Made by a program: the position numbers and the translations under genes | In this document: positions 1-64,000 of the stretch, piece after piece | Layout of the letters: each line of letters opens with the position of its first letter | Numbering within the stretch: position 1 is the first letter of the stretch | Notes under the pieces: generated by a model | Told to the model about the DNA's origin: nothing | The model's input: only the letters and a program-made list of their open reading frames with translations | Database searches by the model: none | NCBI GenBank assembly: GCA_963734015.1 | Contig: CAVTFG010000011.1 | Coordinates: forward strand, 17,842 to 81,841 | Direction: 5' to 3' | Origin: an uncultured bacterium | GTDB lineage: Bacteria > Actinomycetota > Thermoleophilia > Solirubrobacterales > 70-9 | DNA length: 64,000 bases

Positions 1-36
1 GCGCCCGCCACGGCGGGCGTAGTGGCGACGCTGTGA
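1..36 (+). CDS. 3' end of an upstream gene (partial); its TGA (34-36) overlaps the cofE GTG (33-35)
   Basis: Open frame ...APATAGVVATL* runs off the window edge. The GTGA stop/start overlap with cofE suggests an operon partner. Too short to name. Confidence 0.3.
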   Translation, partial: APATAGVVATL

Positions 37-773
37 TCTCCATCCGTCCCGTCCAGGGCCTGCCGGAGATCGAGCCGGGCGTCCCACTGGGGACGATGCT
101 GGCTCAGGCCTCCGAGCCCCGGGACGACGACGTCCTCGTCGTCTCGCAGAAGATCGTCTCGAAGGCCGAAGGCCGCGTCCGCGACCTGGCGTCCGTGACC
201 CCGGGCGAGCGAGCCACCGGCCTCGCCGCGGAGGTCGATAAGGACCCCAGGCTCGTCGAGCTGATCCTGGACGAGACGGCCGCGATAATCCGGGCGGGGA
301 GCGGCGTCCTGATCGTCGAGACGACTTCCGGTCTGATCTGCGCGAACGCGGGAATCGACTCGTCGAACGTGCCGGGCGAGGACGTCGTGGTGCTGCTGCC
401 GGAGGACCCCGATGCCTCCGCCCGGAGCCTTCGGGCGGAGATCCGCAAGGCCTCCGGGCAGCGGCCCGCGGTCGTGATCGCCGACTCGTTCGGACGTCCC
501 TGGCGGATGGGGCAGGCGGACGTCGCGATCGGGTGCGCCGGGCTCACGCCGCTGGACGACTGGCGCGGGCGCCGCGACCGCTCAGGTCGTGAACTCGCCG
601 CGACACTGATCGCGATCGCCGACGAGGTCGCCGCCGCCGCCAGCCTCGCCCGCAACAAGGCCTCGAGCGAGCCCGCCGCGGTGCTCGCCGGCCTCGGGCG
701 CCACGTCACCGCCGACGACGGCCCTGGAGCGGCCGCGCTCCGGCGCGCCGCCGAGGCCGACCTGTTCCGCTAA
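33..773 (+). CDS. cofE: Coenzyme F420-0:L-glutamate ligase (CofE / FbiB N-terminal domain type)
   Basis: 246-aa ORF with CofE-like blocks: VVSQKIVSKAEGR, ETxSGLICANAGIDxSN, ADSFGRPWRxGQxDVAIG. Confidence 0.85.
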   Translation: MISIRPVQGLPEIEPGVPLGTMLAQASEPRDDDVLVVSQKIVSKAEGRVRDLASVTPGERATGLAAEVDKDPRLVELILDETAAIIRAGSGVLIVETTSGLICANAGIDSSNVPGEDVVVLLPEDPDASARSLRAEIRKASGQRPAVVIADSFGRPWRMGQADVAIGCAGLTPLDDWRGRRDRSGRELAATLIAIADEVAAAASLARNKASSEPAAVLAGLGRHVTADDGPGAAALRRAAEADLFR

Positions 774-1750
774 TCGGTTTCGATCGCGAGCACGGCGGCG
801 CCCTCCACCCGCCCCGCGCGGAGGTCGTCGAGCGCCACATTCGCGTCGGCGAGCGGGTACACCGTCACCGCGGTTCGCACGCCGGCTTCGGCCGCCACGG
901 CCAGGAGCTCCTCGCCGTCGGCCCTGGTGAGGTTGGCGACCGAGCGGATCGTCCGCTCGCGCCACAGCAGCTCGTACGGGAACGAGGGGATGTCGCTCAT
1001 GTGGATCCCGGCGCAAACGACGACGCCGCCGGGTGCGAGCGCGCGAAGGGCCGCAACCACCAGCTCACCCACCGGCGCGAACACGATCGCGGCGTCGAGC
1101 TCCTCCGGGAGCGAGTCGGCGCCACCGGCCCATTCGGCCCCCAGCCCACGCGCGAACGCCCCGGCCTCCTCCCCGCCCCTCGTGACCGCGAAGACCCTCC
1201 GGCCCTGGTGCGCGGCGACCTGGCAGATGATGTGCGCGGAGCCGCCGAAGCCGTAGAGCCCCAACCGCTGGGCGTCGCCACAGAACCGGAGGGCGCGATA
1301 GCCGATCAGCCCGGCGCACAGGAGCGGTGCCGCGTGCGAGTCGTCGGTGTGGCCCCGGAGCGGGAAGCAGTAGCGCTCGTCGGCGGCCGCCAGCTCGGCG
1401 TAGCCGCCATCGCGCGTATAGCCGGTGAACTCCGCACGCAGGCACAGGTTCTCGCGCCCGGCGAGGCAGTATCTGCACTCGCCGCAGGTCCACCCGAGCC
1501 AGGGGATCCCGACCCGCTCGCCGGCATCGAATCGGGCGCCCCCGGGATCGGCGACCTCGCCGACGATCTGATGCCCGGGGACCAGCGGAAGCTTCGGCTC
1601 GGCCAGCTCGCCGTCGACGATGTGCAGGTCCGTCCGGCACACGCCGCACGAGCGGACGCGGACCAGGACTTCCCCTTCCCGCGGCTCGGGGTCGGGGACC
1701 TCGCTCGGCTCCAGCTGTCGCCCGACTGTCTGCATGACCATGGCGCGCAT
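770..1750 (-). CDS. Zinc-dependent alcohol dehydrogenase (medium-chain dehydrogenase/reductase)
   Basis: Has GVCRTDLH, the structural-zinc block [15 protein letters not shown] and a GFGGSAH Rossmann motif. Start set at MRAMVMQ (ATG 1750); the ORF is open to 1825. Confidence 0.85.
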
Positions 1751-1796
1751 CGAGGAAATCCTCGCATCACCGGCCCGGAATGGGATACTCCTCCGC

Positions 1797-2228
1797 ATGG
1801 CGCGTCGAGGGGATCCCAAGGTCAAGCGGCTCGCTCAGGTGCAGCTGTTCTCGGGCTGCAGCAAGCGCGACCTCGCGCGGATCGCGGCTCTGTCCAACGA
1901 GGTCGAGATCTCCCAGGGAACGGTGCTGATGAAGCAGGGTGATGTCGGTCACGAGGCATTCGTGATCGAGGAGGGCCGTGCGAAAGCGACCGTCCGCGGG
2001 AAGAAGGGCAGGACCATGGGACCGGGCGAATGCTTCGGCGAGATGGCGCTCCTGCACTCCGCGCCGCGATCGGCGACCGTGACCGCCGAGACCGACCTGA
2101 AATTGGTCGTCCTCGGGTCGCGCGAGTTCTGGACGCTCCTCGAGGACGTTCCCAGCGTCGCGCTCAAGGTGCTGGCCGCGGTGGGCGAGCGGCTCCGCGA
2201 CAACGAGGGCAAGCAGCCCCACCACTAG
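1797..2228 (+). CDS. Stand-alone cyclic-nucleotide-binding (cNMP) domain protein
   Basis: cNMP-binding signature FGEMALLxxxPRSATV plus [10 protein letters not shown]. Start is ambiguous (1734, 1740 or 1797); 1797 avoids 5' overlap with the divergent ADH gene. Confidence 0.7.
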
Positions 2229-2243
2229 GACCGGGACCTCGGC

Positions 2244-4439
2244 CTAGTAGGTCTCGACGATGTCGTAGAGCGTCGTCCGCTGTGCGGGGGTCCGACCGGC
2301 GGCGCGCGCGGCGGCGATCAGGTCCTCGGGCTCCAGGCGGACGCCGTGCTGTGAGCCCGCCATTCGTGAGATGTTCTCCTCCATCAGCGTCCCGCCGAGG
2401 TCGTTCACGCCCCAACGCAGGCTCTCGGTGGCCGCGTCGATCCCCATCTTCACCCAGCTGGCCTGGAGGTTCTTCACGGTCCGGCCGAGCGCAAGGCGGA
2501 AGGCCGCCGTGTGCTTCAGGTTCTCTGCCCGCGAGATCTCTTCGATCCCGTGCGTACGTCCGAGCATGGTGTGAAACGGGATGAAGCTGAGCGGGACGAA
2601 CTCGGTGATGCCTCCGGTTCGCTCCTGCAGCTCGCGGATCACGTGCATGTGGCGGGCGAGCTCCCAGGGCTCCTCGATGTGGCCGAACATCACCGTCGAG
2701 GTCGAGCGCAGCCCGGACGCGTGGCAGGCCTCGATGATCTCCACCCAGCGCCCCGCGGGAAGCTTGTTCGGCGAGATCCGCCCCCGGACGCCGTCGTGCA
2801 GGACCTCGGCGGCGGTACCCGGCGTCGAGCCGAGTCCGCACTCGAGCAGATAGTCGAAGACCTGGGCCGGTGACCGGCCCGAGCGCTCGCACATGTAGTG
2901 GACCTCCATCGGCGAGTACGCGTGCAGGTGGAGCTGCGGGGCGACCTCCTTGGCGAGCCGGAGCCACCGCCCGTAGTGCTCCAGCTCGTAGTCCGGGTGG
3001 ATCCCGCCCTGCATGCAGATCTCGGTCGCGCCGAACTCGACCGCCTCGGCGACCCGCGCCTGGAAGTCCTCCTCGGTGACGTGGTAGGCGTCCGGCGAGC
3101 GCCGGCCCTGGCCGAACCCGCAGAACGCACAGCCGACGGTGCAGATGTTCGTGAAGTTGACGTTCCTGTTGACGACGAAGGTGGTGACGTCGCCCGCGAG
3201 CTCCTCCCGGAGCCGGTCGGCGCCGGCGCGCATCGCCTCGATCACCTCGGGACGCGTCTCGGCGAAGAGCGCGGTCAGCTCGTCCTCGGACAGCGCGTCG
3301 CCGCGCACGCCCCGCTCGATCGCCGCGGGCGCCAGGCCGGGGTCGATCGCCCGCTCGGCGCGCCGGCCGGATCCCTTCCGGGGGATGAAGCTCCAGTACT
3401 TGAGCTTCACCGCGTCGAGCACTCCCTGCTCCATCCACTCCGGCTCCAGGTACTGCGGATAGGCGCAGAGCCGCTCGGTCAGCGCGTAACCCTGGGGCTC
3501 CAGGCGCTTGCGGACCTCGTGCGGGCTCGGGAACGCGTGCTCCGGCGAGATGTGGTCGCCGTTGGCTGAGAGGCCGCCGAGGTCGGTCGCGCCCGCGGCC
3601 ACCAAGTCGTCCCACCAGTCCGCCAGGTTGGGCGGGATCTGGATGCCTGCTTCGGGCATCAGGCGGCGGGTCTCGGAGACCAGGCGTTTCATGTCCTCGA
3701 GCGTGATCGGGGTCGCCCAATCCGGAAGCGGCAGGCCCTCGTTGACGCTGGACGAGCTATTCGACCAGCGAGCCCTCGCAGCCTCGTCCGCGATCTCGGC
3801 CACCTCCCGCCCGTAGTAGCGGGGATGCGGAACGTAGTTTTGGAGGATCACCTCCTGGATATGGCCGTGGCGCTCGTGTGAACCGGCGAGCGCTTCGAGC
3901 GACGCGATCCGCTCGTCCTCGGTCTCCCCGATCCCGACCAGGATCCCGGAGGTGAACGGGATCCTGAGCTCGCCGGCCGCGTCGATCGTCGCCATGCGCA
4001 CGTCCGGGTGCTTCGACGGCGACCCGGCGTGGACGGTTTCCATCAGGCGCTCGGAGATCGACTCCAGCATCAGCCCCTGCGAGGCGGTCACCTCGCGCAG
4101 CCGGGCCAGATCGTCGTGCGAGAGGGCACCCAGGTTCGTGTGCGGCAGGAGGCCGCGCTCGAGCGCCCGCTCGCACGTGTAGACGACGTACGAGACGAAG
4201 TCCTCGTGCCCGTACGCGCGCAGCCGCTCCGCCACCTCGGCGTTCACCTCGGGTTGCTCGCCGGTCAGGACGAGCAGCTCCTTGGCGTTCCGCCTCAGCG
4301 CCTGCTCGAGCCGGTCCTCGACCTCATCGGGCGAGTAGAGGTGCGCCTTGCGCGTCGCAAACGCGCAGTACTTGCAGACGCACCGGCACGTCCGCGAGAG
4401 CGAGAGCGTGTAGTTACGCGAAAACGTGACGCGCCGCAC
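2244..4439 (-). CDS. fbiC: Bifunctional FO synthase (7,8-didemethyl-8-hydroxy-5-deazariboflavin synthase, fused CofG+CofH)
   Basis: 731 aa with two radical-SAM halves, each carrying CxxxCxxC (CRCVCKYC near the N-terminus, CTVGCAFC mid-protein). Length and order are typical of actinobacterial FbiC. Confidence 0.9.
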   Translation of the reverse strand: MRRVTFSRNYTLSLSRTCRCVCKYCAFATRKAHLYSPDEVEDRLEQALRRNAKELLVLTGEQPEVNAEVAERLRAYGHEDFVSYVVYTCERALERGLLPHTNLGALSHDDLARLREVTASQGLMLESISERLMETVHAGSPSKHPDVRMATIDAAGELRIPFTSGILVGIGETEDERIASLEALAGSHERHGHIQEVILQNYVPHPRYYGREVAEIADEAARARWSNSSSSVNEGLPLPDWATPITLEDMKRLVSETRRLMPEAGIQIPPNLADWWDDLVAAGATDLGGLSANGDHISPEHAFPSPHEVRKRLEPQGYALTERLCAYPQYLEPEWMEQGVLDAVKLKYWSFIPRKGSGRRAERAIDPGLAPAAIERGVRGDALSEDELTALFAETRPEVIEAMRAGADRLREELAGDVTTFVVNRNVNFTNICTVGCAFCGFGQGRRSPDAYHVTEEDFQARVAEAVEFGATEICMQGGIHPDYELEHYGRWLRLAKEVAPQLHLHAYSPMEVHYMCERSGRSPAQVFDYLLECGLGSTPGTAAEVLHDGVRGRISPNKLPAGRWVEIIEACHASGLRSTSTVMFGHIEEPWELARHMHVIRELQERTGGITEFVPLSFIPFHTMLGRTHGIEEISRAENLKHTAAFRLALGRTVKNLQASWVKMGIDAATESLRWGVNDLGGTLMEENISRMAGSQHGVRLEPEDLIAAARAAGRTPAQRTTLYDIVETY

Positions 4440-4450
4440 GGCGCGTCACG

Positions 4451-5236
4451 TTACTCGTTGCGTGCGCGGACCTCGGCGTCCTTGACGGCCTGGCCCACCG
4501 CCCGGGCGTCCGAGGTGGGAGGCTCCGAACCTTCCGCGAATTGCGGGCCCGCGATGATGAAGCGGTAGATCCCAACCGCCAGCGCCGCGCCCACGATCGG
4601 GCCGAGCACGTACGGGAACAGGTCGGAGGCCTCGAGGGTGTCGCCGATCAGTGCCGGGCCGAACCAGCGGGCCGGGTTGAACGAGCCGCCGGTGAGCGGG
4701 CCGAAGATCATCACGAGGAATCCCAGGGTGGTGCCGATCACGTACGGCGCCCACTCCTGGCGGGCCCGCGGGTTCATCGCGACCGCGAGCACCACGAGGA
4801 CCAGCAGGAACGTCCCCAGGCCCTCGACCACGAAGCCCGCGAAGTCGTTGGCGAGCAGGTTGCTGATCTCGGCGCTGCCGTAGCCGAGCGCGCGGCCCTC
4901 GTCGAGCAGGAGACCCTTGACCAGGAGCGCGCCGAGCACGGCGCCCGAGAGCTGGGCGAGCATGTAGACGACTGCGTCGACCCAGTCGATCTTGCGCTGG
5001 ACCGCCGCCGCCAGCGTGATCGCCGGGTTGAAGTGGCCGCCTGAGACGGCGCCGAAGGCCATGATCAGCCCGAACAGCATGAAGGCGTGGACGAGGCCGA
5101 CGACCGCGAAGTCCGACCCGGTCTGCGCCTCGGGCGAGCTGGCCACGAACAGCGTGACGACCGTGCCGACGACGAAGACCAGGAACAGCGTTCCCAGCAG
5201 CTCCGCGATGTAGGCGGCCAGACCTCGATCCTGCAC
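4451..5236 (-). CDS. MIP-family channel (aquaporin/glycerol facilitator type)
   Basis: Two NPA boxes (GGHFNPAITL and GGSFNPARWF) and six hydrophobic segments. GTG start at 5236 lies 7 nt after GGAGG. The remaining N-terminal ~440 aa of the 699-aa track ORF is antisense to the neighbouring gene. Confidence 0.9.
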   Translation of the reverse strand: MQDRGLAAYIAELLGTLFLVFVVGTVVTLFVASSPEAQTGSDFAVVGLVHAFMLFGLIMAFGAVSGGHFNPAITLAAAVQRKIDWVDAVVYMLAQLSGAVLGALLVKGLLLDEGRALGYGSAEISNLLANDFAGFVVEGLGTFLLVLVVLAVAMNPRARQEWAPYVIGTTLGFLVMIFGPLTGGSFNPARWFGPALIGDTLEASDLFPYVLGPIVGAALAVGIYRFIIAGPQFAEGSEPPTSDARAVGQAVKDAEVRARNE

Positions 5237-5356
5237 TCTTCTACCTCCTGATGGACTTAAAGCGTGTACCCGCGCTCGGTCCGTCACGGACCGGCGCCGC
5301 GGCAGTGTATAGACGCGCGCCGCCCGCGCGTGCCGCGCCGGTACCCTCGGCGCAAC

Positions 5357-6274
5357 ATGAGGGTCGTTGCGCTGCTGGCGGCCGTCGTGGCGGCGGCCCT
5401 TGCGGGCTGCGGCGACGACGGTGCTGAACCGGGCGCCTCCAGCGAGGCGACCCTGGTCCTCGACTTCACGCCGAACGCCGTCCACGCGGGGCTCTACGCC
5501 GCGCTCGAGCGCGGCTGGTTCGAGGAAGCGGGCGTGGCGCTGGAGATCCGCGCCCCGGGCGAATCGACGGATGCGCCGAAGCTGCTCGAGGCCGGCCGCA
5601 CCGAGTTCGCGGTGCTCGACATCAACGACTGGGGGATCGCCCGCGAGCGCGGCCTCGATCTGGTGCCGGTGGCCGCGCTGGTGCAGGTGCCCCTCGCGAC
5701 GGTGATCGCCGGCGACCGCAACGCGGTCCGGCGCCCGCGCGACCTCGAGGGATTGACCGTAGGCGTGACGGGCTTGCCTTCGGACGACGCCGTACTGGAC
5801 CACGTCGTCGAGGACGACGGGGGCGATCCGGGCGAGGTCGACCGCACCACGATCGGCTTCGACTCGGTCGCGGCGCTGTCCGCGGGCCGCGTGGACGCGG
5901 CGACGGCGTTCTGGAACGCCGAGGGCGTCGCGCTCCGCGAGCTCGGCGTGCCGACCCGCGAGTTCCGGGTCGGCGAGGTGACCGGCGAGCCGTTTCCGGA
6001 GCTCATCGTGGTCGCGTCGCAGGAGCTCGTGGATTCGGAGCCGGCGCTCGTGGAGGCGCTGCAGACCGGCGTGGGGCACGGCTACACGCTGGCGAGCGAC
6101 GACCCGGAGGCCGCCCTCGACGAGTTGCTGTCGTCTGAGCCGGGGCTGGAGCCCGACGTCCAAGGCTCCCAGATGGATGCCCTGACCGAGGCAGACGCGT
6201 TCAGCGCCGGCGTCGAACCGGGAACGGTCAGGCGCGCTCGCATCGCGAACTGGCGAGCGTTCGCGAAACGCTGA
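5357..6274 (+). CDS. ABC-transporter substrate-binding lipoprotein (NMT1/THI5-like, NitT/TauT family)
   Basis: Signal peptide with lipobox (MRVVALLAAVVAAALAGC), then an NMT1-like pattern (LDFTPNAVHAGLY, VLDINDWG, VPLATVIAG). Confidence 0.75.
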   Translation: MRVVALLAAVVAAALAGCGDDGAEPGASSEATLVLDFTPNAVHAGLYAALERGWFEEAGVALEIRAPGESTDAPKLLEAGRTEFAVLDINDWGIARERGLDLVPVAALVQVPLATVIAGDRNAVRRPRDLEGLTVGVTGLPSDDAVLDHVVEDDGGDPGEVDRTTIGFDSVAALSAGRVDAATAFWNAEGVALRELGVPTREFRVGEVTGEPFPELIVVASQELVDSEPALVEALQTGVGHGYTLASDDPEAALDELLSSEPGLEPDVQGSQMDALTEADAFSAGVEPGTVRRARIANWRAFAKR

Positions 6275-6371
6275 GTCTTCCCATCCCGACACGGGATTCA
6301 CGGCCGTTTTCGGCCGGCTGGTGGTAGCGTGGCGGCGGATCGTCCATCGCCAACTCGAGGAGGGGTCGTAA

Positions 6372-6761
6372 ATGACTGAAACGCTCAAGGGAACTTGCTT
6401 GTGCGAAGGCGTGGAGTACGAGGTTCGAGAGCCCCAGGCACTGGGGTACTGCCACTGCACCCGCTGCCAGCACTGGACGGGCTCGAGCCTCGCTGGGGTT
6501 GTCGTGGCCAAGGAGAACTTCGAGTTCACCAAGGGCGGGGATTTGGTCAAGACCTACGAGAGCCACCTCGCGCCACGCAACTTCTGCAGTAACTGCGGCT
6601 CCAGCATCTACGACGACCTGGGCGCGGTGTACTTCGTCGCCGCAGGACTGATGGGCGACCTCGACATGACCCCGAGCTTCCACCAGCAGGTGGCATACAA
6701 GGCCAGCTGGCATTCGATCGGCGACGACGCGCCACAGTTCGACGAGATGCCGCCGGGCTGA
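6372..6761 (+). CDS. GFA-family (glutathione-dependent formaldehyde-activating / CENP-V-like) zinc protein
   Basis: Cys pattern CLCEGV..., CHCTRCQ..., FCSNCGS is typical of the GFA fold. SD GAGGAGG lies upstream. Confidence 0.8.
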   Translation: MTETLKGTCLCEGVEYEVREPQALGYCHCTRCQHWTGSSLAGVVVAKENFEFTKGGDLVKTYESHLAPRNFCSNCGSSIYDDLGAVYFVAAGLMGDLDMTPSFHQQVAYKASWHSIGDDAPQFDEMPPG

Positions 6762-6801
6762 CGCGAAGGCGTGCCGAGGCACAAGCCCAAGGTGGCGCCG
6801 G

Positions 6802-7161
6802 CTAGAGCCGCCTGCTCGCCCTGAACTGCTTTCGCACCGACTCCGGCCGGCCCCACATCTGCGTGACCTCGGCGCGGCCCTCGCGGAAGTCGCGGAGGAT
6901 GAGCTCGGCCTCGATCCCCTCCTGGTCGAGGAGGGCCAGGGTGCCCTTCACCGTCGGGGCGGCGGCGGCGTGGCCGAACTTGTTGGCGACGATCAGCCGC
7001 CAGTGCCAGTCGGCCTTCGAGTAGGGCTGGGCATTGACCTGCGTGAGGATCACCGAGGCGTCGATGTAGCGCTCCTCGTCGGGCAGGCGCATGTCGAGCG
7101 TCAGGTCGGTCCAGTCGTCCGGAAGGGAGTCGAGGATCTCCTGGAACTGGTCGGCGAGCAC
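6802..7161 (-). CDS. Hypothetical protein, last gene of the MCO-ZIP-DtxR operon
   Basis: 119-aa ORF, same strand, 10 nt after the DtxR-family gene. No recognisable motif. Confidence 0.55.
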   Translation of the reverse strand: MLADQFQEILDSLPDDWTDLTLDMRLPDEERYIDASVILTQVNAQPYSKADWHWRLIVANKFGHAAAAPTVKGTLALLDQEGIEAELILRDFREGRAEVTQMWGRPESVRKQFRASRRL

Positions 7162-7171
7162 GCCTGGGAGC

Positions 7172-7861
7172 CTATCCCGCTGCGATCACCATCCGGCGCG
7201 CGAGCTCGGCGCCGATCGCGTGCGGCCGGCCGTCGACCTCGATCGAGACGGACCCGCCGAACGGCTCGCGCTCGGCGACCGTCAGCTCCGAGCCGGGCCG
7301 GATCCCGCGCTCAGCGAGGAACCTGAGCATCTCCGGGTCGGAATCGGAGACCCGGGCCAGGGTCCCCCGGCCGCCCGGCTCCAGTTCCGCCAGCGGCACT
7401 CCCGGCTCGCTCGCAAGCGCCAGCTCGCGGTCCGGGATCGGGTCCCCGTGCGGATCGTGCCGCGGGTCGCCGAGCGCCTCGGCGATCCGCTCCTCGAGCT
7501 CCTCGGAGATGTAGTGCTCGAGCACCTCGGCCTCGTCGTGGACGCGGTCCCAGGGCATGCCCAGCACGTCGGTCAGATACGACTCGAGCAGGCGGTGGTG
7601 GCGGATCACCTCGAGCGCAACGCGCTCGCCCTCGTCGGTCAGGAGCGCGCCGCGGTAGCGCTCGTGCTCGACCAGCCCCATCTCCTGCATGCGCTTCAGC
7701 ATCGCGGTGACCGTCCCGGGCGAGACGCCGAGCCGCTCGGCAAGCGCCGACGTCGAGACCGCTCCGTCGCTGCGCTTCGCCAGCGCGTGGAGGGCCTTCG
7801 CGTAGTCCTCGACCGCCTCGGTGTTGGGCGCGTCGGGTCGTCTGAATCCGGAGTGAGCCAT
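7172..7861 (-). CDS. DtxR/IdeR/SirR-family metal-dependent transcriptional regulator with C-terminal FeoA/SH3-like domain
   Basis: wHTH (LAERLGVSPGTVTAMLKRM), metal-site/dimerisation region (RHHRLLESYL, HDEAEVLEHYIS) and an SH3-like tail. Confidence 0.9.
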   Translation of the reverse strand: MAHSGFRRPDAPNTEAVEDYAKALHALAKRSDGAVSTSALAERLGVSPGTVTAMLKRMQEMGLVEHERYRGALLTDEGERVALEVIRHHRLLESYLTDVLGMPWDRVHDEAEVLEHYISEELEERIAEALGDPRHDPHGDPIPDRELALASEPGVPLAELEPGGRGTLARVSDSDPEMLRFLAERGIRPGSELTVAEREPFGGSVSIEVDGRPHAIGAELARRMVIAAG

Positions 7862-7863
7862 GG

Positions 7864-9069
7864 CTAAACGCTGATCAGAAGCCCAGTCAGATAGAACGCC
7901 ACGACGCCGGCAGCAACGCCGGTCGCCGTAGCCGTGTCGAGCAGGCGCCCGGCGCGGTCGCGCATCGCGGGCGCGATCTGCACGATCACCTGGACCACGG
8001 CGCCGACGCCGACGCCCAGCAGCAGCGCCGAGAGCTCGGGGTTGGTCACGGAGGCGCCGATGATGCCGCCGAGGATCGCGGGGGCACCGGCGATCAGGCC
8101 GAGGAGCAGAAGCCGCCGAACCGAAGGATTGGAGCGCGTGAGCGGGGCAACGATCGCGAAGCCCTCGGTGGTGTTGTGGATCGCGAATCCGACGACCAGG
8201 AACGCGCCGAGCGCCAGCTCGCCGATCGCGTAGGCGGAGCCGATCGCAAGGCCCTCGCCCAGGTTGTGGAGGCCGATGCCCAGCGCGATCATCAGCGCCA
8301 TCCGACCGGCGCCACCGCTCTCGTCACCCTCGCGCTCGCCGCGGGCGCGCAGGTGGCGGTCGACCGCGGTCAGCACCAGGTACGACAGGCCCGCGCCCAG
8401 CACCAGCAGCTCGACGCCGCCGAACGCCCCGCCGGACTCGTTTGCCAGGTCGATGCCCTCCAGCGTCGCGTCCACGGCGAGGAACGCGAGGAGTCCGACC
8501 GTGATCGCCATCAGCACCCGGATCCAGTCCGGCTTGAACCGGCGCATCGCCGGCAGCAGCATCATCCCGAGGACCACCGGGATGATCCCCACGTACGTGC
8601 CGAGCAGCGCCATCAGGGCGAACAGATCGCCGTCGGCCTTGGGCGTCTCCACCGCCGCGGGGATCTCGTGCTCGATCACCACGCCGGTCGAGGTGACGAG
8701 CGAGATGATGTACGGCTGGCCCTCCTGCCAGGGATAGGTCAGCGAGATCGTGCCCGAGCCGAGGCGGCCGATCGGCTCGTCGACGCCCGTGAAGTCGACG
8801 AACGCGTCATTCACGAACGCCTGGGCGACCGTCACCTCGTCGGGTCCGGTGTTGCGCAGCGTCAGCTCGATCTGGTTGGGCTCCAGCTGGGTGCGCTCGA
8901 CCGCGAGCTCCTCCACCGGCGGGCCGAGGCGGTCGGGGAGGCTGTCGCCACCCGCGACCGCGAGCACGACCAGGACGGCCGCGATCAGCGCCGCAACGCC
9001 GGCGCCCAAGATCCACGTCGGCACGCCCGAAAGCGGCCCTCGCTCGAGTGTCTCGCCGCGCGCCTCCAT
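7864..9069 (-). CDS. ZIP-family divalent metal transporter with N-terminal extracytoplasmic domain
   Basis: ZIP signature GLHNLGEGLAIG ... FAIHNTTEGFAI and multiple TM segments. Its ATG overlaps the MCO stop (TGATG). Confidence 0.85.
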   Translation of the reverse strand: MEARGETLERGPLSGVPTWILGAGVAALIAAVLVVLAVAGGDSLPDRLGPPVEELAVERTQLEPNQIELTLRNTGPDEVTVAQAFVNDAFVDFTGVDEPIGRLGSGTISLTYPWQEGQPYIISLVTSTGVVIEHEIPAAVETPKADGDLFALMALLGTYVGIIPVVLGMMLLPAMRRFKPDWIRVLMAITVGLLAFLAVDATLEGIDLANESGGAFGGVELLVLGAGLSYLVLTAVDRHLRARGEREGDESGGAGRMALMIALGIGLHNLGEGLAIGSAYAIGELALGAFLVVGFAIHNTTEGFAIVAPLTRSNPSVRRLLLLGLIAGAPAILGGIIGASVTNPELSALLLGVGVGAVVQVIVQIAPAMRDRAGRLLDTATATGVAAGVVAFYLTGLLISV

Positions 9070-10214
9070 CAGCTCACGTCAAAGAAGCCCATCCACCCCA
9101 GCTCGGCGAACTCGGTCTTGTGGGCGTGGAACATGAACGGGCCGGGGTTCGGGAACGTCATCTCGAGGATCCCGCGCTGCGCCTGCCCCTGGATCACCGT
9201 GTCGGTGAACTCGGTGGGCTCGAGCCGCGTGCCGGTCGGGTAGTAGTCGAAGAAGTTCCCGTGGATGTGGAACGAGTTGATCGGGTCGTACTCCAGCGCG
9301 TTCACGAGGTAGATCCGCACCGGCTCGCCGCGGTTGACCTCGATCGGCTCCGCCATGTAGTGGAACGGGATCCCGTTGACGGCGTAGAACTGGTTGCCCT
9401 CGCCGTCGAAGGTGGTGTTGAAGCCGTGCTGCACCATCACCATCTCGTCCGCTTCCGGGCGGCCCTGCTTGGGATCGACGATGAACGTCCCGTACATGCC
9501 GCGCGCGATGTGCTCGGCCAGCGGCGCGACGTGGCAGTGGTAGAGGTGGAGCCCGAACGGCTCCGCGTCGAACTCATACACGGTCGACTTGCCCGGGTTG
9601 ATGATCCCGGCGCCCTGGCCCGGCACCCCGTCCATCGCCGAGGGATGCAGCCCGTGGAAGTGCACCGTGTGCGGGTGGGCGGAGCCGTTCACGAAGCGGA
9701 TCCGCAGCTTGTCGCCCTCGCGACAGCGCAACGATGGCCCGGGAATCCGGCCGTCGTACGTCCAGGCAGGGAACTTGACGCCGGGCGCGATCTCGATCTC
9801 CTTGTCGGCCGCGACGAGGGTCCACTCGCGGAGGATCCGTCCGCTGGCCATGCGCTTCGTCTTGCCGTAGTCGAAGTCGCGCAGGATCTCGGTCGGGTTG
9901 AACCCGTTCCCGTCGTGATCGACGTTCAGCCCCCCGCGGAAGGTTGGGCCGGCGGTGCCGAGCCCGTTCGCGTGCACGGGAACGCCGCCGTGCCCGGTGT
10001 GGCCGGCGGCGGCCGCGACCGCATCGGGATGCTGGTTGCCGCCGAGCGCGTCGTGGAGCCCCTGGTGCGGGACGACCTCGTGCAGCGCCGCCAGGGCGGG
10101 ACCCGCCGCGAGGGCGCCGCCGAGCAGGCGGCGGCGACTCAAGCGGTGCGCGCGCTCGTCGGCGTCGGGCTGTGAGGCCTCGACGATCTCGGCCTCGGGC
10201 TTTCGGCCTTCCAC
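9069..10214 (-). CDS. Tat-secreted two-domain multicopper oxidase (NirK-like cupredoxin pair)
   Basis: Twin-arginine signal (SRRRLLGGALAAG). Copper-ligand blocks HTVHFHGLH, YHCHVAPLAEHIARGMYG and FMFHAHK. Confidence 0.8.
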   Translation of the reverse strand: MEGRKPEAEIVEASQPDADERAHRLSRRRLLGGALAAGPALAALHEVVPHQGLHDALGGNQHPDAVAAAAGHTGHGGVPVHANGLGTAGPTFRGGLNVDHDGNGFNPTEILRDFDYGKTKRMASGRILREWTLVAADKEIEIAPGVKFPAWTYDGRIPGPSLRCREGDKLRIRFVNGSAHPHTVHFHGLHPSAMDGVPGQGAGIINPGKSTVYEFDAEPFGLHLYHCHVAPLAEHIARGMYGTFIVDPKQGRPEADEMVMVQHGFNTTFDGEGNQFYAVNGIPFHYMAEPIEVNRGEPVRIYLVNALEYDPINSFHIHGNFFDYYPTGTRLEPTEFTDTVIQGQAQRGILEMTFPNPGPFMFHAHKTEFAELGWMGFFDVS

Positions 10215-10221
10215 AACAAAG

Positions 10222-10251
10222 ATTTTGACACATCAAAAAGCACGAGGTCAA
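10222..10251 (-). promoter_or_regulatory. Candidate sigma-70-type promoter for the MCO operon, likely giving a leaderless or very short-leader mRNA
   Basis: On the minus strand: TTGACC (10251-10246), a 17-18 nt spacer, TCAAAAT (10228-10222), then GTG at 10214 about 7 nt downstream. Confidence 0.4.
10223..10238. promoter_or_regulatory. Perfect palindrome TTTTGA-CACA-TCAAAA in the only AT-rich patch upstream of the MCO-ZIP-DtxR operon (candidate operator)
   Basis: Read directly: 6-bp inverted arms with a 4-nt spacer, overlapping the putative -10 of the minus-strand promoter. Confidence 0.4.
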
Positions 10252-10253
10252 GC

Positions 10254-11225
10254 GTGCCTAGAATCCGAGTCGTGACGACGGTCGAGCTCGACGGCCAGTA
10301 CCGCGCGCTCCGCGAGGAGGCGGGCATGCTCGAGCGCGGCGAGCGCCGGCTCCTGGCATGCCGGGGCCCGGACGCCGCCACCTACGTGCACGACCAGCTC
10401 ACGAACGACGTCGAGTCGCTCGAGCCGGGCCATGGGTGCTACGCGGCGCTGCTGGACCGCAAGGCGCATATGCAGGCCGACCTGCGCGTGCTGCGGATCG
10501 CCGCAGACGAGCTGCTGCTGGACACAGAACAGGCCGGGCGTGACGCACTCGGCGTGCACCTCGGCACGTACCGCGTCGGCCGTGACGTGGACTTCGAGAA
10601 CCTCGCCGAGGGTCACACGGTTCTTTCGGTGATCGGGCCCGCTGCCGCTTCCGCCACAGGCGTCGGACCCCTTGCGCCGGAGTACGCGCACCGCGAGGTC
10701 GCGATCGGCGGCGCCGGCGCACGCGCCGTGGCAACCGACGTCGGCATCGACCTGATCTGCGCGCGTGAAGACCTGGAGGCGATCGAGGCGACGCTCGAGG
10801 ACGCGGGGGTCGTGAGGGTGGATCCGGCGGCCGCCGAGATCGTGCGCGTCGAGTCCGGCCGGCCGCGGTTCGGCCTCGACATGACCACCGCCACGATTCC
10901 CCAGGAGGCGGGGATCAACGAGCGCGCCGTCAACTTCGACAAGGGCTGCTACATCGGCCAGGAGACCGTCGCGCGGCTCCACTATCGCGGCAAGCCGAAC
11001 CGCCACCTGCGCGGGCTTCGCCTCTCCGGCCAGGTCGAGCCCGGAGCGGTGGTCAGGCTCGGCGACCGAGAACTGGGCACGGTCGGCACCGCGGTCCTCT
11101 CACCCGCCCACGGCCCGATCGCGCTGGCGATCCTGCGCCGTGAGGCGGAGCCCGGTTCGACGGTTGAGATCGACGCGAACGGCGCCACGGTCGAGGCGGG
11201 GGTTGTCGAGCTTCCGTTCGTTTAG
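10254..11225 (+). CDS. ygfZ: Folate-binding YgfZ / glycine-cleavage-T-like Fe-S cluster assembly factor
   Basis: Diagnostic KGCYIGQE motif (FDKGCYIGQETVAR) plus GcvT-like N-terminal region. An alternative GTG start lies at 10272. Confidence 0.8.
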   Translation: MPRIRVVTTVELDGQYRALREEAGMLERGERRLLACRGPDAATYVHDQLTNDVESLEPGHGCYAALLDRKAHMQADLRVLRIAADELLLDTEQAGRDALGVHLGTYRVGRDVDFENLAEGHTVLSVIGPAAASATGVGPLAPEYAHREVAIGGAGARAVATDVGIDLICAREDLEAIEATLEDAGVVRVDPAAAEIVRVESGRPRFGLDMTTATIPQEAGINERAVNFDKGCYIGQETVARLHYRGKPNRHLRGLRLSGQVEPGAVVRLGDRELGTVGTAVLSPAHGPIALAILRREAEPGSTVEIDANGATVEAGVVELPFV

Positions 11226-11239
11226 GGTTTCGCTCGGAG

Positions 11240-11674
11240 ATGTGGTTTCGGGAGGCCGCTGGCCTAACGCGCGGCGTGCGCGCCGGAGTGCTTGGCCTGC
11301 TGGCGGCGGCCGTACTCCTGCTCGGCGCCTGCGGCGAGGACGATTTCCCGAATGACCCGCGCCCGGCGAGCCCGGTCGACCTGACCGCCGCGATCGACGA
11401 TCGCAGCGTCACCGTCTCCCCAGGGGCGCTCGGGGCGGGCCTCGTGACGCTCACGGTCTCGAACCAGACCGGCGAGCCCGCCCGCCTGGCGCTCGAGGGT
11501 CCCACGTTCGCCTCCACCAACGAGATCCCGCCGGGAGGGACCGGCACGATCAAGACCACCCTGGAGGAGGGCGACTACGAGGCGACCGCGGGTACCGAGG
11601 TCAACATCCGGCCCGGTCGGATCACCGTCGGGCCCGAGCGCCCGAGCTCGCAGAACGAGCTGTTACAGCCGTAG
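11240..11674 (+). CDS. Small lipoprotein, Ig/cupredoxin-like beta protein of unknown function
   Basis: Signal peptide with lipobox LLLGAC followed by a beta-rich mature region. Confidence 0.6.
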   Translation: MWFREAAGLTRGVRAGVLGLLAAAVLLLGACGEDDFPNDPRPASPVDLTAAIDDRSVTVSPGALGAGLVTLTVSNQTGEPARLALEGPTFASTNEIPPGGTGTIKTTLEEGDYEATAGTEVNIRPGRITVGPERPSSQNELLQP

Positions 11675-12949
11675 CTATCCCGAGGCGGAGTCGTCCGCCT
11701 CGGCCACGAGGGCGTCGATGCGGTCCAGCTTCTCCTGGAGCGACGCGATCATCGCGTCGAGGCCGGCCCGGGCCTTGTCCGAGCTGGTCTTGATGCCCGT
11801 GAGCATCGAGCGAATGGCCTGCGCCTGCTTGAGCAGCGTGATCGCCTCGGCGGTGATGTCGCGCACGGCCACCGCGTCGACGTCGAGCTCGCGGTCGCGC
11901 GCCATCAGGACTCGCGCCGCGGCGAGCCGATAGGCGACCTCGAGCACCAGCGAGTCGGGCTCCTCGCGGTCGACCGCCACGATCAGCTTGTTGCCCTCGT
12001 ACTCGGTGAGCTGCTCGCGGCCGGACGGAACGCGGTCCTCGCCGGCCACGACCAGCACGCCGAACGATGCGGCCCGTGCGGTCATGCCGCCATTCAGCTC
12101 GTTCCAGGCGGCGTGCTTCGAAAGCTTCTTGTCCTTTGCCTCGAACACGATCCGGCCCGTGGACGGCCCCTCGCCGGCGCCGAGCTCGATCAGCGTGTCG
12201 CCCTTCTTGCCGCCGCCTTCGGCGCCCTCGGTACCTGTGTGCGACGCGCAGTCACCGCGGCTGGACGCGATCCGCTCGACCGCCTTGTGTACGCGCTCCT
12301 CGAAGGTGAAGCCCTTGGCGGTGCCGCGCTCGGCCTCGGTGGCCACCCGCTCATCGGCGTCCTCGCGCTCGCGAAGCTCGATCACCTGGCGCTGGAGCGC
12401 CTCGATGCGCTTGCGGTTCGCCTCGCCCTCGTTCTGCTGGCGCTCGTCGAGCGCCTTGAGGCCGCGGACGACGGCTGCCTTGAAGTCCGTGAGCGGGTTC
12501 GCCCCGTCCTCGGCCGAGAACAGCTGGGCGATCTTCGTCCGCTGCTCCTCCAGCGCCTCGGACAGCATGGCGTCGATCTCCTTCTGCACGGATCCGTCGC
12601 GAGTACCGTCGAAGGTCTCGGCGATCCGCTCGGCAAGCTGCTGATCGCCGGTCTCGAGCGCCTTCGAGAGCCGCTCGCGCAGAGCTCCTGCGTGGCGCTC
12701 GAACTCGGCCCGGACGTAGTCGACGTTGACGGCCGTCTCCTCGGTGTCGAGAACCCGGGCGCCGATCTCGATGGCCTTCGTGATCGTGACGCCCGGCGGC
12801 TGGCCGGCCTCGGCCCGTTCACGAACGACGCGCGCGGCGCGCTCGTCGGTGAGCTCGAGCCGCTCGATCACGAGCCGGTCGCCGATCGCGCGGACCGCAC
12901 CCTGATCGATGCCGTCGAGTGGTAGTTGTGGCTTCTCCGAGGCTTCCAT
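11675..12949 (-). CDS. Coiled-coil protein with C-terminal PD-(D/E)xK nuclease-like core (DUF2130/RmuC-like architecture)
   Basis: Long Glu/Arg/Ala-rich helical N-terminal half, then KKGDTLIEL...GRIVFEAKDKKLSKHAAW (a D...ExK motif laid out as in DUF2130). Confidence 0.55.
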   Translation of the reverse strand: MEASEKPQLPLDGIDQGAVRAIGDRLVIERLELTDERAARVVRERAEAGQPPGVTITKAIEIGARVLDTEETAVNVDYVRAEFERHAGALRERLSKALETGDQQLAERIAETFDGTRDGSVQKEIDAMLSEALEEQRTKIAQLFSAEDGANPLTDFKAAVVRGLKALDERQQNEGEANRKRIEALQRQVIELREREDADERVATEAERGTAKGFTFEERVHKAVERIASSRGDCASHTGTEGAEGGGKKGDTLIELGAGEGPSTGRIVFEAKDKKLSKHAAWNELNGGMTARAASFGVLVVAGEDRVPSGREQLTEYEGNKLIVAVDREEPDSLVLEVAYRLAAARVLMARDRELDVDAVAVRDITAEAITLLKQAQAIRSMLTGIKTSSDKARAGLDAMIASLQEKLDRIDALVAEADDSASG

Positions 12950-13032
12950 AGTGGACGTTTCAAGGTAGTCGCGCGACCGGACGGGAACCTGACAGCTGCA
13001 ACGCGGCTACCATCCCGCGGCCCTCCAATGAA

Positions 13033-13092
13033 ATGGGTGAGCGACGTAAGGCGCGAAAGAAACACTGCCTCCCTGGCAAGGGATTGAGTTAG
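13033..13092 (+). CDS. Conserved 19-codon small ORF, copy A (MGERRKARKKHCLPGKGLS), ending 2 nt before the ccr GTG
   Basis: Nucleotide and peptide similarity to 45464-45523 and to 22157-22225 (reverse strand). Starts with ATG; TAG at 13090-13092. No clear SD. Confidence 0.45.
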   Translation: MGERRKARKKHCLPGKGLS

Positions 13093-13094
13093 GA

Positions 13095-14363
13095 GTGACG
13101 CAAGAAGTGGCTGTAGACGTATCCGAGGTCTCGAAGCTCGACGTGGAGCCCGGCTCGCTGCCGGAGACGATGGCGGCGTGGGTCATCCGGCCCGAGCGCG
13201 AGGGCGAGCCGAAGGACGCCTTCCAGATCGAGGAGATCGAGGTCCCCGAGCCGCAGGCGTTCGAGGTGATCGTCCGGGTCATGGCCGCCGGCGTCAACTT
13301 CAACAACGTCTGGGCGGCGCTCGGCAAGCCCGTTTCCGTGTTCGGCTACGGCGACCACCCGGAGTACGGCCACCACATCGGCGGCTCGGATGCCTCGGGC
13401 GTGGTCTGGAAGGTCGGCCCCGGAGTCACCAATTGGAAGCCCGGCGACGAGGTGGTGGTCCACTGCAACCAGGCGTCCTACGAGGACGTCGAGGTTCACG
13501 GCCTCGACCCGTTGGCGGCGCCCAGCCAGAAGATCTGGGGCTATGAGACCACCTGGGGCTCGTTCGCCCAGTTCACGAAGGTCCAGGCCCAGCAGCTCCT
13601 GCCGAAGCCGAAGAACCTCTCGTGGGTCGACTCGTCGGCCTACGGCCTCACGTACTTCACCGCCTACCGCATGCTGATGGACCGCTGCAGGGTGCAGGCC
13701 GGTCACAACGTCCTCATCTGGGGCGCCGCCGGCGGCCTCGGCGTCTTCGCGACGCAGATCTGCAAGGCGGCGGGCGCCAACGCGGTCGGCGTCGTCTCGT
13801 CGGCGGAGAAGGGCCGGCTGGTGAAGTCGCTCGGTGCCGTCGACTACATCGACCGCAACGAGTTCGCCGGGATGATGCGCAAGGGCGGCGAGACGCCGGA
13901 CGAGGAGAAGGAGCGCTTCGGTGTGAGCAGGGCGTTCGCGAAGAAGGTGAAGTCGATCCTGGGCGACGCGCCCGACATCGTCTTCGAGCACGTCGGCCAG
14001 GCGACGTTCCCCACCTCCGTCTTCACCGTCAAGCCGTTCGGCAAGGTCGTGATCTGCGGAGCCACCTCGGGCTACACCCTCGACTTCGACGTCCGCTATC
14101 TGTGGATGAAGCAGAAGGAGATCCTGGGCTCGCACTTCGCGAACGCGTACGAGTGCATGCGCGCCAACCAGCTCATGGCGGAGGGCAAGATCCGCCCGGT
14201 GCTGTGGAAGGCGATGGGCTTCGACGGAGTCCCCGAGGCGCATCAGCTCATGCACGAGAACAAGCACGCGGGCAAGATCACGACGATGGTCGGCGCCACC
14301 GACAAGGACGAGGGCCAGGACGTGGACGGTCCGGGCGCGATCTGGGCCGAGGTGGGCGCGTAG
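13095..14363 (+). CDS. ccr: Crotonyl-CoA carboxylase/reductase
   Basis: Ccr-type MDR. It has the long N-terminal extension, AAGVNFNNVW, the HCNQASYEDVEVHGLDP...IWGYETTWGSFAQF block characteristic of Ccr, and GAAGGLG. An alternative start is GTG 13107. Confidence 0.88.
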   Translation: MTQEVAVDVSEVSKLDVEPGSLPETMAAWVIRPEREGEPKDAFQIEEIEVPEPQAFEVIVRVMAAGVNFNNVWAALGKPVSVFGYGDHPEYGHHIGGSDASGVVWKVGPGVTNWKPGDEVVVHCNQASYEDVEVHGLDPLAAPSQKIWGYETTWGSFAQFTKVQAQQLLPKPKNLSWVDSSAYGLTYFTAYRMLMDRCRVQAGHNVLIWGAAGGLGVFATQICKAAGANAVGVVSSAEKGRLVKSLGAVDYIDRNEFAGMMRKGGETPDEEKERFGVSRAFAKKVKSILGDAPDIVFEHVGQATFPTSVFTVKPFGKVVICGATSGYTLDFDVRYLWMKQKEILGSHFANAYECMRANQLMAEGKIRPVLWKAMGFDGVPEAHQLMHENKHAGKITTMVGATDKDEGQDVDGPGAIWAEVGA

Positions 14364-14383
14364 CCAGGGTTAGGATCACTTCG

Positions 14384-14692
14384 ATGCAGCTGAACTACAT
14401 CGAGTGGCACGTCACGCCGTTCCGATCCGAGCAATGGCTCGAGATCTGGCGGCCGGCGCTCGACCGGGCCCTCGCGGCCGGCGCCAGCACCTGCTACCTC
14501 ACGCGGAACATCGACGACCCGCTCCACTTCCGCCAGGTGTCCGTGTGGGAGGACCCGTCGGACTTCGATGCCTACTGGGCGTCGGACGAGATCGCGCGCC
14601 TTCGCCAGGAGGCGATGGCTTACTACCACAAGCCGGTCGTCTCGGTCTGGCACTCGCTCGCCGCCGAGGCGGCACTCGACCGCAGCGCGTAG
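14384..14692 (+). CDS. Small ABM/Dabb-fold-like protein (hypothetical), downstream of ccr
   Basis: 102-aa ORF (MQLNYIEWHV...WEDPSDFDAYW), typical of antibiotic-biosynthesis-monooxygenase-like ferredoxin folds. Confidence 0.55.
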   Translation: MQLNYIEWHVTPFRSEQWLEIWRPALDRALAAGASTCYLTRNIDDPLHFRQVSVWEDPSDFDAYWASDEIARLRQEAMAYYHKPVVSVWHSLAAEAALDRSA

Positions 14693-14695
14693 CGC

Positions 14696-15625
14696 CTAAG
14701 CCACGACCTGAAGCCGTGCGTGCTGCTTCGCGAAGCGCTCGCCCGCCTCGACGAGAACGCTGAGCATCGCATCGGTCGCCGCTGAGCGGGTGCGCCGCGT
14801 CTCGGCCCAAACCCGTCGGACGGGCGCGGGCGGCTCGGTGGGCAGGACGACGATGTCGCTGCGCAGCGTGGGCAGGGCGAGGTCGGGCAGGAGCGTCACG
14901 CCGAGCCCGGCGGCCACGAAGCCCTGGAGCACGTTGTAGTCGTCGGACTCGAACCCGACCCGCGGCTCGTACCCCGCGTCGCGGCAGGCCCGTTTCACCA
15001 TCTCGCCGCAGGAGCTCGGCGAGTCGCCGCTCAGCCAGACGTCGTCGCTGAGATCGGTCATGTTCACCTTCGCCCTGGACGCCAGTTCGTGCTGGGCGGG
15101 CAGCGCGACGTGCATCGATTCGGTGAGGAGGAGGCTGCGCTCGAGGTCGCGCTCGTCTGAGCCGGGCAGCGCCAGGTAGTCGAAGGTGAGCGCGAGGTCG
15201 ATCTCACCGGCCCGCAGGCGCGGGAGCGACTCCTCGGGCTCGGCCTCGGTGACGCTCAGGCGGACCTTGGGATGACGCTCGACGAAGTCGGAGACCGCCA
15301 TCGTCAAGAGCGTCGCGCTCGCGCTGGGAAAGCTCGCGATCCGCACCTCGCCGCCCTCGAGCCCGGCGATCGCGGCCAGTTCGCGCTCGGCCTCGTCGAG
15401 CCGGGCGATCGCCGCATCGGCGTGATCCACGAGCACGCGGCCCGCGTCGGTGGGCAGCGTGCCCTCGCGGGTGCGCTCCAGGAGCTTCATCCCGACCTCG
15501 CGCTCGAGCGTCGCCACCTGCTGGCTCACGGCCGACTGCGACAGGTAGAGCGCCTCGGCGGCGGCCGAGAACGAGCCCCGGGCCGCGACCTCACGCAGGA
15601 TCCGTAGCCGCTTCACATCAAGCAT
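14696..15625 (-). CDS. LysR-family transcriptional regulator
   Basis: N-terminal HTH (LRILREVAARGSFSAAAEALYLSQSAVSQQV) plus a LysR substrate-binding domain. Confidence 0.92.
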   Translation of the reverse strand: MLDVKRLRILREVAARGSFSAAAEALYLSQSAVSQQVATLEREVGMKLLERTREGTLPTDAGRVLVDHADAAIARLDEAERELAAIAGLEGGEVRIASFPSASATLLTMAVSDFVERHPKVRLSVTEAEPEESLPRLRAGEIDLALTFDYLALPGSDERDLERSLLLTESMHVALPAQHELASRAKVNMTDLSDDVWLSGDSPSSCGEMVKRACRDAGYEPRVGFESDDYNVLQGFVAAGLGVTLLPDLALPTLRSDIVVLPTEPPAPVRRVWAETRRTRSAATDAMLSVLVEAGERFAKQHARLQVVA

Positions 15626-15638
15626 AAGTGCACCTTAT
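15624..15638. promoter_or_regulatory. LTTR-type T-N11-A palindrome ATAAG-N5-CTTAT overlapping the LysR start codon
   Basis: Read directly: ATAAGTGCACCTTAT. It lies in the divergent region between the LysR gene and ORF 15740. Confidence 0.45.
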
Positions 15639-15739
15639 CAGATCTCGCAGAAGTTCCTGTTGCGCTTATTCCACTCCGGCGCGACCATGACTGCATCACG
15701 AACGACCGCTGTCGATCGTTCAGGAGACGGAGGCCAAAG

Positions 15740-16120
15740 ATGAGGCAACAGACCGAGATCCAGAAGATGACCGAGGTGACGATCCGCAAGCTCACCGGCG
15801 ACGACACTCCGGCCGTGCTGCGCCTCGTCCAGCTCGATTCGGCGGACCCACCGGAGGGCGAGCTCCTCGGCGCCGAGATCGACGGCACGCTCGTGGCGTT
15901 CGCCCCGATCTCCGGCGGCAGGACCGTCGCGGATCCGTTCAGCCGGACCTCGGAGCTCAGCGCGCTGCTGTCGTTGCGTGCCGCTCAGCTCCGCGGGCAC
16001 CAGCACCGGAGCCGCCGGTTCGGCGGACTGTTCCACCGGGACCAAAGCCATCCCGCGCGCCCGTCGGCTCCAGCTCCCCCCGGCGCGGGCGACCGGCTCC
16101 TGAGCCAGTCTCTGCGCTGA
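15740..16120 (+). CDS. Hypothetical protein, divergent from the LysR gene
   Basis: 126-aa ORF with a good SD (GGAGACGGAGG, 6 nt, ATG). No known motif. Confidence 0.5.
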   Translation: MRQQTEIQKMTEVTIRKLTGDDTPAVLRLVQLDSADPPEGELLGAEIDGTLVAFAPISGGRTVADPFSRTSELSALLSLRAAQLRGHQHRSRRFGGLFHRDQSHPARPSAPAPPGAGDRLLSQSLR

Positions 16121-16137
16121 CCCTCCCGCGCGCATCC

Positions 16138-16180
16138 GACGCCTCGGCGGGCCCCGGCCGCCGAGGCGTCAGCCTTTTTC
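16138..16180 (+). terminator. Intrinsic terminator: 13-bp GC stem plus T-run
   Basis: GACGCCTCGGCGG (16138-16150) pairs with CCGCCGAGGCGTC (16158-16170), followed by AGCCTTTTTC. It sits between convergent genes. Confidence 0.65.
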
Positions 16181-16459
16181 GAGCGGGGCCATTGTGAGCC
16201 CCGCCTGCTCCAGCTGCTCCCAGTAGAGCTCGGCCGGCTCGCGCTGGCCGGTCCAGACGATCGCCTGGCCCGAATTGTGGATCTGGTCCGCGAACCGGTA
16301 GCCGGCATCGAGGTTCACGCCGGGGATCACCCGGGCGAGCGTCTTCGCCACGTGGTCGAACGTGTTGTGGCTGTCGTTGAGCACGATCACGCGCCAGCTC
16401 CCTCCCAGCCCCGAGCCGGGCCCGGCGCCACGCGGACGTTCGATCGTCTCCGTGCTCAT
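16169..16459 (-). CDS. clpS: ATP-dependent Clp protease adaptor ClpS
   Basis: WRVIVLNDSHNTFDHVAKTLARVIPG...A...IHNSGQAIVW matches the ClpS core. Start set at MSTETIE. Confidence 0.88.
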   Translation of the reverse strand: MSTETIERPRGAGPGSGLGGSWRVIVLNDSHNTFDHVAKTLARVIPGVNLDAGYRFADQIHNSGQAIVWTGQREPAELYWEQLEQAGLTMAPLEKG

Positions 16460-16499
16460 GGAGAAAGCGTAGGAGCGCTGTCGGTGGCGTGCGGTTCCG

Positions 16500-17189
16500 C
16501 TACTCGGCGATGCCGACGCGAACCCGGGTGAACGAGCCCACGGTGGGACGGCTCGACTTCTTGCGGCTCCCGATGCCGAAGCCGACCTTGCGCCCGCCGA
16601 CCTGGTCGGGGTTCGGATCGACCACCGAGACCAGTTCGTCACCGTTCACCAGCGCCCTGATCCTCGCGCCCTTGGCTTCGAGGCGCAGCGCGTTCGGCTT
16701 GTTCAGCTTCCGGATCGCGTTGCTGCGGCCCGCCTCGGAGACGGCGTTCGCCGACGGGCTTCGATCGAGCTTGTAGCGGCCGCTCTTGGGCCGGATCTGG
16801 AGCTCGTACCAGTCGCCGCGGCCCAGCCGGAGCTTGACCGCCAGATAAGCCGACTTGCGCAGGGCCTTCGGGGTCTTCCTCGGCAGGATCTGGCCCTTGG
16901 CGAAGATCACGTGGTTGGGCTGCGCGGCATCACCGACGACCGGCGGGCTGAACTCGCAGAGGCGCTTGCCGTTCACGGTCACGTTCATCGACTTCGCGCC
17001 CTTGCGATAGCGCTTGTCGCATTTCTTGCCACCGCCTGTGCGCTTGATCTCCTTGTAGGCGCCTCGCGACGAGAAGCCGTTCCCGTAGACGTAGACGATC
17101 GCGGCCGCGCTGGCCGTCAGGGCAAGCGAGAGGGCCCCCGCGGTCAGCAGCAGGGCGAGCGTGCGTGTGGGTTTGCGCTTCGGAAGCAT
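16500..17189 (-). CDS. Secreted, very basic beta-rich protein (LamG/concanavalin-like guess)
   Basis: Signal peptide (LALLLTAGALSLALTASAAA) and a Lys/Arg-rich mature chain. Confidence 0.5.
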   Translation of the reverse strand: MLPKRKPTRTLALLLTAGALSLALTASAAAIVYVYGNGFSSRGAYKEIKRTGGGKKCDKRYRKGAKSMNVTVNGKRLCEFSPPVVGDAAQPNHVIFAKGQILPRKTPKALRKSAYLAVKLRLGRGDWYELQIRPKSGRYKLDRSPSANAVSEAGRSNAIRKLNKPNALRLEAKGARIRALVNGDELVSVVDPNPDQVGGRKVGFGIGSRKKSSRPTVGSFTRVRVGIAE

Positions 17190-17257
17190 GAACGGATGAG
17201 CCTAGAGGGAAAGACACGCGCCAAGGCCCAAAGGTGCGGTGCCGTGAATGCTCGCGC

Positions 17258-18100
17258 TCAGGCGGCCTGCTCGGCCTCGCGGCGCTTGCGCCAGTAGCGG
17301 TCGAGCCCCAGCCAGAGCTGATCCGGCGGCATCGCCTGTCGCAGGCGCTCCGCGATCTCACCGCCCTCGGCGTCGAAGCGGCCCGCGAGCCAGGCGGCGA
17401 ACCGCGCCCGATCCCCGGGCTCGCTCTCCGCGGTGGCCTCCGCCAGCCAGGACTCGAGCCGGCCGAGCTGGCCCGCGACATCCGCGCTCGCCCCGAAATG
17501 AGTGATGCAGAGCCGCGCGGGATCGAGCGAGCGCAGCATCGCCAGCGACTCGCGCCAGGCCTCGACCTCGATCTCGGGCGGCGGCGTCGGCGCGGCGACG
17601 AGCTCGGAGGGCGGCACCCGGACCCCGGCGACGTCGCCGCAGTAGGCGTCGCGCGACGCGGGGTCGAAGTAGACGACGTGGTGGCGCGCGTGGCCCGGTG
17701 CGTAGTGCACCTCGAGGCCCTCGACCTCCTCCCCGCCCTCGAGGACGGTCACCCGCTCGGCCGGCACGGGTGCGACCTCGCCCCACAGCGTCTCCATCTG
17801 GTCGCCGTAGAGGCGGCCGGCGCTCGCGACCAGGCGCGACGGGTCGATCACGTGCGGGGCGCCGACCTCGTGGACGTAGACCCGGAGGTCCGGGAAACGC
17901 CGCGCGAGGACGCCCGACGCCCCGGCGTGGTCGAGGTGGATGTGGCTGAGGAGCAGCGCGCGGGGCTCGGCCTCGACCCCGGCCAGGAGCGTGTGCGAGC
18001 AGGACGCCGGGCCCGGGTCGACGATCACGCCGGGCTGGACCTCCCAGGCGCCGATCACCCGGTCGCGGCCCATGTGCATGCAGTCGATGACGTTCGCCAT
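17258..18100 (-). CDS. MBL-fold metallo-hydrolase
   Basis: HxHxDH motif (LLLSHIHLDHAGASG) plus downstream His/Asp ligands. Confidence 0.85.
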   Translation of the reverse strand: MANVIDCMHMGRDRVIGAWEVQPGVIVDPGPASCSHTLLAGVEAEPRALLLSHIHLDHAGASGVLARRFPDLRVYVHEVGAPHVIDPSRLVASAGRLYGDQMETLWGEVAPVPAERVTVLEGGEEVEGLEVHYAPGHARHHVVYFDPASRDAYCGDVAGVRVPPSELVAAPTPPPEIEVEAWRESLAMLRSLDPARLCITHFGASADVAGQLGRLESWLAEATAESEPGDRARFAAWLAGRFDAEGGEIAERLRQAMPPDQLWLGLDRYWRKRREAEQAA

Positions 18101-18125
18101 CGCAAGAGAAACCTAGAATGTCGGT

Positions 18126-20127
18126 ATGGCCGAGCACCGCCTGCCCGACCCGGACCGCCCCTGGGTCATGCGCACGTACGCGGGCCATTCGGACGCCCGC
18201 CGGTCGAACGAGCTCTACCGCCGCAACCTCGCGAAGGGCCAGACGGGCCTGTCCGTCGCCTTCGACCTGCCCACCCAGACCGGGTACGACCCCGACGCCG
18301 TGCTGGCGCGTGGCGAGGTCGGCAAGGTCGGCGTCTCGATCGCGCACAAGGGCGACATGCACGCCCTGTTCGACGGCATCCCGCTGGGCGAGATGAACAC
18401 GTCGATGACGATCAACGCAACCGCGGCCTGGCTGCTGGGCCTCTACTGCGCGGTCGCCGAGGAGAACGGAGTCGAGCTGTCGGCGCTCAAGGGGACCACC
18501 CAGAACGACATCATCAAGGAGTACCTCTCGCGCGGCACCTACGCCTTCCCGCCCGGCCCGTCGATGCGCCTGATCGCGGACACCGTCGCGTTCTCCGTCA
18601 ACGAGATCCCGAGCTGGAACCCGACCAACGTCTGCAGCTACCACCTCCAGGAGGCCGGGGCCACGCCCGTCCAGGAGATCGCGTACGCGCTCTCGACCGC
18701 GATCGCAGTGCTCGACGAGGTGCGCTCGCGCGGCCAGGTGGCCGAGGAGGACTTCCCGAAGGTCTTCGGCCGGATCTCGTTCTTCGTCAACGCCGGTGTC
18801 CGGTTCATCGAGGAGCACGCGAAGCTGCGCGCGATGTCCGAGCTCTGGGAGGAGATCGGGCGCGACCGCTACGGCGTCACGGACGAGAAGTACCTGCGGC
18901 TGCGCTACGGCGTGCAGGTCAACTCGCTCGGCCTGACCGAGTCGCAGCCGGAGAACAACGTCCCGCGGATCGTGCTCGAGGCCCTTGCGGTGACGCTCGG
19001 CCGCGACGCCCGCGCCCGGGCGATCCAGCTGCCCGCCTGGAACGAGGCCCTCGGCCTGCCCCGGCCGTGGGACCAGCAGTGGAGCCTCCGCATCCAGCAG
19101 ATCCTCGCCTTCGAGACCGACCTCCTGGAGTACCCGGACATCTTCGAGGGCTCGAAGGTCATGGACGGGCTCGTCGCCGAGCTGGTGGACGGCGCCCGGG
19201 CCGAAATGGCGGTGGTCGAGGAGCAGGGTGGCGCGGTCGAGGCGGTGCCCTACATGAAGGCCCGCCTGGTCGAGTCGCACCGCGAGCGGATCGCCCGGAT
19301 CGAGCGGGGCGAGATCAAGGTGATCGGCCAGAACTCGTTCACGGAGTCCGAGGACTCGCCGCTCACCGCGGACGCGGACGGCGGCATCCTCACGCCCGAT
19401 CCGGAGGTCGAGCGCGAGTGCCGCGACGCCCTCGAGAAACTGGCGCGCGGAGCGGGATTCGGACGCCGTCGAGAAGGCGCTCGCCGACCTGCGCGAGGCC
19501 GCCGCCGACGAGCAGCGGAACATCATGCCCGCCACGATCGCGGCGGCCAAGGCGGGCGTGACGACCGGCGAGTGGGCGCAGGCCCTGCGCGATGCGTTCG
19601 GCGACTACCGCGGGCCGACCGGAGTCGGCGCGTCGTCGTCCGGAGCGTCCGAGGAGCTGCTCGCCGGAATTCGCGCGCGGGTGGACGAGGTCTCCGACGC
19701 GCTCGGGCACCGGATCCGCATCCTGGTCGGCAAGCCCGGCCTCGACGGGCACTCCAACGGCGCCGAGCAGATCGCGGTGCGTGCGCGAGACGTGGGCATG
19801 GAGGTGATCTACCAGGGGATCCGCCTCACGCCCGAGCAGATCGCGGCGTCGGCGGCCGACGAGGACGTGGACGTCGTCGGGCTCTCGATCCTGTCCGGCT
19901 CACACCTGGAGCTGATCCCGGACACGGTCCGGATGCTGCGCGAGCGCGACGTCGACGCGCCGGTCGTGATCGGCGGCATCATCCCCGCCGGCCACGAGCA
20001 GAAACTGCTCGACGCCGGCGTGGCCCGCGTCTACACGCCGAAGGACTTCGAGATCAACCGGATCATGGGCGAGATCGTGGAGCTGATCGCCCAGCGGGCC
20101 GGCGCCGAGGCGAAGGCTCCCGCCTGA
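18126..20127 (+). pseudogene. ecm: Ethylmalonyl-CoA mutase (MeaA/Ecm-type fused B12 mutase) interrupted by a +1 frameshift near 19440
   Basis: N-terminus RPWVMRTYAGHS...GQTGLSVAFDLPTQTGYD...NTSMTINATA...VCSYHLQEAGATPVQE. After ...RDALEK (19437-19439) homology continues one base downstream as WRAERDSDAVEKALADLREAAADEQRNIMPATIAAAKAGVTTGEW, followed by the B12-binding domain (GKPGLDGHSNG). The frame-0 continuation is Arg-rich nonsense. Confidence 0.85.
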
Positions 20128-20140
20128 CCGGCGTGTACCG

Positions 20141-20737
20141 GTGAGCCCCCGGCCGATCGAGTTTCCAGTCGAGGGCTTGACGGACGGCGTCATCCGCGTC
20201 CGCCTGCCGGCCGATGCCGACGCGCCGCGGATCGTCGAGGCGTGCCGTGATCCCGACGTGGGGCGCTACACGACGGTCCCCACCCCCTACCAGCCCTCGC
20301 ACACCGTGGAGTGGATGCACCGCGGCCTCGCCGGACTGGCCGCGGGGACCGACGTGCAGACCGTGATCGCCGAGGCCGACGGCTCCGACGTGCTGGGGAC
20401 GATGAGCCTCCACGAGATCAACCGGCCGGCGAGCCGCTGCGTCGCGGGTTACCTGGTCGGCCCCTGGGCCCGCGGACGCGGGGTTGCGGGGCGGGCGCTT
20501 CATCTGCTGTGCGGCTTCGCGTTCGACGAGCTGCGACTCGCGCGGGTCGAGGTGACGATCGAGCCGGGCAATACCCCGTCGCGCGCGACGGCCGAATCGG
20601 TGGGCTTTCGCGAGGAAGGGCTGCTGCGGTCCTACATGGCGATCGCCGGGGCCCGCAGGGACATGCTGATGTACTCGCTGCTCCCCGGTGATCTGCGCCG
20701 TGCACCCGGGACCGAGGACGCTACGCTCGGAGGGTGA
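20141..20737 (+). CDS. GNAT-family N-acetyltransferase (RimJ/RimL-like)
   Basis: Acetyl-CoA-binding block GRGVAGRAL and a 198-aa GNAT layout. Confidence 0.8.
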   Translation: MSPRPIEFPVEGLTDGVIRVRLPADADAPRIVEACRDPDVGRYTTVPTPYQPSHTVEWMHRGLAGLAAGTDVQTVIAEADGSDVLGTMSLHEINRPASRCVAGYLVGPWARGRGVAGRALHLLCGFAFDELRLARVEVTIEPGNTPSRATAESVGFREEGLLRSYMAIAGARRDMLMYSLLPGDLRRAPGTEDATLGG

Positions 20738-21312
20738 ACGAGGAGCAGGAGCACCTCGATGCCGACCGTGGTGCCTGGCTTCGCTGCTACCGCTGCTGGT
20801 CGCAGCGCCTCGAGGCCCAGGTCCACTACGACGCGATCCTTCGCGTCGACCCGGAAACCGGCGAGGCCGCCGAGCGCGTCGAGGAGGTCCAGGAGGCCGT
20901 CGTTCAGTGCCTCGACTGCATGCACGACCAGCCGCACCTGACGGTCGAGGAGGGCCGCGTCGTGGCGGTCGGCGACCGCTGGGAGCGGATGGTGGCGGGC
21001 AAGCCGTTCGTGGCCTCGTGCACGGTGACCGTCGACCAGGACATGGTCGAGTCGTGCTCCGGCCCGGAGGCCGCCGACAGCCTCACCTACGCCTCGTTCG
21101 GCGACGCCGGAACCCGCGAGTTCTTCACCCACGTGCGCTTCCACAAGCACGACGAGGAGCGCATCATCTCCCACCTCCTGGTCGAGCTCTACGCCCGCAC
21201 CGAGGAGGAGGCCATCGAGGTCCTCGAGGGCGCGGCACGCGGCGCGCTCGAGGTCACCTCACTCGCCGAGGAGTCGCGGCCGCCCGCGCACTCCCACGGC
21301 GAGGCGCACTGA
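20734..21312 (+). CDS. Hypothetical acidic protein with CxxC...CxxC pair, translationally coupled to the GNAT gene (GTGA)
   Basis: 192-aa ORF with CYRC at residues ~18-21 and CLDC ~40 residues later. No family recognised. Confidence 0.5.
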   Translation: MNEEQEHLDADRGAWLRCYRCWSQRLEAQVHYDAILRVDPETGEAAERVEEVQEAVVQCLDCMHDQPHLTVEEGRVVAVGDRWERMVAGKPFVASCTVTVDQDMVESCSGPEAADSLTYASFGDAGTREFFTHVRFHKHDEERIISHLLVELYARTEEEAIEVLEGAARGALEVTSLAEESRPPAHSHGEAH

Positions 21313-21327
21313 GCCCAGGTCGAACCG

Positions 21328-21675
21328 ATGGCCGCCCGACGCATCATGCCCTACCACGAGTCGCCGGACTTCGAGGCCACGCGCAGCTTCTACACGCGGG
21401 TGCTCGGGCTCGAGGAGGGGAACTTCGGCGGCGGTTACATCGGCTTCGGATCCGGCCAGGCGCAGGTCGTCTTCGCCCCGCCAGGCGTGGAGCCCGTGCT
21501 GCCCGACATGGGCGTGGACGTCGGTTCGCGGGGAGCCGTCGATGCGGCGCATGCTGAGGCGGTCCAAGCCGGGCACGAGGTCATCTACGGTCCGGTTGAC
21601 GAGCCGTGGGGTGTCCGCCGCTTCTTCGTTCGCGATCCGCACGGTGTCGTGATCAGCGTGCTGGCCCACGAATAG
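21328..21675 (+). CDS. VOC-family (glyoxalase/bleomycin-resistance fold) protein
   Basis: 115 aa with FYTRVLGL...EPWGVRRFFVRDPHGVVISV, typical of a single VOC domain. Confidence 0.8.
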   Translation: MAARRIMPYHESPDFEATRSFYTRVLGLEEGNFGGGYIGFGSGQAQVVFAPPGVEPVLPDMGVDVGSRGAVDAAHAEAVQAGHEVIYGPVDEPWGVRRFFVRDPHGVVISVLAHE

Positions 21676-21783
21676 TCGAAGCTCGGCGTGATCAGCCGTG
21701 CGAGTCCGCAGCCGCGAGGCTCGGCAGGTCGACCACGAGCCGCGACAGCCGCTCGCCCCTCAGGTCGACGGCCTCGCGGATGC

Positions 21784-22167
21784 TTCTTCGCCACCTTCCC
21801 GCAGCTCGAGGGGATCCGCTTCAGCCACCGGTGGGGCGGCGCGATCGACACCTGCAGCCGGTTCTTCGCGTTCACCGGAACCTCGCACGGCGGGCGGGTC
21901 GCATACACGGTCGGCCATACCGGCCTGGGCGTCTGCGCGAGCCGGTTCGGCGCCGGCCTGGCCCTCGACGTCCTCCACGGAACGGCGAGCGAGGCCGCCG
22001 GACTGCACAGCATGAGAAGCAGGCCCATGCCCTTCCCGCCCGAGCCGCTTCGCTGGGCGGCGATCCAGCTGACCCGTAGCCGCCTCGCCGCAGCCGACCG
22101 CAAGCGGGGCGAGCGCGGTTGGTGGTTGCGCGCGCTCGACCGGGCCGGGCTGGGCTTCAACAGCTGA
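21784..22167 (+). pseudogene. C-terminal remnant (~125 aa) of an FAD-dependent oxidoreductase (DAO/PuuB-like)
   Basis: FPQLEGIRFSHRWGGAIDTCSRFFAFTGTSHGGRVAYTVGHTGLGV...PFPPEPLRWAAIQLT...LDRAGLGFNS matches the C-terminal third of ~460-aa enzymes. The FAD-binding N-terminus is absent, and upstream in-frame sequence is Arg-rich junk. Confidence 0.7.
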
Positions 22168-22225
22168 GAAACACTGCCTTACCGGGCGGGCGAACATGCT
22201 TTCGCGACTTGCGTCGCTCACTTGA
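22157..22225 (-). repeat. Third, inverted and start-less copy of the conserved small-ORF element (..SSERRKSRKHVRPPGKAVFLSC*)
   Basis: About 85% nucleotide identity to copy B over ~48 nt (GTGAGCGACGCAAG.CGCGA.AGCATGTT.GCCC.CC.GG.AAG). The ATG GGT is replaced by TCA AGT. Confidence 0.6.
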
Positions 22226-22237
22226 TCTAATGTCGGC

Positions 22238-23233
22238 ATGGCGATCGGGGCGTTCATCGGCACCGGGCGCAACCTCGAGCGCGCGCTCGACCGGGTCCGG
22301 CGCGCGGAGGAGCTGGGCTACGAATCGGCCTACGTCACGCACATCGCCGCGCGCGACTCGCTCACGGTCCTCACCCGCTACGCGTCCGTTACCGAGCGCA
22401 TCCGGCTCGGCACGGGCGTCCTCCCCATCTTTTCGCGCACGCCCGCGTCGGCGGCTCAGACCGCCGCCACCATCGACGAGATCTCGAACGGGCGGATGGT
22501 TCTGGGGATCGGCGTGTCGCACCGGGTCACGGTCGAGCATTGGTTCGACGCCGAGATCACGAAGCCGGTCACTCAGATGCGCGAATACGCCGGGATCGTC
22601 CGGGCGATCCTGAACGGCGAGGAACCCCCTGCCGGAGAGTTCTTCAACTCCAGGTTCGCGTTCATGGGCTATCCGCCCCGTCCGGAGCTGCCGATCTATA
22701 TCGCCGCCCTGTCCCCGAACATGCTGCGCCTGGCCGGCGAGATCGCGGACGGCGTGATGCTCTGGCTCTGCAACCCCCAGTACATCCGCGAGACGGTGAT
22801 CCCCGAGGTCAGGAGCGGCCGTGAGCGGGCCGGCAAGACGCTCGAGGGGTTCGACGTCGTCGCCGCGGTCCCGGTCGGCGTCACGGACGACCCCGACGCA
22901 GCACGCGCCGCGTTCCGCGAGGACCTGATCCCGTACGCGTCGCTGCCGTTCTATCGCGCGATGCTCGAGCGCTCCGGCTTTGGCGCCGACCTCGCGGCTT
23001 TCGACGAGGGGATGGCCGGGGGAGACCCCGACCAGGCGATGGCGGGCCTCTCCGACGAGCTGCTCGCCTCGCTCGCGGGGCTCGGCGACGGCGACGCCGC
23101 CCGCGCCAAGGTCGTCGAGTACCAGGAGGCGGGCACGACCTCGCCCTGCATCGGCGGCATCCCGAGCGCCGGCTTCGATGCGGCGCTCGAGGCTGTGGCC
23201 GAGATCACAGAAGGATCTCCGGCACAGGCGTAG
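22238..23233 (+). CDS. LLM-class (luciferase-like) flavin/F420-dependent oxidoreductase
   Basis: TIM-barrel LLM pattern (ELGYESAYVTH..., GRMVLGIGVSH, PIYIAALSPNMLRLAGEIADG). Confidence 0.85.
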   Translation: MAIGAFIGTGRNLERALDRVRRAEELGYESAYVTHIAARDSLTVLTRYASVTERIRLGTGVLPIFSRTPASAAQTAATIDEISNGRMVLGIGVSHRVTVEHWFDAEITKPVTQMREYAGIVRAILNGEEPPAGEFFNSRFAFMGYPPRPELPIYIAALSPNMLRLAGEIADGVMLWLCNPQYIRETVIPEVRSGRERAGKTLEGFDVVAAVPVGVTDDPDAARAAFREDLIPYASLPFYRAMLERSGFGADLAAFDEGMAGGDPDQAMAGLSDELLASLAGLGDGDAARAKVVEYQEAGTTSPCIGGIPSAGFDAALEAVAEITEGSPAQA

Positions 23234-23272
23234 GTTGATCCCAGGCAGAGTCAGCGCTCGGAGGGAAACGAA

Positions 23273-24418
23273 ATGAGCGAACGCCAGATCGTCGTGGTCG
23301 GCGCCGGGCAATCGGGGTTGTCCGCCGCCCTCAGCCTGAAGGACATGGGTCTCGACCCGTTGGTGCTCGAGCGGACCGACGCCGTCGCCTCGGCGTGGCG
23401 CGGTCGCTACGACCGCCTCAAGCTGAACACGTGGCGCGCTCACTCGCACCTCCCCGACAGGCCGTTTCCGAAAGGGACTCCCACGTTCCCTTCCCGCGAT
23501 CAGGTCGTCCAGCACCTCGAACGGCACGCCGCCGAGGAGGGCCTCGAGTTCCGGTTCGGCACCGAGGTCGAGCGGATCGACCGGGACGGGGGGCGGTGGC
23601 ACGTGACCACGCGGGAGGGCGACGTCCGTAGCCCCCAGGTCGTCGTCGCGACCGGTTACGAGAACGATCCCTTCATCCCCGATTGGCCCGGCCGCGATCG
23701 GTTCGATGGCGAGTTGCTCCACGCGCGCGACTACAAGCGGCCCGCGCCCTACGCGGGCAAGCGCGTGCTCGTGGTCGGCCCCGGGTGCACCGGCATGGAA
23801 ATCGCGTTCGACCTCGCCGAGGGCGGCGCCGGCAAGGTTTGGCTCGCCGCGCGCACACCGCCGAACATCCTGCTGCGGGAGGGTCCGGCCGGCGTGCCGG
23901 GAGACGTGATCGGCAGCGTCCTGTTGCATACGCCGGTTCGGTTCGCCGACTGGTTCGCCAACTTCGGCCGACGCATGGACGTCGGCGACCTGACCGAGCA
24001 CGGTCTGCCGGTGCCGGAGGAGGGCGTGTTCTCCCGCATGTACCGACTGGGTGTGGCGCCCGCGATCATTGACAAGGAGATCCTCGGGGCGATCAAGTCG
24101 GGCGCGATCGAAATCGTGCGTGGCGTGGAGTCACTGGATCCGCGCGGCGTCGCTCTTGCGGACGGCGCCACCGTGGAGCCCGACGCGATCATCTGTGCGA
24201 CCGGCTATCGCCGCGGGCTGGAGCCGCTGGTCGGCCATCTCGACGTGCTCGGCGAGCGCGGGGTGCCGCGGGCGCTCGGCCCGAAGCCGGCCGCCCCAGG
24301 ACTCCGCTTCATCGGGTACGTCCCGCGTCCCGGCGGTCTCGGCTACATGGCCAAGGAGGCCAAGCGCGCCGCCAAGGCGATCAAGGGTGAGCTCGCGTCC
24401 GCGCCCGTGGCCGCTTGA
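23273..24418 (+). CDS. Flavin-containing monooxygenase / NAD(P)-FAD-dependent oxidoreductase
   Basis: Two dinucleotide-binding motifs: VVVGAGQSGLSAA and VLVVGPGCTGMEIA. Confidence 0.85.
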   Translation: MSERQIVVVGAGQSGLSAALSLKDMGLDPLVLERTDAVASAWRGRYDRLKLNTWRAHSHLPDRPFPKGTPTFPSRDQVVQHLERHAAEEGLEFRFGTEVERIDRDGGRWHVTTREGDVRSPQVVVATGYENDPFIPDWPGRDRFDGELLHARDYKRPAPYAGKRVLVVGPGCTGMEIAFDLAEGGAGKVWLAARTPPNILLREGPAGVPGDVIGSVLLHTPVRFADWFANFGRRMDVGDLTEHGLPVPEEGVFSRMYRLGVAPAIIDKEILGAIKSGAIEIVRGVESLDPRGVALADGATVEPDAIICATGYRRGLEPLVGHLDVLGERGVPRALGPKPAAPGLRFIGYVPRPGGLGYMAKEAKRAAKAIKGELASAPVAA

Positions 24419-24421
24419 GCG

Positions 24422-24967
24422 CTACTCGACCGGGCCCTCGGCGTGGTCGGCCTCACCGGGGTCGCGCTTCGGGATCAGGACCGCGCGCTTGAACTCGGCG
24501 ACCAGGTCGCCGGTCTGCTTGTAGACGCGGGTGTGGACCTTGACCACGCCGCGGTCGGGCTTCGACTTCGAGGGGCGCACCTCGAGGACCTCGGACTCGC
24601 AGTAGAGCGTGTCTCCGTGGAAGACGGGGTTCGGGTGGCTCAGCTCCTCGGTCGCCAGGTTGGCGATCGCCTTGCCGGAGACGTCGGAGACCGACATGCC
24701 GAGAGCAAGCGAGTAGACGAGCGGTCCCACGACGACGTTCTGGCCCTGCTGCGATTCGGACGCGTAGACGTCGTTCAGGTGGAGCGGGTGGTGGTTCATC
24801 GTGATCAGGCAGAACAGATGGTCGTCCGACTCGGTCACCGTCTTGGCGGGCCAATGCTTGTAGATGGCGCCGACCTCGAACTCCTCCAGGTACCGGCCGT
24901 ACGCGTGGGCGCCGGACGCCTCGCGCGCGGCCTGGTCGGTGGTCAGCTGGTGGGTCTCGTCGCTCAT
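24422..24967 (-). CDS. MaoC-family (R)-specific enoyl-CoA hydratase (single hot-dog; candidate mesaconyl-/itaconyl-CoA hydratase)
   Basis: Hot-dog hydratase motif region LFCLITMNHHPLHLN, 181 aa. Its ATG overlaps the amidase stop (ATGA). Confidence 0.8.
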   Translation of the reverse strand: MSDETHQLTTDQAAREASGAHAYGRYLEEFEVGAIYKHWPAKTVTESDDHLFCLITMNHHPLHLNDVYASESQQGQNVVVGPLVYSLALGMSVSDVSGKAIANLATEELSHPNPVFHGDTLYCESEVLEVRPSKSKPDRGVVKVHTRVYKQTGDLVAEFKRAVLIPKRDPGEADHAEGPVE

Positions 24968-26127
24968 ACTCCTCTTTCCAGAGTCTCCTCGGGGGACGGG
25001 GCAGTATGGCGAAGCGCCGACTCCAGCAGCGCACCCACCGCGAGCACGAGGTCGTCGTCTCCGGGCCGGGCGAAGATCTGCGCCGAGGCGGGCAGGCCAT
25101 CCGGCGTGCGCCCGCACGGAAGCGCCAACGACGGCGCTCCGACCGCGTTCAGGGGGAAGGTCAGCTGCGTCATCCGCTCCCGGACGTCGAGCTCGTCCAC
25201 GTCGGCCGTCGGCGGCACGATCGGCAGCGTGGGCGCGATCACGACGTCCACGGCCTCGAGCGTCTGCATGAACCGCTCGCGGTAGCGCACACGGGCGGCC
25301 TTCGCGACGGCTGCCTGGTCGTCGGAGACGCCAATCGCGCGGCCGATCTTGAACTGCGCGTTCGGCCCGTAGGCCTCCCGGTGCGTCGCGTACAGATCGC
25401 GGTGGACCTCGGCGATCTCGCGCTGGAACGCCGGATGAAGGCCCTCCGGAAGCCTCAGGTCGACCGCGACCAGGTTCGGGAACAGGTCGGCCGCGAGCGC
25501 CACCTGCTCGCGCACGTCCGGCTCCGCGTGCTCCAGCCAGGCAACGCCCACGGCGACTTCGCCGAGGTCGCCGAGCGCGCGCGGCTCGACCCCGGCGAGC
25601 TGCTCCATCGCCTCGGCGCAGCCCGCCACGTCCGGGGCGAGCGGCCCGGCGTGGTCGAAGGTCGGGGCGAGCGCGAAGCAGCCGCTCATCGGCACCAGGC
25701 CGAAGCTCGGCTTGTAGCCGACGACCTCGCAGCAGGCCGCGGGAATCCGGATCGACCCGCCGGTGTCGGTTCCGAGCCCGAGGTCGGCCTCGCCCGTGAC
25801 CAGCGACGCGGCGGAGCCGCCGCTCGAACCACCGGCGACCCGGCCGGGGAAACGCGGGTTCGGGACATCGCCGAAATGAGGGTTCTGCGAAGTGATGCCG
25901 TACGCGAACTCCTGCAGGTTGGACTTGCCCTCAACCGCCCAGCCGTGATGCTGCAGCAGCCTGACCGCTGCGGCGGTGCGGCCGGGCACATGGTCCGCGA
26001 ATACGGCCGAGCCGTACGTCGTGCGGATCCCCGCGGTGTCGAACAGGTCCTTGACCGCAAGGCGACGGCCCTCGGGGCCGTCGCCGAGCTTCGTGATCCA
26101 GATCGCCGGAGGCAGATCCGCCGTCAC
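24964..26127 (-). CDS. Amidase-signature family amidase (short N-terminus)
   Basis: GGSSGGSAA and GTDTGGSIRIPA signature. GTG start at 26127 overlaps the upstream stop (GTGA). Confidence 0.85.
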   Translation of the reverse strand: MTADLPPAIWITKLGDGPEGRRLAVKDLFDTAGIRTTYGSAVFADHVPGRTAAAVRLLQHHGWAVEGKSNLQEFAYGITSQNPHFGDVPNPRFPGRVAGGSSGGSAASLVTGEADLGLGTDTGGSIRIPAACCEVVGYKPSFGLVPMSGCFALAPTFDHAGPLAPDVAGCAEAMEQLAGVEPRALGDLGEVAVGVAWLEHAEPDVREQVALAADLFPNLVAVDLRLPEGLHPAFQREIAEVHRDLYATHREAYGPNAQFKIGRAIGVSDDQAAVAKAARVRYRERFMQTLEAVDVVIAPTLPIVPPTADVDELDVRERMTQLTFPLNAVGAPSLALPCGRTPDGLPASAQIFARPGDDDLVLAVGALLESALRHTAPSPEETLERGV

Positions 26128-27218
26128 CCGAGCGCCGCCTCGGCGCCCTCGAAGCGTCCGATGTCGGCGACTTCGTCCTCGAGGGCGTCCATGACCTCGT
26201 CGTCCAGCGGTTCGAACGGATCGAGCGAGACCGTCAGGCGCCTGCCGGAGCGCTTGTTCGACCACAGCCCGGCGAACCGCCCGTCCACGCAGATGGTGGG
26301 GCGCAGCACTCCTCCGCCCGGGAGGATTCGCTGCTCGCCGTTCTCGTCCGTCGCGTGCATCCGGTTCTCGTACCCCATCAGGTAAGTATCGAACGCCGGC
26401 AGTAGCCGGGCGACGGGCAACCGGGGCGTACGCGCCTGCCATCCGCGCGGTGCGAGCGCGGTCGCACCGGGAATCTGAACCTCCCGCAGCTCGCGCGCAA
26501 TCCGCTCGATTCCGACGCGGCACTCCCGCAGCGGCAGGCCCGACCAGAACGCGAAGTCGCGCTCGGTCGCCGGTGCGAATGCGGCGAAGTACCGTCGGGC
26601 CAGCTCGGCGAGCGCGTCCTCGCGGTCACGCCGCTCAGGTTCGCCCACCCACTCGCGGGTTGCGACGAACACGTTCTCGCGCCCTTCGTCGGGCCCGATG
26701 CATGCGTCGCCGCCGACGACAAGGAGCATCGAGAGGTGGGTCCGGGTCTGGACGCTAGCCGGAAAGCCGGCCTCCGCGGCCCGGCGCAGCGCCTCGGTTC
26801 GGGTGAGCCTGCCATCCGCCTCGAGCGCGCGGCGCGCCGCCGCCAGCCCTCGGTCTCGGGCGGCGTCCGACACGCCCAGCGCCGCGAGGCGGCGGAGCGA
26901 GAAGCCCTTGATCCGCTCGGCGAAGATGGGCGCGAGCCACCCGAAGTCCTCGGCCGGGAACAGGTGGACGGTCATCCGCATCACCCAGTGGCGGATGATC
27001 GAGCGCTCATCCACCCGGGCGTGCTCCAGGTCGCTCGCCGTCAGGCCACGGCACCGGGCACGGACCTGAAGCCGGCCGGCACGGGGCTCCTGGGACTGGG
27101 CGCCTCCGATCGCGCGCAGGACGTCGGCGGGGTGCGCGCGTCCGGACGGGCGATGGATCAACTGCGAGCGGGCTCGGAGTGGCGCCAGCCGCCCGGCCGG
27201 GAGCGTGGAACCGCTCAG
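26124..27218 (-). CDS. Winged-helix DNA-binding protein of the AlkZ/YcaQ (DUF1006) DNA-glycosylase-like family
   Basis: Family-typical blocks: RARSQLIHRP, GAQSQEPRAG (Q-x-Q), RHWVMRMTVHLFPAEDF, FAPATERDFAFWSGLP, LPAFDTYLMGY. No ATG/GTG precedes the conserved N-terminus. The start may be CTG 27218 overlapping the upstream TGA (CTGA), or TTG further in. Confidence 0.7.
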   Translation of the reverse strand: MSGSTLPAGRLAPLRARSQLIHRPSGRAHPADVLRAIGGAQSQEPRAGRLQVRARCRGLTASDLEHARVDERSIIRHWVMRMTVHLFPAEDFGWLAPIFAERIKGFSLRRLAALGVSDAARDRGLAAARRALEADGRLTRTEALRRAAEAGFPASVQTRTHLSMLLVVGGDACIGPDEGRENVFVATREWVGEPERRDREDALAELARRYFAAFAPATERDFAFWSGLPLRECRVGIERIARELREVQIPGATALAPRGWQARTPRLPVARLLPAFDTYLMGYENRMHATDENGEQRILPGGGVLRPTICVDGRFAGLWSNKRSGRRLTVSLDPFEPLDDEVMDALEDEVADIGRFEGAEAALG

Positions 27219-27577
27219 CGAGCCTTCCTCAGCTTCGAGCGGGCTTCCTGCTTGGTGATGACCTGTCCGACCAGCTGCTGGATCCGCTGGTCGCCCTCGA
27301 TCCGGACGTGCCCGTGGTCGTAGGCCTCGTGCCAATGGCTGATCCTGCCGTCGGCGGCGAGCTCGTTGAAATGCGAGCGCGGGATCGACACGTGCAGGCG
27401 CTCGTCCTCGGCGTAGCCCTTCGAGACCTTCGGACCCGGCAGCTCGACCCGGTAGAGCTGCGTGTCTCCGCGGCCGCGCAGCTCGAGCCCGATCACGATC
27501 TTGAGGCTGGCCAGCGCCGGCACCTCCTGCTGGATGCCCGCGACGGCTTGCTCGATGAGCTGGCCGGTGGAGGCCAC
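27215..27577 (-). CDS. Small SCP2/sterol-carrier-like protein (tentative)
   Basis: 120-aa ORF starting at a GTG 2 nt after the acyl-CoA dehydrogenase stop. An alpha/beta pattern resembling SCP2 domains; weak assignment. Confidence 0.45.
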   Translation of the reverse strand: MASTGQLIEQAVAGIQQEVPALASLKIVIGLELRGRGDTQLYRVELPGPKVSKGYAEDERLHVSIPRSHFNELAADGRISHWHEAYDHGHVRIEGDQRIQQLVGQVITKQEARSKLRKAR

Positions 27578-27579
27578 CG

Positions 27580-28791
27580 CTAGATCTTGTGCCTCTCGAG
27601 CAGCTTCTTCCCAATCACCATGCGCTGGATCTCGGAGGTACCCTCGCCGATGAGGAGCAGCGGTGCGTCGCGGTAGAGCCGCTCGATCTCGTACTCCTTC
27701 GAATAGCCGTATCCGCCGTGGATGCGGAAGCACTCCTCGACGCACTCCTTGCCGGTCTCCGAGGCGAGCAGCTTCGCCATCCCGGCCTCCAGGTCGGAGC
27801 GCTCCCCCGCGTCCTTCATGCGGGCGGCCTTGCGGGTGATGAGCCGTGCCGCCTCGACCTTGGTCGCCATGTCGGCGAGCTTGAACTGGATCGCCTGGTG
27901 CTGGGCGATCGGCTTGCCGAAGGTCTTGCGCTCCTGCGAGTACGCGAGCGCCAGTTCGAGCGCCCGTTGCGCGATGCCCACGCCGCGCGCCGCGACGTTC
28001 ACCCGGCCGACCTCGAGCGCGTCCATCATCTGGCGGAAGCCCTCGCCGACGCCGTCGGGGCCGCCGAGGATGCGCTCCTCGGGGCACCGGTAGCCGTCGT
28101 AGACGAGCTCCGTGGACTCGACGCCCTTGTAGCCCATCTTCTTGATCTTTGGAGGCACCTCGAGCCCGGCGAACTCGCCCTCGTTCTTATCGGCCCAGGG
28201 CTCCTTCTCGGTGATGAAGCAGGTCATGCCCTTGTAGGGAGGGTCGGCCTTGGGGTCCGTCTTCACGAGGACGAACACGACGCCCGAACCGAGGCCGTTC
28301 GTGACCCACATCTTCTGGCCGTTGATCTCCCACTTGCCGTCCTCGCCCTGCTTGGCGGTGGACTTGATGCCCTGGACGTCGGAGCCGACCTCGGGCTCCG
28401 AGAGCGAGAAGGCGGCGCGGATCTCGCCGGTCGCCATCTTCGGCAGGAAATGGTCCTTCTGCTCGTCGGTGCCGAACTTCATCAGCAGGTAGGAGCCGAT
28501 GAAGTGCGTGTTCACCACGCCGGAGATCGAGATCCAGCCGCGCGAGAGCTCCTCGACGATCATCGCGTACGTGGTCAGGTCGAGGCCCATGCCGCCGTAC
28601 TCCTCGGGGATCGTGACGCCGAAGAGGCCGAGCTCCTTCATCTGCTCGACGATCGGCTCCGGGAACTTGTCTTCCGCGTCGTACTCCCCGGCGTGCGGGA
28701 TGATCTCGTTGTCGACGAACTGGCGGACCATCTCGATGATCGCCTGCTGGTCGTCGGTCATCTCCTGGTACGGGGCGGTCGCTACGGCCAT
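27580..28791 (-). CDS. Acyl-CoA dehydrogenase
   Basis: 403 aa with canonical ACAD blocks (AFSLSEPEVGSD, GQKMWVTNG, ERKTFGKPI, IHGGYGYSKEYEIERLYRDA...IGEGTSEIQ). Confidence 0.92.
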   Translation of the reverse strand: MAVATAPYQEMTDDQQAIIEMVRQFVDNEIIPHAGEYDAEDKFPEPIVEQMKELGLFGVTIPEEYGGMGLDLTTYAMIVEELSRGWISISGVVNTHFIGSYLLMKFGTDEQKDHFLPKMATGEIRAAFSLSEPEVGSDVQGIKSTAKQGEDGKWEINGQKMWVTNGLGSGVVFVLVKTDPKADPPYKGMTCFITEKEPWADKNEGEFAGLEVPPKIKKMGYKGVESTELVYDGYRCPEERILGGPDGVGEGFRQMMDALEVGRVNVAARGVGIAQRALELALAYSQERKTFGKPIAQHQAIQFKLADMATKVEAARLITRKAARMKDAGERSDLEAGMAKLLASETGKECVEECFRIHGGYGYSKEYEIERLYRDAPLLLIGEGTSEIQRMVIGKKLLERHKI

Positions 28792-28837
28792 GGCTCCTGT
28801 CTTCGGGTCGCTTCGGGCGCCAGAGGATATTCGAGAG

Positions 28838-29293
28838 TCAGAGCTCCCAACCGAAGCAGCGGGAGCTCCAGCTCGGGCCCTCGCGCTCGTAGAAGCGGTG
28901 GGCGTCGGGGCGCGCGTCGGCGGAGTCGAGCTCCAGGTGCGTCGCCCCGCGCTCCTTCGCCCAGGCTTTCGCGGCGTCCAGGAGCGCCTTACCGATCCCC
29001 TCGGAGCGCCGGGCGGGAGCGACGGCCAGGTCCTCGACCCAGGCCCGGTAGCCGAAGCGCACCGAGTGCATGTCCTGGTAGCCGGTGCAGAAGCCGACGA
29101 GCTCCCCTCCGCCGTCGGCTACCAGCACCACGGAGTCATGCGACTCGATCGCCTGACGCATCGCCACGGCCGCCCTCGCGTCGTCCCACAGGTCGGGCTT
29201 GCCACCCGGCGGCGCGAACAGCCACTCGTAGAGCCGCAGCAGATCGGGGACCTCGTCTTCCCGCGCCGCCCTGATCTCGATCTCATCCGCCAT
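28838..29293 (-). CDS. GNAT-family N-acetyltransferase
   Basis: 151 aa with the motif-A region [11 protein letters not shown]. Confidence 0.8.
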
Positions 29294-29427
29294 CTCGTCC
29301 GCTCAGGATGCCACTAACGCTTCCGGCACTCGCATATCGTTCCGGCGAGCGAGGCGGAGTCCGAAGGACGAAGCCGAGCCCCGCCGTTGTCGAGGCGGCG
29401 TATATCCCAAGAACAGGAGATCCACCC

Positions 29428-30477
29428 TTGAGAAACCCCCGAGACTTCGCCAAGCCGCTCGCGATCGGCGCCCCCGATCCGGTGCTCGAGGTCCCGTTCA
29501 CGCCATCCCGGATGATCCACTTCTTCGACGCCTCGAACGAGAAGATGGCGGCCAAGGTGCCGGACATGGCAAAGCAGGCCGACATCCTGCTCGGCAACCT
29601 CGAGGACGCGATCCCGGTCGACAAGAAGGAGGCTGCGCGCGAGGGCCTGGTGCGCGTCGCCAAGGAGGTCGACTTCGGCGAGACCGCGCTGTGGACGCGG
29701 GTGAATTCGCTCGAGAGCCCGTGGGTGCTCGACGACCTGACCACGCTCGTCACCGAGATCGGCGACAAGCTCTCCGTGATCATGGTGCCCAAGGTCGAGG
29801 GCGCCTGGGACATCCACTACGTGGATCGGCTGCTCGCCCAGCTCGAGGCCAAGGCCGGCCTCGAGCGCCCGCTCCTGGTGCACGCGATCCTCGAGACCTC
29901 ACAAGGCGTGGTGAACCTGGAGGAGATCGCGACGGCGAGCCCCCGGATGCAGGGGATGAGCTTCGGGCCCGCCGACCTCGCGGCGTCACGCCGCATGAAG
30001 ACGACCCGGGTGGGCGGCGGCCATCCCGGCTACCTCGTGATCAATGACCCGGACCCCGAGGACGAGGATGCTCCGCGCGCGACCGCCCAGCAGGATCCGT
30101 GGCACTACTCGATCGCCCGCATGGTCGACGCCTGCACATCGGCCGGGATCCTCCCCTTCTACGGCCCCTACGGGGACATCAAGGACGTCCAGGGCTGCGA
30201 GGCGCAGTTCCGGGCCGCGTTCCTCCTGGGCTGCGTCGGCGCCTGGTCGCTCCATCCGGTCCAGATCGAGATCGCGAAGAAGGTTTTCTCGCCCGACCCC
30301 GAGGAGGTCAAGTTCGCCAAGAAGGTGATCGAGGCGATCCCCGACGGCCGCGGCGTCCACATGATCGACGGCAAGATGCAGGACGACGCAACCTGGAAGC
30401 AGTGCAAGGTGATGGTCGAGCTCGCCGAGCTGCTGGCGGCGAAGGACCCGGAGCTGAAGGCGGCGTACGAGCTCTAG
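29428..30477 (+). CDS. mcl: L-malyl-CoA/beta-methylmalyl-CoA lyase (HpcH/CitE-like, Chloroflexus Mcl type)
   Basis: From memory of Chloroflexus Mcl, similarity runs end to end: [81 protein letters not shown] start at 29428 lies 7 nt after CAGGAGA and matches homologue length; the track ORF starts at ATG 29308. Confidence 0.88.
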
Positions 30478-31208
30478 CTCGTGCCGGTTGCGCGCGCGAA
30501 CTCGTTCAGGATGCCCGCCAGCTCGTTCGGCTTGCTCAGCATCGGCAGGTGCCCAGTGGCGATCTCCGGGTCCTGCCCGGCGCCGAGGTTGCGTGCCATC
30601 CGCCGCTGCAGCGCGGAACCGAACTCCTTGTCCTCGGTCAGGTGGACGTAGATCCGCGGGACTTCCGGGACCGCCGCGTCCACGCGCTCGAAGTACACCG
30701 CGCGGCTCTCGGGCTGAAACCGGCGCACCACCTCGTCGGTCGTCTGCTCGTCGAGGTCGTTGCACTGGCCGCTGCGAAGCGCCGATGCCGGCGGCTTCGT
30801 CCCGGCGACCCGCATCGCGATGCTGAGAAACGCACGCTTCGGAAGCGGTAGCGACGTGAGGAAGGATCCGCCGTCGGGCGGGATCGCCGCGCCCACGCCC
30901 GCGAAGCCGGCGACGCGGCCACCCAGCCCGGCGGCCAGTCTCAGCGCGATGATGCCGCCAAGCGAGTGGGCGACGAGCGCCAGCCGGTCAGCCGGAAACG
31001 CATCCACCTGCTCGCGCACGTGCCGGACGTAGTCGTCGAGGCTCAGCCGCGTCCGCGCGTCGACGGCCCCGTGCCGCTCGGGAAAATCCGCGAACAGGTA
31101 CGGGAACTCAAGCTCGGGCGCCATCCCCTCCCAGATCCAGCCACCCAGGCCCGCGCCGTGAACGAAGACCAGACCGAGCTCGCCGGTGTCCTCGGTGCTG
31201 GAATCCAC
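30474..31208 (-). CDS. Alpha/beta-fold hydrolase
   Basis: Nucleophile elbow VAHSLGG and HGAG oxyanion region; 244 aa. Confidence 0.8.
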
Positions 31209-31306
31209 GATCGGATCATTCCACGATGCCGAACGTGGCCGGCGAGGCTGATCCGCACGCGATCCGAGCAGAGCTGGACGCTGAGCATGCGCGCTCGTGA
31301 TCGCCG

Positions 31307-32977
31307 ATGATGTGCGGCGTGACCACCGAGTCGCACGAGATCGTCAGGCAACGGCGGATCTACGTCACCGGCCACCGCAACCCGGATCTCGACTCGATCG
31401 CGTCCGCAATTGGCTACGCGGAACTCAAGGCGCGCGTGGACGCGGCGAACGAGTACGTCCCCGTTCGCCTCGGCGAGGTGAACGCGCAGACGGAGTGGGC
31501 GCTGGAGCGCAGCGGCGCCACCCTCCCCGCGGCGATGAACCATGTCTTTCTCCGGGTGCGCGACGTGATGCGGGAGAGCTTCCCGGTGGCGCGCCACGAC
31601 GAGCCGGTGCGCTCGGTGGGCCTCACCATGGCGCACGAGAACCTCGACATCGTCCCGATCGTGGACTCCGACGGTCGGCTGATCGGCGTGATGACCGAGC
31701 GGGCGCTCGCCCATCGCTACATCCGCGAGTCGCGTACGACCTCGACACTCGTCGACGCGCCAACGACCGTCGGCAAGATCGTGGAGGTCCTCGACGGCGA
31801 ACTCGTCCAGGGCTCGGACCGGATGATCGAGGGCCGCGTCTGGGTCCACTCGATCGACCCGCAGCGCTCGCAGAGCCAGATCTCCGCGGGGGACGTCGTG
31901 GTCGCGGGCAATCGCGTGGACGCACAGCGGCAGGCCCTGGAGCTCGGCGCCGCCCTGCTGGTCGCCTCGAACGGCATGAGGCCCGAGCCCGAGATCCTCG
32001 AGTTGGCGGCGGAGCGGGACGCCACGGTGATCGTCAGCCCCCTCGACAGCTACGTCTCAAGCCGCATGATCACCCTGGCGGCTCCCTGCCGCGCGCTCGC
32101 AGACGCGGAGCCGCTCACGGTCGACCGCGACGACCTCGTCTCCGAGATCTCAGAGGACATCAAGGACGTGCACTACCGCGCGGCGGTGGCCGTCGACCGC
32201 GCCGGCAGGCCGGTCGGCCTGGTCACGCGCTCCGACCTCGTGTCCCCGAGGCCCCGCCGGGTGCTGCTGGTCGACCACGCGGAGCAGGCGCAGAGCGTGC
32301 CGGGCGTCGAGGAGGCCGAGATCGTCGAGATCCTCGACCACCACCACATCGGGTCGATCGAGACGCGGATCCCCGTGCGCGCGACGTTCGACCCCGTGGG
32401 GTCGACGGCGACGCTGGTGGTCGAGCGCTTTCGCCAGAACGGGATGGAGCCGAGCGCTCCGGCCGCGGCAATGCTGCTGGCCGCGGTCCTCTCCGACACC
32501 GTCCTGCTCAACTCGCCGACGACGACGGACCGCGACCGAGTTGTCGTCGAGTTCCTGGAAAAGGCACTTGGCGTGGACGCGACCGAGTTCGGCGGTGAGA
32601 TGTTCGAGGCGGGATCCGACGTCACCGGCGTCTCTGCCGACGAGATCGTCCGCCGCGACACCAAGGAGTACACGCTCGCGAACGGCGACACGCTCGCGAT
32701 CGCCCAGATCGAGGTGGTCGGCAAGGCGCTGCTCGACCGCGGGGCCGAACTGCGCGAGGCGCTCGAGCGGATGCGCGAGGCGGACGGCCACGCGTTCGCG
32801 GCGCTGATGGTCACCGACATCCTCAGCAAGGGCACGGACCTGCTCGTAGCGGGCGACGCCGCCCCGGTCGAGCGGGCGTTCGGGAAGTCGCTGGAGAACG
32901 GAGCCCTGCCCCTCCCGGCCGTGATGAGCCGGAAGAAGCAGGTCGCTCCGAAGCTCCTGGGCGCGTTCGCCTCCTAG
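31307..32977 (+). CDS. CBS-domain-containing family II (DHH/DHHA2) inorganic pyrophosphatase
   Basis: DHH motifs (GHRNPDLDSIAS, LVDHAE, DHHHIG), an inserted CBS/DRTGG region and a DHHA2 tail. Confidence 0.85.
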   Translation: MMCGVTTESHEIVRQRRIYVTGHRNPDLDSIASAIGYAELKARVDAANEYVPVRLGEVNAQTEWALERSGATLPAAMNHVFLRVRDVMRESFPVARHDEPVRSVGLTMAHENLDIVPIVDSDGRLIGVMTERALAHRYIRESRTTSTLVDAPTTVGKIVEVLDGELVQGSDRMIEGRVWVHSIDPQRSQSQISAGDVVVAGNRVDAQRQALELGAALLVASNGMRPEPEILELAAERDATVIVSPLDSYVSSRMITLAAPCRALADAEPLTVDRDDLVSEISEDIKDVHYRAAVAVDRAGRPVGLVTRSDLVSPRPRRVLLVDHAEQAQSVPGVEEAEIVEILDHHHIGSIETRIPVRATFDPVGSTATLVVERFRQNGMEPSAPAAAMLLAAVLSDTVLLNSPTTTDRDRVVVEFLEKALGVDATEFGGEMFEAGSDVTGVSADEIVRRDTKEYTLANGDTLAIAQIEVVGKALLDRGAELREALERMREADGHAFAALMVTDILSKGTDLLVAGDAAPVERAFGKSLENGALPLPAVMSRKKQVAPKLLGAFAS

Positions 32978-33046
32978 CCGATGAAGTTGGCGTACGTCCC
33001 GTTCAGGTCCGGCTGGCCCGGAACGACACGGACGGGAGTCAAGTGA

Positions 33047-34861
33047 CTACGAGAGCTTCCGCTTGAGGTCCGCGAGCTGGTCGCGCACGGGCTGTGGCAG
33101 ACGGTCGCCGAATTGCGCCAGATGCTCCTCGACCTGGGGAAGCTCCTCGCGGAGCTGCGCAGGGTCGAAGGTGGTCAGCTCCCGCATCGCATCATCGGTG
33201 ACGTCCAAGCCGTCGGTGTTGATCGCGCCCGGCGCCGGGACCAGTCCGATCGGGGTCTCGGTGGCCTCGGCGTCGCCGTCGCAGCGGCGGAACACCCACT
33301 CGAGGACGCGGCTGTTCTCGCCGAACCCCGGCCACAGGAAACGGCCTTCGGCGTCCTTGCGAAACCAGTTCACGTAGAAGACCTTCGGGAGCTTGTCGGC
33401 GTCGCCGCGCTCGCCGATCGCGAGCCAATGGGCCATGTAGTCAGCCATGTTGTAGCCGCAGAAGGGCAGCATCGCGAAGGGGTCGAACCGGAGTTGGCCG
33501 ACCGTCCCGAAGGCCGCGGCCGTCTGCTCGGAGCTCATCGTCGCGCCGAGGAACACGCCGTGCTCCCAGTCGAACGCCTCGCGCACGAGCGGAACGTTGG
33601 TGGCCCGGCGGCCGCCGAAGAGGAACGCGTCGATCGGCACGCCCGCGGGGTCCTCCCATTCGGCGGCGATGGAGGGTGCCTGCGCGGCCGGGACCGTGAA
33701 GCGCGCGTTGGGGTGCGCCGCAGGGTCCTCGGATTCGGGCGTCCATTCGTTGCCGTGCCAGTCGATCGCGTGCGCCGGTGGCTCGGAGGTCATCCCCTCC
33801 CACCAGATGTCGCCGTCGTCGGTCAGCGCGCAGTTCGTGAAGATCGTGTTCTTCTCGATCGCGTCCATCGCGTTCGGGTTCGTCTTGTAGCCCGTGCCGG
33901 GCGCCACGCCGAAGAAACCGGCCTCCGGGTTGATCGCGTAGAGCCGCCCGTCATCGCCGAACTTCATCCACGCGATGTCGTCGCCGACCGTCTCGACGGT
34001 CCAGCCCTCGAGGGTCGGGATCAGCATCGCCAGGTTCGTCTTGCCGCACGCGGACGGGAACGCGCCCGTCACATACTTCACCTCGCCCTCCGGGGAGGTC
34101 AGCTTCAGGATCAGCATGTGCTCGGCCATCCAACCCTCGTCGCGTGCCATGACCGAGGCGATCCGCAGCGCGAAGCACTTCTTGCCGAGCAGCGCGTTGC
34201 CGCCGTATCCCGAGCCGTATGACCAGATCTCGCGCGACTCGGGGTAGTGGACGATGTACTTGACCTCGGCGTTGGTCGGCCACGGGGTGTCCTTCTCGCC
34301 CTCGCCGAGCGGGGCGCCCACGGAGTGCACGCAGGGCACGAACTCGCCGTCCGCCCCGAGGACGTCGAGCGCGCCCTTGCCCATGCGGGTCATGATCCGC
34401 ATGGAGACCACCACGTACGGGGAGTCCGTCAGCTGCACGCCCACGTGGGACTTGTCGGAGCCGAGCGGGCCCATCGAGAACGGGACGACGTACATCGTCC
34501 GGCCCTTCATCGAGCCCGCGAAGAGCTCGTTCATCGTCTCGCGCATCTCAGCCGGGGCGCGCCAGTTGTTGGTCGGGCCGGCCTGGTCCTCGGACTCGGC
34601 GCAGATGAACGTGCGGTCCTCGACGCGGGCGACGTCCGAGGGGTCGGACCAGGCGAGGTAGGAGTTCGGGCGCTTAGCGTCCGCGAGCCGCCGGAAGGTG
34701 CCGGCATCGACGAGCTCCTGGCAGAGCCGGTCGTACTCCTCGGCGGTGCCGACGCACCAGTGGATCGCGTCGGGCTTGGTCAGCCCGGCGATCTCGTCGA
34801 CCCACGCGACCAGCTTCTCGTTCTTGGTGGGGATCTCGGTCGCGGCGGCGGTCTCGCTCAC
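33047..34861 (-). CDS. pckG: Phosphoenolpyruvate carboxykinase (GTP)
   Basis: 604 aa with GTP-PEPCK kinase-1a [35 protein letters not shown] and [16 protein letters not shown] start with AAGGAG SD. Confidence 0.95.
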
Positions 34862-34959
34862 TGGTAAAGCAACTCCTTGTCGGAAAGAATCGGGCCGTCG
34901 GGCCCGTGATGGATGGACGGCGCAGGGACCCCGGCCCCCGCGCGGTAGGACAGCTCATT

Positions 34960-35016
34960 CTGACGCACCGCAGGACCTGATGGCGTCAGGTGACCGGACG
35001 GTCAGTCCGGTTTTCT
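34960..35016 (+). promoter_or_regulatory. Two adjacent hairpins followed by a T-run in the 280-nt pckG/SCS-like intergenic region (attenuator, small-RNA terminator or leader structure)
   Basis: CTGACGC...GCGTCAG (34960-34989, with inner CAGG/CCTG), then ACCGGAC-GGTCA-GTCCGGT (34993-35011), then TTTCTG. No plus-strand gene lies upstream. Confidence 0.35.
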
Positions 35017-35141
35017 GTCCCGGTTGCAGGAAGAACACCGCGCCTTCGGTGGCGAACTTGGCGAGCGGCTCGCCATCTCGCGAGCGCGCTCCGATAGATT
35101 TCCGCGCCGCGCGCCGGGGCTCCCGGCGCACCCTCCCGCCA

Positions 35142-36356
35142 ATGCGCTTTTACGAGTACGAATCACGCCGCATCGTCGAGCGGGCCGGAATCCCGGTCAC
35201 CGAGTACGGGTTCTGCCGCTCGAGCGAGGAGGCGAAGGAAGCCGCCGAGCGGATCGGCGGCCCGACCGTGATCAAGTCGCAGGTCTTGACGGGCGGCCGG
35301 ATGAAGGCGGGCGGCGTCAAGTTCGCCGACACCCCGGAGGAGGCCGCCGCGCACGCAGCCGAGATCCTGGAGCTGGAGATCGGCGGCCACATGCCGGTCG
35401 GCGTCCTCGTCGACCCCAAGGCCGAGGTCGAGCAGGAGTACTACGCGGCGGTGCTCTGGGACGGGCGGGCGAAGCGCCCGATGATGCTGTTCAGCGACAT
35501 GGGCGGCATCGACATCGAGCAGGTGGCCTCCGAACACCCCGACCACGTTGGCCGCGGCCATCTTTCGAACCTCCACCCCATCTCCGACTTCCGGGCGAAG
35601 GAGGTCGTCTCACGGGTCGGGATGACCGGCTCCGGGCTGAACCGCGCAACCGCGGTGCTCGCACGCCTCGCACGCCTGCAGCGCGACTACGACATGACCC
35701 TGGCCGAGATCAACCCGCTCGCCCGCCTCTCCGACGGCTCCTTCGTCGCGCTCGACGCGCACATGGAGATGGAGGACGAGGCCGTCGGCCGCCACAGCGC
35801 GATGCTCCACGAGATCGGCGTGGACCTGGACGAGCCGCGCGAGCTCTACGAGCCGAGCGAGTTCGAGCGGAACGTCAAGGCGATCGACGCCGCCGACCAC
35901 CGGGGCGTGATCCAGGGCAAGGACCACGGGTTCCAGGGCAACCTCGGGCTGGTGATCGGTGCCGGCGGCGGCTCGCTGACCCTCACCGACGCGGTCCGGT
36001 CACAGGGCGGCAAGCCCGCGAACTACGCCGAGATCGGCGGCAACCCCTCGGTCGCCAAGGCGAAGGGGCTCGCGATGGAGGTCCTGCGCAAGGACGGGGT
36101 CGAGAAGATCGCGGTGATGATGTCGATCGTCTCCAACACCCGGGTCGACATCGTCGCGCGCGGCGTGATCAAGGCCTGCCTGGAGCTCGGCAAGGACCCC
36201 GCGGAGACCATCGCCGTGTTCCGGATCCCCGGCGCCTGGGAGGAAGAGGGCGCGAAGATCCTGGGCAAGTACGGGATCGAGTTCAACGACCGCTCGGTGA
36301 GCATGTGGGATGCGGCGGGCACCGCCGTCGCGAAGATCCAGGGTGATTCCGCGTGA
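35142..36356 (+). CDS. Succinate-CoA ligase beta-subunit-like ATP-grasp protein (divergent; substrate uncertain)
   Basis: MRFYEYESRRIVERAGIPV, LTGGRMKAGGVKFA, EINPL and GKPANYAEIGGNPS parallel the SucC blocks but diverge in places (AGGG instead of NGAG). Confidence 0.75.
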   Translation: MRFYEYESRRIVERAGIPVTEYGFCRSSEEAKEAAERIGGPTVIKSQVLTGGRMKAGGVKFADTPEEAAAHAAEILELEIGGHMPVGVLVDPKAEVEQEYYAAVLWDGRAKRPMMLFSDMGGIDIEQVASEHPDHVGRGHLSNLHPISDFRAKEVVSRVGMTGSGLNRATAVLARLARLQRDYDMTLAEINPLARLSDGSFVALDAHMEMEDEAVGRHSAMLHEIGVDLDEPRELYEPSEFERNVKAIDAADHRGVIQGKDHGFQGNLGLVIGAGGGSLTLTDAVRSQGGKPANYAEIGGNPSVAKAKGLAMEVLRKDGVEKIAVMMSIVSNTRVDIVARGVIKACLELGKDPAETIAVFRIPGAWEEEGAKILGKYGIEFNDRSVSMWDAAGTAVAKIQGDSA

Positions 36357-37264
36357 GCATCCTTCTCAGCGAGGACTTCACCTTCATCGTCCAGGGGATC
36401 ACCGGGCGCGAGGCCGTGAACCTGACTCGCGAGTGCCTCGACTACGGCTCGAAGGTGGTCGGCGGCGTGACGCCGGGGCGCAAGGGCCGGGAGGTGCACG
36501 GCGTGCCCGTGTTCGACACGGTCGAGCAGGCGGTGGAGAACCACGGCGCGCCGATCGACGGCGCGGTCGTGACCGTACCGCCGGCGTTCACCAAGGACGC
36601 GGTGATGGAGGCGATCGAGAACGGCGTCAGGCTGATCGTGGTCGTCACCGAGCGCATTCCGCGTCGCGACGTTGCCGAGATGGTCGAGCTCGCGAACCTG
36701 CGCGGCGCCCGGATCATCGGCCCCAACTGCCTCGGGCTGATCGCCCCCGGCGTGTGCAAGATGGGCGGCATCGGTGGGCCCGCGAAGGACGCCGCGAAGG
36801 CCTACTCTGCCGGCCCGGTGGGCGTCATGTCGCGCTCCGGCGGGATGACCACAGAGATCTCCTCGTCGCTGACCGCCGCTGGATTGGGCGTCTCGACCGC
36901 GGTGTCGATCGGCGGCGACGCGATCATCGGCTCCACCTACGCCGAGCTGATGCCGTACTTCGAGGAGGACGACCAGACCGAGGCGATCGTGATCTACACC
37001 GAGCCGGGCGGCCGGATGGAGGCCGAGCTGGTCGACTGGCGCACGGAGCACGGCTCGCGGCTGCCGATCGTCGCGTTCATGGCGGGCAAGTTCATGGACG
37101 ACGAGGAGATGCAGGGCATGAGCTTCGGCCACGCTGGCACGATCGTCGAGGGCCCCGACGACTCGGCGACCGAGAAGATCGCGCGTCTCGAGGCGGCAGG
37201 GATCCCGGTCGTCGAGCGCATCGACGAGATTCCGGAGAGGGTCAAGGAGAAGATCAATGCCTGA
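36353..37264 (+). CDS. Succinate-CoA ligase alpha-subunit-like CoA-binding protein with catalytic His
   Basis: Colinear with SucD: VQGITGREA, VGGVTPGRKG, IGPNCLG, MSRSGGMT, SIGGD and phospho-His loop SFGHAGTIV. GTGA overlap with the beta gene. Confidence 0.8.
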   Translation: MSILLSEDFTFIVQGITGREAVNLTRECLDYGSKVVGGVTPGRKGREVHGVPVFDTVEQAVENHGAPIDGAVVTVPPAFTKDAVMEAIENGVRLIVVVTERIPRRDVAEMVELANLRGARIIGPNCLGLIAPGVCKMGGIGGPAKDAAKAYSAGPVGVMSRSGGMTTEISSSLTAAGLGVSTAVSIGGDAIIGSTYAELMPYFEEDDQTEAIVIYTEPGGRMEAELVDWRTEHGSRLPIVAFMAGKFMDDEEMQGMSFGHAGTIVEGPDDSATEKIARLEAAGIPVVERIDEIPERVKEKINA

Positions 37265-37541
37265 GGGCTCCCCCGCTTCGCGTCCCGGGCCGTCAGGCGC
37301 CGCTCAGCACGGGGTGTTCATCAACGTGACGGTCGACGCCTCCGTCGCGAGCGACTCCGACCTCGCCACGAGGCTCGAGGAGGCCTGCCCCGTCGACATC
37401 TTCACCGCCGCGGACACCGGCGTCCAGGTCGTCGAGGAGAACCTGGACGAGTGCGTGCTCTGCGGCCTCTGTCTGGACGCCGCGCCCGACGGGACGGTCA
37501 CCGTCACCAAGCTCTACGACGGGACGACGCTCGGCCGCTGA
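37257..37541 (+). CDS. FixX-like single-cluster ferredoxin-like protein, overlapping the alpha-subunit gene by 8 nt
   Basis: 94 aa. The Cys layout ACPVDIF...(20 aa)...ECVLCGLC mirrors FixX (ACPAGLY...GCLECGTC) in size and spacing. Confidence 0.55.
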   Translation: MPEGSPASRPGPSGAAQHGVFINVTVDASVASDSDLATRLEEACPVDIFTAADTGVQVVEENLDECVLCGLCLDAAPDGTVTVTKLYDGTTLGR

Positions 37542-37546
37542 TCCGG

Positions 37547-38005
37547 TCAGCACCCCGTGCTGACCGAGCGCTCGAACTCGCCGTTTGCGAACAGGGTCAG
37601 CGCGAGCCGCGGGTAGCAGTTCTGTTCGAAGTACGGATAGCGCAGCCGGAAGTGGAAGCGGGACTCAGCCGAGGCGCGGCGCCTGCTTTGGCGTTCGACG
37701 CCGCCGCTGCGCGAGATGAGCCGCCAGTTCGTCCCCGTTCGAACCCTCGTGTCCCGGCTCACCGAGGTGATCGAGCGCCTTCCGGCGTCTCCGGTCGCGC
37801 ACCAATGGACATCGAGGCGGACCGTCCACTGGTGTACGCCGAGGCTGGTCTTGCGTTCGGCCGCGCGGGCGTCGTAGCAGCGCTCGCCGGCCGCTCCGGC
37901 CACCGGGGCGGCGGCGGACAGGTCCGGTGGGGCGAGAACCGCGACCCCGAGGGCGAAGGTCGCGATGATCAGGGCCAGGGCGGGTTTCGAGGCGGAGTAG
38001 CTCAT
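37547..38005 (-). CDS. Secreted hypothetical protein
   Basis: Signal peptide (MSYSASKPALALIIATFALGVAVLA); four Cys in the mature part. Confidence 0.5.
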   Translation of the reverse strand: MSYSASKPALALIIATFALGVAVLAPPDLSAAAPVAGAAGERCYDARAAERKTSLGVHQWTVRLDVHWCATGDAGRRSITSVSRDTRVRTGTNWRLISRSGGVERQSRRRASAESRFHFRLRYPYFEQNCYPRLALTLFANGEFERSVSTGC

Positions 38006-38118
38006 GTGGGCGACCGTACGTGGGCGCAATTGACCCGTGGCGCACCAAATGTGCCGGTCGCGCGCCGGATCTCCTCTACGCTCGACACGCCACTTAGAAC
38101 CGGACCGGTCGGGGAGAC

Positions 38119-39735
38119 ATGAACAACCGGAACCGCTACGTAGCCATGGTGCTGTGCCTGGCGGCCGTCTACTACGGCGCCGCCGAACTCGGGCTGAGCC
38201 TGGCGTTCGAGACGCCCAGCGTGAGCGCCGTATGGGCGCCCACCGGGATCGCGCTGGCCGCGTTGGTTCTCTTCGGCCTCAGGTACTGGCCGGGCGTCGC
38301 GCTTGGCGCGCTGCTCGCCAACGCGTGGACCGGGGTTCCACTGCTCGCGGTCCTCGGCATCACGGCCGGCAACACGCTCGAGGCGCTCGTCGGCGCCTAT
38401 CTCCTCTTGCGGCTCACCGATTTCAGGCCGTCGCTCGAACGGGTGACGGACGTGGTGTGGCTGGTCACCCTCGGCGCAGTGCTGAGCACGATGGTGAGCG
38501 CCACGATCGGGACCGGCAGCCTGCTCGCGGCCGGCGAGATCGAAGGGGGCGACTTCGGCTCGGTCTGGCGCACCTGGTGGCTCGGCGACATGGGCGGTGA
38601 CCTCCTGATCGCGCCCGCCCTGATGGTCGCGTTCACCCACTGGCCGTACGCCCGGCTGCCGGGAGGCCTCGTCGAAGCCGTGGCGCTGGCCGCGGGAATC
38701 GCGGCCACGGTGGCCTTCGGCTTCACGCGCGAAGAGCCGCTCACGTTCCTGTTGCTTCCGCTGCCGATCCTCGCGGCCTTCCGGTTCCGCCAGCCGGGTG
38801 CGGTTGGGGCGAGCCTGATCACGGCCTCGATCGCGATCCCGCTGACCGAGGACATGCAGGGCCCTTTCGCCGGGTTCGCGCCCGACGACCGGCTCCTCCT
38901 CGCCCAGCTCTTCGTGGGAATCGTCTGCCTGACGACCCTCGCGCTCGCGGCCGTGATCTCCGAGCGACAGCGCGCCGAGGACTCCATTCGCTATGTCGCC
39001 GACACGCTCCAGGAGAGCCTGTTGCCGGCCTCCCTGCCCGTCATCGCCGGGGTGCAGGCCGCCGTCGAGTTCCGCCCGGTCGGCGAGCGGGGGATCGTCG
39101 GCGGCGATTTCTACGAGTTGATGGAGGGCGAGGACGGGAGCGTCGGCATCGCGATCGGTGACGCCCTGGGGAAGGGGGCGATCGCCGCCGCCGACACCGC
39201 GCTGGCGCGCTACACCCTCCGAGCCGCCGCCATGCACGAGACCGAGCCGAGCAGGATCCTCAGCGTGCTCAACGAGGCGATGCTGCGGCAAACGAGCGAC
39301 CATCCCTGCACGGTGGCCTACGCGCGGCTCGAGCTGAACGCGGACGGCGCCATGCTCACCGTCTCGATCGGAGGCCACCCGAGGCCCCTGATCCTCCGGG
39401 TGAACGGCACCGTGGAACCGATTGGCTATCCGGCGCCACCGCTGGGAGTCCGGCGCGGCCTGAACCTCACGGACCACACCGCGCGGCTCGCGCCCGGCGA
39501 CGCCCTGATCCTCTACACGGACGGCCTCACCGATGCGTTCGCGCCGCACCGCGTCGTCTCGCCGGACGACCTCGCGATCGCGCTCCAGCCGCACGCCGGA
39601 GGCACCGCGACCGAGATCATCGAGGCCGCGAGCCACGCGGCTGTGCCACCCGAGGCGCACAGGAGCCCGCGCGACGACATCCTGCTCCTGGTCCTCCGCC
39701 TGGACGAGCAGGGCCTGCCGGCCCCGGCGATCTGA
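38119..39735 (+). CDS. Membrane sensor PP2C/SpoIIE-family serine phosphatase with MASE1-like N-terminal domain
   Basis: About 280 aa of multi-TM sensor (WAPTGIALAALVLFG, WWLGDMGGDLL), then a PP2C core (GGDFYEL, GDALGKG, LYTDGL). Confidence 0.85.
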   Translation: MNNRNRYVAMVLCLAAVYYGAAELGLSLAFETPSVSAVWAPTGIALAALVLFGLRYWPGVALGALLANAWTGVPLLAVLGITAGNTLEALVGAYLLLRLTDFRPSLERVTDVVWLVTLGAVLSTMVSATIGTGSLLAAGEIEGGDFGSVWRTWWLGDMGGDLLIAPALMVAFTHWPYARLPGGLVEAVALAAGIAATVAFGFTREEPLTFLLLPLPILAAFRFRQPGAVGASLITASIAIPLTEDMQGPFAGFAPDDRLLLAQLFVGIVCLTTLALAAVISERQRAEDSIRYVADTLQESLLPASLPVIAGVQAAVEFRPVGERGIVGGDFYELMEGEDGSVGIAIGDALGKGAIAAADTALARYTLRAAAMHETEPSRILSVLNEAMLRQTSDHPCTVAYARLELNADGAMLTVSIGGHPRPLILRVNGTVEPIGYPAPPLGVRRGLNLTDHTARLAPGDALILYTDGLTDAFAPHRVVSPDDLAIALQPHAGGTATEIIEAASHAAVPPEAHRSPRDDILLLVLRLDEQGLPAPAI

Positions 39736-39739
39736 GGGG

Positions 39740-40066
39740 TTACGGCGTCAGGCGGGGGATGTACGTGCCCTCGTCGTCGGTGAGCTCGATCTCGATCGTG
39801 GCGGTTTCGGCCGCCGCGGCCTGACCGGCACCCGATTCCTCATAGGACACCTCGCATTCGAAGGTGGTGCCGGCCTCGACGTCCACGTCGTCCGGACACG
39901 AGACGTCCATGGCCTGCGCCGTCGTCCCGAGCTCGGGCGCGGCCTGGCCGGCGAGGTCGGACTCGAGATCGTCGATGTCCAGGGACTTCGAGCCGAACAG
40001 CGCGAGCCCGACCAGGACCGCGGCGATCAGCACGGCGATGACCACAACGATGCGCCTCAGGTCCAC
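39740..40066 (-). CDS. DUF4333-like membrane-anchored small protein
   Basis: N-terminal TM anchor, then the VSCPDDVDVEAGTTFECEV pattern typical of DUF4333. GTG start after GGGTGGGA. Confidence 0.6.
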   Translation of the reverse strand: MDLRRIVVVIAVLIAAVLVGLALFGSKSLDIDDLESDLAGQAAPELGTTAQAMDVSCPDDVDVEAGTTFECEVSYEESGAGQAAAAETATIEIELTDDEGTYIPRLTP

Positions 40067-40123
40067 GATCCCACCCGCTCGGTCATTTCGCCGCGAACCT
40101 ACCACTGCCACACTTGCCCGCTC

Positions 40124-41596
40124 ATGAACTTCATCGAGGACGTGCTCGAGCGCTTCCCGGCGTCCAGGCCGGCGCTGGTGGCGATCTCGCGCGAGGGCGA
40201 GCGGAGGGTCTGGCACTTCGGCGAGCTGATCGCGATGAGCGCCGGCGTCTCGGGCGCCCTCGCGGCGCGCGGCGTCGGCCGGGGCGACATCGTCATGACC
40301 CTCGTCGGCAACCGGATCGAATGGGTGCTGACGATGCTCGCGTGCTGGCGGATGGGCGCCGTGGCGCTGCCGTGCAACACACAGCTGCGCAGACACGACC
40401 TGGAGCTGCGGGTCGGCGCGGCGGAGCCGGCGCTTTGCGTCGGCGACGACGAGCTTCTTGGCGAGCTGCCCGGTGGCGTGCCGACGCTTCCACTCGCGGA
40501 GTTCGGGGCGATCCTCGACGAGGACCGCCCGCAGGAGACGCCGGCCTCTCTGGCCGACCTGGATCCCGAGGATCCTGCCCTGGTGGTCTTCACCTCGGGC
40601 ACCACCGGCGAGCCGCGCGGGGCGCTGCATGCGACGCGATATCTGACCGGGCAGCGCGCCCAGGCGGAGAACTGGCTCGGCGCGCGAAAGGGTGAGCTCG
40701 TGTGGTGCACCACCGCGACGGGGTGGTCGAAGTCGGCCCGCAACGTGTTCGTGGCGCCCTGGCTCTGCGGCGCCGCCGCGCTGATCTGCGACGCGCCGTT
40801 CGATCCCTCCCAGCGCCTCGACCTGATCGAGCGGGAGGCGGTCAGCGTGCTCTGCCAGGCGCCGACCGAGTACCGGATGCTCGCCAAGCGCTCCGCGCTA
40901 CGGCCCCTCCCAAAGCTGCGGCGGATGGTGTCCGCGGGCGAGGCGCTGAACCCGGAGGTGATCGAGGCGTTTCGGGAGGCGGTCGGCCTCGACATCCACG
41001 ACGGTTACGGCCAGACGGAGACCGGGCACCTCACGGGCAACCTCGCGGACGAGCCGATCCGTCCCGGTTCGATGGGGCGCCCGCTACCGGGCTTCGAGCT
41101 GCGGGTCGCGGGCGACTCCGACGCGGGCGCCGAGCTTCAGGTCCGCGTCGCTTCCTGCCCGACCTTCTTCAGCCGCTACCTCGACGAGGAGCCGGGCGCG
41201 GTCGCCGACCGGCTGGTGGACGGCGAGTGGTGGCCGACCGGGGACGTGGTGCGGCGGGATCCCGACGGCTTCCTCTGGTACGAGGGTCGCGACGACGACC
41301 TGATCATGTCCTCCGGCTACCGGATCGGGCCGTTCGAAGTGGAGTCGGCGCTCCTCACCCATCCGGCGGTCGCGGAGGCGGCCGCGGTGGGAGAGCCCGA
41401 CCCCGAGCGGGGCGCGGTGGTCCGGGCGATCGTGGTGCTGCGCGACGGACAGGCGGGCGACCAGCTCGCCGCCGAGCTCCGGGACCATGTCAAGGAGATC
41501 ACCGCGCCCTACAAGGCACCGCGGATCGTCGAATTCACGGACGAGCTGCCGAAGACCGCCAGCGGCAAGATCAGGCGCGCCGAGCTGCGCCGCTAG
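40124..41596 (+). CDS. AMP-forming acyl-CoA synthetase (medium-chain/ACSM-like)
   Basis: AMP-binding motifs FTSGTTGEPRG, GYGQTET, TGD and terminal SGKIRR. Confidence 0.9.
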   Translation: MNFIEDVLERFPASRPALVAISREGERRVWHFGELIAMSAGVSGALAARGVGRGDIVMTLVGNRIEWVLTMLACWRMGAVALPCNTQLRRHDLELRVGAAEPALCVGDDELLGELPGGVPTLPLAEFGAILDEDRPQETPASLADLDPEDPALVVFTSGTTGEPRGALHATRYLTGQRAQAENWLGARKGELVWCTTATGWSKSARNVFVAPWLCGAAALICDAPFDPSQRLDLIEREAVSVLCQAPTEYRMLAKRSALRPLPKLRRMVSAGEALNPEVIEAFREAVGLDIHDGYGQTETGHLTGNLADEPIRPGSMGRPLPGFELRVAGDSDAGAELQVRVASCPTFFSRYLDEEPGAVADRLVDGEWWPTGDVVRRDPDGFLWYEGRDDDLIMSSGYRIGPFEVESALLTHPAVAEAAAVGEPDPERGAVVRAIVVLRDGQAGDQLAAELRDHVKEITAPYKAPRIVEFTDELPKTASGKIRRAELRR

Positions 41597-42425
41597 ATAC
41601 CGGTGCCGCCAGGCTAGTCGTCGACCTCGCCTTCGAAGATCGCGAAGAACGCGCCTTGCGGGTCTGGAGGACGGCGAACCGGCCGGCGGGGATCTCGATC
41701 GGGCCGGCGTGCAGCGTGCCGCCGGCGCCCTGGGTGGTTGCAATCGCCTCGTCCAGCGAAGCCACCGTGAAGTACGGCATCCAATGCGGCGGTACGCCCG
41801 CCCCCGACTGCTCGGGCGCCAGCTCGCGCATGCCACCGTTCAGGCCGCCGGCACCGCCCTCATGGCGGATTGACCAATACGGAGGGGCGCCCTGCGTGTC
41901 GAGTGCCTCGACCTTCCAGCCAAACAGGTCGCTGTAGAACGTCGCGGCCGCGTCCGCGTCGTTGGTCGAGAGCTCGTTCATCGTCAGGCAGCCGGGATCG
42001 TTCACCAGGGTGGCGCCGATCGAATCACGCGCCTGCCAGACCCCGAACACGGCGCCGGTCGGATCGGCGATGACGGCCATCCGCCCCTGCGTCATCACGT
42101 CGAACGGTCCCGCGTGGATCGAGCCGCCGAGCTCCTTCGCCCTTGCCGACGTGGCGTCGGCGTCGGCCACCGTGATGTACGAGAACCAGTTGGGGGGTAT
42201 CCCGGCATCGCGCTGATCTTTCATCTGCTCGTACAGCGCGGCAACGGTCTCGCCGTCCAGCCTCAGCATCGTGTAGACGCCACCGCCCGCGTCCGCGGGA
42301 ATCGGGTTGTCCTCGGATTCCCAGCCGAACAGCTTTCCGTAGAACTGCTTCGCGCCATCGGTGTCGGTGGTCGAGAGCTCGATCCAGCTGAACGTGCCCG
42401 GCTCGTAGCTCGTGCGCTTGCCCAT
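41571..42425 (-). pseudogene. Two-domain VOC-family protein with an apparent 1-nt deletion near 41664
   Basis: The conserved C-terminus GRFAVLQ-DPQGAFFAIFEGEVDD* is encoded one frame over and would end at TAG 41614-41616. The in-frame continuation (TRKARSSRSSKARS...) is junk and overlaps the convergent acyl-CoA synthetase stop. Confidence 0.75.
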
Positions 42426-42427
42426 CG

Positions 42428-42820
42428 TCAGCCCTCCTCGCTCCAGAAGTCCTGGACCATCTCGGCGTCGCCCTCGTGGCGCGGGCTGAACACCAGGTAT
42501 TCGAGTCCCTCCGGGCCGGCCTCGAAGATCCGCGTCACGTCCGGGCCGACGCGGATCACGTCGTTTGCCCGGACCTCGAGGATCTCGTCGTCGAGCTTCA
42601 TCCGGCCGGCCCCGGAAAGGATCACGTGCACCTCTTCGGCCTGGCCGTGCTTGTGCGCGAACGGCTGGCGCTGGTCCGGCTTCACCCGCAGGTGTCCCAT
42701 GCCGCTCTGCGCGAGGCCGATCTCCTCCCTTGGGAACCGCGCCTCCTGCAGCTCTCCGATGCCGTGCTTCGCCGCGGAATCCGCCACGTCCTCCAGGTTC
42801 ACCTTGGCGTAGTCGCCCAT
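42428..42820 (-). CDS. Cupin-domain protein
   Basis: 130 aa with cupin motifs HKHGQAEEVHVILSG ... and a strong SD (AGGAGGA). Confidence 0.8.
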   Translation of the reverse strand: MGDYAKVNLEDVADSAAKHGIGELQEARFPREEIGLAQSGMGHLRVKPDQRQPFAHKHGQAEEVHVILSGAGRMKLDDEILEVRANDVIRVGPDVTRIFEAGPEGLEYLVFSPRHEGDAEMVQDFWSEEG

Positions 42821-42837
42821 TGATCCTCCTCTTGCGT

Positions 42838-44937
42838 CTAGAACAGTTTCGCCTGTCCGGCGGAAGCGCGCGGTTGCGATCGCGTGACGCGGCGCCCCGT
42901 GGCCGACGCGGCCGCGTTCGTTCGGTCGACCGGAGCGCTGGGCCGCAGGAATCGCCGCGGCGGGTTCTTCCCGCGCGCCAGCTTCGCGAGGCGGTCCCGC
43001 TCGGCGACCGGCAGGTACGAGCCCCGGCCGTAGAGGCGCTCGTAGCGGTCGAGCAGGTCCGGGCGGTATTGGCGCAGCCAGTCCATGAACAGTCCCTTTA
43101 CCTCGCCGCGCAGGTGCAAACCGATCCCGCCGACGCTCTTCGCTCCCATCTCGCCCGCCACCTCGAGGATGCGCTCGACCTGGCGTGGGTCGTCGTTGAT
43201 CCCCGGCATCAGCGGCGCGACCAGCACCCCGGTCGGGATCCCGGCTCGGTTCAGCTCGCCGACGGCGGCCAGCCGGGTCTTCGGATGCGGCGTGTGCGGC
43301 TCGCTCGCACGCCAGGCTTTCTCCTCGAGCGTCGGCACCGACAGGTTCGCGACGAACTCCGTCCGCGCGGCGATCTGCTTGAAGAGCGGCAGGTCGCGCA
43401 GCAGCAGCGGCGACTTGCTGAGAACCGAGCACGGGTTCGAGAAGTCGCGCATCGCCTCCCAGATGCCGGGCATGAGCTTGTACTTCGACTCGACCCACTG
43501 GTACGGGTCCGTGTTGGTGCCGAGCGCCACGTGGTCGCCCCGCCAGGACCTCTTGCCGAGCTCCGCTCGCACGAGCTCGGGCGCGTTCACCTTGACGACG
43601 ATCTCGCGCTCGAAGTCCTCGGCGGCGTTCAGGTCGAGGTACGTGTGCGTGGGACGGGCGAAGCAGTTGTGACTCACGACTCCGTTGGCGATGAAGTCGC
43701 CGGTCCCGGTCGTGATGTCGTAGAGCGCGTGAGTTTGCAACGGCTCGATCTCGGCTACGTCGAGCCGAGAGTTCGACTTGAGCGCATACCCCAAGATCGA
43801 TCGCTTGCGGACGATGGCCGGATCCGTCACGTGAAAGAACCGGAGCCTTTCCGCGAGCCCACCGCGCAGTCGGACGGTGTGAAGGTTATTGGGACGCCTG
43901 TGATCCTCCAGCACGTGCTCGAAGCCGAGTCGCCGGAAGCAGTCCTGCGTCCACCCGAGAATCTCGTTGTCGGTGTTCGAGATTCTCACGGCGGAACCGT
44001 TAGAGCCTTCCGCATCAAAAACTCCGGCGAGAAACCCCTTGATCCAGTCTTCGGTGGGCTTCATCGGCCAAGCGATCAGGGCTCGGATGGCGTCCACCCG
44101 ACCCCGCGCGGAGGTCCTGATCGCCGAAATCCGACTAGAGCCGGTGGTCGGGTCGGCTTGCTGAAAGACGAACTCGTCGGTCTCGATTCCTTCGGCGGAG
44201 AGAAAGGAGCCGGCGCGCTCCAGCCCGTCACGATCCTTGAGCGCCAACCGGAAGCGGTGGACATCGCCGTTCCGTCGTTCGGGTCTGACGTAGTTGTACG
44301 ACCCTAGGTGGCCGTCTCCGCGAACCATTCCGCAGAGATAGCCGCGTCGGTAATCAGTCGAGTGCGGGGGCGATGCCGAGAACGAGCCCACGCCGAGCAA
44401 CTTGTCGTTCATGGTCAGATGCGGACGCCGCGCGGCACCGCACTGCGTGCCCGTGACGTACTTCCATCCCCGCCGAGTGAGGAAACGATGGTCGCCGCTA
44501 GCGACCAGCTGAGTTCCATCCTCCAGCGTGATGCGGAATGCCGGCTTCGCCGTCTGCCAATGGTTCAGCACCGTCGTGGCGACATACCGTCGATATGTAC
44601 CGACGCGCTCTGTGCCGTAGATCCGGTCCCCTGGTTGGAGCTCAGCCAGCTGTCGATGGGTTCCGTCGGCCATCAGGATCGGCGTCCCACCCTCCATGCA
44701 ATAAACGCAGGCATGAGTGCAGCCCCGATACGGGTTGATCGTCCAGCGGAACGGCATCCGCGAACGCTCCGGGACCCCGTTGATCGCCGAGCGCGCCTGC
44801 ACCTCGTGGAACCGGATGCCAAGCGCCTCGGGCGCATCGAACGTGCGGGTCACCGGCTCACCCAGTCCGGGGAGCAGGCCTTGCGTGCCGGCTCCTGTCT
44901 CGAGGTTGTCCCAACGCACGAACGTATGTTCGCACAT
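42838..44937 (-). CDS. Rv2578c/SplB-like radical SAM protein (COG1533 type) interrupted by an intein
   Basis: The exteins join to ...INPYRGCTHACVY|CFARPTHTYLDL..., the family's CxxxCxxC core. The C-extein carries family-typical blocks (TNTDPYQ, SVLSKSPL, PLMPGINDD). Confidence 0.88.
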   Translation of the reverse strand: MCEHTFVRWDNLETGAGTQGLLPGLGEPVTRTFDAPEALGIRFHEVQARSAINGVPERSRMPFRWTINPYRGCTHACVYCMEGGTPILMADGTHRQLAELQPGDRIYGTERVGTYRRYVATTVLNHWQTAKPAFRITLEDGTQLVASGDHRFLTRRGWKYVTGTQCGAARRPHLTMNDKLLGVGSFSASPPHSTDYRRGYLCGMVRGDGHLGSYNYVRPERRNGDVHRFRLALKDRDGLERAGSFLSAEGIETDEFVFQQADPTTGSSRISAIRTSARGRVDAIRALIAWPMKPTEDWIKGFLAGVFDAEGSNGSAVRISNTDNEILGWTQDCFRRLGFEHVLEDHRRPNNLHTVRLRGGLAERLRFFHVTDPAIVRKRSILGYALKSNSRLDVAEIEPLQTHALYDITTGTGDFIANGVVSHNCFARPTHTYLDLNAAEDFEREIVVKVNAPELVRAELGKRSWRGDHVALGTNTDPYQWVESKYKLMPGIWEAMRDFSNPCSVLSKSPLLLRDLPLFKQIAARTEFVANLSVPTLEEKAWRASEPHTPHPKTRLAAVGELNRAGIPTGVLVAPLMPGINDDPRQVERILEVAGEMGAKSVGGIGLHLRGEVKGLFMDWLRQYRPDLLDRYERLYGRGSYLPVAERDRLAKLARGKNPPRRFLRPSAPVDRTNAAASATGRRVTRSQPRASAGQAKLF
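43666..44700 (-). mobile_element. Full-size intein (345 aa) with LAGLIDADG homing-endonuclease domain
   Basis: Cys1 (CMEGGTPILMADG, block A), block B-like SGDHRFLT, two LAGLIDADG motifs (YLCGMVRGDGHL; FLAGVFDAEGS), C-terminal ANGVVSHN followed by +1 Cys. By eye the GC is lower and more codons end in A/T than in the exteins. Confidence 0.9.
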
Positions 44938-44968
44938 TCTCCGGACACAACCCTCGCTGGTGAAGATA

Positions 44969-44993
44969 GGTAGCTAGCTAAGTAGTTGCTACC
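44969..44993. promoter_or_regulatory. Inverted repeat GGTAGC-N13-GCTACC (contains TAGCTAGCTA and GTAGTTGCT), candidate MarR operator
   Basis: Read directly in the 65-nt divergent region between the radical SAM gene and marR. Confidence 0.45.
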
Positions 44994-45002
44994 CTCGGCT
45001 GC

Positions 45003-45464
45003 GTGACCGCCGCCACCCGCAGCACCGCCCCGGCCGACCTCGAGGCTTTCCGCGAGGCGTGGGACGAGTTCTTCGGGGCGGTTCGCCGAGCGCGCGGCCG
45101 CGCGGCGCGTGAGAGCGCCCCGGGCTCCCTGACCCTGGCGCAGTTCCAGCTTCTGGCGGCGTTCGCCGACGCGCGCGAGCTGAGCGTCGGCGAGCTTGCG
45201 CTGGCCGGCGGCGTCGCGCCCCCCACCGCGACCCGCATGCTCACCGGACTCGAACGCGACGGGATCGTCGAGCGCCGGCCGTCCGAGGTGGACCGGCGGA
45301 GCGTGCGCGTCCGCCTGACGCCGAACGGCCGTCGCGTGTTGCGCGCGAAGCGCAAGCTGGTGGCCGCCAAGCAGCGGGCGATCTTCGAGACCCTGACCAC
45401 CACCGAGCGACGCCAGTCCGAGTCGATCCTCCGCCGCCTGGCCGTGGCGATGGAGGAGTTGTGA
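45003..45464 (+). CDS. MarR-family transcriptional regulator
   Basis: wHTH region LTLAQFQLLAAFADARELSVGELALAGGVAPPTATRMLTGLERDGIVERRPSEVDRRSVRVRLT. Confidence 0.9.
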   Translation: MTAATRSTAPADLEAFREAWDEFFGAVRRARGRAARESAPGSLTLAQFQLLAAFADARELSVGELALAGGVAPPTATRMLTGLERDGIVERRPSEVDRRSVRVRLTPNGRRVLRAKRKLVAAKQRAIFETLTTTERRQSESILRRLAVAMEEL

Positions 45465-45523
45465 TGGGTGAGCGACGCAAGGCGCGACAGCATGTTTGCC
45501 CCCCTGGCAAGAAATGTCCATGA
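45464..45523 (+). CDS. Conserved 19-codon small ORF, copy B (MGERRKARQHVCPPGKKCP), overlapping both neighbours
   Basis: Its ATG shares one base with the marR TGA (TGATG), and its TGA overlaps the MFS ATG (ATGA). SD GGAGGAG lies 5 nt upstream. Paralogous to 13033-13092. Confidence 0.55.
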   Translation: MGERRKARQHVCPPGKKCP

Positions 45524-46992
45524 ATCCACACCTGAACCCCGGTCGTCAGCACTACGGCCTGACCCTCGCCGTCCTGCTGATCGCCGCCCTCGCCTTCGCC
45601 CTGCAACAGACGATGGTCGCCCCCGCCCTGCCGGCGATCCAGGAGGAGCTGGATACCTCCACCACGGCGGTGACCTTCGTACTCACCGGTTTCCTTTTGA
45701 CCGCCTCGGTCTCCACTCCCATCATGGGCCGTCTCGGCGACATGTTCGGCAAGGAGCGGATGCTCGTGATCGCGCTCCTGATCTTCGGACTGGGCTCGCT
45801 GGTCTGCGCGCTCTCGCACTCGATCGAGGTCCTGATCGCGGGCCGCGGGATCCAGGGCATTGCCGCGGCGGTGTTCCCCCTGGCCTTCGGGATCATCCGC
45901 GACGAGTTCCCGCCCGAGCGCGTGGCGACGGGCATCGGCCTGATCAGCGCCACGTTCGGCATCGGCGGCGGCGCCGGCCTCGTCCTGAGCGGGTTGATCG
46001 TCGACCACCTGGCCTACGAGTGGATCTTCTGGCTCGGTCTGGTGTTCATCGCCGTCGCGATCGTGGCCACGTTCCTCTGGGTGCCGGAGTCGCCCGTGAA
46101 GAGTCCGGCCAAGATCGACTGGGGCGGCGCCGCTCTGCTGTCGGGAACGCTGGTCTCGCTCCTGGTCGGCGTCAGCGAGGCGAACTCGTGGGGCTGGGGC
46201 TCGCCCGAGATCCTGGGGCTGTTCGCCACCTCGGCGATTCTCTTCATGACGTGGGTCAGGTACGAGCGGCACCAACCCGAGCCGTTGGTGGACATCGCGA
46301 TGATGCGCGAGCGCGCCGTGCTGACCACAAACCTGACGGCGTTGATGGTTGGCTTCGGGATGTTCGGGTCGTTCATCCTGATCCCACAGCTCGTGCAGCT
46401 GCCCGAGTCCACCGGCTTCGGCTTCGGCGCCACGGTGACGCAGGCAGGCCTGTTCATGGCTCCCTCGGCGGCGATCATGCTCGTCGCGGGGCCGCTGGCG
46501 GGCTGGCTGGGCAGCCGTTTCGGCTCCCGCCTCCCGCTGCTGATCGGCACCGCGCTGACCGCGGTCAGCTTCGCGATCCTCGCCCTGGCCCACGAGGACC
46601 GCGCTTGGATCTATGTCTCGAGCGGCATCCTCGGCCTCGGCATCGGCTTCGCGTTCGCGTCGATGGCCAACCTCGTCGTGGAGGCGGTCCACCCGAGCCG
46701 CACCGGCGTCGCCACCGGGATCAACACGATCATGCGCACGATCGGCGGCTCGCTCGGCGGCCAGATCGCGGCGACGATCGTGGCTTCCACCGTGCTCGCC
46801 TCAACCGGCCTGCCGGAGGAGTCCGGGTTCGAGCTCGCGTTCGCGCTGTCGGGCGTGGGGATGGTCGGCGCGTTCGTGGCCGCGCTGGCGATCCCGCGGG
46901 ATCTGCCCTACTCCCCCACGCGCGTGGCGCGGGAGACGGTCGCGGCGACCACGCCCCTGGCCGGCCCCAGCGCCTCTGGCGGGAGCCAGTGA
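45520..46992 (+). CDS. MFS transporter, DHA2 (14-TMS, EmrB/QacA-like) drug:H+ antiporter family
   Basis: 14 hydrophobic segments, motif A-like GRLGDMFGKERM and motif C-like region. The track ORF begins at 45496; ATG 45520 is preferred because of the small-ORF coupling. Confidence 0.88.
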   Translation: MNPHLNPGRQHYGLTLAVLLIAALAFALQQTMVAPALPAIQEELDTSTTAVTFVLTGFLLTASVSTPIMGRLGDMFGKERMLVIALLIFGLGSLVCALSHSIEVLIAGRGIQGIAAAVFPLAFGIIRDEFPPERVATGIGLISATFGIGGGAGLVLSGLIVDHLAYEWIFWLGLVFIAVAIVATFLWVPESPVKSPAKIDWGGAALLSGTLVSLLVGVSEANSWGWGSPEILGLFATSAILFMTWVRYERHQPEPLVDIAMMRERAVLTTNLTALMVGFGMFGSFILIPQLVQLPESTGFGFGATVTQAGLFMAPSAAIMLVAGPLAGWLGSRFGSRLPLLIGTALTAVSFAILALAHEDRAWIYVSSGILGLGIGFAFASMANLVVEAVHPSRTGVATGINTIMRTIGGSLGGQIAATIVASTVLASTGLPEESGFELAFALSGVGMVGAFVAALAIPRDLPYSPTRVARETVAATTPLAGPSASGGSQ

Positions 46993-47567
46993 CCGGCATT
47001 GGTCTCCAGGTATTCCGGGGACAGTCCCCCGGCCTCGAGTAGCTGCCGCGCACGGCGCGCGAACTCGACCGAGATGACCGGGTCGTTGGCGCCGTGATGG
47101 ATCAGCACCTGAAGCTGCTCGCGGCCCGCGAGCTCCGGCTGCCAGCCGTCCACGGTCGGGATGAAGCCGCTGAACGCGAGTAACCCGCCGGGCAGCGGGC
47201 GATCCGGGCCCAGGGCGACCGAGTAGGACATCACCGCGCCCATTGAGAACCCGCCGATCACCGTGCGGTCCCAGCCGATCCCGCGCGCGGCGAGCAGCTG
47301 GTCCAGGAACCCGGTCAGCAGCCCGTAGCTCGCCTGGAAGGTCTCGGGCTCGGGATAGCCGACGCGCGGGACCAGGTACCAGTGGCGGCCTCCGGGCGGC
47401 ACATCGGTCAGCGGGGCGCCGGTCGTGACCCCCAGCAGCCGGCGATCCGGGTCGAGTTCGTCGAGCAGGCCGAACAGGTCGTTCTCATCCGAGCCACGTC
47501 CGTGGTTCAAGACCAGGGCGCCCTGCGGCTGCCCCTCCGGCTCGCGGAGCAGATGGACCAGGCTCAT
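46908..47567 (-). CDS. Phospholipase/carboxylesterase-family alpha/beta hydrolase (MhqD-like)
   Basis: LVLNHGRGSDENDL, nucleophile elbow GGFSMGAVM, and a catalytic His near the C-terminus. Confidence 0.82.
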   Translation of the reverse strand: MSLVHLLREPEGQPQGALVLNHGRGSDENDLFGLLDELDPDRRLLGVTTGAPLTDVPPGGRHWYLVPRVGYPEPETFQASYGLLTGFLDQLLAARGIGWDRTVIGGFSMGAVMSYSVALGPDRPLPGGLLAFSGFIPTVDGWQPELAGREQLQVLIHHGANDPVISVEFARRARQLLEAGGLSPEYLETNAGHWLPPEALGPARGVVAATVSRATRVGE

Positions 47568-47618
47568 ATCAGCCGCCTCAACAACGGCGGGGCTCGGCTT
47601 TGTCCTTCGGACGCCGCC

Positions 47619-48539
47619 TCACGCTGTCGTGCGCTGGCGCGGGTTCGTGATCGGGGTCAGCACCTTCTCGATCTCCTCGCGCCGGCCCTCGAGGAACGGC
47701 GGCAGGATCAATTTCTCGCCGAGATGGGCCGGGTCCTCGTCCACGCCGAAGCCGGGCTCCGGGGTGGCGAGCTCGAACAGCACACCGCTCGGCTCGCGGA
47801 AGTAGATCGAACGGAACCAGAACCGGTCGATCACCGGTGTTGGGCGGGCGCCGTGCCGGATCGCGCGCTCGCGCCAGATCTCGTGGTCCTCGGAGGCGGA
47901 GTTCCACGCGATGTGGTGCACGGTCCCGGCGCCCTGGATGCCCGGCTCGGCTGGGGCCGCGTCGTAGGCCCACAGGCCACCGCGGCTCGGGCCGCGGATC
48001 TCCCAACCCTCACCGGCAGGCGCGAACTCAAGTGCGTGCTCGAGCAGGTCGCGGCTCGCCTCGGGATCGGTCGTGTAGGCGCGGGCGTGGTCGAAACCCT
48101 GGAGTGCCAGCTCGCCGGGGACCTCGGGATGGTCGGCCATCAACGGCTGGTCGGGCACCTCGGCGACGACGAGGGCGTGCTCGAGGCCCTCGGGGTCGGC
48201 GAAGACCAGGCCTCCGTCGGTCCGCGAGCTTGGGGTGCCGGCCTCGTCGAGGCGCCGCTGCCAGAAGTCCAGCGCCTCGGTCGATGCGACGCGCCAGCCG
48301 ATCCGGTGGATCATCCCCCCGCCGGCCCGGCCGAGGCTGGCGCCAGGGAACTCGAAGAAGGTCATGTCGGCCCCAGGGCTCCCCTCCTCGTCCGCGTAGA
48401 AGAGGTGGTAGACGCTCGGCTCATCCTGGTTGACGGTCTTCTTGACCATCCGCAGTCCCAGCACCCCGGCGTAGAAGTCCACGTTGCGCTGGGCGTCGGC
48501 GGTGATCGCGGTGATGTGATGGATTCCGTTCAGCTTCAT
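47619..48539 (-). CDS. Ring-cleaving (hydroquinone-type) dioxygenase of the VOC superfamily (MhqA/E/O-like)
   Basis: The N-terminus GIHHITAITADAQRNVDFYAGVLGLRMVKKTVNQD...YHLFYAD is near-diagnostic for this family; two VOC modules. Confidence 0.85.
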   Translation of the reverse strand: MKLNGIHHITAITADAQRNVDFYAGVLGLRMVKKTVNQDEPSVYHLFYADEEGSPGADMTFFEFPGASLGRAGGGMIHRIGWRVASTEALDFWQRRLDEAGTPSSRTDGGLVFADPEGLEHALVVAEVPDQPLMADHPEVPGELALQGFDHARAYTTDPEASRDLLEHALEFAPAGEGWEIRGPSRGGLWAYDAAPAEPGIQGAGTVHHIAWNSASEDHEIWRERAIRHGARPTPVIDRFWFRSIYFREPSGVLFELATPEPGFGVDEDPAHLGEKLILPPFLEGRREEIEKVLTPITNPRQRTTA

Positions 48540-48573
48540 GAGCCCCTCCGAGCATCGGGAAGTCCTTGCATGC

Positions 48574-48599
48574 GCAACTATAACACCACAGGTAGTTGC
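48574..48599. promoter_or_regulatory. Inverted repeat GCAACTA-N12-TAGTTGC, candidate operator for the second MarR regulator
   Basis: Read directly. It shares the 9-mer GTAGTTGCT with the first MarR intergenic region. Confidence 0.4.
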
Positions 48600-48628
48600 T
48601 CGCGCAATCAGTTCGCTACGCTTCCGCC

Positions 48629-49096
48629 ATGGCGACCACGCGGCGCGACTCGCCCCTCACCAAGCAGGAGCTCGACGCCTGGCGCGGGATGCTGCGCGTC
48701 CACCGCGACGTCGTCGCCCGGCTGGATGCGGAGCTCGAGCGCGATCAGGGCCTCCCCCTCTCGTCTTACGAGGTCCTGATCTCGCTTGCCGACTCGCCGG
48801 ACGGCCGCCTGCGGATGGGCGAGCTCGCCGGCGCCCTCCTGCTCAGCCGCAGCGGCCTCACGAGGCTGGTCGACCGGCTCGAACGCCAGGGGATGGTGGC
48901 TCGGGAGCGGTGTGAGGACGACGCGCGGGGGTACTTCGCGGTGATCACCGACGCCGGCCGTGAGAAGCTCGAGAGCGCCCGACCCACGCACTGGGCGGGA
49001 ATCCGCGAGCACTTTCTCGGCCGCCTCACGCCCGGCGACCTCGACGCCCTGGCGCACGCCTGGGCCCGGGTCCGGACAGGCTCGAACTCCGCCTGA
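48629..49096 (+). CDS. MarR-family transcriptional regulator (MhqR-like by context)
   Basis: wHTH LPLSSYEVLISLADSPDGRLRMGELAGALLLSRSGLTRLVDRLERQGMVARERCEDDARG. Start set at MATTRRD. Confidence 0.88.
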   Translation: MATTRRDSPLTKQELDAWRGMLRVHRDVVARLDAELERDQGLPLSSYEVLISLADSPDGRLRMGELAGALLLSRSGLTRLVDRLERQGMVARERCEDDARGYFAVITDAGREKLESARPTHWAGIREHFLGRLTPGDLDALAHAWARVRTGSNSA

Positions 49097-49188
49097 GCGG
49101 ACAACTCGCCGGCGGAAGGTTGTCCGTTGGCACGAGGAGGCGTACCGGTACGCTGGCCACGAGGCGACGAGCTGGAAGCGAGGAACAA

Positions 49189-50583
49189 ATGACCGTTGAG
49201 ACCACTACGACCGGGGCGGGCACCGCGATCGACCGCGACCGGATCAAGCAGCTGACGGAACAGCAGATGGACCTGCTGGCACAGCGCACGCCGCGCTCGA
49301 AGGAGCTCTACGAGCGCGCGGTCAAGGTCATGCCGGGGGGTGTCCCCTCCTCGTTCCAGGAGAACGACCCGTGGCCCGTGTACCTCGAACGGGGCATCGG
49401 ATCTCGCGTTTGGGACGTCGACGGCTCCGAGTACACGGACTTCCACAACGGCTTCGGGGTGATGTGCATCGGCCATGCCAACCCCACCGTGGGCGCCGCC
49501 GTCAAGGCCCGCCACGACGAGGGCACCCACTTCGCCGCCCCCACCGACGGCTCGATCGTGGTCGCGGAGGAGCTCACCGATCGCTTCGGCCTGCCGCAAT
49601 GGCGCTTCACCAACTCCGGGACCGAATCCACGATGGACTCCGTCCACCTCGCGCGCGGGGCCACCGACAGGGACATGATCCTGAAGATCGAGGGCTCCTA
49701 TCACGGCCACCACGACGCCGTGATGGTGAGCGTCTATCCGGAGCTGGAGGACCTGGGCGACCGCGACGACCCGATCTCGGTTCCCTACGGCGCCGGCTAC
49801 CCGCGGGCGCTGACCGACCTGACGCGCTCCGTCCCGTTCAACGACGCCGACGCGCTCGCGAAGGTGCTCGAGAAGCTCGATGGCAAGGTCGCCGGGCTGA
49901 TCATGGAGCCGGCGATGATGAACATCAACATCATCCCGCCGCGCGACGGCTATCTCGAGCGCGTGCGCGAGCTGACGCGCGAGCACGGCGTGCTCCTGAT
50001 CTTCGACGAGGTGAAGACGGGTGCAACGATCGCCCGCGGCGGCGCGACCGAGCGCTTTGGTGTGACGCCCGACATGATCACCCTCGCCAAGGCGACCTGC
50101 GGCGGATACCCGGGCGGCGCGATCGGCATGAGCGACGAGGTCGCCGAGGTGATCACGTCGGGCAAGGTCCATCAGTACGGGACGTTCAACGGCAACCCAC
50201 TGGTGATGGCGGCGGCGCAGGCGACCCTGACCGAGGTCCTGACGGAGGATGCCTACGCGAAGCTCGAATCCGCCAACGACCGCCTGCGCGCCGGGTGCGA
50301 CGAGCTGATCGAGCGCTTCGGCCTCCCCTGCTACACGCAGGGCCTCGGAGCCAAGGGCTGCGTGATCTTCTCGTCCGAGCCGCTGTACGAGTACCGCGAC
50401 TACCTCACGAAGGTGGACGGCGAGCTGTCGACCCTCGCGTGGCTGTTCCACATGAACCACGGGATCTTCATGACCCCCGGGGTCGAGGAGGAGTGGACGC
50501 TCTCGATCGCGCACACGGACGAGGACATCCGGCGGTATCTCGACGCGTTCGAGGCGTTCGCGCGCGACGTGACCGGCGGCTGA
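49189..50583 (+). CDS. Class-III PLP aminotransferase (glutamate-1-semialdehyde aminomutase-like)
   Basis: [32 protein letters not shown], the PLP-Lys region IFDEVKTG and G(T)FNGNP. SD GAGGAA precedes ATG 49189. Confidence 0.88.
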
Positions 50584-50586
50584 CCC

Positions 50587-51930
50587 TCAGTCGCCGAGGG
50601 GCGACGGGCTGCCCAGCTCGAACCCCTGCGCCATGTCAACTCCGCGCCTCCGGAGGATCGGAACCAGCTCCTGGGACTCGACCCGCTTTGCCACGGTGGT
50701 CTTACCGGTCCCGTGAGCCAGCCTGACGATCGCCCGCAGGGTGGCGTCGTCCGCGTCCTCGTTCATCAGCTCGCGCGTCACGGGGCCATCGATCTTCACC
50801 TGGTCGAGCGGTAGGCGCTGTAGCTGCTCAAACGCACCCTGCGTGCCGGTGAAGCCGTCGAGTACCAGCGGGCACCCGGTTGCCGCGAGCTGGCGCGCAG
50901 CCGCCGAGGCGGCGACGACGTTGCGCTGAATCGCGGCCTCCCCGATCTCCAGCCCCAGCCAGCGAGTGCGATCGGCAGCGCCGTGCAGCACGCGGACGAA
51001 CCGCGCCAGTGCGCGCCCGTCGTTGAGAGTCTCGCCCGAGAGATTGATGTGCAGGCGCGTGCCTCGGGACCCGTTGGCCAGCGAGGCGAGCGCCTGGTCG
51101 ACCACCCAACGATCGATCTCGGCACAGAGTCCCGGCTCCTGCGCTGCCGCCGCGAGGACGTCCGACGCGGGCACCACCGAATCCGCGCTCCCGCGCATGC
51201 GGACGAGCACCTCGCGGTGGGCGACCTCGCCGCTCCGCAGGTCGACCGCGGGTTGCGCATAGAGCAGCAGGTCACCCGCGCGCAGCGCGTCACGCACTTC
51301 TTCGGCTCCCGAATCCGAGACGGCGCGGCCCGGCGGCTCGGGCGCGGGGATCGGTTCCACACGGGCGTCGACGGCGCTCGTGAACGCGATGCGCGTTCGA
51401 TCCGAACGCTTGGCGTCGGTCACGTCCTGGCAGACGCCCACGACCCGCACGACCGTGCCCGTCTCATCCACGATCGGCTCACCCTTGCAGCGGAGCACAC
51501 GCTCGGATCCGTCGACGGTTACGCGGTGCTCGAGCCTGTATGGGCGCCGCTCCCGAACCGCCGTCTCGATCTCGACGCGCACCAGCGCGCGATCGCCGGG
51601 ATGGACCTGCCGCAGAAAGCCCTCATAGCTCGGCTCGAAGGTCGCCGGATCGAGCCCGAAGATCCGGAAGAGGTGGTCCGACCAGGTGACCCGGTCGTCG
51701 CTGACCCGCCACTCCCAGCTGCCGATGTCGGCGACTCGCTGGGCCTCGCTCATCCGAGCCGCGGCGGCACGAAGCTCGTCCATCGCCCCGTGAGCGAGCC
51801 GCTCCTCGTCGGGGCCGCGCAGGTCGAGGAGCGCGGCCACCGGCCGCTCTTTGATCTCCCCGACGGAACTCCCTGTAAAAGCCATCCCCGGGCGACCGTA
51901 GCTCGCAGAAACCGCGCCGCAAGGTGACAT
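50587..51930 (-). CDS. PAS-EAL signalling protein (putative c-di-GMP phosphodiesterase; no GGDEF domain)
   Basis: PAS region (GSWEWRVSDDRVTWSD) plus an EAL domain (LLYAQPAVDL..., EVLVRM, LHINLS, LGLEIGE, VKIDG). The start may be Met16 (51885). Confidence 0.85.
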   Translation of the reverse strand: MSPCGAVSASYGRPGMAFTGSSVGEIKERPVAALLDLRGPDEERLAHGAMDELRAAAARMSEAQRVADIGSWEWRVSDDRVTWSDHLFRIFGLDPATFEPSYEGFLRQVHPGDRALVRVEIETAVRERRPYRLEHRVTVDGSERVLRCKGEPIVDETGTVVRVVGVCQDVTDAKRSDRTRIAFTSAVDARVEPIPAPEPPGRAVSDSGAEEVRDALRAGDLLLYAQPAVDLRSGEVAHREVLVRMRGSADSVVPASDVLAAAAQEPGLCAEIDRWVVDQALASLANGSRGTRLHINLSGETLNDGRALARFVRVLHGAADRTRWLGLEIGEAAIQRNVVAASAAARQLAATGCPLVLDGFTGTQGAFEQLQRLPLDQVKIDGPVTRELMNEDADDATLRAIVRLAHGTGKTTVAKRVESQELVPILRRRGVDMAQGFELGSPSPLGD

Positions 51931-52062
51931 TCGTCCGCTCTACCGGGTTCCGAGTAGGGCAGGTACCACAAACCGGTGACCGCCAGGCGGAAGAATCTTC
52001 AGGAGGACGGGGCGAGAGCGCGACGAAGCTGAGGGTGCCGCCCAAGGGCTAGCCTCGGAGGC

Positions 52063-54063
<2,001 letters not shown>

Positions 54064-54118
54064 GGCGACCGCGGCCCGCCGGGGGCGAATCCGGGACGCT
54101 CGAACGCTTGTAGGGGTC

Positions 54119-55033
54119 ATGGCACCTACAACCGTTCTAGGGCTAGCGCGGGCTGCCTGGGAGTTGGCCGGCCGCCAACACGGGGTGGTCGCTCGGTGGC
54201 AATTGCAGGACCTTGGGTTCAGTGCAGAGGCGATCCGCCACCGGATCGCGAAGGGGCGTTTGCATCCTGTCCACCGTGGCGTCTACGCCGTCGGCCGACG
54301 GGCTCTGAGCCGCGAGGGGCGCTGGATGGCGGCGGTGCTCGCCTGCGGTGACGGTGCGGTCCTCAGTCACGACAGCGCCGCGTTTCTCTGGGGGCTCCAA
54401 AAGCGCGAGCGGGCGCACGTTCACGTCTCGATTCCCCGCGCCCGCAACGCTCGACCGAGCCGCATCAGAGTCCACCGCCGCCACCGCGAAGCCCTCGCCG
54501 ACGCCACAACCCGCGACCGGATCCCCGTCACAAGCCCCGTACGAACGTTGGTCGATCTCGCGGCCCGAGCGGAGCGCCCCACAGCCGAGGCCCTTGTGAA
54601 CCAGGCCGACAAGCTGGACCTGATCGACCCCGAGGCGCTGCGCGCCGCGCTCGACGAACGCGACGGCGAGCGTGGCGCCCCGCTTCTGCGCGAAGTGCTT
54701 GACCGCGCCAGCTTCACCCTGACCGACTCCGAGCTCGAGCGCCTATTCCTGCCGATCGTCCGTCGCGTTGGACTCCCCAAGCCAGCGACCCGCCAGTGGG
54801 TCAACGGCCACCGGGTCGACTTCTTCTGGCCCGAGCTCGAGCTGGTGGTCGAGACGGACGGCCTGCGCTACCACCGCACCGCGACCCAGCAGGCCCGCGA
54901 CACGGTGCGCGACAACGCCCATCGCGCCGCGGGTCTCGTGCCGGTGCGCTTCACCCACGCCCAGGTGCGATACGAGCCCGGTTACGTGGAGGAGATCCTG
55001 GCCGCGGTGACCCGCAGGGCCCAGCGCGGATAG
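54119..55033 (+). CDS. DUF559 (Vsr-like endonuclease fold) protein with AbiEi_4-like N-terminal wHTH
   Basis: N-terminus GVVARWQLQDLGFSAEAIRHRIAKGRLHPVHRGVYAV; C-terminus VDFFWPELELVVETDGLRYHRT, as in actinobacterial DUF559 paralogues. Confidence 0.75.
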   Translation: MAPTTVLGLARAAWELAGRQHGVVARWQLQDLGFSAEAIRHRIAKGRLHPVHRGVYAVGRRALSREGRWMAAVLACGDGAVLSHDSAAFLWGLQKRERAHVHVSIPRARNARPSRIRVHRRHREALADATTRDRIPVTSPVRTLVDLAARAERPTAEALVNQADKLDLIDPEALRAALDERDGERGAPLLREVLDRASFTLTDSELERLFLPIVRRVGLPKPATRQWVNGHRVDFFWPELELVVETDGLRYHRTATQQARDTVRDNAHRAAGLVPVRFTHAQVRYEPGYVEEILAAVTRRAQRG

Positions 55034-55045
55034 GCTTCCGCGCCG

Positions 55046-55561
55046 ATGGCTTCGAAGAAGGCGAGTGCCAAGCAGGTCGCGACCGCGTATTTCGATGCGA
55101 TCGCAGAGCGCGACGTGGATGCGATGGCCGCGTGCTGGAAGGCGGGCTCCACCGACCGGCTCTACGGGATGGCCGACCTCCGGGTTCCCGATGACCTGAA
55201 GCGGTGGTTCGGGAACCTGTTCCAGGCGATGCCCGACTTCGCGCTGTCGGTCGTCGACATGGTCGCTTACGGGGACAAGGCCGCCGTTCGCTGGAAGGCG
55301 ACCGGCACCTTCACCGGTTCGGTGAAGTTCGAGGGACTGAACGCGACGGGCTCGCGGGTCGAGCTGGAGGGCCTCGACCTCCTCACGATCGAGGACGGAC
55401 TGGTCGTCGAGAACCACGCTTATACGAACACGACCGAGCTCGCGCGCCAGTTCGGGGCCATGCCGCCCGCCGGTTCGGCCGGCGAGCGGGCGATGCTGGG
55501 CGCGGTGAACGCCCGCACCGCTGCGATGGCCTGGGTGAAGCGCGTGCGCGAAGGCAGCTAG
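55046..55561 (+). CDS. SnoaL-like / ester-cyclase (NTF2-fold) protein
   Basis: YFDAIAERDVDAM..., RWKATGTFTG...G...LEGLDLLTIEDGLVVEN are typical of SnoaL polyketide-cyclase-like proteins. Confidence 0.8.
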   Translation: MASKKASAKQVATAYFDAIAERDVDAMAACWKAGSTDRLYGMADLRVPDDLKRWFGNLFQAMPDFALSVVDMVAYGDKAAVRWKATGTFTGSVKFEGLNATGSRVELEGLDLLTIEDGLVVENHAYTNTTELARQFGAMPPAGSAGERAMLGAVNARTAAMAWVKRVREGS

Positions 55562-55952
55562 GCCCGCCGTCGTTCTTCTTGACCTTGAGGGTCGCTTCCA
55601 TCCCGTAGGAGACGTGGTTGGGGAGCGAGCACCACAGCCGATAGCTGGAGGCGCGCTTCAGCCACAGCCGCGGGAGACTCGCGACCTCGCCGGGCCCCAG
55701 CTCGCCGGTGCCGTGCTCGGTCGCGGAACCCACCCGCCGGAGCTTCAGGTCGTGCGGGTCCTCGCCCGCGTTCTGGAACTGAACGACCGCCGGGCCCGGC
55801 GCAACGCGAGTGCGGCTCAGGACCAGGTCGAACTCGTCGCCCCGGACGCCGATGCGGGTGAGGGGCCGCTCACCTCGCTCGGCGGCGGGCGCCTCGCCGG
55901 TGCCAAGCGCGGCGGCGGCGACCAGCAGCGCGCTGGTCAGCGCTCGCTTCAC
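55383..55952 (-). CDS. Secreted cupredoxin (plastocyanin/azurin-like type-1 copper) protein; 3' end doubtful
   Basis: Signal peptide, then ligands H (EDPHDL), C-x4-H (WCSLPNH) and M (YGM). After ...ATLKVKKNDGGP the frame runs ~60 Arg-rich codons antisense into the SnoaL gene. The GTG start overlaps the DUF1501 stop (GTGA). Confidence 0.65.
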   Translation of the reverse strand: MKRALTSALLVAAAALGTGEAPAAERGERPLTRIGVRGDEFDLVLSRTRVAPGPAVVQFQNAGEDPHDLKLRRVGSATEHGTGELGPGEVASLPRLWLKRASSYRLWCSLPNHVSYGMEATLKVKKNDGGPSCLRARASPRPSQRCGRSPRPASPARRPNRRAAWPRTGARARSCSYKRGSRRPVRPRS

Positions 55953-57310
55953 GCGACGAGGGAGTAGCGGTCGAAGCCGGATGCCCCCGGGATCAGGGCC
56001 CCGGCGTCGACGTCGAACCATTGCTCCAGCAGCGAGCAGTACATGGCGCGGAAGTCGGTCGAGTGGCGCAGGTTGTCGTCCTCGTCCAGGTCGCTGAGGC
56101 CGCGGAACTCCTCGACCATGCCTCCCTGGACCTTCGTGCCCATCACGAACGCCGCTCCGGCAGCTCCGTGATCGGTCCCGGTGCCGTTCTGCTCCGGCCG
56201 GCGGCCGAACTCCGAGTAGACGAGGGTCAGGACGCGGTCGGCCAGCCCGCGCGCCTCGAGGTCGGCCTGGAACGCGGCGAGCGTGTCGAAGGTCAACCCG
56301 ATGTCGTCGCCGAACGAGTCGAGCTGGTTGTCGTGGGTGTCGTAGCCGCCGGGGGCGCTCGTCGAAACGCAGCGGATCGGCAACCCGGCCTGGAGCATCG
56401 CCGCGAGCGCGGCGAGGTTGCGCGGGAACCAGTGGTCGGCGTCCGGGTACGGCACCGGTGGCGTGACATCGCCACCGAACGGCTCAAGCTGGCTGCGCAG
56501 CGTGATCGACTGCTCCGCGATCCGTCCGGCGGCCTGCCGGCCCGAGTCGGCGCCGGCGGCGCCGGTGCGGCCGACCGTCTGGACCGCGTCGAACATGAGG
56601 TCCTCGACCTCGCCCCAGACGCCCGGCGCCCAGAGGTCGTAGGTGGAGCCGTCGATCGCCGCGACGGGTCGGTTCGCGGTCGCCAGCGAGGGCGAGAGCC
56701 AGCCGTCGAGCGACAGTCCCTGGAGCGGGTTGTCGTCGGTCCCGATCTGGTCGATGAGACGGCCCATCCAGCCCGTCCGCTCGTTCGGGTCGAGCTCGCC
56801 GACCTCCCAGTAGTGACGCGACGTGAAATGCGACTGGTCGGGGTCGTCGTAGCCGACCGAGGGCAGCACGGCGAGCTTGTCCGCACGGTGCAGGTCGTCG
56901 AGCTTGGCCGCGCGCGGGTGCCAGCGCAACGCGGGGTCGTCGCGGAACGCCAGCGTCTCCTCGGTGGTGAGCCGCAATGAAGGACGCAGCTGCCGGTAGC
57001 GCGCGTCCTCGGTGGGCGCGAGGAGCGAGAGCGAGTCCGTGCCGCCGTCCATGAAGACCGTCAGGAGCACCGGCTGCTGCGTCCCCTGCGCCTTGGCGAT
57101 GCCCTCCTGGAGGTCGCGCAGGCCGAGGCGAGACGCGCCGTAGACGGAGAGCATCCCGAGCCCGGCTCGCATCATGAACGAGCGCCGGCTCAGCCCGGTT
57201 CCTGCCGGCAGCGGCATCCCCGGCTCGATCCTTGGGAGGCCCTGGCCGGCCTCGGCAGCGGCCGAGCGCAGCAGGTGCGCCCGGGAGAACTCGTTGCAGT
57301 GGCAGGCCAT
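55949..57310 (-). CDS. DUF1501-family (sulfatase-fold) Tat-exported protein
   Basis: Twin-arginine motif SRRSFMMRAG plus DUF1501-typical blocks (GGYDTHDNQ, EFGRRP, GTDHG). Confidence 0.85.
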   Translation of the reverse strand: MACHCNEFSRAHLLRSAAAEAGQGLPRIEPGMPLPAGTGLSRRSFMMRAGLGMLSVYGASRLGLRDLQEGIAKAQGTQQPVLLTVFMDGGTDSLSLLAPTEDARYRQLRPSLRLTTEETLAFRDDPALRWHPRAAKLDDLHRADKLAVLPSVGYDDPDQSHFTSRHYWEVGELDPNERTGWMGRLIDQIGTDDNPLQGLSLDGWLSPSLATANRPVAAIDGSTYDLWAPGVWGEVEDLMFDAVQTVGRTGAAGADSGRQAAGRIAEQSITLRSQLEPFGGDVTPPVPYPDADHWFPRNLAALAAMLQAGLPIRCVSTSAPGGYDTHDNQLDSFGDDIGLTFDTLAAFQADLEARGLADRVLTLVYSEFGRRPEQNGTGTDHGAAGAAFVMGTKVQGGMVEEFRGLSDLDEDDNLRHSTDFRAMYCSLLEQWFDVDAGALIPGASGFDRYSLVA

Positions 57311-57323
57311 TCCTCTCCTCCGC

Positions 57324-58667
57324 TCAGCAGGTCTGCATGTCGGGCGAGGTCGCGAGCATCAGCCGGAGCGCGTTCTGGCGAAGCGCCCGGTAGCTGATCT
57401 CCTGCCAGTCGGCCACGATCGAGCCCTCGACATCCCGGCCGAAGTTGACGAGGTCCGTGCGCGTTCCGCCGGCGATCGTGGGCCCGCCCCAATAGCGGAG
57501 GGCCCTGTCCACCGCCTGGACGGGCGTCTCGTCCGAGTCGTAGCTCTCATCCGAAGCCTCGTCTTCGCGAGTGATGTAGGAGGCTGCGATCCACCGGCCG
57601 CGATAGCTCGAGGTGTCGAGCCACCGCTCCTCGTCCCAGCCGGCCACGTTTGGCGGGCTGAACGGGCGCTGCCCCGCCAGGTCGGAGACCCACGTCCAGT
57701 TGTCCGTGTCCACCCCGCGCCCGCGCGCCCGCAGCATCCCCGCGATGAACACCATCGGCGGCTTCACCATCGCCGGGCCCTCGTAGAACAGCGGGTGTTT
57801 GAGGATTGCCGCGAGCAGCGGTCGAACCGCGTAGTGCTTGCGCTTGTAGAGGCCGATCAGCTTCGCCCGGGTGGGCCCGGGGGCGGGCGCGCCCACGAAG
57901 TAGCTCCAGAGCTTGTCGACGAAATATCCGGCGTGCGCGGGGTGCTGGAGGCAGAGCCGGCACGAGTCGCGCCAGTCCCAGCGCCCGGTCTTCCCGAACA
58001 CGGTCTTGTTCCCGCCGTCGTGGTAGCTCGGGTCGAAGCGGAAGTTCACGAGGCCGACGTCGTCGACCCAGTCCGCACGCCAGCCGGTCAGCGCGCGGGC
58101 CTGTTCGCGCACGTCGTCCTCCGAGTACGGATAGCCGGACTCGTCCGAGGCGCCCAGCGTGAAGAGCTCCATCAGCTCGCGTCCGTAGTTCTCGTTCGGC
58201 GACCAGCGGTTGTTGTCGATCCCCGAGAGCCAGACCAGCATCGCCTTGTCGTGCGTGACGTCGTACAGGAGGTTCGAGAACGGACCGAGCGCCCGCCGGC
58301 GGAAGAGCTGGGCCTGCCCGATCAAGTGCCGCTGCGAGCCGACGTCGCCGGTCGCGAACCAGTCGTGCCAGTTCAGGGCCATGCGCTCGACCAACGGCTG
58401 GTTCGAGCGGACCAACTTGTCGAGCCACCAGAGAGCGTCGTGCCCCCAGAGGTCGTACGGCGCGATCGGCAGCCCGTCGCCGTCGACCGGGGCCGGCCCG
58501 CGGAGCCTGGCCTTCGGCGGGTCGAGCAGCGAGGCGACCGCCCGGTTCAACCCCTTATGGGCAAGCCGCTTGGCCTCGCCCGGCTTGGGCCCGAAGCCCG
58601 CGCGCCAAAGGAGTCGCTCCGCCTGCCGCTCCCTGAAGGGTCCGCGATACCTCGGGATCTCCGCCAT
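57324..58667 (-). CDS. DUF1800-family protein
   Basis: LLWRAGFGP, ERMALNWHDWFAT, NENYGRELMELFTLG match DUF1800. This is the usual upstream partner of DUF1501. Confidence 0.85.
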   Translation of the reverse strand: MAEIPRYRGPFRERQAERLLWRAGFGPKPGEAKRLAHKGLNRAVASLLDPPKARLRGPAPVDGDGLPIAPYDLWGHDALWWLDKLVRSNQPLVERMALNWHDWFATGDVGSQRHLIGQAQLFRRRALGPFSNLLYDVTHDKAMLVWLSGIDNNRWSPNENYGRELMELFTLGASDESGYPYSEDDVREQARALTGWRADWVDDVGLVNFRFDPSYHDGGNKTVFGKTGRWDWRDSCRLCLQHPAHAGYFVDKLWSYFVGAPAPGPTRAKLIGLYKRKHYAVRPLLAAILKHPLFYEGPAMVKPPMVFIAGMLRARGRGVDTDNWTWVSDLAGQRPFSPPNVAGWDEERWLDTSSYRGRWIAASYITREDEASDESYDSDETPVQAVDRALRYWGGPTIAGGTRTDLVNFGRDVEGSIVADWQEISYRALRQNALRLMLATSPDMQTC

Positions 58668-58770
58668 CCCGGCTTGCTTCGGCAGGCACGCGCGGGTTCC
58701 TTAGCCGCCTGCCTGGATAGGCGTCACGACTGGACGAACGGACGACCGAGGCTGGGTCTAGCGTTGGGCC

Positions 58771-59496
58771 ATGCTCGAAGCAGCCGGTTGGGGGCTCTTG
58801 GGCGCCTCGTCGCTTCTGATTGGCGCGCTGATCGGCGCGCGCCTCAGGCTGTCGGTTTCGCTCGTCGGCCTGGTCCTCGCGTTCGGCGCCGGCACGCTGA
58901 TCAGCGCGATCACGTTCGAGCTCACCGAGGAGGCGTTCGAGCTCGGGGGCGCCGACACGGTGGCGCTCGGGCTGGGGCTGGGCGCGATCGCCTTCTACCT
59001 CGGCGATCGCGCCATCGAGCGGCGCGGCAAGCAACGGCGCGGCCGGATGGCCGTCGATTCCGGCCGGCACGGCGAGAGCGGAACGGCGCTGATGCTCGGG
59101 GCGACGCTGGACGGCGTGCCGGAGTCGGCGGTGATCGGTACGAGCCTGCTTTCGGGCACCGGCGTCGGAATCCCGGTGCTCGTGGCGGTGTTCCTCTCGA
59201 ACCTCCCGGAGGCGATTGGCGCGGAGGCCGGATCGCCGCGCCGCTCGCTGGGCCGGGTCCTCGGGCCGTGGCTTGCCGTGGTCGCCGCGAGCACGATCGC
59301 CGCGGCCCTCGGCTTCGGGCTCCTGGACGATGCCTCGGATGACGTCGTCGGCCTGCTCCAGTCGTTCGCGGCGGGCGCGGTCCTGGTGATGCTCGTCGAC
59401 GAGATGATCCCGACGGCCCTCAAGCAGGGCGGCCGCGAGGCGGGGCTCGTCGCCACGCTCGGCTTCGCGCTCGCCTACCTGCTCTCGACGCTGTAG
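58771..59496 (+). CDS. Short ZIP-family (GufA/COG0428-like) metal transporter
   Basis: 241 aa, about 8 TM segments, motifs LDGVPESAVIG and NLPEAIG. Confidence 0.8.
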   Translation: MLEAAGWGLLGASSLLIGALIGARLRLSVSLVGLVLAFGAGTLISAITFELTEEAFELGGADTVALGLGLGAIAFYLGDRAIERRGKQRRGRMAVDSGRHGESGTALMLGATLDGVPESAVIGTSLLSGTGVGIPVLVAVFLSNLPEAIGAEAGSPRRSLGRVLGPWLAVVAASTIAAALGFGLLDDASDDVVGLLQSFAAGAVLVMLVDEMIPTALKQGGREAGLVATLGFALAYLLSTL

Positions 59497-60159
59497 CCGC
59501 TGACCTCGTCCACGACCACCCGGCCGCCGACCTCGGCGCGTCCGTTCTCCACCGGCCGCGCGTAACAGGCTCGAGCCCCGGCCCTGCAGCACCTCGATCC
59601 GACGGCCGAGCCGGGCGCCGAGGGTGAGCGCAGCGGAGCCTGTCGCCTCGTCCTCCGGGATGCCCGCATCGAGCACGAACGAGCGCGCGCGGACACGTCC
59701 GGCGGCCTCGTCCTGCCACGCCCAGCAGTAGGCGAGGGTGAGCCCGTCGGGCGGTCCCACGAGGGCGTCGACCTGGCCGGGGGACGCGAGCTCCACGTAC
59801 TCGAACGGCGGCGACCACTCCGGGTCCGCCTCGACCCAGGTCAGGTCGGGCTCGTGCCGGACCGCGAGGTCTCCGGCGGCGACGCGCAGCCCGTCCACGG
59901 CTACGCCCTCCTCGCGAAGCAGCCACGCCGTGCCAACCGTTGGATGCCCGGCGAACGGCATCTCCACGTCGGGGGCGAAGATCCGGAGCTCCCCGCTCTG
60001 CGCGTCATCGACGAAAACGGTCTCGGCGAAGCCCAGGTCGCGAGCGACCTCTTGGCGCACCGCCGGCCGGACCTCGCCGCCGGCCAGGAACACGCCGAGC
60101 GGGTTTCCGTGCGAGCCGTCGGCGGCCGTGAACACCCGCAGGACATGGAGGGTCGCCAT
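59475..60159 (-). pseudogene. PhzF-family isomerase with an apparent 1-nt insertion near 59565
   Basis: [24 protein letters not shown]...FAGHPTVG... is in one frame up to ...EVLQGRGSSL. The conserved C-terminus YARPVENGRAEVGGRVVVDEVSGY...* lies in the next frame (track ORF 59475-59696). Confidence 0.75.
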
Positions 60160-60232
60160 GCGCCGATCATGACAGCGGGGGCGCGGCCGGCCGCGCCGGG
60201 GTTCCGTTCGCGACCCCGACGAAGGAGCGCGC

Positions 60233-60445
60233 ATGCCGGAACGGTTCAAGCGAGGCGACCGCGTGGAGTGGAACTTCCGCGGCCGGACGGTCACCGGGCG
60301 GGTGCGCCGCCGGCTGACTGCACGAACGGAGTTCGCCGGGCAGGTCGTCGCCGCCTCGAAGGACGACCCGCGCTACGTCGTGCGAAGCGACAAGAGCGGC
60401 AAGGAGACCACCCGCCGGCCGAAGGCACTGCGGCGGCTCGCCTAG
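60233..60445 (+). CDS. DUF2945 (HVA-Tudor-like) small protein
   Basis: 70 aa: FKRGDRVEWNFRGRTVTGRV...YVVRSDKSGKE is typical of DUF2945. Confidence 0.7.
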   Translation: MPERFKRGDRVEWNFRGRTVTGRVRRRLTARTEFAGQVVAASKDDPRYVVRSDKSGKETTRRPKALRRLA

Positions 60446-61803
60446 AGCACCGGCAGGAAGCGCTCGATCTCCCAGGGCGTGACCTGGACGCGGTACTCCT
60501 CCCACTCCTCGCGCTTGATCTCGATGAAGCGGTTGAAGGTGTGCTCGCCGAGGATGCGCAGGACCAGCTCGGACTCGGCCGCCACCTCGATCGCCTCGCC
60601 CAGGGATCCCGGCAGCTGCTCGATTCCGCGCTGACCGCGCTCCTCGGGGGTCAGGTGGTACAGGTTCTGCTCCATCGGCTCGGGCAGCTCGTAGCCCTTC
60701 TCGATCCCCTCGAGTCCCGCGTGGAGCATCCCCGCGAAGCAGAGATACGGGTTGCATGCCGGGTCGGGGCACCGCAGCTCCGCCCGGGTCGCCTGCTCCT
60801 TGCCGGGGTGGTACAGGGGCACCCGGATCAGCGCCGAGCGATTGCGGCGGGACCACGCCAGGTAGACGGGCGCCTCGTAGCCGGGGACGAGGCGCTTGTA
60901 GGAGTTGACCCACTGGGCGAACAGCGGCGAGATCTCGCGCGCGTGGCGCAGCTGGCCGGCGATGAACGCCTTGGCCGTGTCCGACAGGTAGTACTGGTCG
61001 TCGGCGTTGAAGAAGGCGTTGCGACCGTCCTTCCAGAGCGACTGATGGACGTGCATCCCGGAGCCGTTCTCGTTGAACAGCGGCTTCGGCATGAAGGTCG
61101 CGTGCCAGCCGTACTTCATCGCGTATTCCTTGACGACGATGCGGTACGTCATGCAGTCGTCGGACATCTCGAGCGCGCTCTTGTAGCGCATGTCGACCTC
61201 GTGTTGCGAGGGGCCGACCTCGTGGTGCGTGTACTCGACGTGGATGCCGAGCTGCTCGAGCGCCAGGACCGTGTCGCGGCGAACGTCCGATCCGGCGTCG
61301 AGCGTGGTCAGGTCGAAGTACCCGCCCTCGTCGAGCACCTCGGGGGTGCCGTCCTCGGGCTTGTCCGAGCGAAAGTAGAAGAACTCGAGCTCGGGGCCGA
61401 TCGAGTAGTCGTCGAAGCCCAGGTCCCGGGCGCGCTGGAGGGCACGCCGCATGATCCAGCGCGGGTCCCCCTCGTACGGCTCGCCACCGGGGACCTGCAC
61501 GTCGCAGAACATCCGCCCGACTCCGTTCTCCGCGGGCCGCCACGGCAGGATGTCGAACGTGGTCGGGTCCGGCATCGCGATCATGTCGGACTCCTCGATC
61601 GGGTTGAACCCGGTGATCGAGGAGCCGTCGAAGCCCATGCCGCCCTCGAACGCGTCGTCGAGCTCGGAGGCGTTGATCGAGAAGCTCTTGAGCTGCCCGA
61701 GGACGTCCGTGAACCAGAGACGGATGAAGCGCAGGTCGTGCTCCTCGACGATCCGCTTGACGTCCTCCGCCGACTGCGCGCGCTCTTGGTTCGAATCCGC
61801 CAT
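60442..61803 (-). CDS. glnA: Glutamine synthetase type I
   Basis: FTDVLGQLKSF, GFDGSSI, the ATP site KPLFNENGSGMHVHQS, NRSALIR and an adenylylation-loop-like NLYHLTPEE. ATG 61803 is preceded by GAGGGAG. Confidence 0.95.
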   Translation of the reverse strand: MADSNQERAQSAEDVKRIVEEHDLRFIRLWFTDVLGQLKSFSINASELDDAFEGGMGFDGSSITGFNPIEESDMIAMPDPTTFDILPWRPAENGVGRMFCDVQVPGGEPYEGDPRWIMRRALQRARDLGFDDYSIGPELEFFYFRSDKPEDGTPEVLDEGGYFDLTTLDAGSDVRRDTVLALEQLGIHVEYTHHEVGPSQHEVDMRYKSALEMSDDCMTYRIVVKEYAMKYGWHATFMPKPLFNENGSGMHVHQSLWKDGRNAFFNADDQYYLSDTAKAFIAGQLRHAREISPLFAQWVNSYKRLVPGYEAPVYLAWSRRNRSALIRVPLYHPGKEQATRAELRCPDPACNPYLCFAGMLHAGLEGIEKGYELPEPMEQNLYHLTPEERGQRGIEQLPGSLGEAIEVAAESELVLRILGEHTFNRFIEIKREEWEEYRVQVTPWEIERFLPVL

Positions 61804-61883
61804 TCCGGCTCCCTCGCTCGTCGGTTCCTGAAGCTCGCGAACCATAGCCGCGAGAGTGCCCAAACGCGGGCGGATGCGGTATA

Positions 61884-61900
61884 ACTTACTTCCGGTAAGT
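61884..61900. promoter_or_regulatory. Inverted repeat ACTTAC-N5-GTAAGT in the AT-rich glnA / CMD-family divergent region
   Basis: Read directly. The surrounding sequence carries GTTAC/GTAAC-like half-sites loosely reminiscent of actinobacterial GlnR boxes. Confidence 0.3.
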
Positions 61901-61980
61901 AACCGGCTAAATGTGAAGTAATGCCACGATAAACGGTGGCTAAAGGGCGGTCAGCCCGCGCCACCGGAGGTGCGAAGGCC

Positions 61981-62544
61981 ATGACCGTAAAGACCGACTA
62001 CAGCCGCTTCGACGTCCACGACGTTCTGACCGCGCCGGAGGGCAGCGTCAAGTTCCTCGAAGGCGTCTCACGGACCGGCGAGATCACGAAGTTCATCGGC
62101 GTCCTGGCGGGCGCCCCGGCAGCGCTGCGGGCGTATGCGCGGATGCGCCACGAGCTCCGTGGGGGCGTGCTCCCGGAGGGAACCCGGGAGCGGATCGCGC
62201 TCGCGGTTGCCGAGCGTCGCGGCGACCCCTATTCGATCGCACAGCATGCGCGCACGGCCCGGGCCGCCGGCCTCGGCCTCGACGAGGTCTCCCGCGCCCG
62301 GAGCTTCCGCTCGGGCGACGAGAAGGAGGCGGTGCTGCTCGCCTTCCTCGAGGCGGTGCTTGCAACCGACGGGCGACCTTCGGCCCATCTGGGCGAGGAA
62401 GCGCGGGAAGCGGGCTGGAGCGACGAGCAGCTGCTCGAGGCCGTCGCCCACACGGCCCTCAGCGAGTTCCAGAGCCTGATCTCGAACGCGGCCGCGCTGC
62501 CGCAAGACCAAACCGACCCCTCGATCCTCCCGCAGGCGGCCTAG
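61981..62544 (+). CDS. Carboxymuconolactone decarboxylase (AhpD-like) family protein
   Basis: Two CMD-like helical repeats (RERIALAVAERRGDPYSIAQH; EQLLEAVAHTALSEF). SD GGAGG precedes ATG 61981. Confidence 0.75.
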   Translation: MTVKTDYSRFDVHDVLTAPEGSVKFLEGVSRTGEITKFIGVLAGAPAALRAYARMRHELRGGVLPEGTRERIALAVAERRGDPYSIAQHARTARAAGLGLDEVSRARSFRSGDEKEAVLLAFLEAVLATDGRPSAHLGEEAREAGWSDEQLLEAVAHTALSEFQSLISNAAALPQDQTDPSILPQAA

Positions 62545-62623
62545 ACGACACGCTGGACCGCCTCAGGACGAGGGACGGACCCGGGACCTCCCTGAGACAA
62601 GAGCACCCGGGATTCAAGAGCAA

Positions 62624-62668
62624 GAGCCCGTCGCGACCTTCCCCCCTCGCGGCGGGCTCGCTCGTTTC
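62624..62668. terminator. Bidirectional intrinsic terminator between convergent genes
   Basis: GAGCCCGTCGCGA (62624-62636) pairs with TCGCGGCGGGCTC (62647-62659). T-rich tracts follow on both strands. Confidence 0.6.
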
Positions 62669-62686
62669 TCACTCAGGTGGTTCGGG

Positions 62687-63187
62687 CTAGCCGCAGACGG
62701 GCCAGTGCTGGCGGCCGTCGCGCTTCTTGAGCGCCACTGCGACCACGGCCTGGGTCTTCCAGTTGTAGTCGATCGGGTCGCCGCCGGGGGTCTTCGGCGA
62801 GTGACGCCAGGTCGAGCGCATGAACTGGAACGCGCCGCGATACATGCCGCCGCCGCCGATCGCGTTCGGATCGCCGCCCGACTCGCAGCGGCTCGTCCTG
62901 CGTGCCCAACGGCGGTTGCGGTCCGAGTAATCCTCCCAGATGCTCGCGTAGCGGCTCTTGCTCTTGGCGGCCTTGGAGCTGTCGCCACCACCGCCACCGC
63001 CACCGCCGGTGGCGCCGATTCCGCCGCCGCTTTCCGCGCCGGCGTCAGCGGTCGCCAGGCCGGCGAACATCGCCACGACGGCCATCACGACCGCCCAGAA
63101 CGCGAACCGGTCGGGCCGAGGGTTGGTGCGCTCGCGGCGCCTGTCAGTTTGGGTTGTCGCCCGTTCGGGCGTGAAAAGTTCTTCCAT
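62687..63187 (-). CDS. Rpf-like transglycosylase-domain protein (membrane-anchored, Gly-rich linker)
   Basis: TM anchor, poly-Gly linker, then CESGGDPNAIGGGGMYRGAFQFMRSTW (transglycosylase-like/Rpf core). Confidence 0.82.
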   Translation of the reverse strand: MEELFTPERATTQTDRRRERTNPRPDRFAFWAVVMAVVAMFAGLATADAGAESGGGIGATGGGGGGGGDSSKAAKSKSRYASIWEDYSDRNRRWARRTSRCESGGDPNAIGGGGMYRGAFQFMRSTWRHSPKTPGGDPIDYNWKTQAVVAVALKKRDGRQHWPVCG

Positions 63188-63194
63188 GGTTTCT

Positions 63195-63335
63195 GATCGC
63201 TTGCGGGGTTAGCTGTCGGGCTCGCGCCTGAAACTGGCGCTACGTGGCAGAGGCCATGCGATTCGCCCCGGGACCTCGGTCCGTTGGGTCCCCCGCTCCC
63301 CGCGATATGTAGGCGGGGATTCAGCGGAAGTCGGC
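63195..63335 (-). promoter_or_regulatory. c-di-AMP riboswitch (ydaO/yuaA class) in the rpf-like 5' leader
   Basis: The minus strand reads ...GCUGAAUCC...AGCGGGGGACCCA...GGGGCGAAUC...GCCCGACAGCUAACCCCGCAAGCG. This reproduces the conserved ydaO blocks, including the terminal CAGCUAACC.CG.AAGCG. Confidence 0.88.
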
Positions 63336-63370
63336 GGCAGATTAGCAGAAGATCAGACGATGGTTTGCAC

Positions 63371-63399
63371 TTTATGAGCAAACGCTAGGAACGAAACAA
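63371..63399 (-). promoter_or_regulatory. Candidate promoter for the riboswitch-rpf transcript
   Basis: On the minus strand: TTGTTT, 17 nt, CATAAA, within an AT-rich island preceded by an A7 tract. Confidence 0.35.
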
Positions 63400-63477
63400 T
63401 CGCTACTAGCATGTTTTTTTGCGCTAGAGCCCTCGGTTCCTCCCTCCGAACATGGAGAGGGCCCCGTTGCCGGGGCC

Positions 63478-63818
<341 letters not shown>

Positions 63819-63828
63819 ACGCCGCGGA

Positions 63829-64000
63829 TCAAGCCTCCTCGCCCGGCTGCACGTTCAGCGCCAGGATCCATTCGGCGAGGAACGGCTCGACGATCCGGTA
63901 CGAGCGATCGGGCTGCTGGCCGACGAGCTCGCGCTCGGTCAGCGCCCGGAGCGCCGACTGGAGCGTGGCGACCGAGGGCAGCTCGTAGCGGGCGCGGTAG
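63829..64000 (-). CDS. 3' end of a protein gene (partial; ATPase with C-terminal winged-helix, tentative)
   Basis: An open minus-strand frame ...YRARYELPSVATLQSALRALTERELVGQQPDRSYRIVEPFLAEWILALNVQPGEEA* ends at TGA 63829-63831. The 5' end lies outside the window. Confidence 0.45.
   Translation of the reverse strand, partial: YRARYELPSVATLQSALRALTERELVGQQPDRSYRIVEPFLAEWILALNVQPGEEA

Follow-up and report, generated by a model that had tools for sequence, protein, structure and literature searches.

Directly upstream of the gene for crotonyl-CoA carboxylase/reductase (ccr; TIGR01751, 485.7 bits against a cutoff of 378.6), a small open reading frame (ORF) occupies positions 13033..13092 on the plus strand of the window, by which we mean the whole stretch of 64,000 nucleotides analysed here. 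It reads ATG GGT GAG CGA CGT AAG GCG CGA AAG AAA CAC TGC CTC CCT GGC AAG GGA TTG AGT TAG and would encode MGERRKARKKHCLPGKGLS. A twin, which would encode MGERRKARQHVCPPGKKCP, lies at 45464..45523 on the same strand, and the source names of the Ccr and MFS homologues suggest that the host belongs to the Solirubrobacterales. Both ORFs have the sequence given in the preliminary description, which was also right that the first eight codons of the two agree except for one synonymous change (CGT/CGC), and that the ORF before ccr lacks a Shine-Dalgarno (SD) sequence and has an out-of-frame ATG 5 nt upstream (at 13028). The reported TAG (13090-92), AGGAG (13091-95) and GTG (13095) are there as well. 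The likeness of the two copies (hereafter A, at ccr, and B) is far beyond chance: they agree at 23 of their first 24 nt, with CGT/CGC the only difference, and at 14 of 15 nt at TGCCYCCCTGGCAAG, and have the ATG, the frame and the C-x-P-G-K motif in common. A search for the 23-mer with up to 3 mismatches returned these two sites against an expectation of 0.01, and none of 100 shuffled sequences gave two matches.

How close is this ORF to the true beginning of ccr? The preliminary description set its TAG beside a ccr start at GTG 13095; both are present, and GTG 13095 is merely the first in-frame start codon of the ccr ORF. The real start is most likely GTG 13107, 14 nt past the TAG (giving ccr as 13107..14363, plus strand), because Ccr is 418 aa long in most of its 120 closest homologues and because nucleotide conservation with relatives begins at GTGGCTGTAGACG. 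The lengths of 418-439 aa called for Ccr in relatives reflect mis-called starts. The AGGAG at 13091..13095 (plus strand), which overlaps the small-ORF TAG and had been taken to be formed by the stop region of that ORF, lies 11 nt before GTG 13107, and the same AGGAG, 11 nt and GTG are present in two relatives that lack the element (L114 and L116); it is thus the native SD of ccr and not of the element's making. A reading of the conserved TAGGA(T/G) before ccr as a -10 box was rejected, as the native SD fits better: every relative has AGGA, 11 nt and a GTG. Relatives differ greatly in the ccr leader (L059/L060 compared with L061-L063 and the window), with some 35-45 nt extra and a second SD (GAGAGGAGAAGC) in L059/L060 and with AGGAT, 11 nt and GTG in L061/L063. 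Because ccr retains its own AGGAG and start, the proposal that it is translated by termination-reinitiation is unlikely to be correct, and so is any dependence of ccr on the small ORF.

The small ORF is one frame in a copy of a repeat of about 57-66 nt that occurs three times in the 64 kb of the window (copies A, B and C). A scan of the window with a covariance model of the repeat (R1) gave 61.8-75.4 bits for the copies and 8.3 bits for the next best match. Copy A spans 66 nt of the ccr leader/promoter region (13025..13090, plus strand; blastn breakpoints against L114 at 13024/13091; R1 match 13029-13098, 61.8 bits, E 1e-17). It contains a first hairpin at 13041..13054 (plus strand; GCGAC-GTAA-GGCGC, five pairs including one A.G, a GYAA loop, GTGA before and GAAAG after) and a second at 13070..13083 (plus strand; TCCCT-GGCA-AGGGA). 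The reported ORF uses frame +2 of the repeat. An alternative small ORF at 13028..13087 (plus strand; ATG AAA TGG GTG AGC GAC ..., encoding MKWVSDVRRERNTASLARD) uses frame 0, which is the one typical of the family.

Copy B (45459..45525, plus strand; R1 match 45460-45529, 67.5 bits) has a degenerate second hairpin and fills the entire spacer between a gene for a MarR regulator, upstream, and one for an MFS transporter, downstream. The ATG of its small ORF overlaps the TGA of marR (TGATG), and its TGA overlaps the ATG of the MFS gene (ATGA). Copy C (22160..22229, minus strand; R1 75.4 bits) lies in a 70-nt gap and is 86% identical to copy B (E 8e-9, sensitive blastn, about 22172-22221, minus strand). 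Its neighbours, a DAO-like remnant at 21688-22167 and a luciferase-like (LLM) monooxygenase gene at 22238-23233 (Pfam), are both on the plus strand, so that copy C is antisense to each of them. In copy C the GERRK frame has no start codon (ATCAAGTGAGCG), and the P-P-G codons of copies B and C differ by three changes, each of them synonymous in that frame. The ORF of 159 aa at 21688-22167 (plus strand), which adjoins copy C, represents the 3' part that remains of a gene for a DAO-type FAD oxidoreductase, which is intact in L116 (482 aa), split in L117 and missing in L114. Two shadow ORFs span copies B and C in frame (45468-47042, plus strand, 524 aa, and 22157-24001, minus strand, 614 aa); neither has a Pfam match, both have the wrong GC3 pattern, and they could mislead gene callers into reporting repeat-protein fusions.

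A metagenome scan with the nucleotide core GTGAGCGACGNAAGNCGCGANAG matched 46 loci, of which about 37 belong to the family; these stand for about 25 distinct loci with a G+C content of about 69-72%. The true members continue with CATGTTTGCC-CGCC-TGGCAA-GG..., a stretch that lies outside the searched pattern; the remaining matches are due to chance and include low-G+C, eukaryote-like contigs. In L078, L083 and L108 (38-42% G+C) the 23-nt pattern sits within a different conserved context (GTTGCAAGGGCGAGYGTGAGCGACGNAAGTCGCGARAGGTCGACTT), and their low G+C, together with a match to the histone 3' stem-loop in L108, indicates that they are probably eukaryotic and unrelated to the repeat. The preliminary description held that the element precedes unrelated genes and is portable, which the wider sample bears out: copies adjoin ccr, the MFS gene, the luciferase-like monooxygenase gene and many others in the roughly 25 metagenome loci. 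R1 found no extra copies in the other fetched loci apart from a tandem pair in L109 (3113-3238, minus strand; period about 55-57 nt). This pair and a degenerate second half-copy in L082/L093 (L082 2416-2500) indicate that small arrays of the repeat occur, tandem arrays being rare (one case in about 27 loci). No match was found in plasmids, phages or viral contigs, and an origin from any of these was rejected; a literature search for the core sequence returned unrelated primers only.

The consensus of the repeat is GTGAGCGACGYAAGKCGCGAAAGCATGTTTGCC-CGCC-TGGCAA-GGCAGG with AT/T-rich ends, and an information-content profile places its edges at about -10 and +57 relative to GTGAG, with an ATG signal at +56 to +58. 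From 5' to 3', a copy consists of an AT-rich end that often contains or adjoins a stop codon, a nearly invariant module, GTGA-[GCGAC-GYAA-GKCGC]-GAAAGCATGTT, that contains hairpin 1, a second hairpin with a co-varying stem and a purine-rich, SD-like 3' arm and tail, and a T-rich end that usually leads into a start codon. Both hairpins are predicted by RNAalifold. No copy varies in hairpin 1 (GCGAC-GYAA-GKCGC), although the search pattern partly imposes this on the first 23 nt, and it is because they form this hairpin that the first eight "codons" of the reported ORF are conserved. In hairpin 2, all four upper pairs show compensatory changes (GC:14/CG:10/UA:1, CG:24/UA:2/GC:1, CG:26/GC:4 and UA:21/CG:7), with a covariation score of 0.188 compared with 0.077 ± 0.012 in shuffled alignments (none of 500 reaching it) and 0.02-0.08 with slid partners. 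Single-sequence folds of the repeat are no better than shuffled ones (z = 0.1 to 0.9).

Several further identities for the structure were considered. A closing stem between the 5' and 3' flanks (P1) was rejected (permutation p = 0.39), and in a candidate pseudoknot between UUGCC and the GGCAA loop the variation at the outer positions of the alignment is uncompensated. A hammerhead ribozyme, considered for the GUGA-stem-GAAA arrangement, was rejected, as the CUGANGA core is absent, the equivalent of A6 is an invariant G and the equivalents of C3-G5 vary. A known structured RNA or riboswitch was also rejected, since none of Rfam 15 matches at gathering or relaxed thresholds, the best sub-threshold matches being Bacillaceae-1 (13.5 bits against 35) and CRISPR-DR35 (15.2 bits against 35). 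Elsewhere in the window, a c-di-AMP (ydaO/yuaA) riboswitch (63184-63336, minus strand; 67.6 bits) and a class A RNase P RNA (63480-63809, minus strand; 194.6 bits) lie about 150 nt apart on the same strand. A search of the repeat for a promoter role found no sigma-70-like site. A terminator role was rejected, as the one terminator-like hairpin is on the strand opposite copy A and is not a feature of the family.

Filled and empty sites were compared at seven loci, including strains at 97-99% nucleotide identity; homologues of the monooxygenase led to contigs with 98-99% identity to the window across about 20 kb. The comparison shows gain or loss of the repeat at single sites among strains as close as 97-99%. 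At the site of copy A, L114 (98-99% nucleotide identity) has 13 nt in place of the 66 nt of the window, and the copy is also absent in L116 (about 90-92%) and in the orthologous DUF2130-ccr gap of five relatives (L059-L063); the preliminary description had named retention of the element upstream of ccr in relatives as a test of its proposal, and the result went against it. Copy B is absent in all three relatives examined (L064, with 96% amino acid identity, L065 and L067); two of the three, at 83%, have overlapping genes (GTGA), and none has the small ORF at the marR-MFS junction. Copy C is present in L114, L115 and L117; L116 lacks it and has an intact DAO gene, with a spacer of 22 nt before the monooxygenase gene.

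Other sites are empty in the window and filled in a relative. At 18108..18110 (minus strand), the 99% identical L117 is filled (3605-3674), directly upstream of a gene for a metallo-beta-lactamase-fold protein. At 28830..28832 (minus strand), a 59-nt copy replaces GAA between identical flanks in L081/L085 (97-99% identical). At 9071..9072 (minus strand), L105 has a 57-nt copy in frame: the protein that ends in ...GWMGFFDVS becomes one ending in ...GWMGFFDVSDARRESRFAPPAEANFEVE, which adds 19 residues to the C-terminus of the upstream protein and preserves the TGATG junction. Filled and empty alleles differ by replacement of 3-13 nt, not by clean insertion, and with no duplication. The flanks of the copies hold no copy-specific direct repeats or target-site duplication (permutation p = 0.51) and no terminal inverted repeats, their complementarity being no better than that of permuted pairs. 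No mobilising gene was found in the 64 kb of the window or in the short metagenome contigs. The divergent gap at 18085-18135 (L114 6240-6290), between the genes for the metallo-beta-lactamase-fold protein and a methylmalonyl-CoA-mutase-like protein, is only 25 nt long, and a TAGAAT 6 nt before the ATG of the latter gene resembles the promoter of a leaderless mRNA.

To the left of copy A, the DUF2130-like region (12000-13024) is 92.7% identical to L114 (180-1229), with 35 gaps, and identity rises to 98.3-99.2% over the next 20 kb to the right; copy A seems to lie at the boundary of a recombination tract. Because the left tract is so unusually diverged from L114, copy A may have arrived by homologous recombination of a larger tract and not by transposition. 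The copy makes no stop/start contact, has no upstream cistron and lies 14 nt from the real ccr start. In the ccr leader it is most likely an almost neutral insertion, because no co-oriented gene upstream delivers ribosomes to its small ORF, the ORF lacks an SD and ccr retains its own SD and start.

The repeat is found almost only in very short intergenic gaps and mostly in sense, with 21 sense and 6 antisense loci relative to adjacent genes (judged by a heuristic on GC3; genes in the metagenome loci are called heuristically throughout). Frame 1 of the repeat is closed by conserved stops, and frames 0 and 2 are open. Most sense copies have a frame-0 ORF that starts at the repeat's own GTG (GTG AGC GAC ...) and gives VSDVRRESMFARLARQVF, and in many of them this GTG comes right after the upstream stop or overlaps it (TAAGTG, TAGTG, GTGA). 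Frame 2 (GERRKAR...) is used by copies A and B of the window and by L090/L094, where a GERRKARKNV... ORF is coupled by TGATG. A stop codon touches a start codon in about 9 of 14 independent sense loci: as TGATG in L070 and L105, as GTGA in L079, as ATGA in L098 and L110, in varying form (TAGATG/TGATG/TAATG) among the 9 orthologues that make up the single L076 locus, and also in L091, in L090/L094 and at copy B. Part of this pattern could be due to survivorship or to inherited ancestral overlaps. Downstream starts cluster at +56/57 from GTGAG, and the peptide varies between copies whereas the stop/start contact recurs. Among the antisense copies, some lie directly upstream of an smpB-like gene, known by its N-terminus only (MAKKAKRK...ASNRRASHKYEF; L095 1516-1600 / L112, and L103 5218-5302). 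An antisense mini-ORF in L095, MLSRLTSLTNNH, ends in TGATG on the smpB-like start codon; this mini-ORF (MLSRLxSLT) was rejected as a designed feature, as its start codon is unconserved (CTG, CCT, ATT).

Here, we propose that the reported small ORF is an incidental frame in one copy of a short interspersed repeat of soil Solirubrobacterales that resembles the mycobacterial MIRUs and survives by way of ribosome hand-over, a reading that we consider probable. The repeat is interspersed and indel-polymorphic and has a conserved two-hairpin core. The unit under conservation is the hairpin sequence, as DNA or RNA, and not the peptide. Two of the three frames run open through the repeat, so that ribosomes could move on from the upstream stop to the start that follows; this would explain why copies survive in tight junctions. 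Ribosomes that end the upstream gene would read either a filler ORF of about 19 codons or an in-frame extension of that gene, would then terminate on or beside the downstream start codon and re-initiate there, which is the behaviour that has been proposed for mycobacterial MIRUs. Translation of the small ORFs is a prediction of this reading. The hairpins would most likely be a recognition feature of a putative mobilising machinery, or a feature that acts at the RNA level.

Copy B offers the best place for such a relay. A 96%-identical relative has at this junction a 13-nt spacer with its own SD (GGAGGGA), which is gone in the window, and the loss of this native SD, together with the TGATG...ATGA wiring, makes a ribosome relay from marR through the ORF to the MFS gene plausible; we infer that it probably operates. 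Of the preliminary description's portable regulatory or translational module, then, the portability holds and a translational relay at copy B is plausible, and what had to be given up is the peptide, the conserved unit being nucleic acid.

What else might such a repeat be? One option is that it is selfish or recombinational debris at the level of DNA, of the REP/RAYT or IS200/IS605-end kind, with hairpins that serve as recognition sites in single-stranded DNA and with ORFs and stop/start contacts that merely reflect survivorship. The hairpins and the fixed 5' GTGA, which recalls the GTAG of REPs, are consistent with this, as are the occurrence of both orientations, the lack of target duplications that is expected for single-strand transposition, and the restriction to intergenic sites in all but the one in-frame case. 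However, it leaves unexplained both the orientation bias towards the transcribed strand and the clustering of start codons at +56/57, and the G.U pairs of hairpin 2, found in its lower stem in 15 sequences, would turn into C.A mismatches if the opposite strand were the one that folds. We regard it as unlikely, though worth keeping in mind.

A bolder form of our own reading would make the repeat a mobile and translationally transparent "intercistronic adaptor", which carries a stop codon of its own, a filler ORF that can be read in two frames, a hairpin-masked SD-like arm and an end that lies close to the start, and which colonises and possibly re-tunes the stop/start junctions of operons; its near-invariant GTGA-hairpin-GAAAG module might even be bound by a protein, either of the host or encoded by the element, and so co-regulate the translation of dozens of unrelated genes downstream. 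We offer this as a speculation that is rather unlikely to be right as a whole.

Still less probable is a cis-acting regulatory RNA, an operator for a trans-acting RNA-binding protein or ligand, that would place ccr, the MFS pump, the LLM oxidoreductase, smpB and other genes under a common post-transcriptional control, with hairpin 2 masking the SD-like tract. Such a role could account for the very strong conservation of the 5' module, the covariation of hairpin 2 and the sense bias of 21:6, and also for the position of the repeat, 6-15 nt ahead of start codons, for its purine-rich 3' arm (L098, for example, has AAGGGAGGTG) and for its retention at one junction in 9 diverged orthologues. Against it, six copies run antisense to the genes beside them, strains at 97-99% identity differ in whether a copy is present, copies occur in tandem in L109, one copy is read in frame as part of a protein (L105), and the downstream genes have no functional theme in common; moreover, single-sequence folds are no better than shuffled ones and there is no Rfam match.

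The peptide was pursued across 185,579 species genomes with a DNA pattern codon-degenerate for ATGGGNGARCGNCGNAARGCNCG, which gave 58 matches; these were NusB N-termini, another recurring longer ORF, or chance, with C-x-P-G-K in none of them. A bL37-like ribosomal protein or another named small protein was rejected, there being no NCBIfam match. That the ORF is a conserved small protein or leader peptide (MGERRKAR...C-x-P-G-K), with stalling or termination-reinitiation controlling the downstream gene, is therefore very improbable: the frame, ATG and C-x-P-G-K that copies A and B have in common, the three synonymous differences of copies B and C at P-P-G and the TGATG-coupled GERRKARKNV... ORF of L090/L094 speak for it, but copy C lacks a start codon and runs antisense to the genes on either side, most members couple through a different frame that encodes an unrelated peptide, the scanned genomes hold no such small ORF, the element is absent upstream of ccr and of the MFS gene in close relatives, and the changes in hairpin 2 are compensatory at the level of nucleotides.

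Our preferred reading, that of a MIRU-like repeat, rests its name on a comparison with the mycobacterial elements. MIRUs are intergenic or intercistronic repeats of 40-100 bp, with filled and empty sites, occasional tandems and G-C-rich internal inverted repeats (Supply et al. 1997, via PMC12548453 and PMC3184786). The ends of their small ORFs overlap the flanking stop and start codons (-4/-1 spacing), and their insertion barely disturbs expression (PMC12548453, PMC3184786); their size, filled and empty sites and ORFs that overlap adjacent genes are all described in PMC3184786. The present repeat resembles them in its actinobacterial host, its size within 40-100 bp, its intergenic dispersal, its filled and empty sites, its occasional tandems, its G-C-rich internal inverted repeats and its junction-overlapping ORFs. 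It differs in having neither tetranucleotide direct repeats nor imperfect terminal inverted repeats, in that about one fifth of its copies are antisense, in that the coupled frame varies and tandems are rare, and in its host class, the Thermoleophilia, which is very distant. By this analogy of behaviour, we consider the repeat to be a new family of the MIRU-like kind.

Other classes of repeat share some of its traits. REP/BIME elements are extragenic hairpin repeats of 21-65 nt that have a fixed 5' tetranucleotide, GTAG, and occur in many copies, and those in intercistronic positions affect mRNA stability. The present repeat is also short, extragenic, hairpin-bearing and multicopy, with a fixed 5' tetranucleotide. 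It is made, however, of two different hairpins and a conserved single-stranded linker rather than of one long imperfect palindrome, its 5' motif is GTGA and not GTAG, and there are no inverted pairs (REPINs) among the R1 matches. Unlike MITEs, it has no terminal inverted repeats and no target-site duplication. The palindromic elements of Rickettsia and the enterobacterial RU/ERIC elements are 100-170 bp long, MITE-like or palindromic, and found in frame within genes (PMC3184786, PMC2759123). The repeat is like them in having open frames that can be fused to host genes, as at the 3' end of the L105 gene with its 19 added codons, but in-frame fusion is the exception for the repeat and placement at a junction is the rule. 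Finally, copy B, whose ORF lies upstream of and overlaps a transporter gene after a MarR regulator, recalls the leader-peptide or upstream-ORF attenuators of efflux and resistance genes; the difference is that the peptide of the repeat is unconserved, that no alternative terminator/antiterminator was found in it and that the ORF is absent in orthologous operons.

For annotation, these findings mean that the 19-codon ORFs should not be called a conserved small-protein family and that the start of ccr should be moved to 13107. The natural filled and empty alleles in strains at 97-99% identity, along with the read-through protein tail, make the effect of the repeat on translational coupling and on the fate of the mRNA directly testable, and the two-hairpin core provides a handle for finding what mobilises it. 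A repeat that sits at a junction would keep ribosome hand-over possible there. MIRU-like behaviour would not be a mycobacterial oddity, as the present repeat settles in the stop/start junctions of a deep-branching and largely uncultured order of Actinobacteria.

Follow-up and report, generated by a model that had tools for sequence, protein, structure and literature searches.

A LAGLIDADG-bearing class 1 intein between the cluster-ligating cysteines of an Rv2578c-like radical SAM protein from a Solirubrobacterales bacterium

The analysed window, a DNA stretch of 64,000 nucleotides, comes from a bacterium of the order Solirubrobacterales (Thermoleophilia) and carries on its minus strand an Rv2578c-like radical SAM gene of COG1533 ('SplB-like DNA repair photolyase'), which is interrupted in frame by an intein. 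In the numbering of the 699-aa mechanical ORF, the intein (CMEGGTP...GVVSHN, 345 aa) comprises aa 80-424; counted from the GTG start considered below, the precursor has 693 aa and the intein takes up aa 74-418. No second intein copy was found within the window. The features of the locus are as follows (a slash in motifs and sequences in this text marks a splice junction or the insertion point):

42838..44937, minus strand: mechanical ORF, intein-containing Rv2578c-like radical SAM precursor, 699 aa (NF038136, 670.5 bits)
42838-44919, minus strand: likely true CDS with a GTG start, assigned from the conserved LexA box
44919..44932, no strand assigned: LexA (SOS) box CGAACATACGTTCG, directly before and overlapping the GTG start
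44701..44919, minus strand: N-extein, ending in ...YRGCTHACVY and bearing Cys-7 and Cys-3, the first and second cluster-ligating cysteines
43666..44700, minus strand: class 1 intein (Cys1 ... His-Asn, then Cys+1), 345 aa, assigned from family models, conservation, the structure model, and empty alleles
44476..44700, minus strand: N-terminal Hint lobe, intein aa 1-75, with block A (Cys1) and block B (S68-G-D-H71), assigned from TIGR01445, conservation, and the structure model
44410..44475, minus strand: intein aa 76-97, RGWKYVTGTQCGAARRPHLTMN, conserved and modelled with low confidence, lying between the Hint lobe and the endonuclease
43801..44358, minus strand: LAGLIDADG homing-endonuclease domain, intein aa ~115-300, with motif 1 YLCGMVRGDG (D129) and motif 2 FLAGVFDAEG (E231)
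43666..43758, minus strand: C-terminal Hint lobe, intein aa ~315-345, with block F LYDITTGTGDF (D328) and block G ANGVVSHN
42838..43665, minus strand: C-extein, with Cys+1 as its first residue, followed by the remainder of the radical SAM barrel and the stop codon

The LexA box was searched for as the Gram-positive/actinobacterial pattern CGAAC-N4-GTTCG at a promoter or start, and the match at 44919-44932 is the sole perfect one within the 64 kb window. The initial six codons of the mechanical ORF coincide with this conserved box; because the box overlaps the ORF start, the GTG at 44919-44917 is probably the true start of the precursor gene. In 78 of 80 orthologous loci a LexA box likewise marks the start of the gene, and a LexA ChIP-seq peak has been recorded for M. 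tuberculosis Rv2578c (PMC3381160). The radical SAM gene thus carries the box that defines SOS-regulon membership and is predicted from its sequence to be LexA-regulated. In annotation, one SOS-regulated radical SAM protein is the appropriate label for the enzyme, and 'LAGLIDADG endonuclease' is not.

The precursor was best described, by far, by the NCBIfam model NF038136, which is dedicated to the 'intein-containing Rv2578c family radical SAM protein' (E 2.4e-201, model positions 1-562 of 574), although its score missed the curated cut-off of 700 bits by 30 bits. The intein alone matched this model with an E-value of 1e-73 and mapped to positions 76-334, right after CxxxCxY, its 345 aa falling onto only 259 model positions. 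The spliced extein was closest to NF038135, the Rv2578c equivalog (376.9 bits, below the cut-off of 430), to which it aligned in one stretch (8-307 against 2-305 of 317); the next cited family was PA0069 with 248 bits. Since the scores lie just under the NCBIfam cut-offs, the host protein was taken to belong to a branch that has diverged from the equivalog proper, and was named Rv2578c-like. The component domains all exceeded their cut-offs: intein_Nterm (TIGR01445, 25.1 bits against 24.5), intein_Cterm (TIGR01443, 18.6 against 15.6), LAGLIDADG_3 (PF14528, 26.4 against 22.5), and Radical_SAM (PF04055, 30.7 against 29.5).

The first-pass annotation had proposed a LAGLIDADG intein of 345 aa, inserted between the second and third cluster-ligating cysteines, and its boundaries agree exactly with window positions 43666..44700. 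The precursor reads CTHACVY/C...HN/CFARPTH, and in silico removal of aa 80-424 restored the CxxxCxxC motif, which in radical SAM proteins opens a partial TIM barrel, as CTHACVYC. Cys+1, as had been suggested, is at once the splice-junction nucleophile and the third radical SAM cysteine, while in the unspliced precursor Cys1 of the intein recreates the same CTHACVYC string. The canonical intein features described initially (Cys1, the block B-like SGDHRF, two LAGLIDADG motifs, and the terminal His-Asn followed by Cys) are all borne out by the family models and by conservation. Among the best 120 homologues, all carried an intein of 339-351 aa at the same site and all had Cys1. In 44 aligned homologues, C1, H71 of block B, D328 of block F, H344, N345, and E231 of motif 2 were invariant, Cys+1 and D129 were nearly invariant (90% or more), and both LAGLIDADG motifs were conserved. 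The SGDHRF stretch aligns with block B (TxxH), which is TGNH in a solved DnaB intein; Ser replaces the consensus Thr here (S68-x-x-H71), a conservative change shared by the whole family, in which S68 does not vary. The lower GC content noticed at first reading was also confirmed, with GC 0.627 and GC3 0.765 in the intein versus 0.691 and 0.896 in the exteins. Cys1, block B, the block F Asp, His-Asn, the +1 Cys, and the insertion relative to a contiguous extein in orthologues together place the element in class 1.

The AlphaFold (AF2) model of the intein had a pLDDT of 88 and a pTM of 0.86, and the endonuclease domain was modelled at a pLDDT of 79 or more, mostly 95-98. Foldseek matched the model best to the TliVMA intein, PI-PfuI, and PI-SceI (E ~1e-13 to 1e-11), and the middle domain to I-DmoI (TMt ~0.75, rmsd ~3.5 Å); the domain is accordingly modelled as the pseudo-dimeric alpha-beta-beta-alpha-beta-beta-alpha LAGLIDADG fold. 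As in the present intein, the Hint domain of PI-PfuI, PI-SceI, and the TliVMA intein is split by a two-motif LAGLIDADG endonuclease, but the sequence identity to these three and to I-DmoI is only 12-19%, and PI-SceI (454 aa) has large extra DNA-recognition domains that the 345-aa intein does not have. When PDB sequences were searched with the intein by phmmer, the matches to the DnaB and gp41-1 mini-inteins were confined to conserved block B, and nothing else was found; the same search with the host extein found no solved relative. Intein aa 75-97 were modelled with a pLDDT below 50; in the segment of aa 76-97, R77, W79, V82, G88, R92, H94, L95, and T96 were invariant in the 44 aligned homologues, and the segment could serve as a linker or contact the DNA.

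Comparison with intein-less relatives fixed the junction. The best 80 genome loci were all free of the intein, and the 55 of them that were recognised by the junction pattern all read ...C.YC/FARPTH without interruption. The proteins P0271 and P0272, with 97% aa identity, have no intein either. In the locus L084, which encodes P0271, the gene runs uninterrupted through ...CVYCFARPTH... at 97% aa identity (96.8% nt identity downstream of the intein), and the syntenic locus L001 has an uninterrupted gene with 90% aa identity; blastn breakpoints against both loci fell at window positions 44698/43665. The empty-site target sequence around the putatively cut codons is ...CATGCCTGCGTTTAT/TGCTTCGCCCGTCCC..., and the empty site of L084 is ...ACCCATGCCTGTGTCTAT/TGCTTCGCACGTCCCACG.... 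The share of intein carriers among orthologues depends on the query, as all 120 best hits carried the intein when the full precursor was used and none of 120 when the spliced extein was used; the best 120 protein matches to the latter, where longer than 300 aa, were 313-419 aa long. A family-wide accessory domain would agree with the thousands of homologues that carry the 345-aa segment, and with nothing else. The intein-less loci and proteins, together with the syntenic empty alleles L001 and L084, which fix the junction to the codon, rule it out, and an assembly artefact is discarded along with it, as the same architecture recurs on independent long contigs (L081, 144 kb); we assign practically no weight to either.

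The related genomes also differ in which intein they carry. Locus L081 has 93-100% nt identity to the window in the exteins and the 10-kb flanks and only 43-73% inside 43666-44700; in its protein, P0002, identity is 99% for the extein and 57% for the intein. Three allelic states, namely the present intein, a 57%-identical intein, and an empty site, therefore exist among exteins with 96% identity or more. Extein and intein identities were uncorrelated across the 120 homologues (r = -0.23), and GC3 was ~0.77 in both intein alleles versus 0.90-0.91 in the exteins. Synonymous differences were concentrated near the junction (9 within -28..+15 nt versus 1.5 expected, in windows picked after looking at the data), which is consistent with co-conversion. 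The three allelic states and the junction-clustered synonymous changes point, at the level of sequence comparison, to an active homing cycle at this locus.

These data also bear on whether the element is a degenerate intein, with an inactive endonuclease or splicing domain and vertical descent only, or whether the gene has decayed into a pseudogene. Inactive endonucleases are common among bacterial inteins, the NCBIfam score is under its cut-off, and residues 75-97 were modelled at low confidence. However, the reading frame is unbroken, conservation across 44-120 homologues extends to every splicing residue and to the acidic residue of each LAGLIDADG motif, and the swap of intein alleles between near-identical genomes requires recent mobility in the clade. 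The exteins, moreover, are 99% identical to those of P0002 and have kept a GC3 of 0.90, which means that the host gene is under selection, and this requires splicing. A degenerate intein or a dead gene is thus considered very unlikely.

The favoured explanation, with a probability of about 90%, is a class 1 intein of canonical build whose homing endonuclease is a monomeric LAGLIDADG enzyme with two motifs. As a selfish mobile element, it would have homed into the best-conserved codons of the LexA-regulated Rv2578c-like gene. Its splicing and cleavage activities are deduced from the conserved residues and the allele comparison. A precursor of ~693 aa would be translated with a split cluster motif, Cys-7 and Cys-3 lying on the N-extein and the third Cys being the +1 residue. 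Cys1 would perform the N-S acyl shift, Cys+1 would attack in the trans-thioesterification, and cyclisation of Asn345, aided by His344, would release the intein; an S-N shift would then give a native peptide bond and reform CTHACVYC, which could ligate a [4Fe-4S] cluster. The endonuclease domain of the freed intein would cut intein-less alleles at the CVY/CFA codons, and repair off the intein-bearing copy would bring the intein and a few flanking bases into the cut allele. The intein would persist since it occupies a site that the host cannot alter or imprecisely delete.

The position of the junction raises a further reading, in which a disulfide between Cys-3 and Cys1 (CxxC) under oxidising conditions, or the binding of Zn, Fe, or an Fe-S cluster by four thiols (Cys-7, Cys-3, Cys1, and Cys+1), blocks the first splicing step. 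The SOS-induced, oxygen-labile enzyme would then mature only in a reducing cell, and the intein would be kept partly for the benefit of the host. Both cysteines of the CxxC pair occur in this protein, and none of the 120 homologues lacks them. The conserved LexA box on the host gene implies that its product would be made under stress, when the redox state changes. A precedent is offered by MoaA, a radical SAM enzyme that also has a C-terminal CxxC...C motif, which would likewise give a Cys-3. In Pyrococcus abyssi MoaA, a native Cys-3/Cys1 disulfide blocks splicing of the intein until it is reduced, and the enzyme is oxygen-labile (Callahan et al. 2011, Nat Struct Mol Biol 18:630, as described in PMC3922620 and PMC10663303). 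The Cys-3...Cys1 spacing recurs in the present intein, and it is there that the likeness lies, as the MoaA Cys motif may be CxxxCxxC or another; MoaA, however, belongs to a different enzyme family of an archaeal hyperthermophile, and redox control was demonstrated there, whereas here the arrangement is known from sequence. A second comparison concerns the SufB (Pps1) intein, which is reportedly sensitive to oxidative and nitrosative stress. For the Mycobacterium tuberculosis protein, work on the kinetics of splicing and on conserved residues of the extein has been published (PMC8891592). It resembles the present intein in being actinobacterial and in residing in a protein of iron-sulfur metabolism, but SufB is a cluster-assembly scaffold rather than a radical SAM enzyme, and its intein does not lie between cluster-ligating cysteines of a CxxxCxxC motif. 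Fe-S- or redox-conditional splicing, raised as a possibility in the first-pass annotation, is plausible. Nevertheless, the cysteine arrangement is automatic for any Cys1 intein that homes before the third Cys of CxxxCxxC and is by itself no sign of selection for regulation. The intein is distributed sporadically, as alleles at 97% identity are empty and in another relative a 57%-identical intein stands in its place. With the conserved endonuclease motifs and the GC3 offset, this is the pattern of a selfish element, and the empty alleles show that the host thrives without the intein. A regulatory switch is therefore held to be possible but rather doubtful.

The first-pass annotation had left it open whether this insertion site was already catalogued, and comparison with intein models answered this: it is, and it is common in Actinobacteria, so that the present copy is a clean example and not a new kind. 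Besides NF038136, the family name of which is also the NCBI name of P0115 (64% identical), 48 SplB/COG1533 inteins, all from Actinobacteria, are counted in a survey (Novikova et al. 2016, PMC4760082). The inteins of NF038136 and of actinobacterial SplB share host family, insertion point, and intein homology with the present copy, which differs from NF038136 in coming from the Thermoleophilia/Solirubrobacterales branch and in scoring under the cut-off. The passages of PMC4760082 that were found do not state that the SplB intein is placed inside the Fe-S motif. A literature search for inteins in a radical SAM, CxxxCxxC, MoaA, or Fe-S context returned no description of this insertion site; the promising records concerned ribonucleotide reductase (RNR) or terminase inteins, or intein tags. 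Splicing or DNA cleavage experiments on inteins of the NF038136 type were likewise not found in the literature. What is added here comprises the three allelic states with the synonymous changes at the junction, the LexA box that probably shifts the start codon, and relatives of the intein at CxxxCxx/C in other radical SAM families.

The search behind the last of these gave 2,208 hits. The nearest relatives hold the same CxxxCxx/C position in DUF5131/'mobile pair A', B12-binding, PA0069-like, and other radical SAM proteins, and the radical SAM-motif inteins are homologous over their full length, endonuclease included (35-48% identity, E 1e-50 to 1e-77). No description of this cross-family distribution was found in the searchable literature. 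Screened by tblastn, 50,697 phage records yielded a single weak match to the intein (26% identity). The matching intein has no CxxxCxxC context at its insertion point, and its large host protein carries the annotation 'radical SAM protein-like' and a sequence that looked helicase-like; the match was rejected as irrelevant. A parallel to the cross-family distribution is the P-loop of DnaB, MCM, and clamp loaders, described in PMC4760082 as an intein hot spot at a conserved cofactor motif in non-orthologous proteins, with independent acquisition argued for the clamp-loader inteins. Both sets occupy one conserved cofactor-binding motif in non-orthologous proteins; the P-loop inteins sit in a nucleotide-binding loop, whereas the radical SAM ones sit in an Fe-S cluster motif. 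It is conceivable, but unlikely, that one intein clade has specialised on radical SAM CxxxCxx/C as a cross-family homing site, jumping among COG1533/Rv2578c, PA0069-like, DUF5131/'mobile pair A', and B12-binding class B proteins, and that the Cys-7/Cys-3/Cys1/Cys+1 tetrad serves as a redox or Fe-S gate.

As an individual finding, the intein matters little, since SplB/COG1533 inteins already appear in the main survey (PMC4760082), and an NCBI model exists. With two highly diverged inteins and an empty site among them, nearly identical genomes provide a ready donor, recipient, and target for homing. Because it lies between cluster-ligating cysteines and has a Cys at -3, the intein is well suited to studying whether redox state or metals control splicing in a mesophile. 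Homologous inteins at one radical SAM motif position extend the clustering of inteins at cofactor motifs from P-loops to Fe-S motifs. If the specialised clade and its gate were real, maturation of oxygen-labile radical SAM enzymes would be confined to cells that are reducing and replete in iron, and in this organism that would apply to an SOS-induced putative DNA-repair enzyme.

The radical SAM precursor is encoded as one long ORF, and its translation matched exactly the coordinates and the 345-aa length claimed for the intein in the first-pass annotation. The features of the locus are listed below.

42838..44937, minus strand: radical SAM precursor, long ORF of 699 aa
43666..44700, minus strand: intein CMEGGTPILMADG...GVVSHN, ORF residues 80-424, 345 aa
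44919-44932: candidate LexA/SOS box CGAACATACGTTCG, overlapping codons 2-7 of the mechanical ORF (start 44917-44937)
~42428-42820, minus strand: cupin gene, 130 aa, 18 nt downstream of the radical SAM gene on the same strand
45003-45464, plus strand: MarR, divergent, adjoining the radical SAM gene on its upstream side
45496-46992, plus strand: MFS transporter, in the same divergent cassette as MarR

The junction reads ...NPYRGCTHACVY, intein C1 ... H344-N345, and CFARPTHTYLD; therefore, the insert parts cysteines 2 and 3 of the CxxxCxxC motif. As annotated, the third cysteine of the motif is the +1 Cys, and Cys1 of the intein restores the CTHACVYC spacing in the precursor. The reported lower GC content of the insert was reproduced both overall (0.627 in the intein vs 0.691 in the exteins) and at third codon positions (GC3 of 0.765 vs 0.896).

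The insert features (Cys1, terminal Asn, and Cys+1) correspond, as read from the sequence, to those of a class 1 intein. The canonical elements recognized at first reading (Cys1, block B, two LAGLIDADG motifs, and HN plus Cys) were borne out by profile matches and conservation. Pfam matches included Intein_splicing, with LAGLIDADG_3 and Radical_SAM both above the cut-off, and the NCBIfam models intein_Nterm and intein_Cterm exceeded their cut-offs. [quoted passage not shown] Across 44 aligned homologues, the invariant positions were C1, S68, H71, E231, D328, H344, and N345, together with a large part of both LAGLIDADG motifs; D129 and Cys+1 were nearly invariant (at least 90% conserved). The AlphaFold2 model built from this alignment (mean pLDDT 88, pTM 0.86) has an alpha/beta middle domain between beta-rich N- and C-terminal lobes. 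The top Foldseek matches in the PDB were the intein-endonucleases TliVMA intein, PI-PfuI, and PI-SceI (E 1e-13 to 1e-11), followed for the middle domain by I-DmoI (TM about 0.75). The segment RGWKYVTGTQCGAARRPHLTMN (window 44410-44475, intein aa 76-97) is highly conserved in homologues, with RRPHLT nearly invariant, despite being modelled at a pLDDT of less than 50; it could serve the endonuclease as a DNA contact or a flexible linker.

The element is best read, with a probability of roughly 0.9, as a class 1 intein of the canonical, selfish kind whose endonuclease resembles I-DmoI; it would splice out, thereby rebuilding the cluster motif, and would propagate by homing into the CVY/CFA codons. 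That it is instead a degenerate, non-splicing element is very improbable because the ORF is intact and the catalytic residues are conserved, as are, strongly, the exteins.

The spliced extein was scanned against one genome per species, and the best 80 loci were taken, mostly MAGs labelled Solirubrobacterales, Solirubrobacteraceae, Thermoleophilaceae, and Conexibacter, the remainder having broader labels only (e.g., 'uncultured bacterium', Actinomycetes, and Actinomycetota). None of these 80 loci contained the intein, and an uninterrupted ...C.YCFARPTH... was recognized by the junction pattern in 55 of them. Two loci with intein-less alleles, L001 (90% aa identity, 9 kb synteny) and L084 (97% aa identity, protein P0271), have alignments to the window that stop at 44698 and restart at 43665, with a 3-nt breakpoint ambiguity because a TGC codon stands on both sides. 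The NCBIfam model of the Rv2578c family, NF038135, matched the spliced extein as a single unbroken stretch. Therefore, the insert is not a family-wide domain; an assembly artefact is likewise excluded, and the empty alleles confirm the extein junctions proposed initially.

The first-pass annotation, whose observation and structural interpretation are correct, had left undecided whether the insertion site was catalogued. It is, and it is common: there is a dedicated NCBIfam model, NF038136 ('intein-containing Rv2578c family radical SAM protein'), which was the best match (E 2.4e-201), and an intein survey counts 48 inteins in SplB/COG1533, all of them in Actinobacteria, and places this group among the leading hosts of bacterial inteins (PMC4760082). 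The intein covers model positions 76-334, right behind CxxxCxY. The NF038136 score (670.5) was 30 bits under the curated cut-off, and the spliced extein also fell short of the Rv2578c equivalog cut-off (377 < 430); therefore, the host is termed Rv2578c-like. A 64%-identical protein bears the NF038136 family name at NCBI, and homologues are named 'DNA repair photolyase' at JGI. An intein of 339-351 aa occupied this site in every one of the 120 best protein homologues (62-78% identity).

In this set of 120, identity to the query in the extein did not correlate with that in the intein (r = -0.23). The ENA contig L081 (144 kb, ERZ25039494 contig_15878), with the radical SAM gene at 10001-12076, is syntenic with the window; nucleotide identity was 93-100% in both exteins and flanks vs 43-73% exactly between 44700 and 43666. 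Its protein (P0002) shares 99% identity in the exteins and 57% in the intein (343 aa), and GC3 was about 0.77 in both intein alleles vs 0.90-0.91 in their exteins. Two proteins, P0271 and P0272, have no intein, yet are 97% identical to the spliced extein, and the L084 DNA agrees. Essentially one and the same host gene therefore exists in three allelic states (intein A, intein B, and empty), the pattern expected for a homing cycle of invasion, loss, and re-invasion. The window and L081 show 35 differences in the exteins, nine of which lay within -28 to +15 nt of the junction (1.5 expected). A similar excess was seen in the comparison with L084, but because the intervals were set post hoc, this clustering gives only a hint of co-conversion tracts. 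The window and L081 peptides are identical around the junction, so the changes there are synonymous.

A phmmer search of 1.84 billion representative proteins with the intein alone returned 2208 matches at E <= 1e-3 (301 at E <= 1e-30). Among the 47 matches listed with both junctions inside the protein, a script placed 35 at CxxxCxx-intein-C; one (P0180) has the intein ahead of the second Cys, and of the other 11, about five were mis-parsed and share the same junction, while the rest seem truncated or frameshifted. The extein families included COG1533 relatives (Rv2578c, PA0069-like, and 'mobile pair B'-like), DUF5131/'mobile pair A'-like proteins (one with a fused ParB N-terminal domain), B12-binding class B radical SAM proteins (BchE/HpnJ-like), and one small radical SAM protein whose SPASM/MoaA-like matches were weak. 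Proteins P0150, P0153, P0165, P0180, P0181, P0187, P0202, and P0209 exemplify full-length intein homologues in other radical SAM families. The cross-family inteins were 35-48% identical to the window intein across all 345 residues, including the endonuclease (E 1e-50 to 1e-77), whereas inteins at non-radical-SAM sites were barely detectable (DnaB intein, E 2e-3; a phage-borne intein, 26% identity). Hence one intein clade has the radical SAM cluster motif as its insertion hot spot at the level of a motif, in parallel with what is described for P-loops (PMC4760082); the point was not found for the radical SAM motif in the open-access literature searched. The phage record KX853510.1 (L083) encodes, at CDS 19211-22480, a 1090-aa 'radical SAM protein-like protein' holding a LAGLIDADG intein (about aa 404-754). 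No CxxxCxxC motif was present at its junction, and by eye the host sequence looked helicase/ATPase-like; the product name looks wrong.

The ORF opening codons, ATG TGC GAA CAT ACG TTC GTG, contain a perfect CGAAC-N4-GTTCG SOS box, the sole one in the 64 kb window. Of 80 orthologous loci, 78 have the box where the gene begins, and in some of these ATG comes next instead of GTG; the box is therefore a DNA element, with the true start probably at GTG 44919-44917. The gene is a predicted member of the SOS regulon, which fits the LexA ChIP-seq peak of M. tuberculosis Rv2578c (PMC3381160) and the finding that mitomycin C induces a 'DNA repair photolyase' in a RecA-dependent manner (PMC8151990). The Rv2578c-type family resembles SplB only distantly (bioRxiv 10.1101/2025.02.27.640095), and no solved relative of the host extein was detectable by sequence. 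The cupin arrangement is repeated in L084 and in a further related locus, L082, both with the gene named as Cupin_2, so the two genes probably form a conserved operon. In the mechanical ORF list, the window cupin copy is represented only by the end of a longer, spurious ORF (356 aa). The MarR/MFS cassette (window ~44977-46907) is an indel polymorphism adjoining the intein locus: it is present in L081 and absent from the near-identical L084, whose positions 1-59 equal window 46966-46908 at 100% identity before the alignment skips to 44976. In L001, too, this stretch is shorter.

Splicing might also be measurably redox- or metal-sensitive, gated via Cys-3/Cys1 or a four-Cys cluster. Such gating is plausible on chemical grounds, and a precedent exists in the P. 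abyssi MoaA intein, whose splicing was shown to be redox-conditional through Cys1 and an extein Cys at -3 (Callahan 2011, as described in PMC3922620 and PMC10663303); the window intein resembles it in having both residues. However, such cysteine geometry arises automatically when a Cys1 intein enters before a motif cysteine, and the sporadic distribution shows that the intein is dispensable to the host. We consider gating rather doubtful, and its being adaptive more doubtful still. Conditional splicing is a known concept and a candidate property for Rv2578c-like inteins. The locus is well suited to experiments but does not represent a new kind of element.

Follow-up and report, generated by a model that had tools for sequence, protein, structure and literature searches.

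The repeat at the marR-MFS junction

The window, meaning the whole stretch of 64,000 nucleotides of DNA analyzed here, comes from an uncultured Solirubrobacterales bacterium and has a G+C content of 69.8 %. Within it, a region at 45003-46992 carries a marR-family regulator gene (45003-45464, + strand; Pfam MarR, 1.4e-13) followed by a gene for an MFS transporter of the EmrB/QacA type (45520-46992, +; Pfam MFS_1, 3.2e-59), as a preliminary description of this DNA had also proposed. The closest homologues of the transporter belong to bacteria named Solirubrobacterales or Thermoleophilaceae, and homologues are named EmrB/QacA. Between the marR stop and the MFS start lies one copy of a short repeat, referred to here as copy 2 (45465-45519, +), a sequence that is missing from six orthologous loci and is matched by the family HMM at 45466-45514 (E = 5e-14). 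A mini-ORF of 19 codons (45464-45523, +; MGERRKARQHVCPPGKKCP) bridges the two genes. Its ATG (45464-45466) has one A in common with the marR stop TGA (45462-45464), giving TGATG, and its own stop TGA (45521-45523) overlaps the MFS ATG (45520-45522), giving ATGA. The sequence GGAGGAG is found at 45452-45458, 5 nt upstream of the mini-ORF. Direct reading of the sequence bears out this arrangement, which had been reported in the preliminary description together with the suggestion that the ORF encodes a conserved peptide.

Copy 2 is unusual for its family. Its mini-ORF runs in frame 2 relative to the family, in which frame 0 is the usual one, and the family-frame start in copy 2 (GTG 45468) opens 524 codons without a useful stop. 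At this locus, it is the frame chosen in the preliminary description that happens to supply the bridge between marR and the pump. The 3' end is also atypical, with AAGAAATGTCC in place of AAGG(G/C)AGGTnTTCTG, so copy 2 lacks the usual internal Shine-Dalgarno-like sequence. Since the MFS gene lacks a Shine-Dalgarno sequence of its own, translation of the transporter presumably depends on coupling to the mini-ORF. At the RNA level, copy 2 has a hairpin 1 (45472-45485, +; GCGAC-GCAA-GGCGC) with an A.G mismatch at the fourth pair, and a hairpin 2 region (45495-45511, +; TTTGCC-CCCCT-GGCAAG). The alternative short stem, NCC/GGN', is disrupted here by an A following AAG.

The other copies in the window

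A 20-nt core, GTGAGCGACGYAAGKCGCGA, occurs without mismatch at three sites, 13037-13056 (+), 45468-45487 (+), and 22202-22221 (-). Shuffled sequence gave a mean of 0.13 matches, and three matches were reached in 0 of 100 shuffles. Run at maximum sensitivity over the whole window, the family HMM also finds three copies only, so the number first described stands. Copy 1 (13033-13092, +; HMM match 13034-13086, E = 6.6e-14) is located in a divergent intergenic region before a crotonyl-CoA-reductase-like zinc-dehydrogenase gene, which Pfam classifies as a zinc-type dehydrogenase. It has a family-frame mini-ORF of 16 codons, from GTG 13037 to TGA 13087; the frame first described runs from ATG 13033 to TAG 13092. 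Copy 3 (22167-22227, -; HMM E = 5.1e-17) is antisense to both of its neighbors, an ORF on the + strand ending at 22167 and a luciferase-like monooxygenase gene (Pfam; +) starting at 22238. It has no bounded mini-ORF and belongs to a minority of about 15 % of copies that point against the neighboring gene.

Several features around these copies deserve mention in their own right. The ORF that ends right at copy 3 (21688-22167, +) has 159 codons and no Pfam hit; by eye it resembles the C-terminal part of a FAD-dependent oxidoreductase and may be a gene remnant. The 550 nt spanning 21675-22238 contain no clear gene. When promoter and terminator consensus sequences were sought near the three window copies, no promoter turned up, and the one terminator-like site, a weak one, was in copy 1 on its antisense strand. 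That site (13065-13079, -) consists of hairpin 2 in antisense followed by TGTTTCTTTC, and the consensus element is less T-rich than copy 1 at the terminator-like tail. Elsewhere, the window encodes a class A bacterial RNase P RNA (63480-63809, -; 194.6 bits); a c-di-AMP (ydaO/yuaA) riboswitch (63184-63336, -; 67.6 bits) lies on the same strand, about 150 nt farther downstream.

Anatomy and RNA structure of the element

The family consensus is RTG-AGCGAC-GYAA-GKCGC-GAAAS-(8 variable nt)-CC(N)(C/G)CC-TGGYAAG-G(G/C)AGGTnTTCTG-ATG. To briefly describe the canonical unit, it opens with RTG-A, hairpin 1 (GCGAC-GYAA-GKCGC), and a GAAAS sequence with a variable linker. The hairpin 2 region follows, either as TTKGCC-CNCCT-GGYAAG or, alternatively, as NCC-UGGYAA-GGN'. 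The unit closes with the Shine-Dalgarno-like G(G/C)AGGT, about 6 nt more, and a stop that overlaps the start of the next gene.

How do the copies vary? In 115 distinct copies, four pairs of hairpin 1 (GCGAC/GKCGC) are invariant and one is variable, being A-U in 50, C-G in 15, G-C in 3, G-U in 2, and unpaired (mostly A.G) in 45. Whole-stem swaps also occur, with GCACCC-GTA-GGGTGC in L010 and GGGGC-TT-GCCCC in L150, and loop 1 consists of 3 or 4 nt of any sequence. Two mutually exclusive stems are possible in the hairpin 2 region. The TTKGCC/GGYAAG stem is 89 % paired, and its pair 37-49 is GU in 52 copies, GC in 51, and AU in 8. The alternative is the short NCC/GGN' stem, extendable to a pairing of CCNCC with GGNAGG, in which pair 43-54 covaries (CG 81, GC 24, UA 2). 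Compensatory changes in both hairpins of the aligned copies indicate that variation follows base pairing, not codons, and this covariation backs the RNA hairpin that the preliminary description had raised as an alternative to a peptide. In thermodynamic folding, stability was no greater than that of shuffled sequence (z between -1.1 and +0.4), and RNAalifold recovered hairpin 1 alone. An H-type pseudoknot joining both versions of hairpin 2 was considered and rejected on geometry, by reasoning only, because no linker would cross stem 1.

The element has no match in Rfam. At gathering thresholds, the window and canonical copies were unmatched, and at E <= 10 only chance-level matches to snoRNAs, sRNAs, and tmRNA fragments appeared.

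The mini-ORF and its proposed coupling to flanking genes

Across the family, the reading frame is RTG AGC GAC GYA AGK CGC GAA ..., and its start, RTG AGC GAC, is present in 199 of the 211 collected copies (94 %). The codon at the 5' edge is ATG in 135 of them, GTG in 59, and TTG in 5. The modal length of the mini-ORF is 18 codons. Among 179 evaluable copies, the downstream gene is co-oriented in 136 (76 %) and opposite in 27, a 5:1 bias, and between two co-oriented genes there are 102 sense copies versus 17 antisense. About 15 % of copies are antisense or located at the 3' ends of genes.

At the 3' side, the mini-ORF stop overlaps or abuts the in-frame start codon of the gene in 97 of the 142 copies that have a co-oriented downstream gene and a start codon (68 %), a statistic that is in part inherited because the 3' tail ..TTCTGATG belongs to the repeat consensus. 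These junctions take the forms TGATG (43), GTGA (20), ATGA (9), TAATG (8), TTGA (5), and TAGTG (5), and the remaining 7 abut; about 30 % of co-oriented copies are not coupled. At the 5' side, 65 of 121 copies have the upstream gene's stop overlapping or adjoining the start of the mini-ORF (31 of the ATGA type, 19 of the TGATG type, and 15 abutting). The positional link of the repeat to start codons is a property of the family, and a short ORF overlapping the flanking genes at both ends, first noted at copy 2, is family-wide though not universal. Length variants differing by 1-2 nt kept the coupling frame in only 4 of 15 cases, and strict frame maintenance is therefore not claimed.

With the canonical anti-Shine-Dalgarno sequence assumed for this lineage, complementarity is -6.8 kcal/mol at both sites, the variable flank upstream of the mini-ORF start and the 3' end of the element, compared with -3.7 and -3.4 kcal/mol in control windows (p = 1e-16 and 1e-25). 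The Shine-Dalgarno-like sequence before the mini-ORF sits in the variable 5' flank, outside the repeat.

Family size, distribution, and apparent mobility

How widespread is the element? A scan of one genome per species with the pattern GAGCGACGNAAGNCGCGA-N12-18-CCNGGNAAG returned 76 loci, nearly all from Solirubrobacterales/Actinomycetota metagenome-assembled genomes (MAGs), with the exception of three Xanthomonadaceae loci. The load is up to about 25 matching stretches in one MAG, and 14 in a complete 2.5-Mb chromosome. A metagenome scan anchored on the linker and hairpin 2 only, with hairpin 1 left free, gave at least 120 loci. Through nhmmer and regular expressions, at least 211 non-redundant copies were collected (the metagenomic part being among the matches listed), nearly all from Solirubrobacterales/Actinomycetota MAGs and soil metagenomes, so the preliminary description's question of whether copies exist beyond the window has a positive answer. 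The repeat unit is about 55-60 nt long, intergenic, and present in tens of copies per genome.

The three Xanthomonadaceae hits were excluded from the family as long palindromes of another kind. These sequences, from Luteimonas and Pseudoxanthomonas (L020:1027-1069, L021:305-349, L028:4255-4299), have only the GAGCGACGKAAGTCGCGA core in common with the element. There, GAGCGACGKAAGTCGCGA forms one of the two arms of a long, perfect inverted repeat (GGGAGCGACGGAAGTCGCGAC ... GTCGCGACTTCCGTCGCTCCC); the sequences appear to represent a family of REP-like palindromes with no relation to the Solirubrobacterales element.

Most copies, including all three in the window, are single units. Tandem arrays of two or three units with a period of 53-57 nt occur at eight loci (L063, L085, L093, L113, L131, L139, L147, and L150), an example being L113:7604-7771. 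The periods observed are 53, 54, 56, or 57 nt; at 53 or 56 nt successive mini-ORFs overlap as ATGA, and at 54 or 57 nt they are fused in frame. At six other loci (L017, L034, L097, L158, L086, and L041), the downstream gene itself starts with RTGAGCGAC.., repeating 10-17 nt of the element's 5' junction, and in L034 the rare TTG stands on both sides of the copy. Such 3' junctions look like a partial second repeat unit now used as a start.

Is the element mobile? Six orthologous marR-MFS loci, with MFS identities of 96, 87, 85, 83, 83, and 79 %, lack it. In four of these empty sites the two genes overlap by 4 nt and in one they abut; that of the closest relative has a 13-nt spacer, TGA-CGGAGGGACGGAG-ATG. 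Because all six are empty, copy 2 reads as a lineage-specific insertion into a coupled, formerly overlapping junction, a comparison of filled and empty sites that covers this one site. No terminal inverted repeats were seen in the family consensus, and no associated transposase was found in the analysis of junctions and mobility. Direct repeats at the junctions measured 5.96 nt, barely above the 5.37 nt of a cross-locus control. Those of 10 nt or more were present in 5.5 % of copies and 1.3 % of the control, and the longest look like a partial second (tandem) copy; the test does not support a general target-site duplication. Given that none of these three hallmarks was found, the case for mobility rests on the one filled/empty comparison and on dispersal.

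Orthologous copies under constraint

Some positions are occupied in many species. The junction between etfB and etfA carries the element in 15 different genomes or contigs (L006, L025, L031, L038, L042, L057, L062, L066, L075, L092, L110, L114, L120, L123, and L126). Other junctions that recur across species are rpmJ-rpsM, rpsJ-rplC, L11-L1, and the positions before S4 and before S11, the genes at these orthologous junctions having been identified by eye from their encoded termini. In all 15 etf copies the mini-ORF stop is found at the etfA start, in five different forms (TGATG, TAGTG, TAAATG, TAAGTG, and TAGATG). Compared between genomes at 11 etf loci, the element shows 90.2 % identity; in etfA itself, the same 11 loci are 61 % identical at four-fold degenerate sites and 89.7 % identical at first and second codon positions.

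Could this similarity reflect homogenization among the many copies within each genome? In one MAG, the etf copy shares 90.6 % identity with etf copies elsewhere but only 78.1 % with 26 paralogues in its own genome. Because this copy is closer to its orthologues than to paralogues from the same MAG, the sequences point to vertical inheritance under constraint at the etf locus, not concerted evolution. As a separate observation, the etfB-etfA copies are almost always of the 'CCGCC...GGCAGGTGTTCT' subtype, even in genomes that mostly have the 'CCCCC...GGG' subtype.

Comparison with known repeats and leaders

Small intergenic repeats are familiar in bacteria, and the closest parallel is offered by the MIRUs of mycobacteria. 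A recent review presents MIRUs as mobile units that insert at start codons and whose ORF is coupled at -4 nt (PMC12548453, citing Supply et al. 1997). Going by that account, MIRUs and the present element share several features: both are short (40-100 bp) intergenic repeats in an actinobacterial genome; both often lie between the genes of an operon, oriented with them; in both, the start codon of a small ORF overlaps the stop of the preceding gene and its stop overlaps the start of the following one; and both appear to insert at start codons in such a way that downstream translation is preserved. The two are likened by description, not sequence, and differ in host, MIRUs being known from the M. 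tuberculosis complex and M. leprae and the element from uncultured Solirubrobacterales-like Thermoleophilia. MIRUs are sometimes repeated in tandem, and tandem units of the element occur at the eight loci named above, but it is mostly found as single units rather than as VNTR arrays. Also unlike MIRUs, it has two small covarying hairpins and an internal Shine-Dalgarno-like sequence, and it occupies orthologous positions in many species under strong purifying selection.

The same review (PMC12548453) ties the idea of MIRU insertion to bicistronic-design (BCD) leaders. Synthetic BCD leaders and natural coupled upstream ORFs (uORFs) resemble the element in having a first Shine-Dalgarno sequence (SD1), a short leader ORF, a second Shine-Dalgarno sequence (SD2) near the 3' end of that ORF, and a stop that shares bases with the start codon of the gene of interest (TGATG/TAATG/ATGA) (PMC12548453). 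Their logic is that the translating ribosome clears local structure and delivers itself to the downstream start (PMC12548453). Unlike BCD leaders, the element is natural, repeated, apparently mobile, and internally conserved, and its function is a predicted one. REP/BIME, ERIC, and Correia-type (MITE-like) sequences are likewise small dispersed intergenic repeats that form stem-loops in transcripts, can affect neighboring mRNAs, and often carry open reading frames (PMC2229807, PMC3184786). In contrast to these, the element has no terminal inverted repeats, target-site duplication, or long stem joining its 5' and 3' ends, and its placement has a strong polarity relative to the downstream start codon, whereas the others lie at 3' ends or as inverted pairs. 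It is also much shorter than MITEs. A MIRU-type repeat in the Solirubrobacterales lineage is apparently undescribed; a literature search gave no relevant paper.

Competing interpretations

What, then, is this element? We regard it as probably a MIRU-like, dispersed, mobile intercistronic repeat of Solirubrobacterales-type Actinomycetota, built like a natural "bicistronic design" cassette. The best-supported explanation for its placement is that it would be tolerated, and at some sites retained, before start codons because it brings a translatable, coupled mini-ORF. Ribosomes are predicted to translate the mini-ORF of about 18 codons, whether they initiate there independently or have just finished translating the upstream gene, and would melt the small hairpins of the element as they pass. 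They would then terminate at the downstream start codon and re-initiate there, so that an insertion would preserve (or provide) downstream translation. The peptide itself would be a by-product.

The preliminary description had favored a different reading, in which selection acts on a conserved micropeptide or leader peptide (..ERRKAR..H.C.PPGK) whose PPG motif might cause EF-P-dependent stalling that regulates the downstream gene. The coupled small ORF survives from that interpretation; the conserved, stalling peptide does not, and we consider it very improbable. Copies 1 and 2 do have an ATG in that frame, bounded by stops near the flanking genes, and several differences between window copies (CCC CCT GGC versus CCG CCC GGT; CGC/CGT) do fall at third positions. 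However, two of these seemingly synonymous sites are the Y positions of the GYAA and UGGYAA loops and the third is a C/G position covarying with the base it pairs with, and so they do not speak for selection on the peptide MGERRKARQHVCPPGK. A codon-periodic pattern of substitution did not emerge either; the positions that vary belong to loops or to covarying pairs and are non-synonymous in both frames (in the frame first described, for instance, CCS/CTC/CAC and TGC/GGC/GAC/CGC). That frame (GAG CGA CGY AAG ...) has no start codon in typical copies, the start being in a different frame in 94 % of the family, and copy 3 lacks a start codon and is antisense to its neighbors. Because loop 1 may have 3 or 4 nt, any frame is shifted and none is conserved. 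With no selection at the peptide level, the PPG motif is incidental; the peptide of the usually translatable family frame reads ..A(P/R)L(V/A)R.. and has no PPG. The A/T-ending codons noted in the preliminary description are due to nucleotide-level conservation of non-coding-type sequence in a 70 % G+C genome. Might the element instead be a purely selfish, REP/MITE-like DNA repeat without a role in expression? Its start codon, stop overlap, and SD-like sequences would then be the survivors of selection against harmful insertions or a carry-over from the founder copy. Dispersal, tandem duplication, the filled/empty polymorphism, the 15 % of antisense copies, the frame mostly not being restored in indel variants, and the partial second copies after some copies all fit such a repeat. 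They have to be set against the 5:1 orientation bias, the 90 % identity at the etf locus versus 61 % at neutral sites over deep divergence and without concerted evolution, the stop kept at the etfA start through five different forms, and a Shine-Dalgarno-like sequence that lies outside the repeat. This reading, too, is less likely than the MIRU-like one, and on balance it is doubtful.

Coupling alone is insufficient to explain about 90 % identity over 44 nt, and the conservation of hairpins and linker beyond what coupling needs keeps a regulatory-RNA or trans-factor reading alive. Candidate readers of the sequence and its hairpins would be a mobilizing enzyme, an RNA-binding factor, or an RNase. 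In one form of this idea, the element is a cis-regulatory RNA module that controls the translation or processing of many genes at once, the mini-ORF being secondary. Either the hairpins and the GAAAS linker would be an operator for a trans-acting protein, RNase, or small RNA, or the two hairpin 2 conformations would form a switch, one of them pairing CCNCC with the GGNAGG Shine-Dalgarno sequence. In favor of such a module are the covariation, seen in both hairpins and in each of the two exclusive forms of hairpin 2; the strong purifying selection that covers all 44 nt at one orthologous locus; the presence of copies at orthologous places within ribosomal-protein operons; and the position of the Shine-Dalgarno-like sequence in the 3' arm of the alternative hairpin. 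Yet the downstream genes are functionally heterogeneous (efflux pump, dehydrogenase, etfA, ribosomal proteins), the stems are only 3-6 bp long and no more stable than shuffles, with hairpin 1 alone given by RNAalifold, and no Rfam family matches. Polymorphic insertion among close relatives, tandem arrays, and antisense copies are traits expected of repeats, not of riboswitch-like regulators, and much of the covariation may reflect a few events inherited by subfamilies; we judge this form unlikely. A further reading, also rather unlikely, is that the element is more than a tolerated insertion and has been domesticated as a lineage-wide translation-control module, a hairpin pair plus mini-ORF placed before dozens of genes, including ribosomal-protein and etf genes. 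It would be read by a dedicated trans-acting factor (an RNA-binding protein or RNase) or would act by toggling hairpin 2 conformations that hide or expose the Shine-Dalgarno sequence.

Implications

If the MIRU-like interpretation is right, the MIRU solution, a small repeat made tolerable within operons by a coupled mini-ORF of its own, is not a mycobacterial oddity but arose or persisted in a distant, uncultured actinobacterial order. Copies of the element would represent a natural version of the architecture (SD, leader ORF, SD, overlapping stop/start) that synthetic biologists designed independently. For annotation, the mini-ORFs of the repeat should not be called conserved peptide genes, and start-codon calls can be misled by the family where a partial repeat forms the beginning of a downstream gene. 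At orthologous sites, the internal hairpins are conserved unusually strongly, a hint that something reads the sequence. Should the control-module reading prove true, an uncultured actinobacterial order would have built a global post-transcriptional regulon from a mobile "bicistronic design" cassette.
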